NCBI GenBank assembly: GCA_913046035.1
Contig: CAJWSW010000005.1
Coordinates: 6,667-70,666 of the forward strand
Direction of reading: 5' to 3'
Length of the DNA: 64,000 nucleotides
Source of the DNA: an uncultured Alphaproteobacteria bacterium
GTDB lineage: Bacteria; Pseudomonadota; Alphaproteobacteria; MPNO01; UBA830
Of this stretch, positions 1-64,000 are shown piece after piece. The notes under the pieces are model-generated. The model was not told the DNA's origin. It ran no database searches and was given only the letters and a program-made list of their open reading frames with translations. Both the position numbers and the translations under genes were made by a program. How positions within the stretch are numbered: the stretch's first letter is position 1; every line of letters starts with the position of its first letter.

Positions 1-623
1 ACAGCCTCTACTGTGGTGTCGCACGGGCGGATCTGAATGCCTAGCCTTTCTGACCATTCCATTGCGAACCGGTCTCGATTTTCTTTTTGAGTGGAGTAGA
101 CACGGTAGTCTGCAATATTGTGAATGGTATCGATAGCGCGCAGTTGCGCTTGCGCTTGCCATCCAGTACCGATTAATGCGACCGAGCGCGAACCCTTTTT
201 GGCTAAAAATTTAGCCGCCAGTGCGGTTGTTCCAGCTACTCGCATGGGCTGAATCTCACCGTCCGGGAAGATCGCTAGCGGCTCGCCGGTTTCAGTTGAG
301 AATAATAACACAAGGCCGGTATAACGCTCTCCAGGAGCCGCCGGTATTTTCACTCGGCGGATATTTTCGCCAACTCTTGGATGTGTGATGATGTCAGAGT
401 TTAAGCGTATTGCACTGACCCCAAGCGACGGGGCAACGCCATCCATGGATTTAAGTGAATAGATCGCGTCGGGTACAGTATCTGACGTAACAATGGTGTC
501 ACTGCGCCGCCTCAGAGCGCCGCGCCCTTTTGCAAGTTCTTTGTAAGCAAACTCCAAAACATCAATAACTTCTCCAATTGTAATCAGGTCGCGAATGTCC
601 TGATTGTTGAGGATCAACGTCAT
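1..623 (-). CDS. Ornithine cyclodeaminase/mu-crystallin family protein (3' end runs off the window)
   Basis: Not in the ORF track. Manual translation from ATG 623 gives MTLILNNQDIRDLITIGEVIDVLEFAYKELAKG...GLVLLFSTETGEPLAIFPDGEIQPMRVAGTTALAAKFLA...VALIGTGWQAQAQL, which has the OCD-family substrate domain and Rossmann GxGxQA motifs. Confidence 0.88.
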   Translation of the reverse strand, partial: MTLILNNQDIRDLITIGEVIDVLEFAYKELAKGRGALRRRSDTIVTSDTVPDAIYSLKSMDGVAPSLGVSAIRLNSDIITHPRVGENIRRVKIPAAPGERYTGLVLLFSTETGEPLAIFPDGEIQPMRVAGTTALAAKFLAKKGSRSVALIGTGWQAQAQLRAIDTIHNIADYRVYSTQKENRDRFAMEWSERLGIQIRPCDTTVEA

Positions 624-855
624 AATGCTATTCCTGATGCGCGGACGTTCTGTCCGTTGTTAGCTGCAACCGTCACTTCAAAATCGCAACATAAGAACAT
701 CCTATCGTTTATTTTATAAAATATTTTGTACAATTCAGATGCCCCTTATCTGTCGGAGAACGAGCCTTGGTTTCAAGGGATATTTCCAATAAAAATGTGC
801 CGCGAAACAGGAATGAAGTCATTGCATCGTGAAGGTCTCGCGCACAAGTTGTAAA

Positions 856-1701
856 TCAGTCTCGTTTCGCGATGCCGCCCTCACCCGACCAGTCCGGCGG
901 GTTGCTTGCCTTTATACTGCGTCCATCCTTCACCAATTCTTTAATCAGACTTGCCAGCGGAAAGGACTGGTTTTCCTTGTCCATTAGTTTTTCCATCATC
1001 TGCATGTCTTTCAGTGCCCAGGTGAAAGTCATTCGGTCCCAATCTCGCAATGCCGCACTATCACCGGAACTCATCATCAGTGCTTTTCGCAGCTTTGGCA
1101 GTTCAATCCCCGTGGACCCAGCCAGCCGCCCCGCCTCGATAAGCGCGCAGCCGTTCACCCAAAGAAGGTAGTTGTTCATCATTTTCGCAACTTGGCCGTG
1201 GCCGACTGCTCCCATGTGTTCAATGTCGGAGCAAAATGTTTCGAATATGGGTCGTGAGCGCTCTACCGTCTCGACTGTGCCCCCGACAAGTGCGAGGAGC
1301 GTACCCTCATCCGCCGCCCAGCGGCCCCGGGCGATCGGCGCATCGAGAAAACTTATGCCTTTTTCGCGGCATCGTTGCTCAAGATCTTGAACGCCGCCGA
1401 CCGAGGCAGTGGAGCATACAGCTATCGCGCCGCCTGCAGCCATTCCAGACAGCGCGCCGGTTTCGTTGGTTAAACAGTCATAGACCTCCGGCTCGAAGCC
1501 CACGCCGACAATAATGTAATCGCTGTTTTCTCCTACTTCTCGCGGACTGCCTGCCTCGATACCGCCAGCATCGATTGCTTTACCTAACTGTGCTTCGTTG
1601 ACGTCATAGACTGTAACATTGAACCCAGCCTTCTTAAGATGTTTGAGCATGGCAAGCCCCATTCGGCCTGGCCCTATAATGCCGATGCGATCCTGCGCCA
1701 T
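856..1701 (-). CDS. NAD(P)-dependent oxidoreductase, beta-hydroxyacid (3-hydroxyisobutyrate) dehydrogenase family
   Basis: IGIIGPGRMG Rossmann fold, FLDAPIARG, and GQVAKMMNN with the catalytic Lys. Confidence 0.88.
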   Translation of the reverse strand: MAQDRIGIIGPGRMGLAMLKHLKKAGFNVTVYDVNEAQLGKAIDAGGIEAGSPREVGENSDYIIVGVGFEPEVYDCLTNETGALSGMAAGGAIAVCSTASVGGVQDLEQRCREKGISFLDAPIARGRWAADEGTLLALVGGTVETVERSRPIFETFCSDIEHMGAVGHGQVAKMMNNYLLWVNGCALIEAGRLAGSTGIELPKLRKALMMSSGDSAALRDWDRMTFTWALKDMQMMEKLMDKENQSFPLASLIKELVKDGRSIKASNPPDWSGEGGIAKRD

Positions 1702-1736
1702 GCGTAATTCCTCCTTCTGTAATGACTTTGGGAACC

Positions 1737-3395
1737 CTACGTCCCGTATTGCTCCTCCGCCGCTTTTAGCGACACGTATCCCTCTGCTACATCGTGCGCC
1801 ACTCGTTCCGGCGCACGCGATTTGGGGTTTCCGTATCCACCTCCGCCTGCGCTTTCTAAAAAGAATACGTCACCACTGTCGAGTTCAAACTTGCCAGCGG
1901 CCGGGGTCAGTATCTCCTCTGGCGTATCTGCCTTGATTACGAATTTGCTCGCACCGCCCGGATTACCGCCATTGGTGCCGGGGGGTGGATATTTGAAGCG
2001 GTCGTAGCGTCGCACCACAGTGCAGTTCTGCAAAACTTTGTATTTTCTCCGGAACGCAACCCCGCCTCGGAATTCGCCTGCGCCGCCGGAGTCTGTTACT
2101 AAATTAAACTCGGTGATACGGCATGGATATTCACTCTCTATAATTTCCACAGGGGTTACGTGCAGATTTGAAAGATGCGTTGCCGTTGCGTTGCACCCGT
2201 CATTTCCATAACCACCGCCATATGCTGAACCCAGGATTTCGTATTGGAGCGTATTGTGTCCTGGTCGGCCCCCTTCGTGCCAATTGATCGAAAGCGATCC
2301 TGATGATCCGGATCCGGCGATGGCACGCGTTGGATTGAATGCGGCCAGCGCCTCTAAAATTACGTCAGTAAGCCTCAAATTAGCTTTTTGGTACGATGAC
2401 ACCGGGGCAGGTGATTCCGCATTCGTGATAGTACGCGGGGCATAGACGAATTTCACCACGTCGCGCATCCCATCATTAAACTGCATGTTGTGGCCGAGAC
2501 AACCAATCAGAGAATAGAATACGCAGGCCTCCACCATCGATGGACGCAGGTTGATTGGTCCCTTCGCCTGAGGCTGCGAGTTCGAAAAATCGAAAGTGAT
2601 ATCGCTACCCTTTTTGATGATGGTGACCGCGAAATAAACGCCCTTATCCATTTCGACCCCGTCATCGTCCATGTAACCATCTGCTGTTGTAGTACCATCA
2701 GGTAGAGCAGAGATCGCTGTAATCATTTCGTCGGCTGCACTTTTAAGAATGGCGGCGAAGGACCCCATTACGGTATCAGTTCCAAAACGCTCACAATGGT
2801 CCTGCATACGGGTCACGCCCATCTGGGTCGCAGCGATTTGTGCCCGCACGTCGCCGCGGACAAGCTCGGGCTGCCGGCTATTTGTTAGGATGAGCCGTTC
2901 TAGGTCCTCTTCGTAGGTACCTTGTGTTGCAATTTTAACCGGCGGCAGGACTAGCCCTTCATGATAGATTTCGGTTGAATTTGCGGAAGTTGAGCCAGGG
3001 TTCATGCCGCCGATATCAGCTTTGTGTGCACAACTTCCGGAGAATCCTACTAAAACTCCCCCCGCGAAGATTGGTGCGATGAAAGCCATATCGGAAACGT
3101 GTGGAACACCCGCCTCGTATGGGTGGTTGGAGACCACGACGTCGCCGTCCTTTAACCCGTCTTCGCCATAAATCTCGATCGTGCGGTCTACAAAATGCTT
3201 GTAGAATGGCGCGTGAAAAAACATCGGTGGCGGAACAATCAAACGGCCGGATTTGTCGAGGATCACACAAGAAAAATCGCGGCTTTCGCGGATGATCGTA
3301 GAATAGCCCGATCGATAGAAATGATAATGCATTTCGTCGACCAAGCTGGCGACTTTGTTTTTCAAAATCTGCACGGTAATGGGATCGAGGCGCAT
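1737..3395 (-). CDS. Hydantoinase B / 5-oxoprolinase family subunit
   Basis: DPITVQIL, STIIRESRDFS, NHPY..G..H, HKADIGG, DSGGAGEFRGG, GGGGYG. Likely start is MRLDPIT at 3395, 2 nt after the A-subunit stop. Confidence 0.92.
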   Translation of the reverse strand: MRLDPITVQILKNKVASLVDEMHYHFYRSGYSTIIRESRDFSCVILDKSGRLIVPPPMFFHAPFYKHFVDRTIEIYGEDGLKDGDVVVSNHPYEAGVPHVSDMAFIAPIFAGGVLVGFSGSCAHKADIGGMNPGSTSANSTEIYHEGLVLPPVKIATQGTYEEDLERLILTNSRQPELVRGDVRAQIAATQMGVTRMQDHCERFGTDTVMGSFAAILKSAADEMITAISALPDGTTTADGYMDDDGVEMDKGVYFAVTIIKKGSDITFDFSNSQPQAKGPINLRPSMVEACVFYSLIGCLGHNMQFNDGMRDVVKFVYAPRTITNAESPAPVSSYQKANLRLTDVILEALAAFNPTRAIAGSGSSGSLSINWHEGGRPGHNTLQYEILGSAYGGGYGNDGCNATATHLSNLHVTPVEIIESEYPCRITEFNLVTDSGGAGEFRGGVAFRRKYKVLQNCTVVRRYDRFKYPPPGTNGGNPGGASKFVIKADTPEEILTPAAGKFELDSGDVFFLESAGGGGYGNPKSRAPERVAHDVAEGYVSLKAAEEQYGT

Positions 3396-3397
3396 TC

Positions 3398-5485
3398 CTA
3401 AACCTCTCGCGTTAAGATTAGGTTCATGAACCCATCGACGTGTGAAGACCATCCGTCTGGTACTACGGTCGTACTGTCTAGCTGTTCGATGATTGCAGGG
3501 CCTGATAGTGTTGAGCCTGGCGGCATGCCATCACGGTGCCATATCGTGGTCTCGGTCGGGACGTCAGAAGTGAACCAGACTAGACGGGTGCCCTTTTGGG
3601 CACTGTGGGGCGCAGGCGCCATTGTTTTAACAACTTCCGTTGCAGGCTCGTATTTTGGCACCGCTATACGCGCGCGGACGCGGTAACTGACTATTTCGGC
3701 GGGTTTTTCCTTCGCGGCATGGCCGTGAATTCGCGCGTGAATGCCATCAAACCGGTCACGAGCAACAACTAGGGCGGCGGCGTCCAAGCCCTTGTTTCCG
3801 CTTATGCCATCCAACGGAACGCGAAGTTCATAACCTTGCCCGGTGTAGCGCATATCGAGTTCGCGAGTGAAGGTAGCCGCGGTCGGGTCCATACCCTCGT
3901 TTTTTAGTTCAATTCGCCCGCGATCTTCTAGTTCCTGAAAAATTGTCTCGGCATGGTTTGGTGGTACTTGATCGAGGGGCCGCAGTTCAGAGCGGATGTA
4001 ATCATGCACCACGTCCGTACATAAAAGTCCTAGTGCAGAAAACGCACCCGGCCGCCGTGGCACAAGGATCCGCGACATTCCCAGCTCCTCAGCCACTGGG
4101 GCTGCATGCACGGCGCCCGCGCCGCCAAAGGGTAGCAGCGTAAACTCCTGCGGGTCGACGCCTCGTTTTGCGCCAAAGATGCGTACCTCGTCGGCCATTC
4201 GCATGTCTACGATACGGCGAATTCCAGCGGCTGCTTCGAGGGCCGACATACTGAGTAGCTTACCAACTTTTTCATCTAAAGCGTTTAATGAGGCGTCGAC
4301 GTTGAGCGACTGCGCACCGCCAAGAAAATAATCGGGGTTCAGGAAACCGCACGCAATATCGGCATCGGTCACAGTCGGGCTTTCGCCGCCGTTTCCATAG
4401 CAAGCCGGACCAGGATCCGCGCCGGCACTCTGTGGGCCTACCGCCAGCAATCCACCTCCATCTACCCAGGCAATGGAACCTCCGCCCGCCGAAATTGTTG
4501 TGAGGTCAAGCGCTGGCACGTCCAGCCTACGCCGGGCCACCTCACCTTCCGTCACTTCAAGGGGTGTTCCCCCTTCGATAAAAGCAATATCGCAAGACGT
4601 TCCGCCCATATCGAGGGTGACAAGCCCCTTTTTCGCGTCTTCTGCAGCGAGATACGCTGCCGCTTGAGCTCCGGCGGCCGGGCCCGAAAACAGAGTGTGA
4701 ACGGTCTTTGCTCCGGCAACTGCGGCTTCGAATGGCATTACGCCACCATTTGATTGCATCAAAAAGCGCTGCTGTGTCTCAACACCCCCGTCATCTAGCC
4801 CGTCAGATAGATCTCGGATGTAATGTACAAGAACGGGCTCAAGGTATGCGTTGAGCAATGTCGTTGACATACGCGGCCATTCGCGGATACGGGGAAGAAC
4901 GTCGGAAGACAGGGATACATGGGCTTCTGGCCATTCTTCAAGAATGACATCGCGCGTGCGTTGTTCGTGGCCTGGGTTCATGAAGGAAAAAAGATAAACG
5001 ACGGCAATGGACGAGACGCCCTTTTTTCTTAATGCACGGGCGGCCGTTCGCACCGCCTCCTCGTCTAGAGGCTCTAGCTCATTCCCTTCATAATCGAACC
5101 GTCCTGCAGCCTCGAATGTTAAACTCTGGGGGGCGAGGTGCGGCGGTCGCTGGAAAAAATAGTCGAATGGGTTCCCATCTCGCGCTTGCTGCTGAATTTC
5201 CTGTATTGCGCGATATCCTTTTGTAATGAGCATACCGATGCTCGCGCCACGTCCCTCTAGAAGAGCATTGGTTGTTATCGTAGTGCCGTGGGCAAAAAAC
5301 TCGATTTCTGATGGTGTTTTTCCGTGCGCAATAAACCGTTTCACGCCGTCGAGCACACCAAGCGCCGGATTGGAAGGGGTTGAAGAGACCTTCTCTACTT
5401 CTATGGATCCGTCTGCGATGTTTAAAAGAACGAGATCCGTATGAGTACCGCCGACATCTACGCCAAGGCGATAGGGCCCGCTCAC
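3398..5485 (-). CDS. Hydantoinase A / 5-oxoprolinase family subunit (ATP-dependent)
   Basis: GVDVGGTHTD, HGTTITTNALL, SGPAAG, DMGGTSCD, SAGADPGPACYG. Confidence 0.93.
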   Translation of the reverse strand: MSGPYRLGVDVGGTHTDLVLLNIADGSIEVEKVSSTPSNPALGVLDGVKRFIAHGKTPSEIEFFAHGTTITTNALLEGRGASIGMLITKGYRAIQEIQQQARDGNPFDYFFQRPPHLAPQSLTFEAAGRFDYEGNELEPLDEEAVRTAARALRKKGVSSIAVVYLFSFMNPGHEQRTRDVILEEWPEAHVSLSSDVLPRIREWPRMSTTLLNAYLEPVLVHYIRDLSDGLDDGGVETQQRFLMQSNGGVMPFEAAVAGAKTVHTLFSGPAAGAQAAAYLAAEDAKKGLVTLDMGGTSCDIAFIEGGTPLEVTEGEVARRRLDVPALDLTTISAGGGSIAWVDGGGLLAVGPQSAGADPGPACYGNGGESPTVTDADIACGFLNPDYFLGGAQSLNVDASLNALDEKVGKLLSMSALEAAAGIRRIVDMRMADEVRIFGAKRGVDPQEFTLLPFGGAGAVHAAPVAEELGMSRILVPRRPGAFSALGLLCTDVVHDYIRSELRPLDQVPPNHAETIFQELEDRGRIELKNEGMDPTAATFTRELDMRYTGQGYELRVPLDGISGNKGLDAAALVVARDRFDGIHARIHGHAAKEKPAEIVSYRVRARIAVPKYEPATEVVKTMAPAPHSAQKGTRLVWFTSDVPTETTIWHRDGMPPGSTLSGPAIIEQLDSTTVVPDGWSSHVDGFMNLILTREV

Positions 5486-6261
5486 TTACCATCCTTACGT
5501 TTTGCTGGGCTGGCAAACGACGCCATCGCCATTGTTCCCCCGTCGACAAATAAGTTGGCACCGGCAATGAAAGACGCATCGTCTGATGCCAGGAAGAGCA
5601 CCGCTTTAGCCTGTTCGTCGGGTTCGCCCGGGCGGCCAACAAGGTTGTTTACCTTTCGGTTACGATCAAAAATTTCCTGACCAACTGGTGATCCAGTCAT
5701 GTTTGGAGAAACTTGGTTTACGATGATGCCGTACGGTGCAAGCTGAACGGCCATAGACTGTGTGAGATTGGCGACGCCACCTTTGGCTGCGGTATAAGCC
5801 AGCGCGCTGGGGCGACCCTTGAAACCGGACGTTGATCCGATATTTATCACCTTTCCACCACGGTCATTGTCTACCATCCAATTTGCGACTTGTTTGGTAA
5901 CGTAAAACGGGGTCGAGAGTGTCACATCGATTGTCTTACGCCATTCCTCCTCAGTAATCTCGAAGATATCCTTGTTGTCTGAAATCGCAACGTTGTTAAC
6001 CAAAATATCTATTGCGCCAAAAGCATCTACCGTGGAAGAAACCATCTTCGCAATATCTCCGGTATCTGACACATCACAAACGACTGCTGCTGCCTCGCCG
6101 CCATCTCCTTTGATCCGGTCTGCGACAGCTTTGGCGCGACTTTCGTCCATGTCAACGACGGCTACCTTTGCACCCTCTTGGGCGAATAGGACGGCTATCT
6201 CTTCACCGATATTTCTGCCGGCCCCGGTAACAATGGCCGTTTTTTCTGCCAGCTTCATCAC
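5482..6261 (-). CDS. SDR family oxidoreductase
   Basis: TGAGRNIG, LVNN, YTAAK catalytic motif, LFVDGG; overlaps the start of hydantoinase A. Confidence 0.92.
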   Translation of the reverse strand: MMKLAEKTAIVTGAGRNIGEEIAVLFAQEGAKVAVVDMDESRAKAVADRIKGDGGEAAAVVCDVSDTGDIAKMVSSTVDAFGAIDILVNNVAISDNKDIFEITEEEWRKTIDVTLSTPFYVTKQVANWMVDNDRGGKVINIGSTSGFKGRPSALAYTAAKGGVANLTQSMAVQLAPYGIIVNQVSPNMTGSPVGQEIFDRNRKVNNLVGRPGEPDEQAKAVLFLASDDASFIAGANLFVDGGTMAMASFASPAKRKDGK

Positions 6262-6338
6262 TATTCCTCCTTGTTTTCCCGTCGTCGTGTTTCAATTATA
6301 AGGAGACAATAAACTTAGAATACGAAGGAAAATCAAGA

Positions 6339-8645
6339 ATGGGTGAATTCGATGTCGGGCAGCCAATTCCGCGTACTGAAGATCCGCGACTATTAACGGG
6401 TGGCGGGCGTTACTCGGACGACTATAACCTGCCGCATCAATTGCGAGGCTATGTGCTGCGCTCGCCGCACGCCCACGCTGAAATAACCACTATCGATCTC
6501 GCGCTCGCGTCCACTATGCCTGGTGTTCACGCAATCCTCACCGCGGAGGATTATCGCGCAGATGGTCATGGGGATCTGCAATGCGGATCACGATGGAACG
6601 ATAGACAGTACCAGCCACCTAATCCACCACTCGCACTTGGTCGTGTCCGACACGTCGGCGAAGCTGTCGCTTTTATAATTGCTGATACAATTGATCAGGC
6701 AAAAGATGCAGCCGAGGCAATCCAAATTGATTATGCGGAACTACCGGCGAATACAATCACGGCCGTAGCAATGGACGAAGATACTCCGGCCGTTTGGGAC
6801 GAACGGGAAAATAATGAATGCTTCTACGAACAGCGTGGCTATCCTGAGGAGACGAGGGCAGCGTTTGAGGTCGCCGACATTGTAGTAGAGCGGGTCTTTC
6901 CAATCACACGCACCATAACCAACACTATCGAGCCCCGTTCATACCTGGGCGATTACAATCCGATGGATCAGCGTTACACGCTCTACACCGGCTGTCATTA
7001 TCCCCACAAGATACGGGAACAAATGGCGACGGAGGTATTTCATGTCGCCGAACAGGATGTGCGCGTCATTGCGGGCGATGTGGGTGGGAGTTTTGGCCTG
7101 CGCGGCAGTGTGTACCCGGAACAGGTACTTGTGATGTGGGCGTCACAGAGGCTTGCGCGGCCGGTGAAATGGACAGCCGAACGGTCAGAAGCTCATCTCA
7201 GTGATTACCAGGGCCGCGATAACTATTCAGTTGCGAAGTTGGCGATTGACGCAGACGGTAATTTTCTCGGTATGCACGTGCGGACGCTGGCAGCCCTCGG
7301 CGCTTTTGTCACTACCGGGGGAAACGGCCCGCCCATAAACAATCTTGGAACTCTGGCGGGCACTTACAAAACACCGGCAATACATGTTGAGGTATCAGGT
7401 GTTTTCACAAATACAACGCCAACCTGCCCTTATCGGGGAGCAGGCAGACCGGAGGCCGCTTATATAATCGAATCTCTTGTCGAGGCGGCTGCCCAAAAAC
7501 TAGGGCGTGATCCGGCTGATTTGCGACGACAGAATACCATTTCCCCAGATGCTATGCCTTTCAAGACAGGACTGGTGTTCACATACGATTGCGGCGAGTT
7601 CGAGAATAACCTGAATGATGGTTTAGAGATGATTGACTACGCTGGGTTCGAGGCAAGGCGAGCCGAGGCCGAAACCCGGGGAAAGATCCGGGGTATCGGA
7701 ATTTCTAATACCATTGAACGTGCTGGTGGTCCATCTATGGAGGAGGCTACTGTTCGCATAGATAAGACCGGTAACATCATGGTTTTAGCGGGTACAATCA
7801 GCCAGGGGCAGGGGCATGATACTGTTTATAAACAAATCGTTGCTGAACAACTTGGTGTGTCCGTTGATCGCATCCGGGTACGCGAAGGAGATACCGACCA
7901 GCAGGGCATCGGCGGCGGCACAGGCGGCTCTCGCTCGGCAACCTGCGGCGGTTCGGCAGTGCTTCGAGCTTCTCTTGCTGCTATTGAAAAGGCAAAAAGA
8001 CTGGCTGCACACCAGTTGGAAGCAAGCGTCGACGATATAGAATTCGCTGACGGCACTTTTACGATTGCAGGCACTGATCGATCGATGACACTTGAGCAAG
8101 TGGCGAAGGTTTCCTACGCCCCCGGTAAGCAGCCTGAAGGGGTTGATGCTGGCATTGATGAACGCGCGACCTTCTCACCGTCTGCAGCAAACTATCCGAA
8201 CGGCACCCATGCCTGTGAGGTTGAGATCGATCCTGATACTGGAGAAATAGAAATCAAAGCTTACGTTATTGTTGACGATGTTGGAACCGTTCTGAACCCG
8301 TTACTGCTAAAAGGTCAAATCCATGGAGGTGTCGCGCAAGGCGTCGGACAAGCGATTATGGAGAGAGCGGTTTACGACGGTGTAGGCCAAAATGTCTCAG
8401 GATCATTTATGGATTATGCTATGCCTCGCGCACAGGATTTTACGCTTTTTGATGTCAAATCTAACCCTGTTCCAACGCAGCAAAACCCGCTTGGCGTAAA
8501 AGGTGCCGGCGAAGCCGGCACGGTGGGTGCACTTCCCGCCGTGATGAATGCTATTGAACATGCACTCCGCGGAGCCGGTGTTGAAAAAATTGACTTGCCC
8601 GCTTCACCTGAACGTGTATGGCAAGCGCTGCAGATTGCGAGCTGA
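6339..8645 (+). CDS. Xanthine dehydrogenase family molybdopterin-binding subunit (CoxL form II-like)
   Basis: RTEDPRLLTG, RSPHAHA, GGSFG, PYRGAGRPE, QGQGH, GQIHGG, KGAGEAG. Confidence 0.93.
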   Translation: MGEFDVGQPIPRTEDPRLLTGGGRYSDDYNLPHQLRGYVLRSPHAHAEITTIDLALASTMPGVHAILTAEDYRADGHGDLQCGSRWNDRQYQPPNPPLALGRVRHVGEAVAFIIADTIDQAKDAAEAIQIDYAELPANTITAVAMDEDTPAVWDERENNECFYEQRGYPEETRAAFEVADIVVERVFPITRTITNTIEPRSYLGDYNPMDQRYTLYTGCHYPHKIREQMATEVFHVAEQDVRVIAGDVGGSFGLRGSVYPEQVLVMWASQRLARPVKWTAERSEAHLSDYQGRDNYSVAKLAIDADGNFLGMHVRTLAALGAFVTTGGNGPPINNLGTLAGTYKTPAIHVEVSGVFTNTTPTCPYRGAGRPEAAYIIESLVEAAAQKLGRDPADLRRQNTISPDAMPFKTGLVFTYDCGEFENNLNDGLEMIDYAGFEARRAEAETRGKIRGIGISNTIERAGGPSMEEATVRIDKTGNIMVLAGTISQGQGHDTVYKQIVAEQLGVSVDRIRVREGDTDQQGIGGGTGGSRSATCGGSAVLRASLAAIEKAKRLAAHQLEASVDDIEFADGTFTIAGTDRSMTLEQVAKVSYAPGKQPEGVDAGIDERATFSPSAANYPNGTHACEVEIDPDTGEIEIKAYVIVDDVGTVLNPLLLKGQIHGGVAQGVGQAIMERAVYDGVGQNVSGSFMDYAMPRAQDFTLFDVKSNPVPTQQNPLGVKGAGEAGTVGALPAVMNAIEHALRGAGVEKIDLPASPERVWQALQIAS

Positions 8646-8854
8646 CGTTGTAAACGCATTTGTTTTGGTGCTTGGCGTGTTGTTTCGACCATCACTTGCT
8701 GAAAACTGGATATTTTGCCGGCTGCTCTTGGAGTGATCGGCGCTAGTCCTTTCCAAAAAGAATGAAGGAACGAATTGATCGAATAGCAGAACGGTTGTTT
8801 TTATATCTTGAAAATTTGAAGTCCGAAAACCGGTTAGGGTGTCGGTAACCTAAC

Positions 8855-9730
8855 TCAACTAGTAGCTTCGCCCTCCACCGTTGTGCGGTACAGGTGACGG
8901 ATATCGGGGTATTCGTAACCGCCGGTGGCACGATGATTGGTGCAGCGGTTATCCCACATGACTACGTCGCCATCATGCCATACGTGTCGATATCGGAACT
9001 CAGTTTTGATGGAGTGCGCGATTAATTCGTCGAGAAGAGTGTCAGCGTCCTCAGTGCTTAAGCCGTTACCCTCAATCGCGATGGTGAAACGGGGTGAACA
9101 GTAAAGGCTCTTGCGCCCGGTAACTGGATGCACCCTTACCAAGGGATGCGTAACATCGGGGATCTCGCGTTCCTGACGCTTATAGAACTCGATGGCGTCT
9201 TTACGCGCGCCAGAAATTTCAACGCGTTTGTTTTTTAGCTTGCTAATAGAGTGATGGCCTCGCAGTTTTAAAATCTGCGTCTTGGTCCTCTCTGGCAAGG
9301 CATCGTAGGCATTATACATATTAGCGAAGTCGGTATGCCCTCCACGTGAGGGGTTTTTTACAGAATACAGAATTGTACAGTTAGCCGGATGCTCTTTGAA
9401 CTGGTGGTCGGAGTGCCACGCATCGCCAGCATCGATTACGCCGATTTGATTTCCATTTGCGTCCACATCGTTTGAGAGAACGAGGATTTTGGGGTGCGTA
9501 TCGAGCGTAAATTTTAGGTTGTCGTGAGGGAGTACGTCCCCGAAGCGTTCGGAAAACTGGACCATAGCAGCTGGTTTGAGATCTTGGTTCCGTATGCACA
9601 ACATCTGGTATTTAAGGTAGGCCTGATTGATTTGATCAAATGTAGCGTCGTCCAAATCGTTAAGGTCTACGCCAATGATCTCGGCGCCCATTGTTTCGCT
9701 TAGCCGGTGGATTTTTATTGGTTGCGCCAT
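8855..9730 (-). CDS. TauD/TfdA family Fe(II)/2-oxoglutarate dioxygenase
   Basis: WHSD (HxD), GGHTDFAN, HPLVRVHPVTGRKSLY, WDNRCTNHR. Confidence 0.92.
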   Translation of the reverse strand: MAQPIKIHRLSETMGAEIIGVDLNDLDDATFDQINQAYLKYQMLCIRNQDLKPAAMVQFSERFGDVLPHDNLKFTLDTHPKILVLSNDVDANGNQIGVIDAGDAWHSDHQFKEHPANCTILYSVKNPSRGGHTDFANMYNAYDALPERTKTQILKLRGHHSISKLKNKRVEISGARKDAIEFYKRQEREIPDVTHPLVRVHPVTGRKSLYCSPRFTIAIEGNGLSTEDADTLLDELIAHSIKTEFRYRHVWHDGDVVMWDNRCTNHRATGGYEYPDIRHLYRTTVEGEATS

Positions 9731-9745
9731 ATAGCTAATTTCCCG

Positions 9746-10804
9746 TTAAGCGCGGCGGCGCCTACCTCTCAATTCTGCCTGCTCTGCCGAGATTAGTTCG
9801 TCCATGAGGCGCCGAACTTGGATATTTGGAGCGTCGCTGTTGATATCAATTTCTGGCGCATGCGGCATTCCAGAGATACGTTTCTGCTGTTCGTTCAAGA
9901 TGACCTGATCCTCCTCAAATACTTGAGTGAACTGTGTCCTGTATACCTCGTCCCACTTGGGATCGTCGACCTTGAAGTGACGAGAATGAGCATAGAAATA
10001 ATGGGTAGAGATTTCGGTTTCCGGGGTTGGAAGGTTCATCACCTTCATCTCGACGCCTTTATCTTCGGTTACTTCACCTGGCTGCAGGTTTAAGCCAACC
10101 CCATAGGTACCTGCGTGGTTTACAATATACCCGGGCATTTCAGAAGTGGTGACCAGGAAACGATCAACATTACCTGTAAATTCGCCGGCTCTCTGATAGA
10201 AGGGTGCCGGTGGCCGGTCGGTGATCAAACGGGTCATCTTGACGCCGCGGTCATAACGCTCCGTCTTAGGTGGAAAATCTAGGATGGCATCATTTCCAAT
10301 AGACGAAGCGTGCACGTAGGATAGGTGCGTGATGTCGAATAGGTTGTCGGAAATCAATAAATAGTTTGCGTCCACGGGCATTGGCTTGCCGTTGCGGCCG
10401 GCAATCATCTTCCAGTCGGGATCGTCCAGCCACCACCAGTCAGGCAGAAGAGACACGTCGGACTTTTCTGGGTCACCAGTCCAGACCCAGACCATGCCCC
10501 AGCGCTCTTCTACTGGATAAGACCTGACCGCGGCCCCCGGTGGTATCCTGGATTGGCCCGGGACTTTAACGCATTCACCGGAAGCGTCGAACTCGAGGCC
10601 ATGATAACCGCACTGGATGCGATCAATATTTACCTTGCCCATCGAAAGGGGGAGGGCTCGGTGGCAGCAGCGGTCTTCAAGTGCGACAATGCCGCCTGGA
10701 GTGCGGAACATCACGACTGGCTCATCCAGGATGATCCGTGAAAAAGGATCATTACCTATCTCACTATCCCAAGCGGCGATATACCATGCATTTTTAAGAA
10801 ACAT
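9746..10804 (-). CDS. Rieske non-heme iron oxygenase alpha subunit (VanA-like O/N-demethylase)
   Basis: FLKNAWY, Rieske DRCCHR...CGYHG, and mononuclear iron site DNLFDITHLSYVH...ED. Confidence 0.92.
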   Translation of the reverse strand: MFLKNAWYIAAWDSEIGNDPFSRIILDEPVVMFRTPGGIVALEDRCCHRALPLSMGKVNIDRIQCGYHGLEFDASGECVKVPGQSRIPPGAAVRSYPVEERWGMVWVWTGDPEKSDVSLLPDWWWLDDPDWKMIAGRNGKPMPVDANYLLISDNLFDITHLSYVHASSIGNDAILDFPPKTERYDRGVKMTRLITDRPPAPFYQRAGEFTGNVDRFLVTTSEMPGYIVNHAGTYGVGLNLQPGEVTEDKGVEMKVMNLPTPETEISTHYFYAHSRHFKVDDPKWDEVYRTQFTQVFEEDQVILNEQQKRISGMPHAPEIDINSDAPNIQVRRLMDELISAEQAELRGRRRRA

Positions 10805-10920
10805 GCTTCTATCCTCTAGATAAAGCGCAGCTGAAATAATAACTCTCGCCGGCCTTGTGAATCAATTCACGACTTTCGGACCATCGGGAATAAACGCTTC
10901 GGTCATGCACGGACTCTGCT

Positions 10921-11697
10921 TTAAGACATCACCGTACCGCCATCAATGGCGATGGTTTGGCCGGTCACAAATGCGCTGGCATCTGAAGCCAACCACATCA
11001 CCGTGCCAATAATATCCTGCGGGTGTGGATTGCGCTTCAGGCTCTGGTCATTTTTGATCACGTCCATCGCGCTGCTTAGTTTTTCGCCGAAAAACTCTGT
11101 CGTTCCTTCCGTAATGACCGCGGTGGGCGCAATCGCATTAACGCGGATCTCATTTCGGCCGAGTTCACGGGCGAGGCCCCGCGTCATGCCGATTACAGCG
11201 GCCTTCGATGTTGTGTAATGCAGTGCGAAAGGGAGTCCATAGGTCGCAGCTAACGAGGCAACGTTGATAATTGAGCCAGCACCTGAGTCCTTCATATAGG
11301 GCACAACCGCCTTGCAGCAGTTCCAGATACCTTTGACATTGACTGCCATGCAACGGTCCCATTCTTCTTCATCGAGCTGGTCGAAACGGCCGCCGGTCAG
11401 ATCGCCATAGAGGGCCGCATTATTAATCAGGACATTGATGCAGCCGAAGGCTTCAATAGCGCTACTCGCCATTGTCGACACTGTGCCCGCATCGGTCACG
11501 TCTAGCTGAGCGCCTAGTGCAATGCCGCCATTAGCCTTAATTTGGCGGATTGTATCGCTACAATCCAAAACATCGCCGGCAATGACCTTTGCGCCTTGCC
11601 CTGCTGCTTCGATCGCATAAGCTTGCCCCAACCCCCGGCCGGCGCCAGTTACAATGACGACTTTTCCCTCAAGCATTTGTCTAAATCCATATTTCAA
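10921..11697 (-). CDS. SDR family oxidoreductase
   Basis: TGAGRGLG, NNAA, YTTSK, IDGG; the start may be at 11676 (MLEGK). Confidence 0.92.
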   Translation of the reverse strand: MKYGFRQMLEGKVVIVTGAGRGLGQAYAIEAAGQGAKVIAGDVLDCSDTIRQIKANGGIALGAQLDVTDAGTVSTMASSAIEAFGCINVLINNAALYGDLTGGRFDQLDEEEWDRCMAVNVKGIWNCCKAVVPYMKDSGAGSIINVASLAATYGLPFALHYTTSKAAVIGMTRGLARELGRNEIRVNAIAPTAVITEGTTEFFGEKLSSAMDVIKNDQSLKRNPHPQDIIGTVMWLASDASAFVTGQTIAIDGGTVMS

Positions 11698-11723
11698 ACG
11701 TTGTTACGTCGGTCCAGGAAGAG

Positions 11724-12284
11724 TTATACATCATCTTTTTGCGTGCAGCGCATCTTGAGTTTCAGGCCGGCGACAGTGTATACGTCAAGATCACAAATCG
11801 ATGCGATCTCGGAGATCGGTAGACGAGTTTCGCGAATTAACACTCTTGCGTGGACTATCGGATTGCGCCGGCGGCTGTTTTTGGGTGTCTGAAAATCGCG
11901 AGCGGTTTTTCTCTCCTCGCGGCGACGTTCTTCCGCATCGAGACCTCGGCCATAGGCGGCTTTAAGAGCTTCTTCGTGCCTTGCCTTGTCGCTTCGAGCG
12001 CGGACCTCGGCATTTCTTATGAATTTCGCCATCTCCGCGAAAGTTCGTTCCCGTACGGCTGTCTCGGCCTCGGAACTTTCACGGGGGGGACGCGATTTAG
12101 CCTGCTGACTACTGAATTGCTGGAAGGCTGCACCACCTGTCCGCGCTGCTTCTTCTAGAGTTAATCCATGGCGCTTGGCCATTCGTTCTGCTGCTTTTAA
12201 TGCATTTCGGCGCTCGCCTTCAAATGGACTTTCGTTTGCCATGAGAAGAAGATTATGGAAGCGATCACGTTCCGATTGTGTCAT
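11724..12284 (-). CDS. Hypothetical protein with a DUF2786-like N-terminus and a possible C-terminal HTH
   Basis: LLLMANESPFEGERRNALKAAERMAKRHGL resembles DUF2786; charged helical middle; C-terminal LPISEIASICDLDVYTV. Confidence 0.6.
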   Translation of the reverse strand: MTQSERDRFHNLLLMANESPFEGERRNALKAAERMAKRHGLTLEEAARTGGAAFQQFSSQQAKSRPPRESSEAETAVRERTFAEMAKFIRNAEVRARSDKARHEEALKAAYGRGLDAEERRREERKTARDFQTPKNSRRRNPIVHARVLIRETRLPISEIASICDLDVYTVAGLKLKMRCTQKDDV

Positions 12285-12468
12285 TCCACTTGAAATTATT
12301 CAGCTCCGATGCAGGGATATTTGCGCCACGCAGTATACATTTATAACGTTTTGCCGGTGAGTTTTTGGGCGAAGGTAATGGTTGGTCCGGTGCCGCTTTT
12401 GTTTTGAAAATCCTTGTACATGCCATGCCGCCTCCGGGCTTAGCGCAAATCTAGCTGGAGCTCGGCTC

Positions 12469-13497
12469 TTATAGCTCTCGACGCACAATGGTTGCGCCAT
12501 CGCACATGGCCTTTAGCTTGCCGAAGGCAACATCGCGGCGCATGTATTTCATCCCGCAATCGGGAGCGACGATGATCCGATCAGCGCTTACATAATTGAA
12601 AGCTCTCCGAATGCGATCCGCGATGGTGTCGGGGGTTTCGATTTCTTCGGTGCTGAGGTCGAGAACGCCGAGGATAATTTTTTTTGAGGGCAATTCGTTG
12701 AGTATTTTGAGGTCAAGGTTAGACTGGGCTGTTTCGATTGATATCTGGTCGGCCGAGCACTCCTCGAGCTCTTGCAAGAAGGAATATCCCTCAGGACGCT
12801 CATGAACGACATGCGCGTAGCCGAAACAGATATGGACTGCCGTTTCGCCTTCGACCCCCTCAAGTGCCCGGTTGATCGCTTTGATCGCGTATTGCTTTGC
12901 TATGTCAGGCCTTGCCTGCATGTAGGGTTCATCCAGTTGCACTACATCCGCGCCTGCGGTGAAGAGTGCGTGGATCTCTTCATTTACGGCGGCGGCATAG
13001 TCCATTGCGGCTGCCTCATCTGAATCGTAAAAGTCGTTTTGTGCTTGCTGCGTCATAGTAAAAGGACCGGGCAGCGTGATTTTAACCTTACGATCTGTAG
13101 CAGCGCGAAGAAATTTGACGTCATCAACCTCGATTGGGCGTTTTCGGCGAATGGGTCCGGAGATACGGGGCACCGGGTTTGGGTGACCGGTCCGATCGAT
13201 TGCAGTGCCTGGATTTTTAGTGTCTACGCCACCCAATGCTGTTGCAACACGGTTAGAGTAACTCTCACGCCGCACCTCCCCGTCCGTAACAATATCTATC
13301 CCCGCCCTTTCCATATCGTGGATTGCAAGAAGGGTGGCATCATTCTGCGCGCTCTCAAGAAATTCTGGATCGACACGCCATATTTCGTGAGCTCTTATCC
13401 TCGGGGGGAGCCGCCCCTTAAGATTGTTGCGATCGACTAACCATTCAGGCTGTACATAACTACCTACGACAGTTGTAGGAAGCAGTTCATTCGTCAT
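12469..13497 (-). CDS. Cobalamin-independent methionine synthase II family protein (catalytic core domain only)
   Basis: PTTVVGSY, TDGEVRR, LPGPFT, QLDEP, Zn ligands HICFG and APDCG; 342 aa with no N-terminal MetE domain. Confidence 0.88.
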   Translation of the reverse strand: MTNELLPTTVVGSYVQPEWLVDRNNLKGRLPPRIRAHEIWRVDPEFLESAQNDATLLAIHDMERAGIDIVTDGEVRRESYSNRVATALGGVDTKNPGTAIDRTGHPNPVPRISGPIRRKRPIEVDDVKFLRAATDRKVKITLPGPFTMTQQAQNDFYDSDEAAAMDYAAAVNEEIHALFTAGADVVQLDEPYMQARPDIAKQYAIKAINRALEGVEGETAVHICFGYAHVVHERPEGYSFLQELEECSADQISIETAQSNLDLKILNELPSKKIILGVLDLSTEEIETPDTIADRIRRAFNYVSADRIIVAPDCGMKYMRRDVAFGKLKAMCDGATIVRREL

Positions 13498-13940
13498 TTT
13501 GCTATCTTTTCATTTTCTTCAAAACTCAGTTTAACCGTGCCATCAGAGTTCATATGGACGGAGCGAAAGAAGCATGAGTTGTAGCCGACATGACAAGCGC
13601 CTGGGCTCCGCGGCCGAACCTTCAGTAAAACTACGTCTTGGTCACAGTCCGTCCGAAGCTCGATTACCTCCTGGATCTGACCACTAGTTGCACCTTTATG
13701 CCATAATTCACCGCGGCTGCGGCTCCAATACCAGGCCTCGCCTGTACGAAGTGTGCACTTAAGGGCCTCCTCGTTCATCCACGCAAACATGAGGGTCTCT
13801 GCGGTATCAGCATCTATGGTAATAGCCGGTATTAAACCCTGCTCATTGAACTGAGGCGAAAACAGGTCGCCCTCTTCCAGGATGTCCTTAGGCAGCCGTT
13901 GGGCAAAAACAGGTTCCGGCAATAGGCCGGACATCGTCAA
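13494..13940 (-). CDS. hisI: Phosphoribosyl-AMP cyclohydrolase
   Basis: [43 protein letters not shown]. Confidence 0.96.
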
Positions 13941-14539
13941 CCCTTCCTGATCATCGTCAAGAATTCGCGCCGCGTCGACGGATCGTCGCGGAAGACGCCC
14001 AGCATTTGGCTTGTAACTGTGTCGGCGCCTGGCTTATGAACGCCGCGGGTGGTCATGCACTGATGCCTAGCTTCGATTACCACGGCCACGCCTTGTGGCT
14101 TGAGAACCTTATCGATGGTGGATGCTATATCTACAGTAAGTTTTTCTTGGATTTGCAGCCGCTTGGCGAAAATTTCAACGACACGTGCTAGCTTACTAAT
14201 ACCGACGACACGATTTGCCGGGATGTATGCTACATGGGCCCTACCTATGATTGGAACCATGTGATGTTCGCAATGGGATTCCAGTTCTATGTCGCGAACC
14301 AGAACCATTTCATCGTATCCTCCTGACTCTTCGAAGGTTTTTGCTAAAACATTCTCAGGATCCATATCGTATCCCGAAAAGAATTCTGCGTACGATCGAA
14401 CGACACGATCCGGCGTTTCGATGAGACCTTCTCTGGTAGGGTCGTCGCCTGCCCATCGTATCAGTGTTCTGACAGCTTCCTCCGCCTCCTCCTTGCTCGG
14501 CGTTCCTGAAAGAGTCGTGGGGTCTGCAATTGCGTCCAT
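13937..14539 (-). CDS. folE: GTP cyclohydrolase I (type IA)
   Basis: [45 protein letters not shown]. Start revised to ATG 14539, which has an AAGGAG RBS. Confidence 0.97.
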
Positions 14540-15064
14540 AAGAATTCTCCTTATATCCCATAATAAGGAACCCACCGTTATCGTCAAAATATTTTGCGGG
14601 TTGCGCCGACTGTCCTGGATTTGAAGCCGAATTGGATAAAAAGAAAACTCAACGAACTCGTGTTATGATATCTGCTTTTGCGCCCCCATTTTCTGCGAAG
14701 AAAAGTAAGAAAACGCGAGTTTTAATATTAAACAAAAAAAGATTTAAACATCCCAAACTTGCTCTTCATCGTCGCTTTGAAAAAAGCAAGAATGCCCGCT
14801 CTACATCATGGCGATCTTCCGCACAATGCCGTCGGTTTCTGCTGACCAGGTAAAAATAATCGGCATTTGCGATCTTGTATAAGTGCTGAATATCGACGAA
14901 CACGCCGCGAGGCGATATTGTGTGGCCGCGTCAAATTGAGGAAAGCTGGCGTGCAGTGATAATCAGGGCACTTTCCCGAACCTCTCGGAATACTGCGGCG
15001 CAAATAGGGGAGGTCACAGGTGCCCAGTTCGCCTAGGGGCCACAAAATTGAACCGCGTTGAGAA

Positions 15065-15652
15065 ATGACCCTCGTCGAAAACGGAAATCTGTGGGCTGAC
15101 ATTCGAAGCCCAGCAATGCGCAAGACACGTCGAGGCCTTTTTCTTGACAGAGATGGGACTTTGATTGAATTGGTCGATTATCTCGCCGACCCTGGAAAAG
15201 TGACCCTCTTAACCGACACTGTTTCGGAGGTGCGTAGGGCAAACTCTGCTGGGATTGCCGTTGTTATCGTGACTAATCAGTCGGGAATTGGCCGCGGATT
15301 ATACCAATGGGCTGATTTCGAGGCGGTGCAGGCCAGGGTCATTGAGCTTTTATTAGAAGCAGGCGCAAAAATCGATGCAGTCTATGCCTGCCCACACCCT
15401 CCGCCGGACGCAGGGGGGCCCCTTGTATCTGCATATCGCAAACCGGCACCAGGTATGTTGATGCGTGCGTCAAGGGACCTCGGCCTCGATTTGGCGACGA
15501 GCCGCATTATTGGCGACAGCGTCTCCGATCTTGCGGCGGGGAAAGCTGCAGGGATACCTGTGGGCATTCTTGCTGGAACCGGCCATAGTGAGCGAGATGC
15601 AACGGCGGTTAAAATGCTCGCTGATGAAGAGTTCGAGGTTAATTTCTTTTAG
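15065..15652 (+). CDS. gmhB: HAD-IIIA phosphatase, D,D-heptose 1,7-bisphosphate phosphatase-like
   Basis: FLDRDGTL, VTNQSGIGRG, CPH, RKPAPGM, IGDSVSD. Confidence 0.85.
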   Translation: MTLVENGNLWADIRSPAMRKTRRGLFLDRDGTLIELVDYLADPGKVTLLTDTVSEVRRANSAGIAVVIVTNQSGIGRGLYQWADFEAVQARVIELLLEAGAKIDAVYACPHPPPDAGGPLVSAYRKPAPGMLMRASRDLGLDLATSRIIGDSVSDLAAGKAAGIPVGILAGTGHSERDATAVKMLADEEFEVNFF

Positions 15653-15815
15653 CCACTATCTTCTGCGATTATTCCTTAAGTTTCGCAACGATCAGAATAT
15701 TTCATTCTGTAAAGTGGGTCCGGAGCCCTTTTGGTCTATTCCATGCTGTGAGGATTTAGAGCTAATTTTACGTTCTGCAGTTCTACCAACCGACGCGTGT
15801 TAAAAAGGACGTTGG

Positions 15816-16742
15816 CTATAGGAGCCGCGGCCTGGGCGTTGGGGTAGAAAAAATTGCCATAAAGGTTATTGAAATCAACGCTGGGATTGACCGGATTATT
15901 GCAAGGGTAGCTTTTTTTTGCTGGTTTTTTTTTCGGTATGCATGCATTGCTTCAAAATATACGGCCAAGGTTCGCATCCAAAGATTGGTGTATTTGCCTG
16001 ATGAAAAACTTGGTGCGAACCTAAGTGCAATATCTAGGCAGCACTTAATCCGACGCTCTGTATGAGCTGTGATACTGCCTTCTGTCACGTGGTAGTGGGT
16101 AAGAGCCTCATCGAAAACTTCAAAGGGAATGGAACGGTCCTGCAGGATAGCGAGCCAGAGGTCGAAATCCTGCGCGTTAGGCAATGATGGGTCAAAGCCG
16201 CCCGCTGCAGTTACTAGGTCGCGGCGAACAACTAATGTTGACGTCGCCAGGTATCCCCTACGGTAAAGTGAGGAGTATGGATCCGGCCCTTTCCGAAACC
16301 GAGCCGCGCAGTCGACCGCCGATGTGGTGCCGTCGGCAGCTATCGCAGCATAGTTATGCGCGACTAACTCGAGCCCGCTATGTTCCATTACTGCGAAGCT
16401 TCGCGATAATTTTTCAGGAAGCCAAGCGTCGTCTGCATCAAGAAAGGCGAGGTAAGTAGATGTAGCAGTTTTTACAGCAAGGTTCCGTGCGGCGCCGGCG
16501 CCCGCGTTTTCCTGGTGAATTACTGTGTACTTTGTGTCCTGAAATTTATCGCAAAAGATTTCAGCCACGCTGCCAGTGTTGTCTGGTGAACCGTCAATGA
16601 CGACAATTACTTCCCGAGGCGGTTTGGACTGGGCGATAACGCTATTTAAAGCCCGCGCGATTGTATGCTCGGCTCGGTAAGCCGGTATTACAACGCTAAC
16701 GTCTAATGGTTGGGCCCTCATGTTTTTAGGTTTACCATACAT
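15816..16742 (-). CDS. Glycosyltransferase family 2
   Basis: VSVVIPAY, VIDGSPD, NAGAGAARN, FLDADD, QDFDLW. Confidence 0.92.
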   Translation of the reverse strand: MYGKPKNMRAQPLDVSVVIPAYRAEHTIARALNSVIAQSKPPREVIVVIDGSPDNTGSVAEIFCDKFQDTKYTVIHQENAGAGAARNLAVKTATSTYLAFLDADDAWLPEKLSRSFAVMEHSGLELVAHNYAAIAADGTTSAVDCAARFRKGPDPYSSLYRRGYLATSTLVVRRDLVTAAGGFDPSLPNAQDFDLWLAILQDRSIPFEVFDEALTHYHVTEGSITAHTERRIKCCLDIALRFAPSFSSGKYTNLWMRTLAVYFEAMHAYRKKNQQKKATLAIIRSIPALISITFMAIFSTPTPRPRLL

Positions 16743-16805
16743 TCCACAAAACAGTTTTAGCTTAGTTAGTTAACCGGAAACGTATTTACGGCGCTCACAC
16801 CTCAC

Positions 16806-18881
16806 TCATTTTTTGAATGAGAGGACCCCGTCTATTGCTAGCGGAGGCATTCCGGTGGGACCTAAAAATAAGGGGTTTATTTCCGCTTCGATCAAACGTT
16901 CATTGATGCTTTCGCACATATGCATGAACCGAGCGATAGTCTCCACGAGGTTCTCAAGATCAACCGGCTTGGCACCGCGGTATCCGTTGAGGAGTGGCAT
17001 TATTTTTAATGATGCAATCATTCTGCAAATATCGTTCGGGCTCGCTGGAAGAACACAAAGCGCAATGTCCTCGAACAAGTCAGCTAAAATACCGCCTGCC
17101 CCGATCATTACGGCAGGGCCGAGTGCGGGATCATTGCGATATCCTAATATCATCTCAATTCCCCCTGATAACTGTTCCTGAATGAGAAATCCTTCTTTCG
17201 AATAAACTCCGTGAGCGGCGACACTAGCCGCTATATCATCACACACTGATGCGGCGTCTTGAGGCGCTACGTTTAGCCGAACCCCTCCGACGTCTGTTTT
17301 ATGTGGTAGAAGGCGCGACAGAATTTTAATGGCGACGCGTTCACCTATTTTCGTTGCGGCCTCGACGGCTGCAGCGCTGTTGTCGACAACTACCTCCCGG
17401 ACTGAATTGATGCCGAATTCGGCGAAGACTCTTTTAGCCTCAAATTCGTTGAGTGTGCCGGTTAGATCGCACGCTTTTTCTGCCGAAATTAATACCGGTG
17501 AACGACTTTCAAATATTTTTTTACACGGTAACAACACTTTTAAGAGGTTCGCGCACGCTTCGGGCGTTTCAAAGGCTGGAACGTTTGCTTCATTAAGCCG
17601 GGCAACAATAGCAGGCGCATGAGGGCTGGAGTAAACGACGATCGGGATGACTTCCGTCGCCACTGCACGAATTACGGGATCAGCCACCATGTATGGCCGG
17701 CCTACTGAAGACGATCCGACGACGGGCAGGATGGCGTCGTACTCGTTGCTAGTCGACAGCGTCATGATCGCTTGATAGACGATTTCGGGATCCAAACCGG
17801 CCAGTGTCAGGTCGACAGGGTTACGATCGCAGTTGAAGCCTTCATCTTTTAATAGTTCACCTAGTTTCCGGGCAGTTTTGGGTGAAGGCGGTGGCGTCTC
17901 AAAACCGCTCATACCGCAGACATCGGCAACAAGGCCCGCAGCCCCCCCTGTGTGTGTCAAAATTGCGAGGCGGTTGCCACTGACAGGTGAAGACAACGAG
18001 AGACCAGCCGGCAAGTCAATTAGATCGTCATACCGGTTGACCCGGATCGCGCCAGTTTGTCGAAAAAACCCGTCGAAAACTTGATCCTCACCAGCCAATG
18101 CACCGGTATGGGATGCTGCAGCATGTGCACCTGGATCGGACTGACCGACTTTATACACTACCAATCTTTTACCTGCATTAGCCAAGAGGGTGGCGGCATC
18201 CCTAAAGTCGCTCGGTCTTCTGATTGTCTCTAGATAAAGCGCAACCACTTTCGTCTCTGGGTCATCGGCGAGAAACGTCATCACATCGCTTACATCGATA
18301 TCGGCTTCGTTCCCCGTTGCAGCAAGATGAGATAGCCCGACGCCACGTGCGACAGCCCGAGATAATAAAGACCCAAGGATGCCCCCGCTCTGCGACACTA
18401 CCGCAACACCGCCACTCCTCAGCCCTTCGGCGTCTAGAGCACCGGACGCTGAAAGCGTGACCCCGTCAGTAACGTTTAGCAATCCGATGGTATTCGGACC
18501 AAGGAGGCGCATGTCTTGGGCGGCGCCCATGAGAGCGTCCTGTCTACTGCTTCCTACGTCACCTGTTTCTGCGAAACCGCCTGCCAAGACAATCGCTGCT
18601 CTGCAGCCCTTATCTGCAAGACTTTTTACCGCGGCGATCGAATTTCTAGGGCTTACGAGGATAACTGAAGCGTCTGGCGCACCAGGCAAGCTTTCAATGT
18701 CGGGAAAGCAGCGATAACCTTCAATCCTGTTGGCTCGTGGATTGACGGGCCAAACATCGCCGGTAAAACCGTGTTTCTTAAGAAAATGTAAGGGGCGACC
18801 ACCAACCTTCTTTGGGTCTGTTGATGCACCAATTATTGCGACACTGCCCGGCCGAAATAGACGGTCGAGAAATTTAGCCAC
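16806..18881 (-). CDS. Acetate--CoA ligase (NDP-forming) family acyl-CoA synthetase
   Basis: CoA-binding AIIGAS, LGPNTIG, SQSGG, phospho-His SHTGALAG, ATP-grasp HKTDVGGV and EINPL. Confidence 0.92.
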   Translation of the reverse strand: MAKFLDRLFRPGSVAIIGASTDPKKVGGRPLHFLKKHGFTGDVWPVNPRANRIEGYRCFPDIESLPGAPDASVILVSPRNSIAAVKSLADKGCRAAIVLAGGFAETGDVGSSRQDALMGAAQDMRLLGPNTIGLLNVTDGVTLSASGALDAEGLRSGGVAVVSQSGGILGSLLSRAVARGVGLSHLAATGNEADIDVSDVMTFLADDPETKVVALYLETIRRPSDFRDAATLLANAGKRLVVYKVGQSDPGAHAAASHTGALAGEDQVFDGFFRQTGAIRVNRYDDLIDLPAGLSLSSPVSGNRLAILTHTGGAAGLVADVCGMSGFETPPPSPKTARKLGELLKDEGFNCDRNPVDLTLAGLDPEIVYQAIMTLSTSNEYDAILPVVGSSSVGRPYMVADPVIRAVATEVIPIVVYSSPHAPAIVARLNEANVPAFETPEACANLLKVLLPCKKIFESRSPVLISAEKACDLTGTLNEFEAKRVFAEFGINSVREVVVDNSAAAVEAATKIGERVAIKILSRLLPHKTDVGGVRLNVAPQDAASVCDDIAASVAAHGVYSKEGFLIQEQLSGGIEMILGYRNDPALGPAVMIGAGGILADLFEDIALCVLPASPNDICRMIASLKIMPLLNGYRGAKPVDLENLVETIARFMHMCESINERLIEAEINPLFLGPTGMPPLAIDGVLSFKK

Positions 18882-18883
18882 GA

Positions 18884-19687
18884 CTATTTCTCTCGATTGA
18901 GAAAAGCGGTGACTGCTTTTCGGTGTGAGTCTGTGGTGTAGCAGATGCCCTGAGCTTGGCTGCCGAGGGCGAAAATTTCCTCCGCTGTGGACTCAAAGCT
19001 TTTGTTCATTATCGACTTTGTTAATGCAATCGCATCGGGCGATCCAACCGTCATTGATTTCGCCATTGTAACGGCATCCTCGATTAGGCATTCGGGCGCA
19101 GAGACGCCCTCGATCATATTGATAGATAATGCTTCGTCGGCATCAATTCTACGGCCTGAAAAGATCAGCTCCTTTGCTCGAGCCAGACCTACGCGGCGGG
19201 GCAGAAAATACATACCACCGCCATCGGGGATCAGTCCGCGGAGCGCGTAACTCATTACGAAGTTTGCGTCGCTAGCACCAATAACGAAATCGCAACAGAG
19301 TGCGAGATCCGCACCCAAGCCTGCGGCAGCGCCATTTACGGCAGCGACAGTTGGCTTTGGTAAGTCATGTAAAGTCGTAAGAAGATGATGAGTGCGCCGC
19401 TGACGGTGCCAACCGTTTATGCCGACACGCCCGGCTGGCGCAGAAAGACGATCCTGCATTGCTGCAATATCACCCCCTGCGCAGAAACCTTTACCTTGGC
19501 CCGTTAACACTATGGCTGCGACATCTGTTGACTGGTCGGCCCAATGTAGCAAAGAGGTGAGTTCGGACCGCATTTCATTGTTGACCGCATTACGTTTCTT
19601 AGGTCGGTTTAACGTGAGGATTGCGACATTATCGCGGAGTGTTATGTCTACTAAAGTAGTATTTGGTTGCGTCAAAACTGCTTCCAT
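18884..19687 (-). CDS. Enoyl-CoA hydratase/isomerase family protein
   Basis: LNRPKKRNA, FCAGGD, AAVNGAAAGLG, GLIPDGG. Confidence 0.92.
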   Translation of the reverse strand: MEAVLTQPNTTLVDITLRDNVAILTLNRPKKRNAVNNEMRSELTSLLHWADQSTDVAAIVLTGQGKGFCAGGDIAAMQDRLSAPAGRVGINGWHRQRRTHHLLTTLHDLPKPTVAAVNGAAAGLGADLALCCDFVIGASDANFVMSYALRGLIPDGGGMYFLPRRVGLARAKELIFSGRRIDADEALSINMIEGVSAPECLIEDAVTMAKSMTVGSPDAIALTKSIMNKSFESTAEEIFALGSQAQGICYTTDSHRKAVTAFLNREK

Positions 19688-19838
19688 TCATGCCTCCTGC
19701 TCTTTTTGTGTTGGAGGTGTTGTAAGCTCTTTGACTAACCAAGAAAACGGATCGTTCGAAAATTAGCTAGTCCTGGATTGGTTTGTGCAGAAGCATCCGG
19801 CATATTGAATATTTAAAAAAGGAGAAATAAAGGGCGCC

Positions 19839-20702
19839 ATGAATTCATCGGAAAGATTGAACGGTATCATCCGCGCGTTAGAGAATGGTGGACATGCTTT
19901 TTCCGCTTTTGTGCCAATGGACATTCAGACCGGGATGCAAATGTCCGCTACGCTATATGATGGCATCGTGTATGAAGGGGAGCATCTACCCTGGGATATT
20001 TCTGCCTTACGGGATGCCATGCAATTTATGCTCGATCGTCGAGCGATTGCGAGTAGCGCTTCCATCGCGCCGTCAGTGACGCCATTGGTTAGGGTTCCGG
20101 TCAACGGCATCGAGATGGGCCAGTGGCACGCTAAGCAGGCATTGGATACTGGCGTTTACGGTGTTGTTTGGCCACATATTAGCACCGTGGATGAAGCCTA
20201 TAACGCTGTTGCCGCCTGCCGCTATCCGCGTTTGAAGGACAAGCCGATTTATGAGCCACAAGGCATTCGCGGTGACGGTCCGGTTCGAGCAGCAAGGTAC
20301 TGGGGGCTCACGCAGCAGGAATACTATAAAAAGGCCGATGTATGGCCGCTTGCACCCGATGGTGAAATCTTCGTTATAATACAAATCGAGGATACGAAAG
20401 GCATCTCAAACCTGTCAGATATGCTCGAAAACGTTCCGGGCATTGGTGCAGTTCTTATTGGAGAGGGTGATCTCGGCCAAGAGCTCGGGTTCCCGCGCCA
20501 GTATGACCACCCGGAATTGTTGAGCGCAATGGCTCAAGTTGTCGATATCTGCGGGAGGCATGGGGTTTTCGTGGGGCACCCGCATGCAAATGCCGAGAAT
20601 ATGCAAGAGTTAATGGATCAGGGCTATCGGTTCTTAATGTCAGCGCCGGGACGCCACTACAAGGATCTAGAAAAAGGGCTTGAACTAGCCGGCCGTGGCT
20701 GA
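19839..20702 (+). CDS. HpcH/HpaI aldolase/citrate lyase family protein
   Basis: EGEH, PLVRVP, KQALDTG, ACRYP..GIRG, QIED, GEGDL. Confidence 0.87.
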   Translation: MNSSERLNGIIRALENGGHAFSAFVPMDIQTGMQMSATLYDGIVYEGEHLPWDISALRDAMQFMLDRRAIASSASIAPSVTPLVRVPVNGIEMGQWHAKQALDTGVYGVVWPHISTVDEAYNAVAACRYPRLKDKPIYEPQGIRGDGPVRAARYWGLTQQEYYKKADVWPLAPDGEIFVIIQIEDTKGISNLSDMLENVPGIGAVLIGEGDLGQELGFPRQYDHPELLSAMAQVVDICGRHGVFVGHPHANAENMQELMDQGYRFLMSAPGRHYKDLEKGLELAGRG

Positions 20703-20725
20703 CTTCAGAATAAAGGAGATAAAAT

Positions 20726-22069
20726 ATGATATCCGATACACCCAAGAAACGTTCATATTTCGCCGCTAGTTCCAACTTTGCTGATGGTTCAGATAGCCCG
20801 CGGGATTTCCTCGATCGTTGTATCTCAGAGATCGAGGCGCGCGAAACTGATGTAAAGGCTTTCGAATATCTAAATCTCGATGCGGCACGTTCTGAGGCAG
20901 ATGCGGCTACCGAGCGTTGGAGAAACGGCAATCAGCTCTCACCCATTGACGGTATGCCGGTTGGAGTGAAAGACGTTATGGAAACGGCTGATATGCCGAC
21001 TGGGCAAGGCTCTGCGCTGTTTCAGGGCATAGAGACGGGGCGCGACTGTGCTGCCGTCGTCGCTATGCGCGAGGCGGGAGCCATAATGGTTGGAAAAACG
21101 GTAACTACAGAATTCGCGGCTACACAACCTGGCAAAACACATAATCCCTGGGACTTAGAACGAACGCCGGGCGGATCGAGCAGTGGTTCAGCCGCTGCCG
21201 TCGGTTGTGGCATGTTGGCAGGGGCTACTGGCTCACAAGTTATCGGGTCGATCATTCGGCCGTCAGGTTACTGTGGTGCATTTGGATACAAACCCAGCGT
21301 TGGCGGAATAAATCGTGGCGGCAGTTTTGACGGGTTCAGTCAGAGCTGCACAGGCATAATTGCTGCTAGCCTTGCTGAGTGCTGGTCGATGACCCGAGAG
21401 ATCACGTCGCGCACTGGTGGAGACGCGGGATACGTCGGGGTCACCGGACCGATGGAGATCCCGACGGCAAAAAAACCAGAAGTGGTTGCGATGTTGTATA
21501 CGGCCGGCTGGGCAAATGCCACTGATGACGCTAAGGCTGAATGGCAGCGCTCCCGGGACACACTTGTTGCGGCAGGTGTAGAGGTAGTCGATCGAGAAAG
21601 CGACGGTAAGGTAAAAGCGGTTGAAGAGGCGATCGCTGGTGCAATGGATCTGTCGATGAATATTAATGCGTGGGAGGGTCGGTTTCCGTTAGACACATAT
21701 AATCGAAACATGGACGCCTCGAAGCTGAGTGACAGCGCCCATAATCGGCTGCAACAGGCCTTAGGTATGACCCAAGAGAAATTTGCTGAGCTCTTGGCAG
21801 AGCGCGATAGGGTCCGCGGCATCTATGCTGGGTTGGACGGACATATTGACGTCTGCATTACCTTGTCCGCGCCAGGCGCCGCACCAAAGGGGCTAGATTG
21901 GACGGGCGACCCGCTCTTCACAGTCCCGACATCGCTTGTTGGAATGCCAACAGTTACGCTACCGGTTCTTAGTGACGGGGGCTTGCCGTTGGGGCTTCAA
22001 GTTATCGGTCATACTAATCAAGATGCTCAACTTTTCGCTTATGCTGGCGGTATTCTCAATCTTTTCTGA
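20726..22069 (+). CDS. Amidase signature family protein
   Basis: GVKD, GKTVTTEFA, TPGGSSSGSAAAV, GSIIRP. Confidence 0.92.
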   Translation: MISDTPKKRSYFAASSNFADGSDSPRDFLDRCISEIEARETDVKAFEYLNLDAARSEADAATERWRNGNQLSPIDGMPVGVKDVMETADMPTGQGSALFQGIETGRDCAAVVAMREAGAIMVGKTVTTEFAATQPGKTHNPWDLERTPGGSSSGSAAAVGCGMLAGATGSQVIGSIIRPSGYCGAFGYKPSVGGINRGGSFDGFSQSCTGIIAASLAECWSMTREITSRTGGDAGYVGVTGPMEIPTAKKPEVVAMLYTAGWANATDDAKAEWQRSRDTLVAAGVEVVDRESDGKVKAVEEAIAGAMDLSMNINAWEGRFPLDTYNRNMDASKLSDSAHNRLQQALGMTQEKFAELLAERDRVRGIYAGLDGHIDVCITLSAPGAAPKGLDWTGDPLFTVPTSLVGMPTVTLPVLSDGGLPLGLQVIGHTNQDAQLFAYAGGILNLF

Positions 22070-22207
22070 TATTGTTTAGAGGCAGAAAGCACAATGTCCT
22101 TAGGTTGAATCAAGGGAGATTCCTCTAATGCAGTCTTATAAAGCTGCGGGAAAATGTTTGAGCATCTCTAGAAGTCAAAATCAGCGCTCTCTAATACATC
22201 GGGGGGA

Positions 22208-22828
22208 CTAAACCACCGGTTTCATGATGTGTGCTTGGTAGCCGGGTCTTTGGGAGAGACTTTCAACCCATCTTCTGAGGTTTGGGTAGTCCTCCCGCTC
22301 GATCGGCATATTAAACCAACGCCAGGCGGCGATGCCGAGCGGTATGTCGCCTATGCTGAATTTGTCACCGGCCATGAAGGTATTTTTCTTGAGTGTATCA
22401 TCCATGATGGCCATCTTCGCCGACAACGCGGCGCGACCCAGTTCGATGATTTCCATGTTTCGATTTTCTGGTGCAGTCCTGATCATACCGCGAAAAACAG
22501 GTATCATCGCAGGGCTGACCGTTGTCACTTGCCAGTCCATCCAACGTTCGGCGACTGCTCGGACCTGCAGGTCCTCGGGATACAGACCACCAGGATCGTG
22601 TTTTGCGGCTAAATAACGAACACAAGCATTAGATTCCCAATTTACAAAACCGCTGTCGATGATCACTGGCACAAGGCCGTTAGGGTTTAGTGCTCCAAAC
22701 TCAGGTGTATCGTTGCCACCGAATTCTCCGCCGACATCTTCTCGTTCAAACTCAAGTCCAAGTTCTGCGCAAGCCCAGAGGACCTTCATGACGTTTGAAG
22801 AGGTATCGCGTCCCAAAACTTTAAGCAT
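22208..22828 (-). CDS. Glutathione S-transferase, GstB/YliJ-like
   Basis: GRDTSSNVMKVLW, NPNGLVP, WESNACVRYL, ERWMDWQ. Confidence 0.92.
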   Translation of the reverse strand: MLKVLGRDTSSNVMKVLWACAELGLEFEREDVGGEFGGNDTPEFGALNPNGLVPVIIDSGFVNWESNACVRYLAAKHDPGGLYPEDLQVRAVAERWMDWQVTTVSPAMIPVFRGMIRTAPENRNMEIIELGRAALSAKMAIMDDTLKKNTFMAGDKFSIGDIPLGIAAWRWFNMPIEREDYPNLRRWVESLSQRPGYQAHIMKPVV

Positions 22829-22890
22829 TTTGATAATCGTCTTTAAAACAACCTGATGGATTATTCCGTATCAGCTGTCGCCTGTCGACG

Positions 22891-23730
22891 GTGGATCCCG
22901 GAGATAGTATATTTTATTTGAATTTGAGTATGGCGATGAAATCCGAATTTGAAATTTTAAAAATCGCGAACACGCGGGTCGAGGCAGAATACCTTGGAAA
23001 TGGCCCGCCGCTCATATTTTTGCATGGTGAAGACGGGTTCGAGATCAATTCGTCGCTGGTATCCCGATTGGCTCATAAATTTCACATTATCGCGCCGCGA
23101 TTGCCGGGTTTCGGCAAGACACAGCTACAGGATAACATTCGTAATATTGATGACGTGTCCTATATCTGGCTCGATCTCTTGGATCGTCTTGATGTAAAGG
23201 ACGCTGTCGTTTTGGGTTTTTCTGTCGGTGGTTGGTTGGCTCTGGAAATGGCGACTAAGAACACGTCGCGAATGGCTTGCATGGTGCTGACGGGATCTGT
23301 GGGCGTTAAGTTTGGTGGGGCCTACGATCGGGATATTGAGGATATTTATTTCCACGAGGCAAAAACCGTTCGTTCCATGCGATTTGTTGATGCGGAAAAA
23401 GATCCTCATTACGACCTAACTGGGCTGAGCAAAGGCGAGGCACTAGCATTAGCTCGGTCGAGGGAAGCCATCGCAAAAATCTGCTGGAAGCCGTATTTTC
23501 ACAATCCGTCATTACGACAACGACTAAACCGCGTTAATATCCCGGCTCAGGTTATTTGGGGTGGGAAAGATCGGATGACGTTGCCGAAATACGGTCGGGC
23601 GCTCGCGAAAGCGTTACCGGATGCAAATTTTGCAGCTATTCCGGGATCGGCCCATTTTCCTCATATCGAGCAACCCGACCTTTTTTGGGGCGTGTTAAAC
23701 GATTTTCTAGATCGCTTTAATGAAAGGTGA
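22891..23730 (+). CDS. Alpha/beta fold hydrolase
   Basis: FLHG, PGFG, GFSVGG nucleophile elbow, AHFPHIEQP; true start probably near 22930-22936. Confidence 0.9.
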   Translation: MDPGDSIFYLNLSMAMKSEFEILKIANTRVEAEYLGNGPPLIFLHGEDGFEINSSLVSRLAHKFHIIAPRLPGFGKTQLQDNIRNIDDVSYIWLDLLDRLDVKDAVVLGFSVGGWLALEMATKNTSRMACMVLTGSVGVKFGGAYDRDIEDIYFHEAKTVRSMRFVDAEKDPHYDLTGLSKGEALALARSREAIAKICWKPYFHNPSLRQRLNRVNIPAQVIWGGKDRMTLPKYGRALAKALPDANFAAIPGSAHFPHIEQPDLFWGVLNDFLDRFNER

Positions 23731-23848
23731 TAGAGTGATAGGCTCACCAAAACTCTCATTCTTTGAAGAAATTTTACGTTGTGGCGCCTCGGGCAAAGCG
23801 CGCTTCTGCAGAGCAGGATAAACAGATTATTTATTTGGGAGCACTCTA

Positions 23849-25048
23849 ATGGAGTTCTATCATTTCACCGAATTCGCCTGGCCCCACCTCCCTCCTGAGG
23901 ACGAATTCACGTCTGCACGTTTAAACCTACCAAGCAGCGTTTACGACCCTGAGAAGGGTGCTGATCTTTTAAATATGTGTCTCGATCAGCACGTTCTCGC
24001 GGATGAACTTGGCCTTAATTGTATGGTTAACGAACATCATCAAACCGCGACTTGCTTGAATTCGTCGGGTGTTGTGCCCTTGTCGATACTTGCGCGCCAA
24101 ACCAAGAATGCACGTATTTTGATCCTCGGTAATCCGGTTGCCAACCTTGCTGATCCGATCCGGTGTGCAGAAGAAATGGCGATGATTGATAATATTTCTT
24201 ATGGGCGGCTCGATTGCGGATTTGTTCGCGGCGTGCCCTATGAGTTGTTCGCCTCGAACCAAAACCCAACTGAAACTAGCGAACGGTTGTGGGAGTCAAT
24301 TGGGCTGATTCAAAAGGCCTGGACTACTCACGACGGCCCGTTCAACTATGAGGGAAAGTGGTTGCACAAACGTCAAGTGAATGTGTGGCCGCGTCCTTAC
24401 CAGCAACCGCATCCGCCAATTTGGACGACTGGTGGCAGCGATATTGCCCATGCTTGTAGGACGGTTTCAAATGGCTTTACGTTTGCGATGTTCCTGACGC
24501 CTGTCGACAAATTAGCGGCAATGTTCAAGGGTGTACGCAAATGGTGCAGGGATCAGGGTCTGGAACGGCCGACCGATGATAAGTTTGCCTTTATGCCGTT
24601 GGTCGCTGTGGGTGAGACAGAAAAAGAAGCACGCGAAGTGATCGAGCGGGTATTCTGGTACGTCGTAAACAACAAGGCCGAGGCGCAGCACCGTGCACCA
24701 CCGGGTTACGTTGAGACAAGCCTTTTTGCCGACTTCTTGTCCGGTAGATTTACAGGAGGTCGCACCGACGCGATACGCACTAAAGGTATGGAGTATTTCC
24801 GAGAGAATCATGTGGCAATTTACGGAACACCGGAAAACGTCGTGAACCAGATAAAATCCTTACACAAAAAGTCTGGTGGGTTCGGTCATCTGGTAGCAAT
24901 GTTGCACGCTGGCGATATGGACTTTGAAATGACAGCGAAGAGTATGACCCTTTTCGGTCAAAAAGTGGCGCCTCACCTTAAAGATCTGGGGTCGGTAAGC
25001 ACAAGTTTTGGTCCTTTACGCAAAAGAGGCGCAAAGAAAGCTGCCTAA
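23849..25048 (+). CDS. LLM class flavin-dependent oxidoreductase
   Basis: NEHHQT, PIRCAEEMAMID, GRLDCGFVRG, WPRPYQQPHPPIW. Confidence 0.92.
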   Translation: MEFYHFTEFAWPHLPPEDEFTSARLNLPSSVYDPEKGADLLNMCLDQHVLADELGLNCMVNEHHQTATCLNSSGVVPLSILARQTKNARILILGNPVANLADPIRCAEEMAMIDNISYGRLDCGFVRGVPYELFASNQNPTETSERLWESIGLIQKAWTTHDGPFNYEGKWLHKRQVNVWPRPYQQPHPPIWTTGGSDIAHACRTVSNGFTFAMFLTPVDKLAAMFKGVRKWCRDQGLERPTDDKFAFMPLVAVGETEKEAREVIERVFWYVVNNKAEAQHRAPPGYVETSLFADFLSGRFTGGRTDAIRTKGMEYFRENHVAIYGTPENVVNQIKSLHKKSGGFGHLVAMLHAGDMDFEMTAKSMTLFGQKVAPHLKDLGSVSTSFGPLRKRGAKKAA

Positions 25049-25095
25049 AACCTACCAGCCTGCGGCAATAGCCAAAGGCTTTGCTTTGCATTTGG

Positions 25096-26406
25096 CTAGG
25101 CTAACGCTCTATTCAGACCCCAAAGTAAGCCCGCAGTTATTGTAGACGTTAAAAAGACGTAAGCGATGTTTGCCCGTGTAATGAGTTCAAGTGGCGGTAT
25201 TTTGAACATCGTGGCTCCTGTAACGACCGTAAGGCTTGCAATCGAAATTCCGCTACACAAGCCCCAGCCCACCAAAATAGATTGCATAAGGACCAAGTCA
25301 GTTACGCCGGAAGGGACGCTGGTAAATATCACCAGAAGAAATGTGCCGCTTACGATGGAATGTATACCGAACAATCCAGCGAAGTTCATCGTCATGATTA
25401 TGATTAGTATTACTGCCCATGGAGGCAGCGCGAGAGAATTGAGCCAGTTTAGTAATCCCATTTGAGGCAAAGCCGCTTCAAAAACCGCCCCGAGTGTTGT
25501 CGAGCAGACGAGGATAAGCGTCTCAGGTCCGATGCGACCGATTCCATTGCCTGTTTGTATTGCTGCCTTTTTGATGTCGGCCGTTCGGACTGATAATACT
25601 GCTAACACGCAGGGGATCGGCAGCGCCAAGACAAGGGCCTCCAGCGTAGTTAATTCTAACGTGACCGTAGCGCCTACGACGATGAGGGCAGCGATAAAAA
25701 CGGGCAACGCTACCGGCGCCAACGAGGCTAGGGAGCGGCTTAGTGCAATAACCCCGGGTTTACGATCAAACAGCGCGAATGAAATTAGGATTGCTATAAC
25801 AGTCAATAACAATCCGAGTCCCATAATTTGCCAAAGTGGTACCAGCGGAAGGTACTGACTTGCGACGGCCATGCCGACTATAAAAGGTGACCAAAAAGGG
25901 ACCGTCATCATGCCTCTGATAGCGGTGGTAAACACTTCACGTCTTTCGGTAAGTGGCGCATTTCTGCCCAGGATTGGGGCGAGGACAGCAAATACGCCGA
26001 CCTGCAGAATTGCGCCGATTAAATGAGTGCCAATGACGATACCGCTGTCGCGTTCATTTTTAGGCAGTTCACTGAATAGCTGACGCGCGTTGGCGATTTC
26101 AGGGCGTTGGTCTGCGGCTGCGCGAAGCAGTACGATAGTTGCTAAGAAAGCGGGGAAGATTGATGCATTCGCGACTCCATTAGCAATGGCGCGCCATTGG
26201 CCATAACTCTGCGCAACACCAAGCATTGCGACCATTAACAAGCCGCAGAGTATTAGTGTATGTTTCGGCATGCGTGGTAGGCCGACAATGAGAAAGCCTA
26301 TGATGAGCGTAATCATCGTCTCAGTCAGGTAGGGAGCGGTCACCAGAATTCTCGCTACGGCTAGAACCCAAAGCATCGCGATTAAGAGGCTGAGTAGCTT
26401 ATTCAT
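25096..26406 (-). CDS. Multi-pass membrane protein, putative transporter
   Basis: About 11-12 hydrophobic segments and an RG....WSPF motif; its start overlaps the dioxygenase stop (TAATG). Confidence 0.75.
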   Translation of the reverse strand: MNKLLSLLIAMLWVLAVARILVTAPYLTETMITLIIGFLIVGLPRMPKHTLILCGLLMVAMLGVAQSYGQWRAIANGVANASIFPAFLATIVLLRAAADQRPEIANARQLFSELPKNERDSGIVIGTHLIGAILQVGVFAVLAPILGRNAPLTERREVFTTAIRGMMTVPFWSPFIVGMAVASQYLPLVPLWQIMGLGLLLTVIAILISFALFDRKPGVIALSRSLASLAPVALPVFIAALIVVGATVTLELTTLEALVLALPIPCVLAVLSVRTADIKKAAIQTGNGIGRIGPETLILVCSTTLGAVFEAALPQMGLLNWLNSLALPPWAVILIIIMTMNFAGLFGIHSIVSGTFLLVIFTSVPSGVTDLVLMQSILVGWGLCSGISIASLTVVTGATMFKIPPLELITRANIAYVFLTSTITAGLLWGLNRALA

Positions 26407-27272
26407 TAGGCGGGCGAGGTATCGCCTTCTATCGTTGTGGTGCGCCGTAGTTCGCGGCGTTGGGTGTAGTCGAAGCGCCGACCGCGATGGAGCGTGGAGC
26501 GGTTATCCCACATCACAAGATCCCCTACTTGCCATTCGTGGCGATAAACAAATTTAGCTTGAGTGCAGTGCTCGATTAACTCATGGATAAGTATCCGCGC
26601 TTCGGGCACGCTCATCCCTTCGATTTTATGGATATGGATTGGCGCGAAAAGCACCTTGCGACCAGATCCTGGATGAGTGCGTATCAAAGGCCAATGCGCG
26701 GACGTGATATTGCTAAGCTGTTCGTCAGAATAGCGGTTACCCAGCAGCATCCGCGAATAAAGCGGGTGATGTTCGCCTATAAGATCGGCAATGATTTCCT
26801 TTAGTTCTGGCGGCAGTTCATCGTAGGCAGCACGCAGATCAGCGAACTCAGTCTCGCCGCCCTTAGCGGGGACTTCACATGCACACAGAAGCGAATATTT
26901 CGCAACCGTTGGCAAAAAAGAGGAATCTGTGTGCCATAACTGATTAGCCATCGATGACGTGACCGACTGGTGGTCTCTCATCATGATCTTATTGTCTGCG
27001 TTTATATTAGCAATATCGACAAAGCCCCTGTGTTTGAAACGGTTCGGCTTCTTAGTTATCGGCAGTAGCCCCATATCGAGTGGGCCAAACCATTTTGTGA
27101 GAGCCATGTGCTGATCTTCGTCGATTGGCTGATCTCGCCACACAAGGACCGCGTACCGATCCATCGCTTTTTCAATTGAAGCCGCGATATTTGAGTCAAT
27201 GGGCTGACGCAGGTCGATCCCTGATGCTTTAGCGGAAAAAAACTCAGATATTGGCGAAAACTTTAGTGGCAT
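26406..27272 (-). CDS. TfdA-like Fe(II)/2-oxoglutarate dioxygenase
   Basis: NQLWHTDSSF, GGETEFADLRAAYD, RTHPGSGRK, WDNRSTLHRGR, close to TfdA motifs. Start revised to MPLKFS. Confidence 0.9.
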   Translation of the reverse strand: MPLKFSPISEFFSAKASGIDLRQPIDSNIAASIEKAMDRYAVLVWRDQPIDEDQHMALTKWFGPLDMGLLPITKKPNRFKHRGFVDIANINADNKIMMRDHQSVTSSMANQLWHTDSSFLPTVAKYSLLCACEVPAKGGETEFADLRAAYDELPPELKEIIADLIGEHHPLYSRMLLGNRYSDEQLSNITSAHWPLIRTHPGSGRKVLFAPIHIHKIEGMSVPEARILIHELIEHCTQAKFVYRHEWQVGDLVMWDNRSTLHRGRRFDYTQRRELRRTTTIEGDTSPA

Positions 27273-27323
27273 CCTGTTTCCCTTAGCGCAATGTAGGTTT
27301 ATCTTAAACCCCACAGGGTCAAT

Positions 27324-28775
27324 ATGAACAGCGGAGGTATGGACGTGCCAAATAAAGATTTGCGGGACTGGATTAAAGAGCTCGAGTCAAATGGCCAGTT
27401 ACAGCATGTAAGCGGTGCTGACCATCACGAGGAGATAGGCGCAATCGTCGACATCCATATGCACAAAATGACAAATCCAGCTGTTATGTTCGACGAGATC
27501 CCAGGCTTTCCAAAAGAAAACCGCGTGCTCGCTAATATCCTGACGTCCGTGCCTCGCATCAATCTTGCACTCGGTAAGCCTGTTGACACATCCGAGATTG
27601 AATTAGTGAATTATTGGCGCGAATACATGAAAGACCAGCCGACACATGCTCCTGTGGAGGTTAATGGAGGCCCCCTGATCGAGAATGTGTTTGAGGGCGA
27701 CGATATAAATATCAAGACGATACCAGCGCCAAAATGGCACGAACTCGACGGTGGCTATTTTATCGGGACTGCGTGCATGGTGTTGCTGCGAGATCCGGAT
27801 ACAGGTTGGATCAATTATGGAGCCTACCGCGTGCAATCGCACGATGCCAAGACCGCGTCCGTGATGGTATCAAAGGGTAAGCACGGAGACATCCTTATGC
27901 GAAAATATTTCGACCGCGGTGAGCCTTGCCCTATAGCCGTGGTCGCTGGTATGCACCCTGCGCTTTTCATGGTTGCAGGCCTTGAAATGCCATATGGCAA
28001 AAATGAATACGATTGCGCTGGGGGTATTATCGGTGAGGGCGTCGAAGTGATAAACATGCCCAAGACGGGCCTGCCAGTGCCGGCGAACGCCGAAATAGCC
28101 TTTGAGGGATTTATCCACCCCGATGACCTGATTGATGAGGGCCCATTTGGGGAATGGCCTGGCTACTATGCGGGCGACATGCACCCGGAGCCTGCCATTC
28201 GCATCGAAACCTTTATGCACCGGGATAACCCAATATTGCTGGGAGCAATTCCGGCAGTCCCGCCGAATGACGATACATTTTATCGTGGCACTTACCGTTG
28301 CGGCGCCGTTTGGAACCAACTCGAGGCCGCTGGTATCCCCGAGGTTAAAGGGGTTTGGGCTCATGAGGCCGGCGGCAGTCGTATGTGGCTGACTGTGTCG
28401 ATTGCAACCAAGTATGGTGGACATTCGAAACAGGCTGGATTGGTTGCTTCTCAGTGCCACGCCGGCGCTTACGCTAACCGATGGGTTATTGTAGTTGACG
28501 AGGATATCGACCCATCAAATATGAATGACGTAATTTGGGCTATGTGCACGCGTTGCGATCCAAAGGATGGACTCGATGTTATAAACGGTTGCTGGAGCAC
28601 GCACCTTGATCCTATGAGCTACAGCCACGAAGATCGACGCAATTCTCGTGTCGTGGTTGATGCTTGTATCCCTTTTAAGGACAAAGAGACCTTCCCTGCA
28701 GTTGCACGGGCGTCGAAGGAACTTGATGAACGGGTCCGGGCAAAATTCGGCAATGTCCTCCCGGAGGGATCTTAG
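27324..28775 (+). CDS. UbiD family prFMN-dependent (de)carboxylase
   Basis: DLRDWI, DGGYF, NYGAYR, VPANAEIAFEG, EGPFGEWPGYY, VVDEDIDP; the start may be GTG 27345 after GGAGGT. Confidence 0.93.
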   Translation: MNSGGMDVPNKDLRDWIKELESNGQLQHVSGADHHEEIGAIVDIHMHKMTNPAVMFDEIPGFPKENRVLANILTSVPRINLALGKPVDTSEIELVNYWREYMKDQPTHAPVEVNGGPLIENVFEGDDINIKTIPAPKWHELDGGYFIGTACMVLLRDPDTGWINYGAYRVQSHDAKTASVMVSKGKHGDILMRKYFDRGEPCPIAVVAGMHPALFMVAGLEMPYGKNEYDCAGGIIGEGVEVINMPKTGLPVPANAEIAFEGFIHPDDLIDEGPFGEWPGYYAGDMHPEPAIRIETFMHRDNPILLGAIPAVPPNDDTFYRGTYRCGAVWNQLEAAGIPEVKGVWAHEAGGSRMWLTVSIATKYGGHSKQAGLVASQCHAGAYANRWVIVVDEDIDPSNMNDVIWAMCTRCDPKDGLDVINGCWSTHLDPMSYSHEDRRNSRVVVDACIPFKDKETFPAVARASKELDERVRAKFGNVLPEGS

Positions 28776-29127
28776 GGTAAGCCACCGTTTTAATTGTCAA
28801 TGTCCTACAATGCGTCGCAATTCTGCCGACGACCTCAACCCGAGCTAACGGCTTTAACACAATAGGAACTAGTGATTACCTAATGTTGAAAACCTGGCAT
28901 GGAGGGTGCTTTTTGCGTCTGCTATACCGATTTGGGTGACCTAATATTCAAGCCGGGATAGGCCGTTTCCCTGCGTATAGAGTATATCTTTAGTAAGATT
29001 TACTTCTCACATCCAATGTGAAGGGTAGCGTAATAAGAAGCGCGCTGCATTTTGAACGGATAAATCGTTCGGGGTGGAAACTATTCGTAACTGCTTACCC
29101 CTGTTTCCAGAAAACCATCCTCACGCC

Positions 29128-29811
29128 TCAATTTGCCAGTAGAGAGGCAACATAAAATTTGCGGCGTCGCAAACTTTCCTCGAATTCTTTGAGAAACTCT
29201 GGTGCCACTGCGCCAATTACCGTTTCGTTAGAGAGCAAGGCGTCGGCCCATTTTTTGACTTTTGGAAAGTTGTCGAGCAGGCCCGTCCGTAAATACCCAT
29301 CAGCTATAAGGAACCGTTGCAAGAAAGGCGCGTAGGCACAATCAACTAGCGATAGGTTGGGCCCGTTGAAGTAGGGGCCGTCGTTAAGGTCGCGTTGACG
29401 TGTCAGCGCTTCTTCTAGCCGCTCAATCGTTTTCGGTGCCTTGGCCAGCCCGTCTTCCATCTCTTCCCGGGTCTTCGTGTAATAAACACCGTTTAGAGCG
29501 CGCGCAAAACTAGACACGAAGTCGGTCCATGCGCGGTTGCGTGCACGCTCAATAGGATCTTCGGGGTGAAGGCGCGGCGAGACAGTTTCGTCTAGGAATT
29601 CTGCAATGGCATTTGATTCGAATAAGATATCTTCGTCGATTTTCAGCACTGGAACTTTTCCGTGCGGCGAGATCTTGAGAAACCAGTCGGGTTTTTCAAG
29701 AAGATTTATAAATGTGACCTCGAACTCGACGTCTTTGGCGCGCATAGCAATTACCGCGCGCTGGACCCAAGGTCAGGTGAATGAGCTAATCAAATGATAA
29801 CTGGCAGTCAT
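29128..29811 (-). CDS. Selenocysteine-containing omega-like glutathione S-transferase (Sec13 encoded by TGA at 29773-29775)
   Basis: ATG 29811 with an AAGGA RBS. It reads MTASYHLISSFT*PWVQRAVIA and continues in frame into the track ORF MRAKDVEF...KPDWFLKISPHGKVPVL...FESNAIAEFLDE. The TGA sits at the Cys of the CP(W/Y/F)xQR motif. Confidence 0.85.
29731..29766 (-). promoter_or_regulatory. Putative bacterial SECIS element
   Basis: mRNA GUC-CA-GCGCGCG-[GUAAUUGCUA]-UGCGCGC-CAAA-GAC directly 3' of the in-frame UGA; the apical loop starts with G at +19 from the UGA. Confidence 0.65.
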
Positions 29812-29860
29812 AATTCTATCCTTGCTGTTAATTCAAAAACGATAAGGATCGCCAATGCTG

Positions 29861-30085
29861 TCAAATTGAAACCGCAGCGGGTAAATCCTCTTCCAATATA
29901 GAGATATTGAGGGTGTAAGAGACCTCGCCCTCCTCGTCATCCCTGTAAAGAACGCCAATAAACTCATCGGCCATGTACACTTCGATGGGCGCGTCTGGCT
30001 TTTTAGGCTGGAGGATCTTTAAACGATTGTTGGAGAATGTCAGGCGGAGATATTCTTGTACGCGGGTAATCTCGTTTAGCGTCAT
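29861..30085 (-). CDS. DUF3126 family protein
   Basis: 74 aa, YLRLTF.N...EVYMADEFIGVLYRDDEEGEVSY.LNISILE; typical alphaproteobacterial small protein. Confidence 0.85.
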   Translation of the reverse strand: MTLNEITRVQEYLRLTFSNNRLKILQPKKPDAPIEVYMADEFIGVLYRDDEEGEVSYTLNISILEEDLPAAVSI

Positions 30086-30248
30086 AGTTTACCTTTTCTA
30101 TGTATTTTGCGCATTTTCACACCGTGTATTAGGTGATTACGGCGAAAAGGGCGATTTTGCAAGCTACCTGTTCTGATTCACTTGCCCGAAAGTCGCAAAT
30201 TCGATAGCTTTAACATTTTAGGCTAGAAAAAAATTTTGGGAGTGGAAT

Positions 30249-31316
30249 ATGACCCGGAAGGCCAATCAACCCTTTGTTCGAAATGCGTGGTATATTGCAG
30301 CGTGGTCTGAAGAAATTGAAAGTGGGCTACTTGCGCGGACGATTATGAACCAGCCGATAGTTATTTATCGCGATGCAGACGGCAATGTTGGCGCATTAGA
30401 AGATCGTTGCTGCCATAGAGGCGCGCCTTTGACTCATGGTTCAGTTACAGACGTGGGGCTGCAGTGCGGCTATCACGGTCTGACCTTTGACACCAAGGGC
30501 AACTGTGTCGATATTCCCGGTCAGAAAAATATTCCCGCCCAAGCGCAGGTTCGGCATTTTCCGCTAGTTGAACGGCACCAAATCTTATGGATATGGATGG
30601 GGGACCCGGCACTCGCAGATGAGAGTCAGATTGTCGATTATTCGTTCCACGACGATACTGAAAAATGGCCGCATCGAAAGGCGATGTTCCAGATCAAATC
30701 GAATTATATGTTGATGATTGACAACCTAATGGACCTAACTCACTTGGGTTTCGTTCACGGGCGTACAATCGGTGGTAATCCACTTCAGCATGTCGGTGCC
30801 GACATGGACAGTCATAAAACAGAAAAAGGAGCCTATTTTATTCGGTGGATGCTAGAGCATGACCCGCCCCCAACCTACCAAAAGGGTGGTAAATTCCCTG
30901 GCAAAGTCGACCGGTGGCAGGAGTTTGAATATGTCGGTCCCAGTGTTGTGCTGCAGTGGTCTGGCGCGGTGTCGGTAGGAAAGGGCGCTCAACAGAATCG
31001 CGAGCAGGATGGCTTCCACCTGCGCTTACTCCATGCGGCAACACCGGAAACTGAAACCACATTTCACTATTTTTGGTCCGCTGCAAATGGCTATCGTCAA
31101 GACGATCCCGCGGCTACACAGGAAATGTACGACGAGATCTATCCGACGTTTATCGAGGATAAGGTCATAATGGAAGCGCAACAGGAGCGGATCAATTTGA
31201 ATCCGGACCGCGATTTGGTTGAAATTCATGCGGATAGCGTACTCGCGTTGGCACGATTGTCCCTTGATGAATTAGTTGAGCAAGATAATCAAATGATGGC
31301 ACAGGCCGCCGAGTAG
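30249..31316 (+). CDS. Rieske non-heme iron oxygenase alpha subunit (VanA-like)
   Basis: FVRNAWY, EDRCCHR, CGYHG, DNLMDLTHLGFVH, ED..IMEAQQ. Confidence 0.92.
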   Translation: MTRKANQPFVRNAWYIAAWSEEIESGLLARTIMNQPIVIYRDADGNVGALEDRCCHRGAPLTHGSVTDVGLQCGYHGLTFDTKGNCVDIPGQKNIPAQAQVRHFPLVERHQILWIWMGDPALADESQIVDYSFHDDTEKWPHRKAMFQIKSNYMLMIDNLMDLTHLGFVHGRTIGGNPLQHVGADMDSHKTEKGAYFIRWMLEHDPPPTYQKGGKFPGKVDRWQEFEYVGPSVVLQWSGAVSVGKGAQQNREQDGFHLRLLHAATPETETTFHYFWSAANGYRQDDPAATQEMYDEIYPTFIEDKVIMEAQQERINLNPDRDLVEIHADSVLALARLSLDELVEQDNQMMAQAAE

Positions 31317-31336
31317 AATTGGTAAAAGAAATTGTT

Positions 31337-31366
31337 AAAATGGCGGGTTTAGCCCGCCATTTTTTT
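31337..31366 (+). terminator. Intrinsic, probably bidirectional, terminator
   Basis: AAAATGGCGGGT-TTA-GCCCGCCATTTTTTT between convergent genes. Confidence 0.85.
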
Positions 31367-31414
31367 GGTAAAGAGCTGATCAAACCTCGTAATATCGCTC
31401 AAGTGGCCTGATCT

Positions 31415-31837
31415 CTAGGCAGAGAAATTGTGTCGTGTTATGGCATCTAGGATCTGTTGTTTGCGTACCTTTAGCGCCTTCATGTCGTAAGGTTGTCTGG
31501 GGCTATGCCCCCATACGGGACCTGGCCATGCAGGATCGCATTCGCTGCGTCCTACAACATGAACATGTAGCTGTCGAACGACATTTCCTAGTGATCCGAT
31601 GTTAAGCTTCAGGGGGCTGTAAAGTTCTCGGATCACTCTCGCTGCAACATATGTGTCTTCTGCCAACAGAATGCGGTCATCGCGTGATAAGTCGTCTATT
31701 TCTTTGAGACCTGCCTTCTTGGGGACGAGGATAAGCCAGGGGTAGCGAAAGTCGTTAAAAAGTAACACACAGCACAACGAAAGATCGCCGATTTCGGCGG
31801 TATCATTGCCTAGTCTTTTGTCGAGCTTAAAAAACAT
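31415..31837 (-). CDS. HIT domain protein
   Basis: LDKRL..D, YPWLILVP, KLNIGSLGNVVRQLHVHVVGR...DPAWPGPVWG. Confidence 0.92.
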   Translation of the reverse strand: MFFKLDKRLGNDTAEIGDLSLCCVLLFNDFRYPWLILVPKKAGLKEIDDLSRDDRILLAEDTYVAARVIRELYSPLKLNIGSLGNVVRQLHVHVVGRSECDPAWPGPVWGHSPRQPYDMKALKVRKQQILDAITRHNFSA

Positions 31838-31921
31838 TGTCGGTTTGCCTACCCGTCTATCTGTACATCAGTGTTGTGTTACTGGATGGTATAATTATCG
31901 TCTTTTTTTTACAGGAGTACT

Positions 31922-31987
31922 ATGAACGCTGAGATTTTTCTTTTTATACTCTTATCCATTTTCGCGATTGGACTTTGTCACGAATGA
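31922..31987 (+). CDS. Putative small membrane protein, 21 aa (MNAEIFLFILLSIFAIGLCHE)
   Basis: AGGAG RBS just upstream of the ATG, extended -10 TGGTATAAT at 31887-31895, one hydrophobic helix; too short for the ORF track. Confidence 0.45.
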   Translation: MNAEIFLFILLSIFAIGLCHE

Positions 31988-32222
31988 TATCCATTTAACA
32001 ATCGGCGTGCTGCTTTTTGGGCGCGGAAACAATCCGTATAATGCAATTACTTAGGAATTCCTGAAACTAAATCATCGGCGATCCTAGATCGTTATTAACG
32101 TGGTCTTAGTTGCGGATCAGATCGGTAACACTCTAGCCGGCGACGAAGGCAACTGACTTTCGGACAGGCATTTGTTTTAGACGGGATGCAGGCTAAAATT
32201 TTCCCAGACTAACCAAAGTACA

Positions 32223-32714
32223 ATGAACATCATGTCAGAAGAAACAGTAAAAATTAGTTTAACCGTCAACGGTGAACCAATCACCAGTACTGTGCCGGTG
32301 CGGCGTCACCTTGTTGACTTTTTACGCCTCAATCTTGACCTTACAGGTTCGCATCTTGCGTGCGAACACGGGGTATGTGGGGCATGCACCGTGAGGGTTG
32401 ACGGGGCCGCCGTGCGTGGTTGTCTTATGTTGGCAGTTCAAGCGGATGGTGCCAATGTCGAGACCATAGAGGGGTTATCCGATAGTGGCGAAGTTGCTGA
32501 CCTGCAAGCTGAATTCGAGGTCCGCAACGCAGCACAGTGTGGTTATTGTACTCCGGGTATGATTATTACGTCGGCGGAACTTGTTGCCGCTGGGGGTTTG
32601 CCAAACAGAGAGACAATACGTGACCACCTATCCGGAAATCTCTGCCGTTGTACGGGTTACCAGTCGATAATTGATGCTGTTGAGGAGACAATGAATAAAA
32701 GGGCGGGAACATGA
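32223..32714 (+). CDS. (2Fe-2S)-binding subunit (CoxS/CutS-like)
   Basis: CEHGVCGAC...C, QCGYCTPG, NLCRCTGY. Confidence 0.95.
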   Translation: MNIMSEETVKISLTVNGEPITSTVPVRRHLVDFLRLNLDLTGSHLACEHGVCGACTVRVDGAAVRGCLMLAVQADGANVETIEGLSDSGEVADLQAEFEVRNAAQCGYCTPGMIITSAELVAAGGLPNRETIRDHLSGNLCRCTGYQSIIDAVEETMNKRAGT

Positions 32715-35098
32715 CACCTCCAGACGGAAACGGTGGTGAAGGATTAGTTGGTAAGCGAGTTACGCGGCCCAACGTCCGTAGGCTAATTCATGGTCGCGGT
32801 CGCTACACCGATGATATTTCTGTGCCTCAGATGCTGCATATCGCTTTTGTTCGGAGCACTTATGGTCACGCGAAAGTCAAATCGATTGAGACATCTGCGG
32901 CCGAAACGGCCCCCGGGGTGGTCCGCGTGATCACGGGCGCGCAGGTTGCCGAAATCTGCAAACCTATGCTGGCGATAGCCCAACACAGGCCTGGTCATAA
33001 ATCGGCACCGCAGTATGCGTTGGCTGTTGACCACGTTTGTTATCAAGGAGAACCAGTCGTTGCTGTTGTCGCTTCGAGCCGCGCCGAGGCAGAGGACGCC
33101 GCTGACTTGGTGACTGTCGATTACGAGGAGTTACCTGTGGTCATGGATATCATGGAGGCGCTTGACCCCGTCTCCACGCCAATACACCCCGAACTCGGTG
33201 ATAATCAATGTTTTGAACACACTACTAAAACCGGCGACGCTGCGTCAGCGCTGTCTGCCGCGAAGCTCACAGTTGAGCACAAATTTGAATTCGGGCGCCA
33301 CACCGCTGTGACCCTTGAAGGACGGGCAATATTAGCCCATTGGGACCATGTCGAAGAGCGCCTGACTGTGCACCATTCTCACCAGTCACCATATCAGATG
33401 CAGGACGTGTTTTCCCGACACCTTGATATCCCCGAGCACAAGGTCAGGGTAATTACTCCTGATATCGGCGGTGGGTTCGGCCTGAAGATTAATGTTCATG
33501 GAGAGGAGCTTGCGGTCGCTGCTATTGCAAAATTAATCGGCAAGCCGGTTAAGTTTACGGCTGACCGGCTGGAGTCCTTCGTTGCCGACTGTCAGACCCG
33601 AGACCATCTTTGCACAGCCGAGATGGGTATAGATGAAAACGGTAAAATTACTTCAATGAACTTTGAAAATGCTCTGTCGGTTGGCGCCTACACAGCATAC
33701 ATCCGCTTCGGTTTAGCTGAGGGTATGATGGCGATCAGCTGCGCTGCAGCACCATATGCACTGACGGATTATCATGCGCGCACGCGGGTCGCGTATGTTA
33801 ACAAGGGTATTGTGGGCATGTTTAGGGGAGTTGGGGTGCCGATTGGTTGCACTGTGACTGAAGTATTGGTGGACCAGGCGGCGGCTAAAGCGGGTATTGA
33901 CCCCGTTGAGTTCCGGCGCACCAACTATCACAAGGATGAAGACTATCCCTTGGTAAGCGTTGGCGGTTATTCCGCGAAATCAATGTCACTGCATAAATGT
34001 CTGGACGCCTGTGTAAACATTATGGATTACGAGGCATTGCGTGCCGATCAAGTTGCTCGGCGTGAAAGGAATATTTGGCGCGGAATTGGCGTGGCAACAT
34101 TCGTCGAGGCGGCTGCATTTGGACCAGTGTATTATGGTCCGTCGGGAGCTCGTGTCTCCACGCAGGATGGTTGTACAGTGAAGCTGGAACCTTCCGGTGT
34201 AGTGAGGGTAATGACAAGTGTTACTGACCAGGGGCAGGGAACTTTAACGGGTATAGCACAGATTGTTGGCGACCAACTTGGCGTCGACATCGAAGATATA
34301 GATGTTCTCGCTGGCGATAGTGCAACGACCCCCTACGGTGGGGGCGCCTGGGCGTCGCGCGGCATGGCGATGGGTGGCGAGGCAGCGCTTCATGCGGGTA
34401 AAGCGCTGAAAGAAAATATCCTTGATCTTGCTTCCTCCATTCTGCAAACGTCTTCAAGCGCTTTGACCCTCGAAGGCGGGGAAATACGGGATGCCGTTTC
34501 AGGAGAGGCGCGAATGGATCTCGCCGAACTCGCTAAGGTGGGTTACTTTCGGCAAGACACTTTGCCTGCCGGCACGCAGCCGGAGTTAATGGTCACGCGC
34601 CATCACGTGCCGGATACGCCATATTACATCGCTAATGGTGTTCAGGGTGCCCAGGTCGAGGTGGATATTGATACAGGCTTTATTAAGCTCCTTGGTTGGT
34701 GGGTTGCTGATGATTGCGGCCGTGTGGTTAATCCGTTGATGGTTGACGAACAGATCCGCGGTGGGGTTATTCAGGGTATAGGAAATACTTTGTATGAACA
34801 CAGTCAGTATGACGAGACGGGCCAGCTCTTGAACGCGACGTTGGCCGACTATCTACTTCCGATGTCTGGTGAAATGCCTGACATTAAAATTGCCCATGTC
34901 GAGACACCATTAACGAACACCGAACTCGGGGCCAACGGTATTGGGGAATCTGGAACGATTGGCGCCATTGCGGTTTTATGGTGCGCCGTCAACGATGCTT
35001 TAAGACCTTTAGGGGCACAGGTAACTAAGCAACCATTTACACCGGAGCATATTTTGGAGGTTATTTCGGCAGCAAAAGAAAAATATGAAACCACTTAG
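32711..35098 (+). CDS. Xanthine dehydrogenase family molybdopterin-binding subunit
   Basis: GRGRYTDD, GGGFGLK, MFRGVG, DQGQG, QIRGG, GIGESG; ATGA overlap with the Fe-S gene. Confidence 0.93.
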   Translation: MTPPDGNGGEGLVGKRVTRPNVRRLIHGRGRYTDDISVPQMLHIAFVRSTYGHAKVKSIETSAAETAPGVVRVITGAQVAEICKPMLAIAQHRPGHKSAPQYALAVDHVCYQGEPVVAVVASSRAEAEDAADLVTVDYEELPVVMDIMEALDPVSTPIHPELGDNQCFEHTTKTGDAASALSAAKLTVEHKFEFGRHTAVTLEGRAILAHWDHVEERLTVHHSHQSPYQMQDVFSRHLDIPEHKVRVITPDIGGGFGLKINVHGEELAVAAIAKLIGKPVKFTADRLESFVADCQTRDHLCTAEMGIDENGKITSMNFENALSVGAYTAYIRFGLAEGMMAISCAAAPYALTDYHARTRVAYVNKGIVGMFRGVGVPIGCTVTEVLVDQAAAKAGIDPVEFRRTNYHKDEDYPLVSVGGYSAKSMSLHKCLDACVNIMDYEALRADQVARRERNIWRGIGVATFVEAAAFGPVYYGPSGARVSTQDGCTVKLEPSGVVRVMTSVTDQGQGTLTGIAQIVGDQLGVDIEDIDVLAGDSATTPYGGGAWASRGMAMGGEAALHAGKALKENILDLASSILQTSSSALTLEGGEIRDAVSGEARMDLAELAKVGYFRQDTLPAGTQPELMVTRHHVPDTPYYIANGVQGAQVEVDIDTGFIKLLGWWVADDCGRVVNPLMVDEQIRGGVIQGIGNTLYEHSQYDETGQLLNATLADYLLPMSGEMPDIKIAHVETPLTNTELGANGIGESGTIGAIAVLWCAVNDALRPLGAQVTKQPFTPEHILEVISAAKEKYETT

Positions 35099-35164
35099 CG
35101 CGAACGTCAGGGACCTGCTACCCCGGTCTACGCCAGATTAGATTTCTAACCAATAACGGCGCGT

Positions 35165-35464
35165 TCACTTTTCTGGTTCTATGGTAAACATGAGGGGATG
35201 GCCTGCCTCCTTGCCTAATTCGGTTGCCTCCTTGGCCTTAGATTCCGCGACGTCTCGGGTGTAAACTGAGATAACACAAATACCTTTCTGATGAGCTGTC
35301 ATCATTTTATTGTAAGCTTCGTCATCCGTCATTCGGAATACGGTCTTTAAAACCCTTATAACAAACTCCCGCGGCGTAAAATCGTCATTCTCCAGTATCA
35401 CTTTGTACATGCGTGGTCGTTTGGTCTTGGTGCGGGTAACAGTGTTTGTATCGGTATTATTCAT
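35165..35464 (-). CDS. clpS: ATP-dependent Clp protease adaptor ClpS (ClpS2-like)
   Basis: YKVILENDDFTPREFV, MMTAHQKG, YTRDVAESK, HPLMFTIEPE. Confidence 0.93.
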   Translation of the reverse strand: MNNTDTNTVTRTKTKRPRMYKVILENDDFTPREFVIRVLKTVFRMTDDEAYNKMMTAHQKGICVISVYTRDVAESKAKEATELGKEAGHPLMFTIEPEK

Positions 35465-35537
35465 AATCTGATCTGCGCGGTCTTGATCCCTGGTGGAGTA
35501 TTATAGCGTCTGGAAGAAAGATACCAGCAAACAAGCC

Positions 35538-36305
35538 TTATACACCTGCATCGTCGAAAGCGTCGCTGATAACTTTAAGGCCGTTAAGGGCAATGGGAAC
35601 GCCATTCCAAGGGGCGGTCTGTATTGCGGCTTCGGCAACCTCATCTTTGGAAAGGCCGACATTTAACGCAGAGATCGCAAATCTTCTAAGGGAGTCGTGA
35701 AGGCTTGCTGACGTAAAACCGGCAATAGCAACTATGACCCTTTGGCGTAAATCAAGACCTGGTCGCATCCATAGCTGCCCGTATCCATGGCGGATTGCTC
35801 CGCTGTATAGCGAAAATGTTATCGGGTTTTCGGGCGAGGCGTAGCCGCTTCCTTGTTGCTGACCGTGAAGTTTTTCCATAATTTTTGTGCCGTCAGCGTC
35901 CATCTGCTCAATCGAGCGTTTGTCTTCGGGGTGTTCTGGAAGAGAAATTCCGCGTTCGGCGAATACGCGATTTGCAGAGGATATGGCGTCCTCTGTTTTT
36001 GGTAGTCCGCCGTAGAGAGCAGCTTGGATGAAGATTTCTGGAACTGCTTGTGGACGTAGCCCGGAGTCTAGCGCAAATTTCACCATCCGTTCAGTAGCAG
36101 TTTCTGATCCCCGAAAGCATAAGGCAGTGAGCACAGGGATAACACGATCTGAGGCGTTGAGGATCCGTCGGTTTCCAATGCTGTGATAATAATATTCATC
36201 GATATATGCCGTGTAACCAGGCGCTTTCAAACCAGGATCCTCGTCATCTTGACCCATAGCACGCCGAAGCTCAGAGCCAGCGGTTTTGTTTGTTTCTCTG
36301 CTCAT
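35538..36305 (-). CDS. Carboxymuconolactone decarboxylase family protein (tandem domains)
   Basis: Two CMD-like repeats: EIFIQAALYGGLP and YGQLWMRPGLDLRQR...ALNVGLSKDEVAEAAIQ..PWNGVP. Confidence 0.82.
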   Translation of the reverse strand: MSRETNKTAGSELRRAMGQDDEDPGLKAPGYTAYIDEYYYHSIGNRRILNASDRVIPVLTALCFRGSETATERMVKFALDSGLRPQAVPEIFIQAALYGGLPKTEDAISSANRVFAERGISLPEHPEDKRSIEQMDADGTKIMEKLHGQQQGSGYASPENPITFSLYSGAIRHGYGQLWMRPGLDLRQRVIVAIAGFTSASLHDSLRRFAISALNVGLSKDEVAEAAIQTAPWNGVPIALNGLKVISDAFDDAGV

Positions 36306-36435
36306 TGCGTGTTCACCTATAATCCGTACATACGAAGGAGTTGTATTAAATAATTAAGCCTATTGGATGGAGCGGCGATTAAATACACAACGCCTTTTTG
36401 CTCAAACGCATTCTGATCCGTGCAGTGGAAAATTT

Positions 36436-37719
36436 TTAATCCAGCCGGGCTTCTATAGACTTATCCATAACTCCTCGGTCACGCGCCCAAATGACCAAGA
36501 CAAGCATACATGCAAAAAGAATTAGTGCACTGAGCGCCAGTGACCAGTGGATACCGATAATGCCTCCGCCAAAACCGATAGTAAATCCGCTGAAAGTGCG
36601 GCACCCTAGGCTCCCAACATTGAACAGGCCGATGGCGCGTCCGCGAATTTCTGCTGGTGAATACATCTGTGCCAGTGTTCGGGTCATCGAGTTGAACGAG
36701 AGATCGAGAAATCCAGCACACGATAAAAGAACGAATGCTAGAATGAAGTTATCCGAAACTGCAAACCCGAAAATCGTAAGCGCCCAAAGTCCGCCAAGAA
36801 TAAAAGACGTCCGCGTCTTTGCCGGAAGCATACTTCCTGCCTCTAACACAATTCCAGCGATCATGGCTCCTGCCGCATTAGCGGCAAGCAGGAGGCTGTA
36901 ATAAAGTCCTTCGCCGCTATATCCAAGGTCACGAGCAAATTCCGGCATCTGAGGCTCGAACGCGTTGCCCACAAAGAAAGCCGCAATACCCGCGAGGAAA
37001 GTCATTGAAAACACAACAGGTATTCCGGAGATACGTTTTAGTGTTTCAACCATTTCACCGAAGCCTTTAATGGTTGCGGCAGAGATTTCCCGGTCGGTGT
37101 TTACCTTTTTAGGGTTCTTGACCAACCAGAGCGTTAACGGCAAATAGATAAGCACGTTTATGAAAATTCCGATGGTTGGGCCAACGGTTATTATCATCGC
37201 GCCGCCAACAGCAGGACCGAGAAGTAAACCCAATGTGCGAGACGTTGCGAGGAGCCGGATCGCGCTCTGGAGCTGACGGTCACCGACGACGTCGTGAACT
37301 AAAACCTGTCCGGCGGGTGCCCAAAGTACCCCGGCAAAACCGTGGACGATCAGTAAGATAACCGCATGCCACTTTTCAAGGCTGTCGGTTGCAAACAAGA
37401 TTCCCCAGCCCAGTGAAACAAGCATAAATAGTATCATGCCGGCCTGTATAATGCGCCGCGGGTCGTATCGATCAGCCAGTGCCCCTGCCCAAAGTGACCC
37501 GAGGAGGAAGGGCAACCAGTGCGAAATAACGGCAAAGCCGGCGAGTGAAGGCGACTCAAAGACGTTGAATATTATCCAATAGCTAATCACGTGCTCTACG
37601 CTATCTGCCATCATGGCAAGAGCGGCACCTGACAGGTACCGACGCGATTCTGGAAAGCGAAGGGCTGCGTAGGATCTTGTATCGTGGGGAGATTCCCCTT
37701 CGAATTTCGATTGGTTCAT
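36436..37719 (-). CDS. MFS transporter
   Basis: About 12 TM segments, GALADRYDPRR motif A, EIRGRAIG. Confidence 0.9.
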   Translation of the reverse strand: MNQSKFEGESPHDTRSYAALRFPESRRYLSGAALAMMADSVEHVISYWIIFNVFESPSLAGFAVISHWLPFLLGSLWAGALADRYDPRRIIQAGMILFMLVSLGWGILFATDSLEKWHAVILLIVHGFAGVLWAPAGQVLVHDVVGDRQLQSAIRLLATSRTLGLLLGPAVGGAMIITVGPTIGIFINVLIYLPLTLWLVKNPKKVNTDREISAATIKGFGEMVETLKRISGIPVVFSMTFLAGIAAFFVGNAFEPQMPEFARDLGYSGEGLYYSLLLAANAAGAMIAGIVLEAGSMLPAKTRTSFILGGLWALTIFGFAVSDNFILAFVLLSCAGFLDLSFNSMTRTLAQMYSPAEIRGRAIGLFNVGSLGCRTFSGFTIGFGGGIIGIHWSLALSALILFACMLVLVIWARDRGVMDKSIEARLD

Positions 37720-37866
37720 CTAGTTGCAAATCTCTCGAGAAAAATGCCGGCAAAAGATATCAACGTCGGCACTGGTATTTAGCCTTTTTGCGTCAGGCAA
37801 TTGCGTTACATACTTGAGCCATTCTTGCCGTTAAAGCTCAAATTATCCGATGACTAAGCGCTGAGC

Positions 37867-38163
37867 TCACGCGGGCTCAAAATCAATCACCCAAAGGGTC
37901 TTTACGACTGGTTTAAGTGTGGCTTGCACTTCCTTGTGCGCTGGGTGAGGGCCGTAAGCGGATAAAACATTTCGATCGCGCATGGTAACGATCACGGCGT
38001 GGGAAAATTTCCCGGCCCTTCCCGAAAAATCCTTTCCCGATTCAATTCTTTCGATCCCATCTATTTTGTCTTTCAATGCTTCTACGGCCTTTAAAGAATT
38101 TGTTCGAGTTTCTTCATCCACGTTTTCGTTGAATTCAAGCATCACGATATGTTGAACGGTCAT
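37867..38163 (-). CDS. Dabb family (stress-responsive alpha/beta barrel) protein
   Basis: HIVMLEF, LKDKIDGI, AYGPHPAH. Confidence 0.85.
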   Translation of the reverse strand: MTVQHIVMLEFNENVDEETRTNSLKAVEALKDKIDGIERIESGKDFSGRAGKFSHAVIVTMRDRNVLSAYGPHPAHKEVQATLKPVVKTLWVIDFEPA

Positions 38164-38534
38164 ATTTTGCCCTTCGTATTAGTTTGGGTCGGTATCGTGC
38201 ATACTTGCTTAAGGCCATACAAGCCCCATCCTCGACGGGCGCGTAAAGTAAATCGAATCATGCTGAAGCATGAGAAAAAGAGTTTATGTTAGGAAAGAGA
38301 TATGAACCCACCAGCATTTACGGCATGGTTTTAGGATAATAACTGCGTCCGCAGAGCGAATTATCTCAATCAATTTCGCCACTCGGTCTAGCTTTAAATC
38401 AAGGGATAAATTACGCTGCTAACTTAACTTATCGAGCGTAGGCAAAACGCGATTAGGACTGCAACTATCACTCGGCCGTGACTGGAGAAGGTCCTGAAAC
38501 AAAACCTTTGCAGCTGGAAATTTCAGGTTTGCAA

Positions 38535-38564
38535 TACTCAGTATTATGCGCATAATACTGAGTA
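38535..38564. promoter_or_regulatory. Perfect 30-bp palindrome, putative MarR operator overlapping a promoter
   Basis: TACTCAGTATTATGCGCATAATACTGAGTA is its own reverse complement. It follows TTGCAA (38529-34), contains CATAAT (38551-56), and ends 25 nt before the monooxygenase-MarR operon. Confidence 0.75.
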
Positions 38565-38589
38565 AATTGAGTTTATAAGGGTACTTTCT

Positions 38590-39780
38590 TTGACAGAAGA
38601 TTTGATTGTAGTGGCGGGCGCCGGCCTCGGAGGACTTGGCGTCGCCTTGGGTTTAGCACAGAACGGAAAACGTGCCGTGGTCCTGGAAAAAGCACCGGCG
38701 CTTGGTGAGATTGGTGCCGGTATCCAGCTTGGCCCCAACGCATTCCACTCTTTTGATTATCTGGGCGTCGGGAAGCGTGCGCGAAAACAGGCAGTATATG
38801 TAGAGCGGTTAAGGTTCATGGACGCAATGTCAGCCGAAGAGGTCAATAACGTGCCTCTGGGTGAAGGGTTTCGTGAGCGATTTGGTAATCCATATGCCGT
38901 GGTTCATCGTGCCGACTTGCACAAAGAACTTGTCAACGCCTGTGAAGAACATGATCTGGTAGAGTTGCGCGTCAATAGCGAAGTTATAGGATACGACCAA
39001 GATGGAACTACTGTAACCGCGCATCTGGCCAGCGGTGAACGTGTTAATGGTTCATTGCTAATTGGAGCAGACGGTCTTCATTCGTCTGTTCGGGGTAAAG
39101 TGATAGGCGACGGTGCGCCACGTACATCGGGCCATTCGACTTACCGAGCTGTCATCCCGGTTGATACAATGCCGGAGGATTTGCGCTGGAATGCGGCAAC
39201 ACTGTGGATGGGTCCAAAGTGCCACCTCGTGCACTATCCATTGTCGGGATGGAAAGTGTTTAACCTTGTTGTCACTAAGGATAATCACGCGCAGGATGTG
39301 GTCGCAGGTAAACCGCTTACCAAAGCCGACGTACACGAGCATTTCGATCATATTCACGAAACACCACGCCGACTAATCGATCTAAGTGAAGACTGGCGCG
39401 TTTGGGTGCTTTGTGATCGCGAACCGGTTGATAACTGGGTCGATGGGCGGGTGGTACTTTTAGGGGATGCTGCACATCCAACGCTGCAATACTATGCGCA
39501 AGGTGCATGTATGGCGTTGGAAGACGGGGTCTGTTTATCGCAGCTGGTAGCCGCTAGCCCGGATAATCTTGAGGGGGCACTGCAACGTTACCAAGAGCGC
39601 CGACTGGTGCGAACCGCCCGCATACAGATCGGTTCACGTCAACTGGGCGACAATTGGTTTCACGTGGACGGGGTTCATCGGCTACTTCGCAATGAAATAA
39701 TGGGTAATATGACGGCTGAGGATTATTACAACCAGCTTGACTGGTTGTATGGACACAACGAGGCTAAATTGGCCGCGTGA
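38590..39780 (+). CDS. 3-hydroxybenzoate 6-monooxygenase-like FAD monooxygenase (salicylate hydroxylase/NicC clan)
   Basis: GAGLGGL, GEIGAGIQLGPNA, FGNPYAVVHRADLH, GADG, DLRWNAATLW, HLVHYPL, GDAAHPTLQYYAQGAC. Confidence 0.88.
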   Translation: MTEDLIVVAGAGLGGLGVALGLAQNGKRAVVLEKAPALGEIGAGIQLGPNAFHSFDYLGVGKRARKQAVYVERLRFMDAMSAEEVNNVPLGEGFRERFGNPYAVVHRADLHKELVNACEEHDLVELRVNSEVIGYDQDGTTVTAHLASGERVNGSLLIGADGLHSSVRGKVIGDGAPRTSGHSTYRAVIPVDTMPEDLRWNAATLWMGPKCHLVHYPLSGWKVFNLVVTKDNHAQDVVAGKPLTKADVHEHFDHIHETPRRLIDLSEDWRVWVLCDREPVDNWVDGRVVLLGDAAHPTLQYYAQGACMALEDGVCLSQLVAASPDNLEGALQRYQERRLVRTARIQIGSRQLGDNWFHVDGVHRLLRNEIMGNMTAEDYYNQLDWLYGHNEAKLAA

Positions 39781-40259
39781 TGGCGAGTAATGCGCTGAAA
39801 TCCAGTATTCTCGAAGACTTACGTCAGGCACCCGGGCATCTTTTGCGCCGGTGCCAGCAGATCGCTGTCTCGGTATTTCTCGACGAATGCCAAACTTGGG
39901 ATCTCACCCCAGTGCAGTTTGCTGTATTGGTAGAGCTCAATCGTCATGGTCCTCATGATCAGGTGGGTCTTGGTGGTGCGCTTGCGATGGATCGGACAAC
40001 GATAGGCGTGGTGGTCAAAAAGCTAGAAGAGCGGGGGCTCGTCGAAAGGTCGATTTCTGAACAGGACCGTCGATCAAAGCCGGTTTCTATTACTTCTGCG
40101 GGTTCAGCCCTCATTCGCAACGTACTACCCGCCGCTGAGATGGCGCAGGACCGTATGCTGGCGCCGTTGAATGATGCGGAGCGAAGCCAATTTATGCGTC
40201 TTTTAGGTAAAGTCGCTGACGGTAATAATAGCGAGAGCCGTGCGCCACTGCGTCGTTAG
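39777..40259 (+). CDS. MarR family transcriptional regulator
   Basis: HLLRRCQQ, LTPVQFAVL, DRTT, LEERGLV, DRR. Confidence 0.93.
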   Translation: MMASNALKSSILEDLRQAPGHLLRRCQQIAVSVFLDECQTWDLTPVQFAVLVELNRHGPHDQVGLGGALAMDRTTIGVVVKKLEERGLVERSISEQDRRSKPVSITSAGSALIRNVLPAAEMAQDRMLAPLNDAERSQFMRLLGKVADGNNSESRAPLRR

Positions 40260-40867
40260 CGAAAGTCTCGCCGCAGTGATGGATTGGCCATAGTCGTATC
40301 CTGACCGGGAGGAGCATTTTCAACCGCACTTTCCAGTGTCATCTCTTCTTGCCATTCTCCCGCCGGTCGTGCCGTTCCATCCGCTGAGATTTGATCAATC
40401 CCCCAGTAGATCTCTAGCATATGTCGGTCTGGATCGAAGAACTCCACTGCAACCTGACAACCAGCGCGTCGACGGCCAAGATAGGAAATTTCCACATTGT
40501 GCGCCTCTAAATGGTCACGCGCGCGAAAAATCTCGTCGATTGTCGAAACCTCGAATGCCATGTGGTCCAATTCTTTGCTTTTGCTGGGACCTTTAGCGCC
40601 GCCAATGAGTGCAACGCCGTGATGATCGGCGGCACATCTCATAAACACCATTCGGCCGGGAACCATTGTCGCGGGGTACACGTCAGAAACTATGAAACCG
40701 AGGACCTCAGTATAAAACTTTACCGATTTCTCTATGTTTTGAACCTTCAGTACGACATGACCGATCTTATTGATGCTAAATGGAAGGCCTTTGGGTGTCA
40801 GCGTGTTCCGCAGTGCCACCACGTCCGGTTGGTTAAGACCTTCTGTGTCTACGATCCCGCGCGCCAT
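40256..40867 (-). CDS. VOC family protein (glyoxalase/extradiol dioxygenase-like)
   Basis: IGHVVL, FYTEVLGF, DHH, LDHMAFEV, FFDPDRHMLE. Confidence 0.87.
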   Translation of the reverse strand: MARGIVDTEGLNQPDVVALRNTLTPKGLPFSINKIGHVVLKVQNIEKSVKFYTEVLGFIVSDVYPATMVPGRMVFMRCAADHHGVALIGGAKGPSKSKELDHMAFEVSTIDEIFRARDHLEAHNVEISYLGRRRAGCQVAVEFFDPDRHMLEIYWGIDQISADGTARPAGEWQEEMTLESAVENAPPGQDTTMANPSLRRDFR

Positions 40868-41210
40868 AATCTCTCCCCAAAATTTTGATAGTTTTACCAG
40901 ACGTCATTAAGCAAGGCGATCCAAATGGGCGGCTTGCGATTACCTTGAGGATAATCTGCACACGAAATCGGATTACGCGGTTAGAGGTGGGGTCTAAAAC
41001 ACCTTTGGCCTCGTGCTCATGACGACCCCATTGTCAAAGCGATGATTGCCGACTTGCACTTTCTATAGCCGACGCTCAAGGGCACGGACACTTAAAAGCC
41101 TGCATTGACCCAGAGAGCGACAAAACTTCGCTGGTCATCCCAGCTCCGCCGAAGACATGGGATCCGTATATGCTGCTTCCACTGTATTAGTGATTACGGC
41201 TCAGCTATGT

Positions 41211-43592
41211 TCAGATCTTGCCAAGCGCTCCAAGAACGATTTCTGGTGTGATTGGCTGTTCGGTAACTCTGCCATCTGTCAGAGGTTTTATTGCATTATT
41301 TACGGCGTTCATTACCACGCCCGGTGCTGCGCCAGTGCCCGACTCGCCGGCCCCTTTAGCCCCTAATTCAGACTCACTCGTCGGCGTTTGAATGTGGTCG
41401 ATTTCTATATCAGGCATTTCAGACATCATTGGTGTTACATAATCCGCCATCGTGCCGTTCTGTAGTTGACCGTAGTCGTCGTAAATGCAGTGCTCGTATA
41501 GTGCCCCGCCCAAACCCTGCACGCAGCCTCCGCGGATCTGTTCGTCGGCAAGCTGTTGATTAATAATGCGGCCACAATCTTCCACAACCCAGTGTTTTAA
41601 GTGCCTAATCCAACCGGTATCCACATCCACCTCAACGTATGCCCCGTGGATGCCATTGGTATAGATATAAGGCGAATCCTGCAGTCGATAGCGCCGTGTG
41701 TGCGATAGCACGGGTTGGTAATTATTCGGCAGCTCACCTAGTTGGAAATGACCAATGCGTCCGATCTCAGAGAGCGGAATACGTGGTTCATTTGATCCGT
41801 CATTGACGACGTGCCCATCTACGATATCTAGTTCATTAGGGTCGGCCTGAAGTAATATCCCGGCCATGTGAAGGATCTCGCGACGCAAGTCGAGTGCAGC
41901 CTGGTAGGTAGCTTCACCGCCGATAGCTGTTGCACGGGATGCATAAGTTCCACCGCCATAAGGGGTGGCGTCCGTGTCACCTGAAATCGCGCGAACGTGA
42001 TCCATCGAACATCCGATAGCGGCCGCTGCAATTTGCTCCATAACGGTATCGACGCCCTGACCTTGATCCGTGACGCCAAGAGCGACGATAACGCCGCCCG
42101 AAGGCTCTAATTTAACTGTGGTGGCGTCCTGTGCTGCAATGCGAGCGCCGCCGGCACCATAATAGCCAACTGGGCTAGGCGCCGTTCCCTTGATAAAGCC
42201 GGCGACGCCTATCCCACGGTATATGCCTTTTTTTCGCAATTCTGTCTGTTCGGAAAGCAAATCTTCGTATGCCATAAGCCCGTACAGTTTTTCTAGGCAG
42301 GCTTGATGCGAGAGATCCTTCATCGGTATACCTGATCCGATCGGCCGCGGGTAGGAGTCGTCTTCCATTATGTTTTTTCGCCGGATCTCGAAAGGATCGA
42401 GGCCTGTGACATCGGCGGCCCAGTCCATCATGAATTCACCCACCGAGATGCCGATTGGATGTCCAACCGCGCGATATTGTGAGGTGGGCACTGCGTTCAG
42501 GTAAACCACCTGTGCGCGGGCTCTATAATTCGGGTGTTTGTAGGGACCGAAGCTAATGTTGAGAATTTGATTGGCTTCAAAAACGGAGGTGCGGGGATAC
42601 TGAGAATAGGCGCCTACGCCGGAGAGGTCATCGATTTCGGCGGCAATCATGGTACCGTCGTTCATGATACCAATTTTAGCCTTCACTCTGTTCTCGCGGG
42701 CGTGGATATCAGACAAAAATGACTCCAGCCGGTCAGCTACGAACTTCACCGGTCGACCAAGTTGTATAGCTGCCGCTGTAGCCGCAATCTCGTCGCCGAA
42801 GGTATGAATTTTTAGCCCAAATGAGCCGCCTACATCAGGTGCGACGATGCGCACATTGTGTTCTGGCACGCCCAATGTTTGAGCAAACACCGTCTCTATC
42901 ATGTGCGGGCACTGGCTAGATGTGTGTATGGTCAGTTGCTCGGTGCCTTTATCGTACTCGCATAGCACGATGCGAGGCTCAAGGCTGACAGCCGTATGGC
43001 GTCCAAAATAGAATGTCTCTTCAAGTACGTGGTCAGCTTCTTCAAAAGCTTTATCTACATCGCCGGAGCCGAGGGTGTGTTCCCACGCTTTATTATCGCC
43101 CAGGTTGGCATGAATTACAGGTGATCCAGGATCGAGGGCTGTTTCTTTGTTGATGACGACCGGAAGTTCTTCATATTCGACAACGACCAACTCCCCGGCA
43201 TCCTCTGCCTGTGCACGGGTCTCAGCGATGACCATAACAACCGGCTCACCGTGCCAGCAAACCCGGTCGACTGCCATCGGATGTTGTGGCTCGGCCTTCA
43301 TGTTTTCGAAAACCTTCAGTGTGCCAACCCAGGGGCCTGTGCACATCTCGGCGAGCTCACTTCCCGTCATTACCAGTTTAACGCCCGAGGCATCTTTTGC
43401 AGCCTCTACATCGATGTTCAGTATTTTGGCGTGTGCATAAGGGCTGCGGACGAAGGCCGCATGCAGTGTCCTGGGCGGCGTGATATCATCTGTGTAGCGT
43501 CCTCGACCAGCCACCGCGCGTTTTGCACGCGACCGTGGGAGGGTGCGTCCTATATAAGAATTCGGCCGGTCATACGGATGAATAAAGCCCAT
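41211..43592 (-). CDS. Xanthine dehydrogenase family molybdopterin-binding subunit
   Basis: GRGRYTDD, RSPYAHA, GGSFGLK, QYRAVGHP, DQGQG, KGAGESG. Confidence 0.93.
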   Translation of the reverse strand: MGFIHPYDRPNSYIGRTLPRSRAKRAVAGRGRYTDDITPPRTLHAAFVRSPYAHAKILNIDVEAAKDASGVKLVMTGSELAEMCTGPWVGTLKVFENMKAEPQHPMAVDRVCWHGEPVVMVIAETRAQAEDAGELVVVEYEELPVVINKETALDPGSPVIHANLGDNKAWEHTLGSGDVDKAFEEADHVLEETFYFGRHTAVSLEPRIVLCEYDKGTEQLTIHTSSQCPHMIETVFAQTLGVPEHNVRIVAPDVGGSFGLKIHTFGDEIAATAAAIQLGRPVKFVADRLESFLSDIHARENRVKAKIGIMNDGTMIAAEIDDLSGVGAYSQYPRTSVFEANQILNISFGPYKHPNYRARAQVVYLNAVPTSQYRAVGHPIGISVGEFMMDWAADVTGLDPFEIRRKNIMEDDSYPRPIGSGIPMKDLSHQACLEKLYGLMAYEDLLSEQTELRKKGIYRGIGVAGFIKGTAPSPVGYYGAGGARIAAQDATTVKLEPSGGVIVALGVTDQGQGVDTVMEQIAAAAIGCSMDHVRAISGDTDATPYGGGTYASRATAIGGEATYQAALDLRREILHMAGILLQADPNELDIVDGHVVNDGSNEPRIPLSEIGRIGHFQLGELPNNYQPVLSHTRRYRLQDSPYIYTNGIHGAYVEVDVDTGWIRHLKHWVVEDCGRIINQQLADEQIRGGCVQGLGGALYEHCIYDDYGQLQNGTMADYVTPMMSEMPDIEIDHIQTPTSESELGAKGAGESGTGAAPGVVMNAVNNAIKPLTDGRVTEQPITPEIVLGALGKI

Positions 43593-43597
43593 CGAAT

Positions 43598-44080
43598 TCA
43601 GCCTCCCAGTCGTTCGTTATTAATCGACTCAATGGCATCGACTATAGCGTGGTAGCCTGTGCACCTGCAGTAGTTTCCTGACATGTACTCGCGTATATCG
43701 TCGCGGCTCATTTCAGTCTTTTGCGCCAATAATTCGGCAGCCGTCATAAGCATTCCGGGTGTGCAGTAGCCGCATTGCAATGCATTCCGTTCGACGAATT
43801 TTTCCTGAAGATCCGAGATCTCGCCCGTATCTGTTATCCCTTCAATGGTAAGGACCTCGCATCCATCGGCCTGGGCTGCCAACAGTAAGCAGCCGCGAAC
43901 AACATCACCATCAACCCGCACTGAGCATGCGCCACACACTCCGTGTTCGCAGCCCAGATGTGATCCTGTAAAACCCAGCTCTGTGCGGATAAAATCCACA
44001 AGGTGTGTGCGAACTGGGATGGTCTTCGAGACTGCCTCGCCGTTAACTGTCATATTAACGGTGATCATTTCTTCGCTCAT
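43598..44080 (-). CDS. (2Fe-2S)-binding subunit (CoxS/CutS-like)
   Basis: GCEHGVCGAC, QCGYCTPG, NYCRCTGY. Confidence 0.95.
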   Translation of the reverse strand: MSEEMITVNMTVNGEAVSKTIPVRTHLVDFIRTELGFTGSHLGCEHGVCGACSVRVDGDVVRGCLLLAAQADGCEVLTIEGITDTGEISDLQEKFVERNALQCGYCTPGMLMTAAELLAQKTEMSRDDIREYMSGNYCRCTGYHAIVDAIESINNERLGG

Positions 44081-44949
44081 AATGTGCCTCCCGCTCTCGA
44101 AACCGCGGTATCCATCGCGCGCCCAGTCAAGACTTTCTGCAAGTGTAGTTTCATGGCGGCTGATCCGTTCAGGTTAGCCATTGGGTCGAGATCATTTTCA
44201 AGCGCTGCAGAAACTGCATCCTTTGTTTCTTCAGACCAGGCGTGCCCATTAAGAGCTGCGATAGCATGTTCGCCGATCACCGGCCGATCTTCGCTCGCGA
44301 AATAAACGAGACGCATGTCGTCGATGGTTTCACCGGTAACCTTGCCATACGCACATATGCCAGCGATCGCGTAATCCCCATGTCGTCGAGAAAGTTCCAT
44401 AAACACGGATACATTGTCTTTCTTCTGGGACGGAAAACGGATTTCAACCAGTAATTCATTTTCTGCCCGCGCTGTTTCATAGAGGCCATGAAAAAATTGC
44501 TCAGCCGGTATCTCGCGCTTACCACCGCTATTTTGGACTACTAAAGTTGCGCCAAGTGCAAGAGCACAAGCAGGCATTTCAGCGGCCGGATCGGAAAGAG
44601 CTATACTCCCGCCAATCGTGCCTCGATTACGGATAGCGACGTGGGCTACGTAGGGCATTGCTTCGGTAACCAACGGCAGATGGGCCGAAACAATATCCGA
44701 ATTTAGAACTTCGACATGACGTGTTAAAGCTCCAATAACGACTGTGTCACCATCCAGTGAAATTCCCTTGAGCTCATTTAACCGATTAATATCAATAAGA
44801 ATCTCAGGCTGCGAAAGACGCATATTTAGCGTGGGCATGAGGCTCTGCCCGCCTGCAAGAATGCGAGCATCGTCTCCGTGTTTATCAAGAAGTTCCAGCG
44901 CATGTTCGACGCTGTCTGCACGTACGTAAGAAAATTTCGGCGCCTTCAA
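44077..44949 (-). CDS. FAD-binding subunit (CoxM/CutM-like)
   Basis: LAGGQSLMP, IRNRGTIGGS, DPAAE, RRHGDYA. Confidence 0.95.
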   Translation of the reverse strand: MKAPKFSYVRADSVEHALELLDKHGDDARILAGGQSLMPTLNMRLSQPEILIDINRLNELKGISLDGDTVVIGALTRHVEVLNSDIVSAHLPLVTEAMPYVAHVAIRNRGTIGGSIALSDPAAEMPACALALGATLVVQNSGGKREIPAEQFFHGLYETARAENELLVEIRFPSQKKDNVSVFMELSRRHGDYAIAGICAYGKVTGETIDDMRLVYFASEDRPVIGEHAIAALNGHAWSEETKDAVSAALENDLDPMANLNGSAAMKLHLQKVLTGRAMDTAVSRAGGTL

Positions 44950-45110
44950 GGCTACCTCCTCATTTAAGTCTCACTCACTCAAAACCTTTTAACGAATGTC
45001 ACACCTAGCTGGTCGTAATTCAAGAGGGGTTAACGCATAGCACTCCTCTTGATCTGCAACGCAGGCGCTGTGACAATCCCGACCAGGATAGCATAAAGAG
45101 GCTTAGAACG

Positions 45111-46010
45111 GTGGAGTTAAAAAAACATAATAGGTATGAGTATTCGCCCATTTCCGAAAGACCAGACTACAACTGGCCCGAAGGTAAGCGGATTGCGGTT
45201 TATTTTGCGTTAAATATAGAGCATTTCAGTTTTGGGGAAGGACTCGGTCACACGCCGACTAACCCGGGTACTCAGCCAGACGTGCGGAACTTTGCCTGGC
45301 GCGATTACGGTCTCAGAGTTGGAATTTGGCGAGTGTTCGATCTTTTCGACGATCTAAGTCTGCCGATGTGCCATTTGATGAATACATCGGTCTACGATTA
45401 TGCGCCCCAAATCCCTCACAAAATTCGCGAACGTGGTGACGAATTTGTCGGTCATGGTATAACTAATTCAGAGGAGCAGGGCGCGTACCCCAAAGACGAA
45501 GAGGCCAAACTCATTGGCCATGCGACGGCGGCGTTTCGAAAACACGAAGGAGAAGGCCCCGGCGGATGGATGGGCCCCTGGATCTCCGAAAGCGCACACA
45601 CGCCTGATCTTTTGCATGCTAATGGTTACCGTTACATCATGGATTGGTCTGCCGATGACCAGCCGTTCTGGATGTCGACGGAAACCGGACCTATTTTGTC
45701 TATCCCATATCACATTGAAATCAATGATTCTCCGGCGCAACTTAGCCGACGCCATACGTCTGATGAATTTACCCGAATGGTTACAGCGCATTTTGACGAG
45801 CAGATGCGACAGTGTGAAAAACAACCCTTAATTTTCAGCCTTGCGATGCACACGTTTGTGGTTGGTCAACCCTATCGGTTAGCTGGCTTGCGTGACATCC
45901 TGGCCCATATTGTAAATCATCCAGAAATGGAGAAAATTTGGTTCTGCCGCCCAAGGGATATTCATAAGCATGTAACCGGCTTGCCAGCAGGGACCGTCCC
46001 GGGAAGTTAA
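45111..46010 (+). CDS. Polysaccharide deacetylase family (CE4, PuuE/cyclic imide hydrolase-like)
   Basis: YSPISERP..WPEGKRIAV, AWRDYGLRVGIWR, GHG, GWMGP, DDQPFW, GQPYR. Confidence 0.87.
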   Translation: MELKKHNRYEYSPISERPDYNWPEGKRIAVYFALNIEHFSFGEGLGHTPTNPGTQPDVRNFAWRDYGLRVGIWRVFDLFDDLSLPMCHLMNTSVYDYAPQIPHKIRERGDEFVGHGITNSEEQGAYPKDEEAKLIGHATAAFRKHEGEGPGGWMGPWISESAHTPDLLHANGYRYIMDWSADDQPFWMSTETGPILSIPYHIEINDSPAQLSRRHTSDEFTRMVTAHFDEQMRQCEKQPLIFSLAMHTFVVGQPYRLAGLRDILAHIVNHPEMEKIWFCRPRDIHKHVTGLPAGTVPGS

Positions 46011-46153
46011 CTTCTGCGGCATTTACTTAAAATATTAGCCTACAACCCTAGTTCAAAAACGCACAGGGAGACCCCGGATCCTTGCGGGTTGTCAGCACTT
46101 TTCACGCTTGGTTTCATACACTAGTGTTTGAGCAATTATAGAGGGAGTGTTTT

Positions 46154-46981
46154 GTGCCAAAGGTTCTTTCTGAGGAGCAGATAAAACATTACCGGGAAAA
46201 CGGGTATCTTGGCCAAATGGATGGTATTGCCCCCACAGAAGCACGAGCGATGCTTGCTGATCTTACTGCGTTCACAGAAACACACGGAATATCTGCCGGG
46301 CAGTTGCAGATGAAGGGCCATCTATGTTTTCGGCGGTCGTACGAACTCACTTTTAATGATCGAATACTTGATGTCGTCGAAGACTTGATTGGTCCTAACC
46401 TAATGGCCTTTGCGTCGCGATTTTGGATAAAAGGCGCGCGGGATAAATCGTTCGTTTCATGGCACCAAGATTCTGCATATTTTGGGCTCGAGCCGCATGA
46501 GCTTGTGACTGTTTGGTTGGCGATCACGGATGCGACGCCTGAGATGGGTTGCATGAAGGTTATCCCCGGTTCACATCGTGGGAAATCCTATACGCACGAG
46601 GAAACTTTCGCGGAAAATAATTTGCTTGCCCGCGGACAAGTGATCCATGGAGTACGTAATGATGACGCCGTTTACTTGCCGCTTAAACAGGGTCAATTTT
46701 CGTGTCACCACGAGCGAATCCTTCACGCGTCGGACCCTAACGAGACCGAAGTCGATCGTATCGGTCTCGCGGTCTTTTTCATTCCAACCCACGTGAAATC
46801 GACAATAGGTCGACGCACAGCGTATTTGGTGCGGGGTGTCGATGATTTTGGTCACTGGGATAAAGATCCGGTACCGCAGAGCCGACTGGATACCGGAGTT
46901 ATAGAGCATGTTCGAGCCGCCGGAGAACGCTACATTGATCCCAAATATCGACAGGAAGCGGACCTCTCTGAAAAAAGGTAA
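46154..46981 (+). CDS. Phytanoyl-CoA dioxygenase (PhyH) family Fe(II)/2OG dioxygenase
   Basis: YRENGY, WHQD, TVWLAITDA...GCMKVIPGSH, HASDPN...R. Confidence 0.9.
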   Translation: MPKVLSEEQIKHYRENGYLGQMDGIAPTEARAMLADLTAFTETHGISAGQLQMKGHLCFRRSYELTFNDRILDVVEDLIGPNLMAFASRFWIKGARDKSFVSWHQDSAYFGLEPHELVTVWLAITDATPEMGCMKVIPGSHRGKSYTHEETFAENNLLARGQVIHGVRNDDAVYLPLKQGQFSCHHERILHASDPNETEVDRIGLAVFFIPTHVKSTIGRRTAYLVRGVDDFGHWDKDPVPQSRLDTGVIEHVRAAGERYIDPKYRQEADLSEKR

Positions 46982-46987
46982 GGTTGA

Positions 46988-48184
46988 CTAAATTACCCCA
47001 TCTTTTTCCAACGCTGCTATGTCCTCCTCGCTGTATCCGTACCGCTGCAGCATATCGATTGTGTGCTCGCCATACTCTGGCGCCGGAGATACCATACCGG
47101 CATCATGGCGGTTAGGCGTTCGGGATAGATGCATTGGCTGGCCTACCACCTCAATTTCACCCCGCACCGGGGACACCACCCTTCGCGCGATCCCGCTATG
47201 GATAATTTGCGGGTCGGCGAATACCTGATCCATTGAATAAATTGGACCACACGGCACACGGGCGTTATTTAATGCCTCGATCCAGTGGTTTGAGGTTTGC
47301 TGGGTAGTTGCTCGTTCGATCTCAACGATAAGCTCCGCGCGATGTTTTACTCGTGCATCGAATGTTGCGTACTTCGGATCATCGATAAGCGCATCGAGCC
47401 CGGTTGTTTTGCAAAACGCTCTCCAGTGCGCGGGCATTGGAGCGATGTTTATGAAACCATCCTGTGTCCGGAATGCTCCCATTGGCGCGATGGTCGGGTG
47501 ATGATTGCCCTGTTGCGGCGGCACCTCGCGGTCAACTAGCCAACGCGCTGCCTGAAAATCAAGCAGAAAAATCATAGCCTCAAGAAGCGACGTTTGCACC
47601 CATTGTCCCTCTCCAGAGCGCTCACGTTCTAAAAGCGCAAGCGCAATGCCATTGGCGCATAGTATGCCGGCGGTCATGTCACTAATCGCCGCGCCAGAGC
47701 GCATAGGTCCTTCGCCGGGTACGCCTGTCACCATCATGTGGCCGCCCATACCCTGGGCAATTTGATCGAGACACGGCCGTTCGGCATATGGGCCGTCTTG
47801 GCCGAATCCCGAAATACTGGCGTAGACGATGCGGGGGTTAATGGCCTTTAATGTATCGTAATCGACCTGAAGACGATGTTTTACTCCCGGGCGCATGTTC
47901 TCAACAACCACGTCTGCTTCTTTCGTCATATGGTAGAAGACTTGCTTGCCATTGTCGGATTTTAGATCCAACGTCATAGACTTTTTGTTACGGTGCAGAT
48001 TTTGGAAATCAGGTCCGTGACGTCGACCGAGATCGACATCTGCATCCGCGCCAGGGCTTTCAATTTTGACTACGTCGGCACCCCAATCTGCTAATTGGCG
48101 CACAGCGGTGGGTCCTGAGCGAGCACGCGTGAGATCGAGGACTTTTATTTGGGACAGGACTTGTCCCTGGCAATCATATGTCAT
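46988..48184 (-). CDS. CaiB/BaiF (class III) CoA transferase
   Basis: KVLDLT, LADWGADVVKIE, RNKKS, ENMRPG, SISGFGQDGP, catalytic Asp in ISDMTAG. Confidence 0.93.
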   Translation of the reverse strand: MTYDCQGQVLSQIKVLDLTRARSGPTAVRQLADWGADVVKIESPGADADVDLGRRHGPDFQNLHRNKKSMTLDLKSDNGKQVFYHMTKEADVVVENMRPGVKHRLQVDYDTLKAINPRIVYASISGFGQDGPYAERPCLDQIAQGMGGHMMVTGVPGEGPMRSGAAISDMTAGILCANGIALALLERERSGEGQWVQTSLLEAMIFLLDFQAARWLVDREVPPQQGNHHPTIAPMGAFRTQDGFINIAPMPAHWRAFCKTTGLDALIDDPKYATFDARVKHRAELIVEIERATTQQTSNHWIEALNNARVPCGPIYSMDQVFADPQIIHSGIARRVVSPVRGEIEVVGQPMHLSRTPNRHDAGMVSPAPEYGEHTIDMLQRYGYSEEDIAALEKDGVI

Positions 48185-48268
48185 TCTGTTTTTCCGGTAT
48201 CGGCATGTGTAATTATGATGTTTATCGGATAAACCATCTCATATGAATGGTTTCTTCGCGGTAAATTT

Positions 48269-49504
48269 TTGATCAAACACGATATCAGTTTCGGCTGGCG
48301 GATAGAAACGCCTATCTATGCCACGGCTTTCTTTGCCGGCAATGTTTTCCCGATGATGCACGTCCTGATGCCGCTATGGGCACTGGAATTGACCAACTCT
48401 GCGTTGATAATCGGCATCATAATTTCATGCCGTCAGATCTTGCCTATATTTTTATCAATCCACGGCGGCGCTCTCCTTGATCGCTTCGGCCCCCGTAACG
48501 TAATTATTTGGATGGGGCTTGTTGGCGGCTTGTGTACCGGAATGTTTCCGGTACTCCATTTTATCTGGGCTGCAATGTTGTTGCAGATTGTCACCGGTTT
48601 TGCCGAGACTACAAATTGGATTGGTGTCCAAAGTGCGGTTGGCACAATGTTGAAAGGAAAGCCTGTTTATGCCGGGCGAATGACAGCAGCGGCGCGTTTA
48701 GGCGGCACTATTGGGCCAGTTTTGGTAGGTGTAATGTGGGACACATTTGGCCCCTATGGCGGGTTTCTATTTCTATCATCATGGATCGCTTGTGGAGCCC
48801 TGACGGCGTCTTTTTTACCACGTCATTCGGCGCAAGATCTCGCATCAGATACATCGGCGGGAGTTAGATCTGAGAAAAAGGGGCTTGGCTTGATGGTTAA
48901 GGTATCTGACTACCGCAATACAATGCGCCTCTTAGCAACGTCGGCAATCGCGCTGGTTATAATGGCGACCTTTGTGCGCCAGACCGGGTCGGGTGTGCAG
49001 TCGTCCTTCTATGGCGTTTGGTTGAGCGAGGAATTAGGTCTCACAGGAACTACAATTGGTTTCCTTATTGGGTTCGGTAACTTGGTTTCGGCAGTGTCCG
49101 CACTCACAATAGGTCCCCTGACAAAACGAGTTGCCGACTACTGGTTGCTACTTTGTATGGTCGGTTTCGCCATTGTCGGTGTCGCGCTGACGCCAATGTT
49201 GGAAGGGTTGTTGCTGCTGTCTTTTGCAATTGGTTTACGCGGCGTGGGTCAAGGTTTGAACCTACCGCTTATGATTTCTATTGCCGCCCGCTTCGTTGGG
49301 CCCAAAATCCAAGGTAGGGTCGCTGCACTTCGTATATCATTTAATCGGCTTGGGTCGGCTTTGTTTCCAATTGGAATGGGGGCGCTGGCTGAGGCTATAG
49401 GATTGGAGGCATCATTTTATGTAATTGGATTATTCGGCATCGTCCTAATCGGCGGTTTAGCAGTTTGGGTTTTCCGCTCCAAAGATAAATTTCTGGTGCT
49501 TTGA
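48269..49504 (+). CDS. MFS transporter
   Basis: About 12 TM segments, GALLDRFGPR. Confidence 0.88.
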   Translation: MIKHDISFGWRIETPIYATAFFAGNVFPMMHVLMPLWALELTNSALIIGIIISCRQILPIFLSIHGGALLDRFGPRNVIIWMGLVGGLCTGMFPVLHFIWAAMLLQIVTGFAETTNWIGVQSAVGTMLKGKPVYAGRMTAAARLGGTIGPVLVGVMWDTFGPYGGFLFLSSWIACGALTASFLPRHSAQDLASDTSAGVRSEKKGLGLMVKVSDYRNTMRLLATSAIALVIMATFVRQTGSGVQSSFYGVWLSEELGLTGTTIGFLIGFGNLVSAVSALTIGPLTKRVADYWLLLCMVGFAIVGVALTPMLEGLLLLSFAIGLRGVGQGLNLPLMISIAARFVGPKIQGRVAALRISFNRLGSALFPIGMGALAEAIGLEASFYVIGLFGIVLIGGLAVWVFRSKDKFLVL

Positions 49505-49562
49505 ACTTTCCTCAACTTGGACCCTACCACTCGACTGTATCAGTTGGTCGTCGTTTCAGCTT

Positions 49563-50846
49563 TTATTCTCTGGCGAGTTTTGTTCCATAGCTTTTGAAGA
49601 CAACTAATAAGCCGGTGGCCATAAAACATGCGATCCCGGCTGTCACGAAAATCGGGCCATAGCTCAAAATGGCATCTCTTGCTTCTCCCGCTCCGTAGGC
49701 CGCGGCTGCGGCACCAAGTTGATGGGAGGCAAAAATCCAGGAAAATGCGATAGGGCCATCAATTTTTCCAAAGAAACTGGCACTTAAACGTGCGGTCGGA
49801 GGGATGGTTGCTATAAAGTCGAACCCAAAAAATATCGCCCATAATGAAAGTGAGAAGGCGTCTAATGAGCTATAGGGCAGATAAACGAGTGACAAACCAC
49901 GAAAACCATAATAGATAGCCAGCAGGTTGTAATTGTTGAACCGGTCAGTCAGCCAACCTGAACTGGTAGCGCCGAGAAAGTTGAAGACGCCCATAAGTGC
50001 CAAGTAGGAGGACGCTACAACGATCCCAATGTTTATATCGGCACAGAAAGGAATAAAGTGCTGAGAAATTAGCCCGTTGGAGGTCAGGCCGCAGATAAAA
50101 AAAGTCGAGGCGAGCAACCAGAAACCAGGGTGTTTAGCAGATGAGGTCAGTACGCTGAGGCTTTTTGAAAAAGGATTTTCTCTCCCAACAGGCTGTTCGT
50201 CGTTGGAATTTTTTTCTCCCCCATATGAGCAGAGACCCAACTCTGACGGCCAGTTTCTGCCAAATAATAAAAAAAGAACAATGCAGATAAAACAACCAAT
50301 AGAAGGCGGATAAACGCCGTATCGCCAGCCGTGTGTTTCCACAATCCATGCAATCAATGGAATAAGAACCAGTTGACCAGCAGCAAAGGCGGAAGCCAGT
50401 ATTCCAAGGACTAATCCACGCCGTTGATCAAACCACCTGGTCGCAAGTGTAGCTGCGAAGCCAAGCCCCAACACTCCACTGGACAGGCCCAAGAAAAACC
50501 CAATCCCGACTAGAAGGTGCCATTTTTCGAAAGCAAGATTGAGCGTGGCTAGCCCAAGGATCACCAGCCCTCCGGAAACCACAACAACTTTTGTGAGGCC
50601 AATAATTGCCATTAACGCGGCTCCGAAAGGAGCAGCCAGAGCAACGGTTAAAAAAAGAACACCGATAGCCAAGGAGACGTCCCCGATCGACCAGCCAAGA
50701 TCTTTTGTGATCTCGACCATTAATATCCCCGGTGTCGCCAGTGACGCCGATGAAAAGAAGATCACTAAAAAAGCGATTGCAGCCATAAACCAACTGAAAT
50801 GAATACCCATCTGGTCAAGGAATTTTTTCATATGCGTAGCAAACAT
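49563..50846 (-). CDS. MFS transporter
   Basis: RWFDQRRGLVLG, GWLTDRF, HQLG; about 12 TM segments. Confidence 0.9.
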   Translation of the reverse strand: MFATHMKKFLDQMGIHFSWFMAAIAFLVIFFSSASLATPGILMVEITKDLGWSIGDVSLAIGVLFLTVALAAPFGAALMAIIGLTKVVVVSGGLVILGLATLNLAFEKWHLLVGIGFFLGLSSGVLGLGFAATLATRWFDQRRGLVLGILASAFAAGQLVLIPLIAWIVETHGWRYGVYPPSIGCFICIVLFLLFGRNWPSELGLCSYGGEKNSNDEQPVGRENPFSKSLSVLTSSAKHPGFWLLASTFFICGLTSNGLISQHFIPFCADINIGIVVASSYLALMGVFNFLGATSSGWLTDRFNNYNLLAIYYGFRGLSLVYLPYSSLDAFSLSLWAIFFGFDFIATIPPTARLSASFFGKIDGPIAFSWIFASHQLGAAAAAYGAGEARDAILSYGPIFVTAGIACFMATGLLVVFKSYGTKLARE

Positions 50847-50922
50847 ATTCAGTCCTTTTCAGCAGCCGCGATGGCAAGTTCACCGATGTAAATATCGATG
50901 GGCGATGACGGATATACCGGTT

Positions 50923-53280
50923 CTAAATCTGACCCGTGGCTTTAAGAATATCCTCCGGCGTCACAGGTACCGCCGAGACTTCACCGCCAAATGGGCGTAT
51001 TGCGTCGTTAACAGCGCTCAGAATGGATTGCGGTACGCCCGCCATTCCGCTCTCTCCGGCTCCCTTCGCGCCAAGTGTCGTCTTTGACGTCGGCGTGGTA
51101 ACGTGTTCTATAACGATATCTGGAGTTTCTCCTGACATAGGCACCAAATAATCCGCCATTGTAGCGTTCTGCAACTGGCCCGCCGCATCGTAAATGCAGT
51201 GTTCATAGAGGGCATCGCCCAAACCGTGCACCACGGAACCCCGTTGTTGCTCTGCGACGAGTTGTGGATTGATTACTCGGCCGCAATCCTCCACCACCCA
51301 GTAGTTGAGGACTTTTACGAAGCCGGTATCTGTATCAACTTCGACATAGGCAGCGTGGGCAGCATTAGTGAAAATATAATCTCGGACGCGAAACCGCTCT
51401 GTAGCAACCAATACCGGGTGATAGTCGTCCGGTAACTGGTAAGAGCGCAGAAATGCAATATTCCCAAGCTCCTGAAGTGTTATGCGCTCGCCGCCACTTT
51501 CGGCATCCACGACAACGCTATCGCGAATATCGAGCTCATCCGCATCCATTTGAAGCAAGATACCCGCTAACTCTAGTATTTGATACCTTAGGGTCTGTCC
51601 AGCTTTCCAAGAGGCTTCACCGCCAATCCCAGCGCCACGTGATCCATAGGTACCCCCGCCATACGGGACGGCGTTGGTATCTCCAGTAATGACGCGGACG
51701 TCCTCGAATTTAAGTCCAATTGCCGCAGCGACAACCTGTGCAAGTGCGGTTTCAGTTCCCTGTCCCTGTTCGGTCACTCCGGTTAGGACCGTTACGCCGC
51801 CGGCAGGCTCCATCCGCACTGTTGTTCCGTCCTGCGCAGAAATTGGCACATTTGCTGGGCCGTAAATTAGCGCACCTGGGTTGGTACCTTTAATGAAGGA
51901 GGCAAAGCCGATCCCACGGTGGATGCCCTTTTTGCGTGCGACTGTCTGATCCGCTTCTAGTGACTCAATGTCGATAACTTTCGCCAGCTTTTCTAGGCAC
52001 GCTTGATGGGAAAGATCGTGCAGTGGAATGCCTGCCGGCGAGGCCGCAGGATACGCATCATCTGAGATTAGATTACGGCGGCGGATCTCCATCCTATCTA
52101 AGCCCGCTGCGACCGCTGCTTTGTCGAGCAAACTGTCGCAAATAACAATTCCCATCGGGTGACCTACCGCTCGATATTGCGACGTAGGCACCATGTTCTG
52201 AAAAACGACGGTGGTTTTCGCTCGGAAATTCTCGATGTTGTATGGCCCACCCGCAATGTTTAATACCTGATTTGCCTCAACACAGCTCGTTCGAGGGTAG
52301 GCGGAATAGGCACCCGCGGCCGTGATGTCATCGAATTCGAAGGCAACAATTCTACCCTCTTCATCGATACCCATCCGGCCGACTAGCCGGTGCTGGCGCG
52401 CGTGGATATCAGATACGAAGGATTCTATTCTGTCAGCTCGATATCGAACCGGTCGGCACAGCATTATTGAGAGCACAGCGGTTGCAAACTCATCGCCATA
52501 AAAGTGGCTTTTTATGCCGTATGAGCCACCGCAGTCTTGGGCAATCACACGAATATCGCGTTCCGGAATGCCGAGATGCTTGGAGAACAGCACCTGAATC
52601 ATGTGGACAGCCTGTCCGCCATAATAAACTGTTAATTGATTTTGTGATGGGTCCCATGACGAAGTCATTACCCGTGGCTCTAGGGTGACACCAGTATGCC
52701 GGCCAAAGTCAAATGTACCTTCCACAATATGCTTGGCGGCCGCAAATCCCGCGTCCACGTCTCCTTTGTTAGCTGTGCGTTCGTACATCTTGTTATCGCC
52801 CAATTCTGGGTGCAGCACAGGCGTATCAGGGTTTAGTGCGGTCAGCATGTCAGCGACAGGGGTTTTCTCGGTCCAATCGACAGTGATCAGCTCTGCAGCA
52901 TCTTCAGCGATTGAGCGTGTGTCGGCAACGACGGCTACCACGGGTTCTCCCTGCCAGGTTGCACGGTCAACAGCAAGGGCATACTGCGGAACAGATTTCA
53001 AGGCCGGCTGGTTATCCATGGTTCCAGTCCAAGGCGTCATGCGGTCAGCAATTTCTTTCCCTGTCACGACGGCGACAACACCAGGGAGCTCAGAAGCTGC
53101 TTTCGTATCAATGTTGCCGATCTCTGCGTGAGCAAAAGGGCTCCTTACGTAGGCTACTTCGACCATTCTCGACATCGCGAGGTCATCAACATGATGGCCG
53201 CGCCCTTCTACCGCTCTTTGCGCCATAATACGCGCAGGAGATTTGCCGATTGGAGATCCGGATGCAGATGGAATAGGCAT
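50923..53280 (-). CDS. Xanthine dehydrogenase family molybdopterin-binding subunit
   Basis: RSPFAHA, GGSYGIK, QYRAVGHP, EQGQG, KGAGESG; paralogue of 41211-43592. Confidence 0.93.
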   Translation of the reverse strand: MPIPSASGSPIGKSPARIMAQRAVEGRGHHVDDLAMSRMVEVAYVRSPFAHAEIGNIDTKAASELPGVVAVVTGKEIADRMTPWTGTMDNQPALKSVPQYALAVDRATWQGEPVVAVVADTRSIAEDAAELITVDWTEKTPVADMLTALNPDTPVLHPELGDNKMYERTANKGDVDAGFAAAKHIVEGTFDFGRHTGVTLEPRVMTSSWDPSQNQLTVYYGGQAVHMIQVLFSKHLGIPERDIRVIAQDCGGSYGIKSHFYGDEFATAVLSIMLCRPVRYRADRIESFVSDIHARQHRLVGRMGIDEEGRIVAFEFDDITAAGAYSAYPRTSCVEANQVLNIAGGPYNIENFRAKTTVVFQNMVPTSQYRAVGHPMGIVICDSLLDKAAVAAGLDRMEIRRRNLISDDAYPAASPAGIPLHDLSHQACLEKLAKVIDIESLEADQTVARKKGIHRGIGFASFIKGTNPGALIYGPANVPISAQDGTTVRMEPAGGVTVLTGVTEQGQGTETALAQVVAAAIGLKFEDVRVITGDTNAVPYGGGTYGSRGAGIGGEASWKAGQTLRYQILELAGILLQMDADELDIRDSVVVDAESGGERITLQELGNIAFLRSYQLPDDYHPVLVATERFRVRDYIFTNAAHAAYVEVDTDTGFVKVLNYWVVEDCGRVINPQLVAEQQRGSVVHGLGDALYEHCIYDAAGQLQNATMADYLVPMSGETPDIVIEHVTTPTSKTTLGAKGAGESGMAGVPQSILSAVNDAIRPFGGEVSAVPVTPEDILKATGQI

Positions 53281-53299
53281 TAGATTTGAATCTTACATA

Positions 53300-54646
53300 C
53301 TAACTATTCATGAGGCCTGGAAGATAAAGAGCCAAGCCGGGGAACATAATAAGTAGGACGAGCACGACCAGGGCGCAACCTATATAAGGGGCGGCCGCTT
53401 TTGCCACCTGCCAGAGCGTTGTTCCTTTGGGTGCAACCGCTACCATAACAAATAAGAGCAACCCAAATGGCGGAGTTGTGAGGCTAATTTCGAGCGCCAA
53501 GAGCATTATTAATCCAAACCATACGAGGTCAAATTGGAAGGATTCTGCAAGAGGAAAAAAGATCGGCACGGTCAGAAGCATCATCGAAACCTGATCCATA
53601 AACATCCCAAGGATCAGCAGCACTCCAAACATGATTAGGAGAACAACAAGGGGTGATAAATCGACTTTAGTTGCCCAATCAATCAGTCCTGCACTCGCTC
53701 CCGTAAATGCGAGAAGCTGGCTAAATGTGGTTGAAGCGAGGATGATGAGGAGAACCATGGCTGTCACCCGGAGGGCTCCGGCAAACGACTTAACAAGTAC
53801 ATCCCACGTCATGACCCGGAACAAAACGCCCAATATCACAACACCAAATGCTCCGAACCCTGCAGCTTCAGTAGGCGTCGCTACTCCCAAAATTATTAAA
53901 CCGATCACACAAAATACGATGAAGCCCATTGGCAAGACGTTAACTATGAGCGACCAGATGATTTCTTTTAAAGGCGCCGGTTCGACCGAATATTCGGGCG
54001 CTGCTTCTGGGTCGAGTTTTACCTGTCCATAAATTAGTACAGAGTAAAGAACGGCTAGGATAAGTCCCGGAATCACTCCAGCGATTAAGAGCCCGCCAAT
54101 ATCAATCTCGGCAAGACTTGCAAGCAGAACAGCAAGAGCCGAGGGCGGGATGATCATTGCTAACCCCCCGGTACCGAGTATCGGACCCATCGACATATGG
54201 CCTTTATACCCACGTTTCGTCATCTCTGGGACCATGAGCGAACCCATCATAGCGGTGTTTGCCATGGTCGATCCCGACAGGGTTGCGAAAATCGTACCGC
54301 CGGCAACTGTGATGTAGGAAAGTCGCCCAGGGAGGCGACCAAAACATTGGTCTAGGGCGTCGAAAACACGGACTGCTAAGCCCGTGTGAAAAAATAATTC
54401 ACCCATAATGATAAACAGCGGTACGGGTAGAAGCGCAAAGATAGCTACCGAATCCACGGCATTTGAAACTATAAGTGGCATAGCGTCGAGACCACCGGTC
54501 AGAGTGCCATCACCCATAAATATGGCTGCGCCAATTATGTTAGTAGTAAGGAAAGCAAACGCGACCGGAAGACCAAGCAGCATTAATACTATAATCATTC
54601 CGACGAGAAAGCCTGCTATGGAATACCACTCCGTAAGTATTTCCAT
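53300..54646 (-). CDS. dctM: TRAP transporter large permease
   Basis: VPLFIIMG, SGS, IIPPS, TPTEAA, TPPFG. Confidence 0.93.
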   Translation of the reverse strand: MEILTEWYSIAGFLVGMIIVLMLLGLPVAFAFLTTNIIGAAIFMGDGTLTGGLDAMPLIVSNAVDSVAIFALLPVPLFIIMGELFFHTGLAVRVFDALDQCFGRLPGRLSYITVAGGTIFATLSGSTMANTAMMGSLMVPEMTKRGYKGHMSMGPILGTGGLAMIIPPSALAVLLASLAEIDIGGLLIAGVIPGLILAVLYSVLIYGQVKLDPEAAPEYSVEPAPLKEIIWSLIVNVLPMGFIVFCVIGLIILGVATPTEAAGFGAFGVVILGVLFRVMTWDVLVKSFAGALRVTAMVLLIILASTTFSQLLAFTGASAGLIDWATKVDLSPLVVLLIMFGVLLILGMFMDQVSMMLLTVPIFFPLAESFQFDLVWFGLIMLLALEISLTTPPFGLLLFVMVAVAPKGTTLWQVAKAAAPYIGCALVVLVLLIMFPGLALYLPGLMNS

Positions 54647-55158
54647 TACAGAGTTTCTCCAGACGTCGCTTTGTTTGAGTAGTAGGTGTCAAACCCTAAC
54701 AGGTAACGGACAAACTCAATTGCAACCAGTGAAAATCCGATAGGGAACGGCACCATCAGTAACCATTTCGGCATATCAACGGAACGAAGGTCCTGCTCTC
54801 CGGTTTTGATTGCGTCTATCGTCTCAATTGCGCCGTAATAAACAAATAGAAGGGAAAGAAAAATACATACGAGATATACTATTTTCTCCACGACCTTCCT
54901 GAGTGTTGGTTGCATCGCCATTCTAAGTGACTCTACAACAACGTGGCCCTTGTGCCGCACCAGATATGGTGCGCCAAACATCGTGCAGTAAAATAAACTG
55001 TATTCGGCTACGGCGCTGTACCACTGAATAGAATTAAAACCAATTGTTCGAAGGGTGACGTCACAAATTATCCCAACGAATATCACTGCCAGGAGCACGC
55101 CTCCGATGACCGCAAGTCCGAAGATCAGCTTGTTATAAAGATAGCTAATAAGGGCCAT
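54646..55158 (-). CDS. dctQ: TRAP transporter small permease
   Basis: 4 TM segments, GHVVVE, located between dctP and dctM. Confidence 0.88.
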   Translation of the reverse strand: MALISYLYNKLIFGLAVIGGVLLAVIFVGIICDVTLRTIGFNSIQWYSAVAEYSLFYCTMFGAPYLVRHKGHVVVESLRMAMQPTLRKVVEKIVYLVCIFLSLLFVYYGAIETIDAIKTGEQDLRSVDMPKWLLMVPFPIGFSLVAIEFVRYLLGFDTYYSNKATSGETL

Positions 55159-55177
55159 AAGCGTAACGGGTAAATAA

Positions 55178-55207
55178 TGCCCTCCAGCCTGTTTAGGCTG
55201 GAGGGCA
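55178..55207 (-). terminator. Strong hairpin between dctP and dctQ (mRNA stabiliser or partial terminator)
   Basis: TGCCCTCCAGCCT-GTTT-AGGCTGGAGGGCA, 13-bp stem, followed on the minus strand by TTATTT. Confidence 0.75.
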
Positions 55208-55221
55208 GAAATTAAAGTAGC

Positions 55222-56217
55222 TTACTGACCGTGGAAGAGGCGGCTTAACTCTTTGGCTTCTGGCGAGTTAAGCTTTTTTAGTCGCTCAATAGGCATTCCA
55301 TTTGCCAGCGTAATGTATTTTTTTGCTGCAGCCCCAGACATAACGATTTCTTTGGCGCCGCCTTTCTTATAAATCTCTCTTTCTTTCTCTACGAGAGGAC
55401 CCCATATTTTTGCGGACTCACGCTCCCAATCTTCCCCGACTTGTAGCAAAATCCTTTTGCCTTCGGGGCTCAGTTTAGCGAGGGCCTTATTGCTTACAAA
55501 AGTGCAAGCTTCGATTTGGTAGAAAGATGGATGTACTGTGTGAGTTACAAATTTGTTCCACTTAAACTTTCGTGTCCAGAGGTTTGGAAACGCAAAGCCG
55601 TCAACAACGCCTCTTTGGAGGGCCTCATAAATTTCTGGAACTTGCACAGTCATTGTTGTCGCGCCAAGACCCTGCAAAAACGCGTCATAAATTGGAACCG
55701 AACGCATCTTAAAACCCTTCAGTGATATCACCCCATCGGGACCAATCGTTGGCTTCTTTCCTAGATACAATTGGAACTGAACGCTTGACGCTGTGTGAGA
55801 GAGAATGATGCCCTTGAGCCGCTTGCTAATAGCCTTGTTCAGGACGGCCATGCCGCCACTTTTCCGGGCATCCCAGGGTTTGATCTGCTGAGCAGAAAGT
55901 GCGTCGACCTCGGGGATGGAGCCTTGTAAGTAAGTCGCCGCAGTATACATGAGATCGTAAACGCCTGATTTGAAGCCTTTCGCCTGCGCTGCAGGCTTTC
56001 CGAGTTCTGAACCACCCGTCCATTTAATTTTGAAATGTCCTTTACCGCGTTTGTTCGCTTCTTCTATGAAGGGGAGGTAGTCTTTCGCGACCATTGGAAA
56101 GCTTTTTGGCCACCCTGAAATCCCCTTAAGGGTAACTTCGGCCGCCTGTGCCGCGGGAATTGCGAGAACACCGCTCAATGCAACAGCGGCAACCGCCGAG
56201 ATGGAAAATTTATTCAT
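55222..56217 (-). CDS. dctP: TRAP transporter substrate-binding protein
   Basis: Signal peptide from MNKFSISA (start revised to 56217), LKGFKMRS, EIYEALQRGVVDG. Confidence 0.9.
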   Translation of the reverse strand: MNKFSISAVAAVALSGVLAIPAAQAAEVTLKGISGWPKSFPMVAKDYLPFIEEANKRGKGHFKIKWTGGSELGKPAAQAKGFKSGVYDLMYTAATYLQGSIPEVDALSAQQIKPWDARKSGGMAVLNKAISKRLKGIILSHTASSVQFQLYLGKKPTIGPDGVISLKGFKMRSVPIYDAFLQGLGATTMTVQVPEIYEALQRGVVDGFAFPNLWTRKFKWNKFVTHTVHPSFYQIEACTFVSNKALAKLSPEGKRILLQVGEDWERESAKIWGPLVEKEREIYKKGGAKEIVMSGAAAKKYITLANGMPIERLKKLNSPEAKELSRLFHGQ

Positions 56218-56315
56218 AATTATCTCCCTGTTTTTTTTACAACCTTTTAAGCATTCGAAGGGTCCACCATTTTTGCTTTGTGCGCAAGTGAAACAACGCT
56301 TTTTGACTACGTGAC

Positions 56316-57539
56316 TCAATTAGCAATTGCGGTTTGTTTTTTGCTTGCAACATACCAAAGTGTGACAGCGACTGCGATTAAAAGTAGGGGTATTGCTCCG
56401 ATATTTACCCAATCCCAGCCAAAGAAGTGAATAAACGCGCCAGATGAAAGCGCGCCGCAGGCCACGACTGTATAGATAATCTGGTTCATCATACCCTGGG
56501 TCTTGGCTCTCTCCGCAGGCGTGTAGGCGGTGGTCATCAGGCTGGTGGCGGCAGTAAAGGTGAAATTCCAGCCGATCCCCAGAAGAAACATTGATAACCA
56601 GAAATCAATGACTTTGACCCCAGATAAGGCGACGCCGATGCACGCGGCTTCCAGAAGCAACCCGATTAGAATTATGGTCACGGCGCCGAACTTGCGGACG
56701 AGGAAACCCGTAAAAACACCCGGAGCGAACATTGCAAAAGTATGCCACGCGATCACGCCCGCCGTTGCTCCAAAGCTATGGCCGCAAATTGAGATCATGG
56801 CTATGGGTGTCGCGGTCATCAAAAAATTCATCACGCACTGTGCCACCGTCGCCGAGACCGCCGCCGCAATGAAGACTGGCTGTTTCATAATTTCCAACAT
56901 TGACCGCTGCTCACCTTCGAGCTGCGCCTTAGTCAGGTTCGGGATACGCAGGAAAATGAGCGTAATTGCAGCAACAAGCGCTGTCCCGACCAGAAATAGG
57001 AATGTACCGCCGAACCTGTCGACGTCACCGGCATACCAGTCGCGCGGCACCATATTTTCGCCCCATATAGCAAGCCCTGCACCGGCGAAACCAGAAAAGA
57101 CGCCCCCTGCGAGCACTAGGGAAATTGCAATGCTTCGATATCTCTCAGTGATGCCGTCTGCCGCAGCAAAACGATAAAGCTGAGCAAAACCAGCGAAAAA
57201 GCCGAACACAAGGCCTCCAATTGAAAGCAACCAGAAGCTCGCGAATATGACCGCGGCGAAGCACATTACCGCGCTTACGGTTGCTAACCCAGTTCCAATC
57301 AGGAAACCTACCCGTCGACCGGTACGCCGAGTAATCATAGAGGCTATCCAGGCTGCAAGTGCGTTGCCTATTACAACAGTGGCGGCTGGCAGCGTCGCTA
57401 GAGCTAGGTGAGGCGCGAAGCCAGGTAGCAAGGCAACGGCCGGGGCGGTCACCATGAAAAGGCCCCGGCCGGTGCCAAAAAGCATTTGGCAAGTGCTTAA
57501 AATCGCGACGTTACCAATATCTCGCGCGCGGTAGGACAA
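56316..57539 (-). CDS. MFS transporter
   Basis: GRRVGF, YRFAAAD, AISLVLAGG, MTATP, GIGWNF. Confidence 0.9.
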   Translation of the reverse strand: MSYRARDIGNVAILSTCQMLFGTGRGLFMVTAPAVALLPGFAPHLALATLPAATVVIGNALAAWIASMITRRTGRRVGFLIGTGLATVSAVMCFAAVIFASFWLLSIGGLVFGFFAGFAQLYRFAAADGITERYRSIAISLVLAGGVFSGFAGAGLAIWGENMVPRDWYAGDVDRFGGTFLFLVGTALVAAITLIFLRIPNLTKAQLEGEQRSMLEIMKQPVFIAAAVSATVAQCVMNFLMTATPIAMISICGHSFGATAGVIAWHTFAMFAPGVFTGFLVRKFGAVTIILIGLLLEAACIGVALSGVKVIDFWLSMFLLGIGWNFTFTAATSLMTTAYTPAERAKTQGMMNQIIYTVVACGALSSGAFIHFFGWDWVNIGAIPLLLIAVAVTLWYVASKKQTAIAN

Positions 57540-57556
57540 CCAATGGCTCCAAGAAG

Positions 57557-57585
57557 AACGCCCCGGCCATATTGACCGAGGCGTT
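57557..57585 (-). terminator. Hairpin/terminator downstream of the TctC-like gene
   Basis: Minus strand AACGCCUCGGUCA-AUA-UGGCCGGGGCGUU followed by CUUCUU. Confidence 0.65.
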
Positions 57586-57609
57586 ATTCGCTACAAATAA
57601 AAATCTAGA

Positions 57610-58635
57610 TCAGGATGCGCTACCAAAAAGAATTTGGTTGGTTCGCTTTATGATGTCTGCAGACATGCCGACACTGTCATCCACGGTTTTGTGGATATCT
57701 TCAGCACTTGTGTAGGTGACTTGAAGCTTTCGCTTTTTCATATCAGCCACAAATGCAGGGTCTTTCGCCATTTCGACAAACGCCGACTTCAGGAACGCGG
57801 TTCTGTCTTTTGGAACGTCTTTATGAACAGCTAAGCTGCGGCCGATTGCGATCAGTGAAGACATAAAGTTAACTATCGGCTTGTCCTTTGCTGCGACAAG
57901 ATCTTTGAGGTTTGGAACGCCTTTCAACTCTGGATCAGGCGTTGGGCCCATCTGCATGACTGGAACAGCAAAGCCATCCTTAAACCATGCCTGTCGATTG
58001 GTTTTAAAGGCTAGCCAGGTAAGGTTGATGCCAGCGGCTTCGCCTTGCTCCATGGCTAGTAGCATCTTTTTAGAGCCCTTATAGCCCCTCACGATTTTGA
58101 TTTTGGTGCCAAGAAGTCCGTTAATAAGTGCGGGAACTTGACATGTTTGAGACCCAAGCCCAGAGCAAGCAAAAGGAACTGCCTTGGACTTCAAATCCTG
58201 CCAACTCTTTACACCAGAGTCTGCTCGGACTGCAGATAATGAGTTGCTGCGAACCGCTGCTCCAAGCCATCTAAAATCACGGGAGTCATATTTTGCTTTT
58301 TTGGGCTTTAACATTTGAGTGATAGCAAGAGTGTCGGGCGGTAATATGATGGCAGTCCCGTCTCTTTTAGCGACGTTGGCATAGTAGTTCGTCATTTTCA
58401 GGCCACCTGCGCCTGGCATCGATTTTACGATAACAGAATCGGCGCCGATGCGGGGCCTGAGGTGTTCACCCATAATTGTTGCGCTCTTGCCGTAGGTGCC
58501 GCCGAGCCCATAACCGATATAGATCTCGACTGTTTTACCCTTGTAGAAATTTTGGGCGGATTGCGCTGAAGCCGCCGTTGCACCGATAGCAAGTGCGGCT
58601 CCCGCAACGATCGCCGAAGTCAGAAATTTTTTCAT
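57610..58635 (-). CDS. Tripartite tricarboxylate transporter substrate-binding protein (Bug/TctC)
   Basis: Signal peptide MKKFLT (start revised to 58635), FYKGKTV..GGTY, MPGAGG, GYKGS. Confidence 0.88.
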   Translation of the reverse strand: MKKFLTSAIVAGAALAIGATAASAQSAQNFYKGKTVEIYIGYGLGGTYGKSATIMGEHLRPRIGADSVIVKSMPGAGGLKMTNYYANVAKRDGTAIILPPDTLAITQMLKPKKAKYDSRDFRWLGAAVRSNSLSAVRADSGVKSWQDLKSKAVPFACSGLGSQTCQVPALINGLLGTKIKIVRGYKGSKKMLLAMEQGEAAGINLTWLAFKTNRQAWFKDGFAVPVMQMGPTPDPELKGVPNLKDLVAAKDKPIVNFMSSLIAIGRSLAVHKDVPKDRTAFLKSAFVEMAKDPAFVADMKKRKLQVTYTSAEDIHKTVDDSVGMSADIIKRTNQILFGSAS

Positions 58636-58863
58636 GGTTCCTCCCGTCATAAAAATTAGCCTTAAGCATATTGTTGGTGCTGTAATAACAGCAGAAACTG
58701 CAGAGCACGACAATTGTAAAGATGGGCAATTAATTTTTCTGTTAGGTTTTAAGCGAAAATTAAGCTTTAAACGATTTGTTTAGGGTACCGTTCGCTAAAG
58801 CACGATCACAAATATCCAGTGAATTCGAAACTCTGTTTGTTTAATTAAACTCGGATCTTCTCA

Positions 58864-59748
58864 TTGATAGACTTGATCACAACCTACTGGGCACGCCTTC
58901 CGGGCAATTTGCGAGGTATCCTATGGTTGCTTATGGGAACGCTAGCATTTGCAGTGAACGATTTGTTTGTCAAATCCCTCGGGCAAACAATTTCCCCGTT
59001 CCAGATGGCTTTTTTCCGGTACGGTATTGGGTTCATGCTAATGCTTCCGTTTTTTTTAAGAATGGGGGTCAGTGGACTTAAAACAAATCGACCTGGTATA
59101 CACATCGCGCGGTTGATACTCGCCTGCATAGCGCAGGTAGGAGTATATACCTCTGTTGTCTATTTGCCGCTTGCCGACGCAACGGCGCTGGCATTTTCTC
59201 GTATACTCTTTACCACCGTTATTGCTGTAATCTTCCTTCGGGAAATCGTAAGTGGTCGCCGATGGACTGCCACCGTCGCTGGCTTTGTGGGTGTTGTCAT
59301 TATGGTGCGGCCCGGCGGTCAAATCGACCCGGTCGTTTTTATCGCTATCGGGGCTGCCTGCACTTTCGCTATTGCTAATGTTTTAATTCGGATCATGTCC
59401 AGTACAGAGCCACCCAACCGGATTTTGTTCTATTACCAAATTGGTGGAATAATTGTATTCCTGCCCCCAACCGTTGCGCTCTGGCAAACGCCCCCGGATT
59501 TAGTTTCATGGCTAATGGCGCTCGCAATTGGGGTTTTGACCACAGTGGGAATGATCGGGTTTATCCGCGGTTTCGTGGTTGGTGAAGCTAGCGTGATAGG
59601 CCCGACAGAATACATACGATTAGTCTTTGCAGCTTTTTTTGGCTTCGCTATCTTCGGCGAAATCCCCGATATTTGGACCACTGTTGGCGCCCTTATAATT
59701 GTCGGCGCCACAAGTTTCATCGCCAAGATGGAAGCGAAGAATAAATAG
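58864..59748 (+). CDS. DMT (EamA) family transporter
   Basis: 10 TM segments, PLADATA, LREIVSGRRW..GFVGV...RPG, FGEIPD. Confidence 0.9.
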   Translation: MIDLITTYWARLPGNLRGILWLLMGTLAFAVNDLFVKSLGQTISPFQMAFFRYGIGFMLMLPFFLRMGVSGLKTNRPGIHIARLILACIAQVGVYTSVVYLPLADATALAFSRILFTTVIAVIFLREIVSGRRWTATVAGFVGVVIMVRPGGQIDPVVFIAIGAACTFAIANVLIRIMSSTEPPNRILFYYQIGGIIVFLPPTVALWQTPPDLVSWLMALAIGVLTTVGMIGFIRGFVVGEASVIGPTEYIRLVFAAFFGFAIFGEIPDIWTTVGALIIVGATSFIAKMEAKNK

Positions 59749-59753
59749 TCTTC

Positions 59754-59993
59754 CTAATTAGACAGCCACGCTACCGCCAAGTAAGCTGCTTTTTTAGCGT
59801 CAGTCTCGGACTTGAAGTCTTTTGCGGCGCGGCGACCGGTAGCGCGCCACCCCGAAGGATCCTCCGGGTCACGGCGCCACTCATCCCAGAATATTTTGAG
59901 GTCACGGGTGCGATATATATCAACACAAAACCGACCTTCGTCGTCTTCGAGGGAAGTTAGGACAATCCGATTGCTGCGATCAATTTTCGACAT
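59754..59993 (-). CDS. Small hypothetical protein (CVD...RRDPED..GW motif)
   Basis: 79 aa, directly abuts the dienelactone hydrolase stop, protein-like composition. Confidence 0.65.
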   Translation of the reverse strand: MSKIDRSNRIVLTSLEDDEGRFCVDIYRTRDLKIFWDEWRRDPEDPSGWRATGRRAAKDFKSETDAKKAAYLAVAWLSN

Positions 59994-60656
59994 TTAGTCG
60001 AAGTGACTTTCTAGAAATACTACTGACCTCTGATGCGCCAGCGCCGCCGCGTCAGCATCATGATTAGATTGCTCCGGATTGTAAAAAGCGTGTCCCGCAC
60101 CTGCGTAGATGTGAAATTCGCTCTCCGGATACTTCTTCTTAATCCTCTGCACCATTTCGAACGATACAACATGATCAGCATCGCCATAATGCAGTATCAC
60201 CGGACATTTGGGTCGCCGATCAAGATTATCGTGAATATCGCTGCCATAGAAAATTACCGCAGCGTCAAGATCCAACTGGTTGGCCGCGATCCACGCCCAT
60301 GTCCCGCCGGTGCAGAACCCGGAAATGGCTATGTGGTCTGTTACTTTGCGCAACATCGTGATACCTGCTTCGATATCTAAGAGGACTGTATCTTCGTTGA
60401 GATTTTCACGGAACTGCATGCCGCCGTGGTCATTATAAGCAAATACTTTATTTTTTTCGGTGCGATCGTAGGTTGCAGGTGCGATTGCAGCGAAGCCGTC
60501 GCGCGCAAACCAGTTGCAGACGTCGCCCAAATGGTCAGTCAGGCCATAAATAGCCTGCAAGAAGACTACGCCGCCTTTGACCTTGCCAGTTGGTAAGGCG
60601 TGCCAAGCGTCAAGAATGTGCCCGTCGCTAGCTGTGATGGAAATACGTTCAGCCAT
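59994..60656 (-). CDS. Dienelactone hydrolase family protein
   Basis: GFCTGG nucleophile, HYGDAD, YAGAGHAF. Start revised to MAERIS at 60656. Confidence 0.9.
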   Translation of the reverse strand: MAERISITASDGHILDAWHALPTGKVKGGVVFLQAIYGLTDHLGDVCNWFARDGFAAIAPATYDRTEKNKVFAYNDHGGMQFRENLNEDTVLLDIEAGITMLRKVTDHIAISGFCTGGTWAWIAANQLDLDAAVIFYGSDIHDNLDRRPKCPVILHYGDADHVVSFEMVQRIKKKYPESEFHIYAGAGHAFYNPEQSNHDADAAALAHQRSVVFLESHFD

Positions 60657-60916
60657 AAAAATACTCCGTAATACGGAAGTGAGGATAGTGCAAGGATCGA
60701 GATCATCAAAACAGTGGTAGAGCATCAACGATCCGCGTTATGCGGTGTTCGGCAGATCTCGGAAACTTTTGGAAAAAACGCAGGCAGTGAATGCAAAATC
60801 GGCTGGTTTCACGTGTGGAAACTTTCAGTCATTCTTATATGGTTCGAATTAGTCCATAGCTTGCGTTCCTCCAGACCGAGTGTCACCTATACAGTTAACC
60901 AGCAAAGTTGGGCAGA

Positions 60917-62506
60917 ATGACCAAATATATTAAAGCAGAGATGCTGAAATCTTGGATTAGCGATGATGTTGAGCTGGCGTTATTGGATGTGCGTGAGGCG
61001 GGTCAATTTGGTGAAGATCACATGCTTCACGCGATCCCGTGCCCGTACAGCATAATAGAGACGCGGGTGTTATACCTTGTTCCCCGTAAATCGACGCGAT
61101 TGGTGTTGATCGATGACGCGGATGGTACGGGAGAAAAAGCGATACACCGTCTCACATCCATAGGGTACGAAAATATTTCGATTCTTGAGGGTGGCAACGC
61201 GGCATGGTCGGCGGCAGGTTTTGAGGTGTTTCAGGGTGTAAACGTGCCTTCGAAGGCATTTGGTGAGTTGGTGGAACATGCAGCAGATACTCCACGCATT
61301 TCGGCGGAACAACTCCATCATATGTTGGAGCAAGACGAAAACTTGGTTGTCGTCGATGGTCGCACGCCGATGGAACATCGTCGGATGTCGATCCCTGGGG
61401 GCATAAGCATGCCCAACGCTGAGATGATTTATCGTATTCATGACCTCGCGCCTGATCCCGAAACAACCGTTGTCGTGAATTGTGCTGGACGTACCCGATC
61501 AATCATCGGCGCTCAAGCGCTTATAAATGCTGGCCTGCCAAACCGTGTCTTTGCGCTCAAGGCCGGGACTATGGGTTGGACGTTAGCCGGATACCAACTT
61601 GAACACGGCTCCAAATTAACTCATTTACCCAAACCGTCTGAGCAATGCGTTGCTAAGGCTGCTGTATACGCGGCCGATATTATCGAAGTATTTGGCCTCG
61701 CCACCGTAAACCGCGATACGCTGAGGAAGTGGCAGGAAGATGATCAGAGTACCGTTTTCCTGCTCGATGTCCGGACAGAGAGTGAATATGCCAAGGGGCA
61801 TTTGCCGGGATCTGTTCATGCCCCCGGAGGCCAGCTCGTGCAGGCTACCGACGAGTGGTGCGGCGTTTGGGGTGCGCGTGTCGTTTTGGCTGATACCGCT
61901 CCATGTGCCCGCGCCGCGATCACTGCACACTGGCTTAAGCAGATGGGTTGGGACGTATATATCTTAGACGGCGGGCTAACCATGTCTGAGGCGAAAGAGC
62001 GCGGTCGTGCACCAAGATGGGGGAGCGCTGAAAACAAAGTACAGAGTATTTCGCCTCACGACCTCTCGAAAGCGATCCATGCCAAGACAGTGTTGGTAAT
62101 CGATGTTGGCCATTCAATGGACTATCGGGATGCGCATATACCGGGTGCAGTGTGGAGTACTCGGGCACGTTTAGACGGGCTGGAATTTCCGGCGCGGCAG
62201 CCGGTGGTCCTGTATTCGAAACATGAGACTCGTGCGCGGTTGGCGGCAATTGACCTTGAGGCGATCTCAGAAGGTCCCGTAGCTATACTTCAGGGGGGGC
62301 GTGAAGCTTGGATCGAGGCAGGATTGCCCATTGAGGCGTCGCCAGACGTGCCGGCGGATCGTGAGTGCATTGATTACTTGTTTTGGGTTTCTAGCCGCCA
62401 CATGGGAAGCAACGAGGCCGCGCTTGCTTACCTGGAATGGGAAGAAAACCTGCCTTCGCAAATAGAGGCTGACGGCGATGCGCGCTTCAACGTCATGACC
62501 AGATAG
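60917..62506 (+). CDS. Multi-domain rhodanese-like sulfurtransferase
   Basis: Four rhodanese repeats (LLDVRE, VDGRTP..CAGRTRS, LDVRT..GHLPG, AHIPGA), NVPSKAFGE, YLEWE. Confidence 0.9.
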   Translation: MTKYIKAEMLKSWISDDVELALLDVREAGQFGEDHMLHAIPCPYSIIETRVLYLVPRKSTRLVLIDDADGTGEKAIHRLTSIGYENISILEGGNAAWSAAGFEVFQGVNVPSKAFGELVEHAADTPRISAEQLHHMLEQDENLVVVDGRTPMEHRRMSIPGGISMPNAEMIYRIHDLAPDPETTVVVNCAGRTRSIIGAQALINAGLPNRVFALKAGTMGWTLAGYQLEHGSKLTHLPKPSEQCVAKAAVYAADIIEVFGLATVNRDTLRKWQEDDQSTVFLLDVRTESEYAKGHLPGSVHAPGGQLVQATDEWCGVWGARVVLADTAPCARAAITAHWLKQMGWDVYILDGGLTMSEAKERGRAPRWGSAENKVQSISPHDLSKAIHAKTVLVIDVGHSMDYRDAHIPGAVWSTRARLDGLEFPARQPVVLYSKHETRARLAAIDLEAISEGPVAILQGGREAWIEAGLPIEASPDVPADRECIDYLFWVSSRHMGSNEAALAYLEWEENLPSQIEADGDARFNVMTR

Positions 62507-62518
62507 GAAAGGAAGAAG

Positions 62519-63460
62519 ATGAGTATAGAACTTGGTTACTTATTGCCTACTCGGGAACGGATCATGGTCGGTAAGCATGAGGTTCAAGAGATTTTAGCGC
62601 TTGGCGATCTCGCGGAACAGCTTGGGGTAGATAGTGTGTGGATAGGTGATTCACTCCTGGCCAAACCACGTCACGACCCTTTAGCACTCATCGGTGCTAT
62701 CGCAGGACGGACAAAACGTATCAAGATGGGTACCGCTGTCCTTCTTCCAATGCTCCGTAATCCTGTTCTATTGGCGCACCAGGTTGCCACGCTTGACCAA
62801 ATTGCGGAGGGACGCATGATCCTCGGTATCGGGACTGCTCGTGATGTGCCGGCCATCCGCAATGAATTCAGGGCTGCAGGCGTACCTTTTGAGAAACGGA
62901 TAGGTCGCATGCTTGAACAAATGCGTCTTTGCCGTGCCCTTTGGCAGGGTGGGCCCGTTGACTGGGATGGGCTTTGGACATTTGAAAAAGGTGAACTGGC
63001 GCCGGTCCCCTATACAGAAGGCGGTCCCGCTATTTGGTCTGGAGGTGGTGTCGAGGCGGCCTTGAAACGGGCCGGGCGTTATTTCAATGGTTGGTTCCCT
63101 TCAGGCGCTGGGACGGGCAGGGATTGGACCAAAGGATGGAGTGGTGTGCAGCAATTTGCGGATGAGGCTGGTCGCGATCCTGCAAATATTGTTGGTGCCG
63201 CCTACGTCACCATCTCTGTCAATGATGATCAGTCCGTGGCAGATGCCGAGATGGATGCTTACTTGGAAGACTATTATCTGCGCCCCGCGGAGGAAATTCG
63301 AACCCAGCAATATTGTTTCGCGGGAACTCGTTCTGGAGCGGTTGACTGGCTGGGCGAGTTCGCCGCTGGTGGCGCCTCCCATATGTGTATTCGTTTTACA
63401 GGTAGCAATGACGCGGAACAAATGGAGGAACTTATTCGCATACGCGAAGAGTTAGGATAG
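62519..63460 (+). CDS. LLM class flavin-dependent oxidoreductase
   Basis: DSVWIGDS, GTAVLL, LAHQVATLD, GRMILGIG, ALKRAGRY..GW. Confidence 0.92.
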   Translation: MSIELGYLLPTRERIMVGKHEVQEILALGDLAEQLGVDSVWIGDSLLAKPRHDPLALIGAIAGRTKRIKMGTAVLLPMLRNPVLLAHQVATLDQIAEGRMILGIGTARDVPAIRNEFRAAGVPFEKRIGRMLEQMRLCRALWQGGPVDWDGLWTFEKGELAPVPYTEGGPAIWSGGGVEAALKRAGRYFNGWFPSGAGTGRDWTKGWSGVQQFADEAGRDPANIVGAAYVTISVNDDQSVADAEMDAYLEDYYLRPAEEIRTQQYCFAGTRSGAVDWLGEFAAGGASHMCIRFTGSNDAEQMEELIRIREELG

Positions 63461-63819
63461 AGGTTCCTCCGTTTAAAACGGGTATCAGGTTAAGATATTT
63501 TAGCTGCACCTGTATCTGTTATTCTCCTGATTTGTGGGCATATTCGACTTTTTATCTTGTAAAGCTCCAATTTTTTCGATCTCAAGTTTCATTAGGTCGC
63601 CAATTTGTAAAAGCCGGTTATGCTTGTGGCCCGACCCCCGCCAAAAGCGCCGGCGCTTCAGATTTAACCCGGCCATATTGTCCCGTTCCAGGCACCATGC
63701 TTAATAATGCGCTCACAATGTGCCCTTTAAAACCATCTGTAGGTATTTCCAATATGACCTAGTTGCCGACGTCATCAACGGGCCATTATGATACTATAAA
63801 TTGAGGAGATTTTGGGACA

Positions 63820-64000
63820 ATGGGTATGCAGAGCGTTTGGGACCATATTCGTCTCGCGGCAGAGAGAACGCCTAAAGGCATTGCGGTTGTCGACGATCGG
63901 AGTGAGCGCTGCGTTACCTATCTGGAGTTGGTCGAAGAGGTTGAGAGCGCAGCCGCGGGTCTTTTTAGCGCTGGAATTCAGCCGGGTCAGTTTGTGGCTA
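63820..64000 (+). CDS. AMP-binding acyl/aryl-CoA ligase, N-terminal fragment (runs off the window)
   Basis: Manual translation MGMQSVWDHIRLAAERTPKGIAVVDDRSERCVTYLELVEEVESAAAGLFSAGIQPGQFVA; GAGGAG RBS upstream. Confidence 0.78.
   Translation, partial: MGMQSVWDHIRLAAERTPKGIAVVDDRSERCVTYLELVEEVESAAAGLFSAGIQPGQFVA

What the first reader, a model, noticed from the sequence alone, without database searches (positions are those of the whole stretch)
29128..29811. Hidden selenoprotein: omega-like GST with UGA at the catalytic cysteine
Seen: the ORF track starts this GST at Met23 (29745), which removes the catalytic motif. Upstream and in frame are an AAGGA RBS, ATG 29811 and MTASYHLISSFT-TGA-PWVQRAVIAM, and the TGA (29773-29775) is the only stop. 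Established: Cys-dependent GSTs (omega, DHAR, LigG-like) carry CP(W/Y/F)xQR at this position, and UGA at a redox Cys position is the hallmark of selenocysteine. Sec-containing GST-like proteins have been predicted in marine metagenomes but, to my knowledge, are barely characterised. Inference: a 227-aa Sec enzyme doing deglutathionylation or thiol transfer, possibly on glutathionylated aromatics given its neighbours (UbiD, TfdA-like, VanA-like). Standard pipelines would call it truncated or a pseudogene.
Basis: partly seen in the sequence, partly recalled or inferred. Interest (0 to 1): 0.88.

Follow-up and report, generated by a model that had tools for sequence, protein, structure and literature searches.

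The report
Selenocysteine glutathione transferase, miscalled as truncated
This gene encodes a glutathione transferase whose catalytic cysteine is replaced by selenocysteine, read from an in-frame UGA; it is real and widespread in uncultured marine and soil bacteria, but the family was first reported in 2005.

Summary
On the minus strand, ATG 29811 behind an AAGGA ribosome-binding site opens a 227-codon GST frame. Its only internal stop is TGA 29773-29775 (codon 13, SSFT-U-PWVQR); ORF callers start at Met23.

The TGA is not an error or decay:
- The same single TGA is found in 25 of 40 relatives.
- It is found in 77 of the best 80 species-level loci.
- More distant orthologues read T-C-PWVQR there.
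- U13 aligns with catalytic Cys32 of human GSTO1.
- The genome has tRNA-Sec, selA, selB and selD.
- In a class sample, 9 of 10 genomes with the TGA form have selA, against 55 of 401 overall.

A GC hairpin starts 11 nt after the UGA. The three codons with the least synonymous variation in the whole gene lie inside it. It shows no compensatory covariation and only partly fits the published bacterial SECIS model.

Public protein sets hold the close relatives as 204-218 aa forms; the five aligned start at Met23.

The kind is known: GST selenoproteins were listed in 2005, 2008 and 2026 but never characterised. The link to neighbouring aromatic-catabolism genes is lineage-specific and weak. Verdict: a genuine new member of a known kind, of moderate-to-low interest.

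The parts
29128..29811 (-). Full coding sequence of the selenoprotein GST. It has 227 codons with Sec at codon 13, and the terminal stop is TGA 29128-29130.
   Evidence: Read-through translation. GST N- and C-terminal domains. AF2 model with pLDDT 90.2 and a GST fold. Orthologues have one TGA at the same codon.
29819..29823 (-). AAGGA ribosome-binding site, 7 nt upstream of the ATG.
   Evidence: Read directly. Purine-rich GGA/GGAG-like stretches lie at a similar distance in relatives.
29809..29811 (-). True start codon, ATG.
   Evidence: In the 35 Sec-form sequences, codons 4-12 keep their amino acids while their third positions vary. Examples are K4 AAG 13/AAA 15, Y5 TAT 16/TAC 18, H6 CAT 15/CAC 20. 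This stretch is therefore under protein-coding selection.
29773..29775 (-). UGA codon 13, read as selenocysteine. It is the catalytic residue in T-U-P-W-V-Q-R.
   Evidence: TGA in all 78 unique Sec-form coding sequences, with TGC or TGT in all 7 Cys forms. It aligns with Cys32 of human GSTO1. It sits between strand 5-10 and helix 14-25 of the model. No other letter was seen in 4 of 4 runs laid.
29738..29761 (-). Candidate SECIS hairpin: GCGCGC, 12 nt (GGUAAUUGCUAU), GCGCGC. The 5' arm starts 11 nt after the UGA.
   Evidence: Hairpin of -12.0 kcal/mol. The six pairs form in 96.8% of cells over 31 distinct sequences. Codons 18-20 inside it have the lowest synonymous entropy of 88 scored codons. 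There is no compensatory covariation.
29743..29745 (-). Met23 ATG, the false start chosen by ORF callers. It overlaps the loop/3'-arm junction of the hairpin: only its G (29743) lies in the 3' arm.
   Evidence: ORF list. The five 205-211 aa database proteins I aligned begin at MRAK.

Best explanation
The gene encodes a 227-residue cytosolic-type GST in which selenocysteine, read from UGA codon 13, replaces the catalytic cysteine of the Cys-dependent GSTs (omega, lambda, DHAR type). Translation starts at ATG 29811. When the ribosome reaches the UGA, SelB carrying Sec-tRNA(Sec) is recruited by a GC-rich hairpin. That hairpin is formed by the codons of helix alpha-1 (Q17-R18-A19 ... R24-A25) and begins 11 nt downstream, so Sec is inserted instead of termination. 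In the enzyme, the selenolate sits at the N-terminus of helix alpha-1, beside the glutathione site. I infer that it attacks a glutathionyl-sulfur (or an oxidant) to give an enzyme Se-SG intermediate, which a second GSH resolves to GSSG. That would be thiol transfer, deglutathionylation or dehydroascorbate-type reduction, probably with some hydroperoxide reduction as well. Shown here: the frame, the conserved UGA, the Sec/Cys pairing, the fold, the Sec machinery and an RNA-level constraint downstream of the UGA. Inferred: actual Sec insertion, the Se-SG chemistry and the substrate, which is unknown.
For: 1. Conservation of the UGA.
- One in-frame TGA at the same codon in own plus 25 of 40 relatives, at 67-83% identity, in two families.
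- Seen in 10 of 401 genomes of an even class sample, including own.
- Seen in 77 of the best 80 loci, out of 520 relatives found in species-representative genomes.
- The Sec forms are as little as 53% identical to each other.

2. Sec/Cys pair.
- The more distant orthologues and three nested ones read T-C-PWVQR.
- Nine full-length database proteins also have Cys there.

3. Catalytic position.
- U13 aligns with Cys32 of human GSTO1 (E 4.7e-23). The VP and ES glutathione-site motifs align as well.
- In the model (pLDDT 90.2) it lies between beta-1 and alpha-1.
- Foldseek finds tau, omega and DHAR GSTs at TM 0.73-0.80.

4. Sec machinery in the genome.
- tRNA-Sec scores 76.4 bits, and ARAGORN calls SeC with anticodon tca.
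- selA 574 bits, selB 426 bits, selD 307 bits.
- In the class sample selA is in 55 of 401 genomes but in 9 of the 10 with the TGA form. Fisher p is 8e-8, but kin are not independent.

5. RNA-level constraint.
- Codons 18, 19 and 20 (CGC 94%, GCC 90%, GTG 90%) are the three lowest in synonymous entropy of 88 scored 4/6-fold codons.
- Cys forms with the same residues use other codons: CGT/CGA/CGG, GCG, GTC.

6. The region upstream of the UGA evolves as coding sequence.

7. Two further genes in this genome carry an in-frame TGA at a redox Cys position. One has a 6-bp hairpin with loop CGUGAUC, which matches the consensus CGUGAUY following the 5' arm in the GST genes.

8. No other letter at the TGA in three RNA-library runs and one DNA run from three studies.
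Against: - No compensatory covariation: 0 of 6 stem pairs change on both sides, and all 500 of 500 shuffles reach the observed values. The stem is made of conserved Q-R-A and R-A codons, so the pairing could partly be a by-product of the protein sequence.
- Three of the first four Cys forms also fold a GC hairpin there.
- The hairpin fits the published bacterial SECIS model only in part. Read simply, its apical loop is 12 nt, against 3-9 in the model.
- The window's own hairpin is not more stable than shuffles (z -1.21; z -1.77 for 66 nt).
- The window's own loop (GGUAAUU) departs from the consensus (CGUGAUY) at two positions.
- Rfam has no match.
- One genome with the TGA form, G051 (77% complete), showed no selA. 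So did G006 (60% complete).
- Nothing here shows selenium in the protein, and no activity was measured.
Confidence: 0.87

Rival explanations
1. Same selenoprotein, different main job. The Sec-GST is chiefly a glutathione-dependent hydroperoxide reductase, a natural GPx-like enzyme on a GST scaffold, rather than an omega-type thiol transferase or deglutathionylase.
For: - Engineered GSTs with Sec at the catalytic Ser or Cys position gain high GPx activity. A soybean tau GST with Ser13 changed to Sec gained 177-fold in kcat and reduced H2O2 (abstract of PMC10812501). A review describes theta, zeta and Lucilia seleno-GSTs (passages of PMC9944854).
- The top Foldseek matches of the model are soybean tau GSTs.
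- There is no conserved operon partner that would point to a specific conjugate substrate.
Against: - The Cys orthologues keep the C-P-W-x-Q-R motif of Cys-GSTs, whose known chemistry is thiol transfer and deglutathionylation (alignment to GSTO1, TDR1 and DHAR).
- Sec usually speeds the same reaction as the Cys form.
- The genome already has Prx-like candidates with Sec.
- No activity data exist.
Confidence: 0.3
2. The UGA is an ordinary stop. The functional product starts at Met23 (205 aa), as pipelines annotate it, and the 12 upstream codons are a leader peptide or untranslated.
For: - ORF callers give this form.
- The most similar public proteins are held as 204-218 aa forms covering 89-93% of the read-through protein; the five I aligned start at Met23.
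Against: - Met23 lies in the middle of helix alpha-1. A start there removes strand beta-1 and the catalytic residue.
- The 12 upstream codons are conserved as amino acids, with free synonymous change, across sequences as little as 53% identical.
- The RBS precedes ATG 29811, not Met23.
- Cys orthologues are full-length and colinear.
- In 31 of 78 Sec forms codon 23 is Leu (TTG, CTG or CTT), not Met.
Confidence: 0.03
3. The TGA is a sequencing or assembly error, or a private nonsense mutation in a decaying pseudogene.
For: The genome is a 127-contig draft, 91% complete with 4% contamination.
Against: - The same TGA is in 25 relatives, and in 77 of the best 80 loci.
- No other letter at the site in 4 of 4 runs laid, from 3 studies.
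- The rest of the frame is intact and conserved.
Confidence: 0.01
4. The UGA is recoded, but to something other than Sec. Possibilities are Cys delivered by a SelB-dependent tRNA, or Trp by near-cognate read-through.
For: The methods used here cannot tell which residue is inserted. From recall, not seen in a call: SelC-like tRNAs that carry Cys have been proposed in some bacteria.
Against: - selA and selD, needed only to make Sec, are both present and intact.
- The tRNA is called tRNA-SeC by two programs.
- TGA otherwise acts as a stop here. The long selA, selB and selD frames carry none.
Confidence: 0.04

Closest known systems
GST / GST-like bacterial selenoprotein family. Sources: Zhang, Fomenko and Gladyshev 2005, Sargasso Sea, PMC1088965; Zhang and Gladyshev 2008, GOS, PMC2398784; 2026 review PMC13188914.
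   Same: - A bacterial GST-domain protein with an in-frame UGA and many Cys homologues, found in marine metagenomes.
- The 2026 review gives PF13409 as its domain, which is also the best Pfam hit here.
- It is predicted only by bioinformatics and its function is uncharacterised.
   Different: - I could not see any published member's sequence, because supplements are closed and figures are not held. Identity with this orthologous group is therefore likely but not shown.
- The papers list 4 sequences (2005) and 12 sequences (2008).
- Here the Sec form is the norm of a large group, 77 of the best 80 species-level loci. The SECIS position, codon constraint and nested Cys forms are also described.
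Omega-class GST (human GSTO1-1, PDB 1eem) and kin: Leishmania TDR1 (4ags), plant DHAR and lambda GSTs.
   Same: - Same fold.
- The catalytic residue lies at the start of helix alpha-1, followed by Pro and an aromatic residue. U13 aligns with Cys32 of GSTO1.
- The VP and ES glutathione-site motifs align.
   Different: - Sec replaces Cys.
- Sequence identity is only about 24-30%.
- There is no omega-type N-terminal extension. The alignment starts at query residue 6 and GSTO1 residue 24-25.
- No NCBIfam model reaches its cut-off.
Engineered seleno-GSTs, with Sec placed at the catalytic Ser or Cys of tau, theta, zeta or Lucilia GSTs.
   Same: - Sec at the residue that faces the glutathione thiol in a GST G-site.
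- The tau scaffold used for SeSh14 (Ser13 to Sec) is among the top structural matches here.
   Different: Those enzymes are made chemically or in auxotrophs and were selected for peroxidase activity. This one is genetically encoded through UGA and a SECIS, and its activity is unknown.

Membership tests
Bacterial selenoprotein gene (UGA read as Sec) | In-frame UGA aligned with Cys in homologues (Sec/Cys pair) | tested here: met
   TGA in 78 unique coding sequences and TGC/TGT in 7 at the same codon. Nine full-length database proteins have Cys there.
Bacterial selenoprotein gene (UGA read as Sec) | UGA conserved among orthologues of different lineages | tested here: met
   Present in 25 of 40 relatives in two families, 10 of 401 genomes in the class sample, and 77 of the best 80 loci.
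Bacterial selenoprotein gene (UGA read as Sec) | selA, selB, selC and selD in the genome | tested here: met
   selA overlaps the start of selB by 4 nt, and tRNA-Sec lies 68 nt after the selB stop. selD is fused to a Pyr_redox_2 domain.
Bacterial selenoprotein gene (UGA read as Sec) | SECIS fitting the published bacterial model, as given in the Fig. 2 legend of PMC13188914: 3-9 nt apical loop, 4-16 bp stem, G in the first two loop positions, 16-37 nt from UGA to loop, MFE at most -7.5 kcal/mol | tested here: inconclusive
   Criteria met:
- Spacing is 17 nt.
- The stem has 6 GC pairs.
- The second loop base is G, followed by U.
- MFE is -12.0 kcal/mol.

Not met:
- Read simply, the loop is 12 nt.
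- Alternative folds with smaller loops lose the G rule.

Other evidence:
- Synonymous constraint supports an RNA element.
- Covariation is absent.
Bacterial selenoprotein gene (UGA read as Sec) | Selenium shown in the protein | not testable with these tools
   This needs 75Se labelling or mass spectrometry.
Cys-dependent GSTs (omega / lambda / DHAR type) | GST fold: thioredoxin-like N-domain plus helical C-domain | tested here: met
   Pfam GST_N_2, GST_N_3 and GST_C_2. AF2 pLDDT 90.2. Foldseek TM 0.73-0.80 to tau, omega and DHAR GSTs.
Cys-dependent GSTs (omega / lambda / DHAR type) | Catalytic Cys at the N-terminus of helix alpha-1 in a C-P-aromatic motif | tested here: met
   The position is occupied by Sec in U-P-W and is aligned with Cys32 of GSTO1 and with the C-P-F of TDR1.
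Omega class in the strict sense | N-terminal extension of about 20 residues before beta-1. This class trait is recalled, not taken from a call. | tested here: not met
   Strand beta-1 starts at residue 5. The alignment pairs query residue 6 with GSTO1 residue 24-25. The protein is therefore 'omega-like', not a member of the omega class.
Cys-dependent GSTs (omega / lambda / DHAR type) | Thiol transferase, dehydroascorbate reductase or deglutathionylation activity | not testable with these tools
   This needs an enzyme assay.
Published GST-like selenoprotein family (2005, 2008, 2026) | Sequence likeness to a published member | not testable with these tools
   Only the table rows were visible. 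Supplements are closed and no sequence is held. The domain label matches (PF13409 / COG0625).

The most novel reading that the evidence does not exclude
This group is nature's own seleno-GST, a GPx-like glutathione hydroperoxidase that arose on a GST scaffold. It would mirror what enzyme engineers built by hand. In this orthologous group the Sec form is the rule (77 of the best 80 species-level loci). It seems to have arisen once, then reverted to Cys at least twice and moved into some Pseudomonadales. Its SECIS is carved out of the codons of the catalytic helix. If so, a common antioxidant enzyme of uncultured marine and soil Alphaproteobacteria is missing its active site in essentially every automatic annotation.
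Probability: 0.25. Interest if true: 0.55.

Novelty: new member of a known kind. Interest (0 to 1): 0.32.

Why it matters
- Annotation. The closest public copies are held as 204-218 aa proteins covering 89-93% of the read-through protein, and the five I aligned lack strand beta-1 and the catalytic residue. Function calls and structure models built on them are therefore wrong. No NCBIfam model reaches its cut-off.
- Biology. The family has been listed as a selenoprotein for twenty years without any biochemical study. This report provides a well-supported set of 78 distinct Sec-form genes, with 7 Cys counterparts, on which to test why Sec is kept at a GST active site.
- Limits. It does not change what is known about selenoproteins or GSTs.

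Tried and rejected
- Rfam search of 29500-29900 at E up to 10 gave only a chance lncRNA match. No bacterial SECIS family matched.
- Covariation test of the 6-bp stem found 0 pairs with changes on both sides, and all 500 of 500 shuffles reached the observed values. RNAalifold gave a covariation term of -0.03. The structure is therefore not supported by covariation.
- Stability against shuffles is weak for the window's own hairpin (z -1.77, z -1.21). A relative's hairpin gave z -2.62.
- Gene neighbours as a guide to substrate did not hold up:
  - DUF3126 (same strand, 50 nt upstream), a VanA-like Rieske oxygenase and UbiD are real.
  - They accompany the gene only in the window's own family: DUF3126 in 21 of 39 loci and in 19 of 80.
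  - The largest cluster of flanking frames covers 18 of 80 loci.
  - Other lineages have other neighbours (cupin, DUF1761).
- I looked for further selenoproteins by family:
  - Formate dehydrogenase alpha gave 12 matches, none with a stop and none over the cut-off.
  - CMD gave 7 matches and none with a stop.
  - Rdx gave no match.
  - Thioredoxin gave 5 matches and none with a stop.
  - GST_N_2 gave 24 matches and none with a stop. The match to this gene begins after the TGA, so this method misses N-terminal Sec.
  - AhpC-TSA gave two frames with one TGA each.
- The careful tree did not finish in 288 s. Only the quick tree, with a midpoint root, was used.
- My motif filter parsed 107 of 119 loci. 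Twelve were dropped before the codon counts.
- Supplements of the 2005 and 2008 papers, which should hold the published GST selenoprotein sequences, could not be seen.
- BSepDB (PMC13326102) and deep-Sep (PMC12013277) do not name GST in their main text. Their tables of families are in supplements.

Full report
**Observation.** On the minus strand the window reads AAGGA (29823-29819), seven bases, ATG (29811-29809). Twelve codons follow (MTASYHLISSFT), then TGA (29775-29773), and the frame continues PWVQRAVIAMRAK... to a terminal TGA at 29130-29128. The mechanical ORF list starts the frame at Met23, 29745, giving 205 aa. Read through, the frame is a complete GST: GST_N_2 2.8e-18, GST_N_3 1.3e-16, GST_C_2 2e-10. 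No NCBIfam model reaches its cut-off; the best is maiA at 56.8 bits against a cut-off of 171. Every sequence fact in the finding is correct.

**Is the TGA real and conserved?**
- A six-frame search of the window's genome and 40 relatives matched 35 of 41 genomes at E <= 1e-20.
- In own plus 25 relatives the match (67-83% identity for the relatives) contains exactly one stop, a TGA. This covers 20 genomes of the window's family and all 5 of a second family.
- The matches at 53% identity or less contain none.
- Cutting the loci out shows the TGA always at codon 13 in T-U-PWVQR. The distant ones read T-C-PWVQR.
- In an even sample of 401 genomes of the class, 12 have a match at E <= 1e-50, and 10 of these (own included) carry the single TGA.
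- A pattern scan of one genome per species found 520 stretches encoding a relative. Of the best 80, 77 have TGA, 2 have TGC and 1 has TGT at that codon.
- Their titles are uncultured Alphaproteobacteria, Rhodospirillaceae, Defluviicoccus, Methyloligellaceae and a few Pseudomonadales MAGs.
- After removing duplicates I had 78 distinct Sec-form and 7 Cys-form coding sequences. My filter parsed 107 of 119 loci; 12 were dropped.
- The Sec forms are as little as 53% identical to one another, with a median of 66%.
- The window's DNA occurs in marine metagenomes of 12 studies. In three RNA-library runs and one DNA run (three studies), contigs cover the TGA, Met23 and the ATG with no other letter at the TGA.
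- RNA-library contigs do not prove transcription. Even so, a sequencing error or a private nonsense mutation is excluded.

**Is the part before the TGA translated?** In the 35 Sec-form sequences first collected, codons 4-12 keep their amino acids while third positions vary freely. Examples are K4 AAG 13/AAA 15, Y5 TAT 16/TAC 18, H6 CAT 15/CAC 20, and four codons each for L7, S10 and T12. That is the signature of a coding frame. In 31 of the 78 Sec forms codon 23 is Leu rather than Met, so Met23 cannot be the general start.

**What residue does the TGA stand for?**
- Against solved structures the best matches are Leishmania TDR1 (2.8e-24) and human GSTO1 (4.7e-23), then DHAR, lambda and tau GSTs.
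- In the printed alignment U13 pairs with Cys32 of GSTO1, and the G-site motifs (V-P and E-S) align as well.
- An AlphaFold2 model has pLDDT 90.2 and pTM 0.88, with C in place of U. It puts residue 13 between strand 5-10 and helix 14-25, the active-site position of the thioredoxin fold.
- Foldseek returns tau, omega and DHAR GSTs at TM 0.73-0.80.
- The protein lacks the N-terminal extension of omega GSTs (query residue 6 pairs with GSTO1 residue 24-25). It is omega-like, not omega class.

**Machinery.**
- The genome (2.78 Mb, 127 contigs, 91% complete) has tRNA-Sec at 76.4 bits against a cut-off of 47. ARAGORN calls it tRNA-SeC with anticodon tca.
- It also has selA at 574 bits, selB at 426 bits and selD at 307 bits.
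- selA, selB and tRNA-Sec are contiguous. selD is fused to a pyridine nucleotide-disulphide oxidoreductase domain.
- In the class sample selA is in 55 of 401 genomes but in 9 of the 10 that carry the TGA form. The exception is 77% complete. Fisher p is 8e-8, though kin are not independent.
- Among the 40 relatives, selA is over its cut-off in 39 of 41 genomes, own included. It is present in Cys-form genomes too, so there it does not discriminate.
- Two further frames in this genome carry one in-frame TGA at a redox Cys position. Both are Prx-like...TPG-U-T... and ...HW-U-PYC.... The Sec trait therefore seems to be in use. I did not test these two for conservation.

**The RNA element.**
- Eleven bases after the UGA comes GCGCGC, then twelve bases, then GCG(C/U)GC.
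- Over 31 distinct sequences the six pairs form in 96.8% of cells. One pair switches from G-C to G-U in 10 sequences.
- There is no change on both sides of any pair, and the shuffles equal the observed values. Covariation gives no support.
- The stem is built from the codons of Q17-R18-A19 and R24-A25, so amino-acid conservation could explain part of it.
- The better test is synonymous variation. Of 88 conserved four- or six-fold degenerate codons in the 78 Sec forms, the three with the lowest codon entropy are 18, 19 and 20 (CGC 94%, GCC 90%, GTG 90%). R24 uses only CGC or CGT in 76 of 78.
- That the three lowest all fall in this short stretch has a chance below 1e-3 (computed generously for nine codons).
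- Other Arg, Ala and Val codons of the same gene vary freely.
- Cys forms with the same residues use CGT, CGA, CGG, GCG and GTC there.
- Variants from Pseudomonadales MAGs lose lower pairs but, by my reading of the sequences, gain two upper pairs.
- Against the published bacterial SECIS model (Fig. 2 legend of PMC13188914), the spacing (17 nt), stem, energy (-12.0 kcal/mol) and G-U early in the loop fit. The 12-nt loop does not.
- One of the Prx-like frames has a model-conforming hairpin whose 7-nt loop, CGUGAUC, equals the consensus CGUGAUY that follows the 5' arm in the GST genes. I take this as a hint at what this lineage's SelB reads.
- The window's own copy has GGUAAUU at that place. It is the only one of 78 with GTA at codon 20 and one of 5 with GCG at codon 19.

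**Annotation.** Among 6980 database proteins at E <= 1e-10, the listed ones at 70% identity or more are 204-218 aa and cover 89-93% of the query. The full-length ones (224-255 aa) are at most 69% identical. Five short ones aligned start at MRAK (Met23), and nine long ones have Cys at position 13.

**History.** A quick maximum-likelihood tree (midpoint root; the careful search was unfinished) separates four distant Cys forms from a clade of 78 Sec and 3 Cys forms with 100% support. It needs three changes of state, at least two of them forced by well-supported branches. It also nests three Pseudomonadales-type sequences among alphaproteobacterial ones. One gain of Sec with later reversions and a transfer is the simplest reading, but the root is not established.

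**Function.**
- No neighbour is conserved beyond single lineages. The aromatic-catabolism context of the window (TauD/TfdA-like, UbiD, VanA-like) therefore says little.
- From the Sec/Cys pairing with Cys-GSTs, I infer glutathione-dependent thiol transfer or deglutathionylation through an enzyme Se-SG intermediate.
- Engineered GSTs with Sec at the same position become efficient glutathione peroxidases (abstract of PMC10812501; passages of PMC9944854). A hydroperoxidase role is thus a serious alternative.

**What is known.**
- 'Glutathione S-transferase' is listed among new selenoprotein families of the Sargasso Sea, with 4 sequences and COG0625 (tables of PMC1088965).
- It is listed among GOS selenoproteins with 12 sequences (table of PMC2398784).
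- It appears as 'GST-like protein, PF13409' in a 2026 review, which says such families remain functionally uncharacterised (passages of PMC13188914).
- A full-text search for selenocysteine, glutathione transferase, omega and bacterial SECIS found no study of such an enzyme among the 15 papers listed of 50 hits.
- I saw no published sequence, so identity with this group is probable but unproven.

**Verdict.** This is a genuine, conserved, mis-annotated selenoprotein GST. It is a new member of a known but unstudied kind.

Noticed in passing
G000:C1:42303-42665 (-) and G000:C17:15587-15952 (-), outside the window: Two AhpC-TSA (Prx-like) frames each hold one in-frame TGA at a redox Cys position...YPKADTPG-U-TIEG... 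and ...FYRGHW-U-PYCRRQ... They are probably further selenoproteins of this genome. The second lies about 9 kb from the selA-selB-selC cluster.
   Followed up: partly
G000:C1, downstream of the TGA in the Prx-like frame: The hairpin after this TGA has a 6-bp stem and a 7-nt loop, CGUGAUC. That is the same string as the consensus CGUGAUY that follows the 5' stem arm in 71 of 78 Sec-GST genes. It may be the loop motif read by this lineage's SelB.
   Followed up: partly
window 29738-29761 (-): The window's own hairpin loop (GGUAAUU..., codons GCG GTA) departs from the family consensus (GCC GTG) at two strongly conserved synonymous sites. Its protein is also 5-6 residues shorter at the C-terminus than its nearest relatives (227 against 229-240 aa). 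Four runs laid showed the same letters.
   Followed up: partly
G000:C26:24338-26671 (L018:196-2529, +): selD is the C-terminal part of a 777-aa frame. Its N-terminal part is a pyridine nucleotide-disulphide oxidoreductase domain, Pyr_redox_2 at 7.2e-27. From recall, such fusions have been described.
   Followed up: partly
G000:C17:24612-28100 (L010): selA overlaps the start of selB by 4 nt, and tRNA-Sec lies 68 nt after the selB stop on the same strand. It is therefore adjacent to selB, not nested inside it as reported for some Alphaproteobacteria in a passage of PMC13188914.
   Followed up: partly
window 29861-30085 (-): A 74-aa DUF3126 gene sits 50 nt upstream on the same strand. It keeps that place in 21 of 39 loci with enough flank and in 19 of 80 loci, all from the window's own family, and nowhere else.
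   Followed up: yes
L132, L137, L139 (Pseudomonadales and Proteobacteria MAG records): Sec-GST genes from gammaproteobacterial MAGs nest among alphaproteobacterial ones in the quick tree. They also carry a differently paired hairpin (Leu23 CTG; codons 18-20 CGT/CGA/CGC, GCG/GCA, GTC/GTT). This suggests horizontal transfer with a remodelled SECIS.
   Followed up: partly
whole genome G000: There are 24 GST_N_2 matches, 23 over the cut-off, in a 2.78-Mb genome, which is many GST paralogues for its size. One more lies in the window, at about 22604-22804 (-), converted from C5:29270-29470.
   Followed up: no
window 25096-26406 (-): A 436-aa ORF between the luciferase-like monooxygenase and the TauD-like dioxygenase has no Pfam match at E <= 1e-5.
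   Followed up: no
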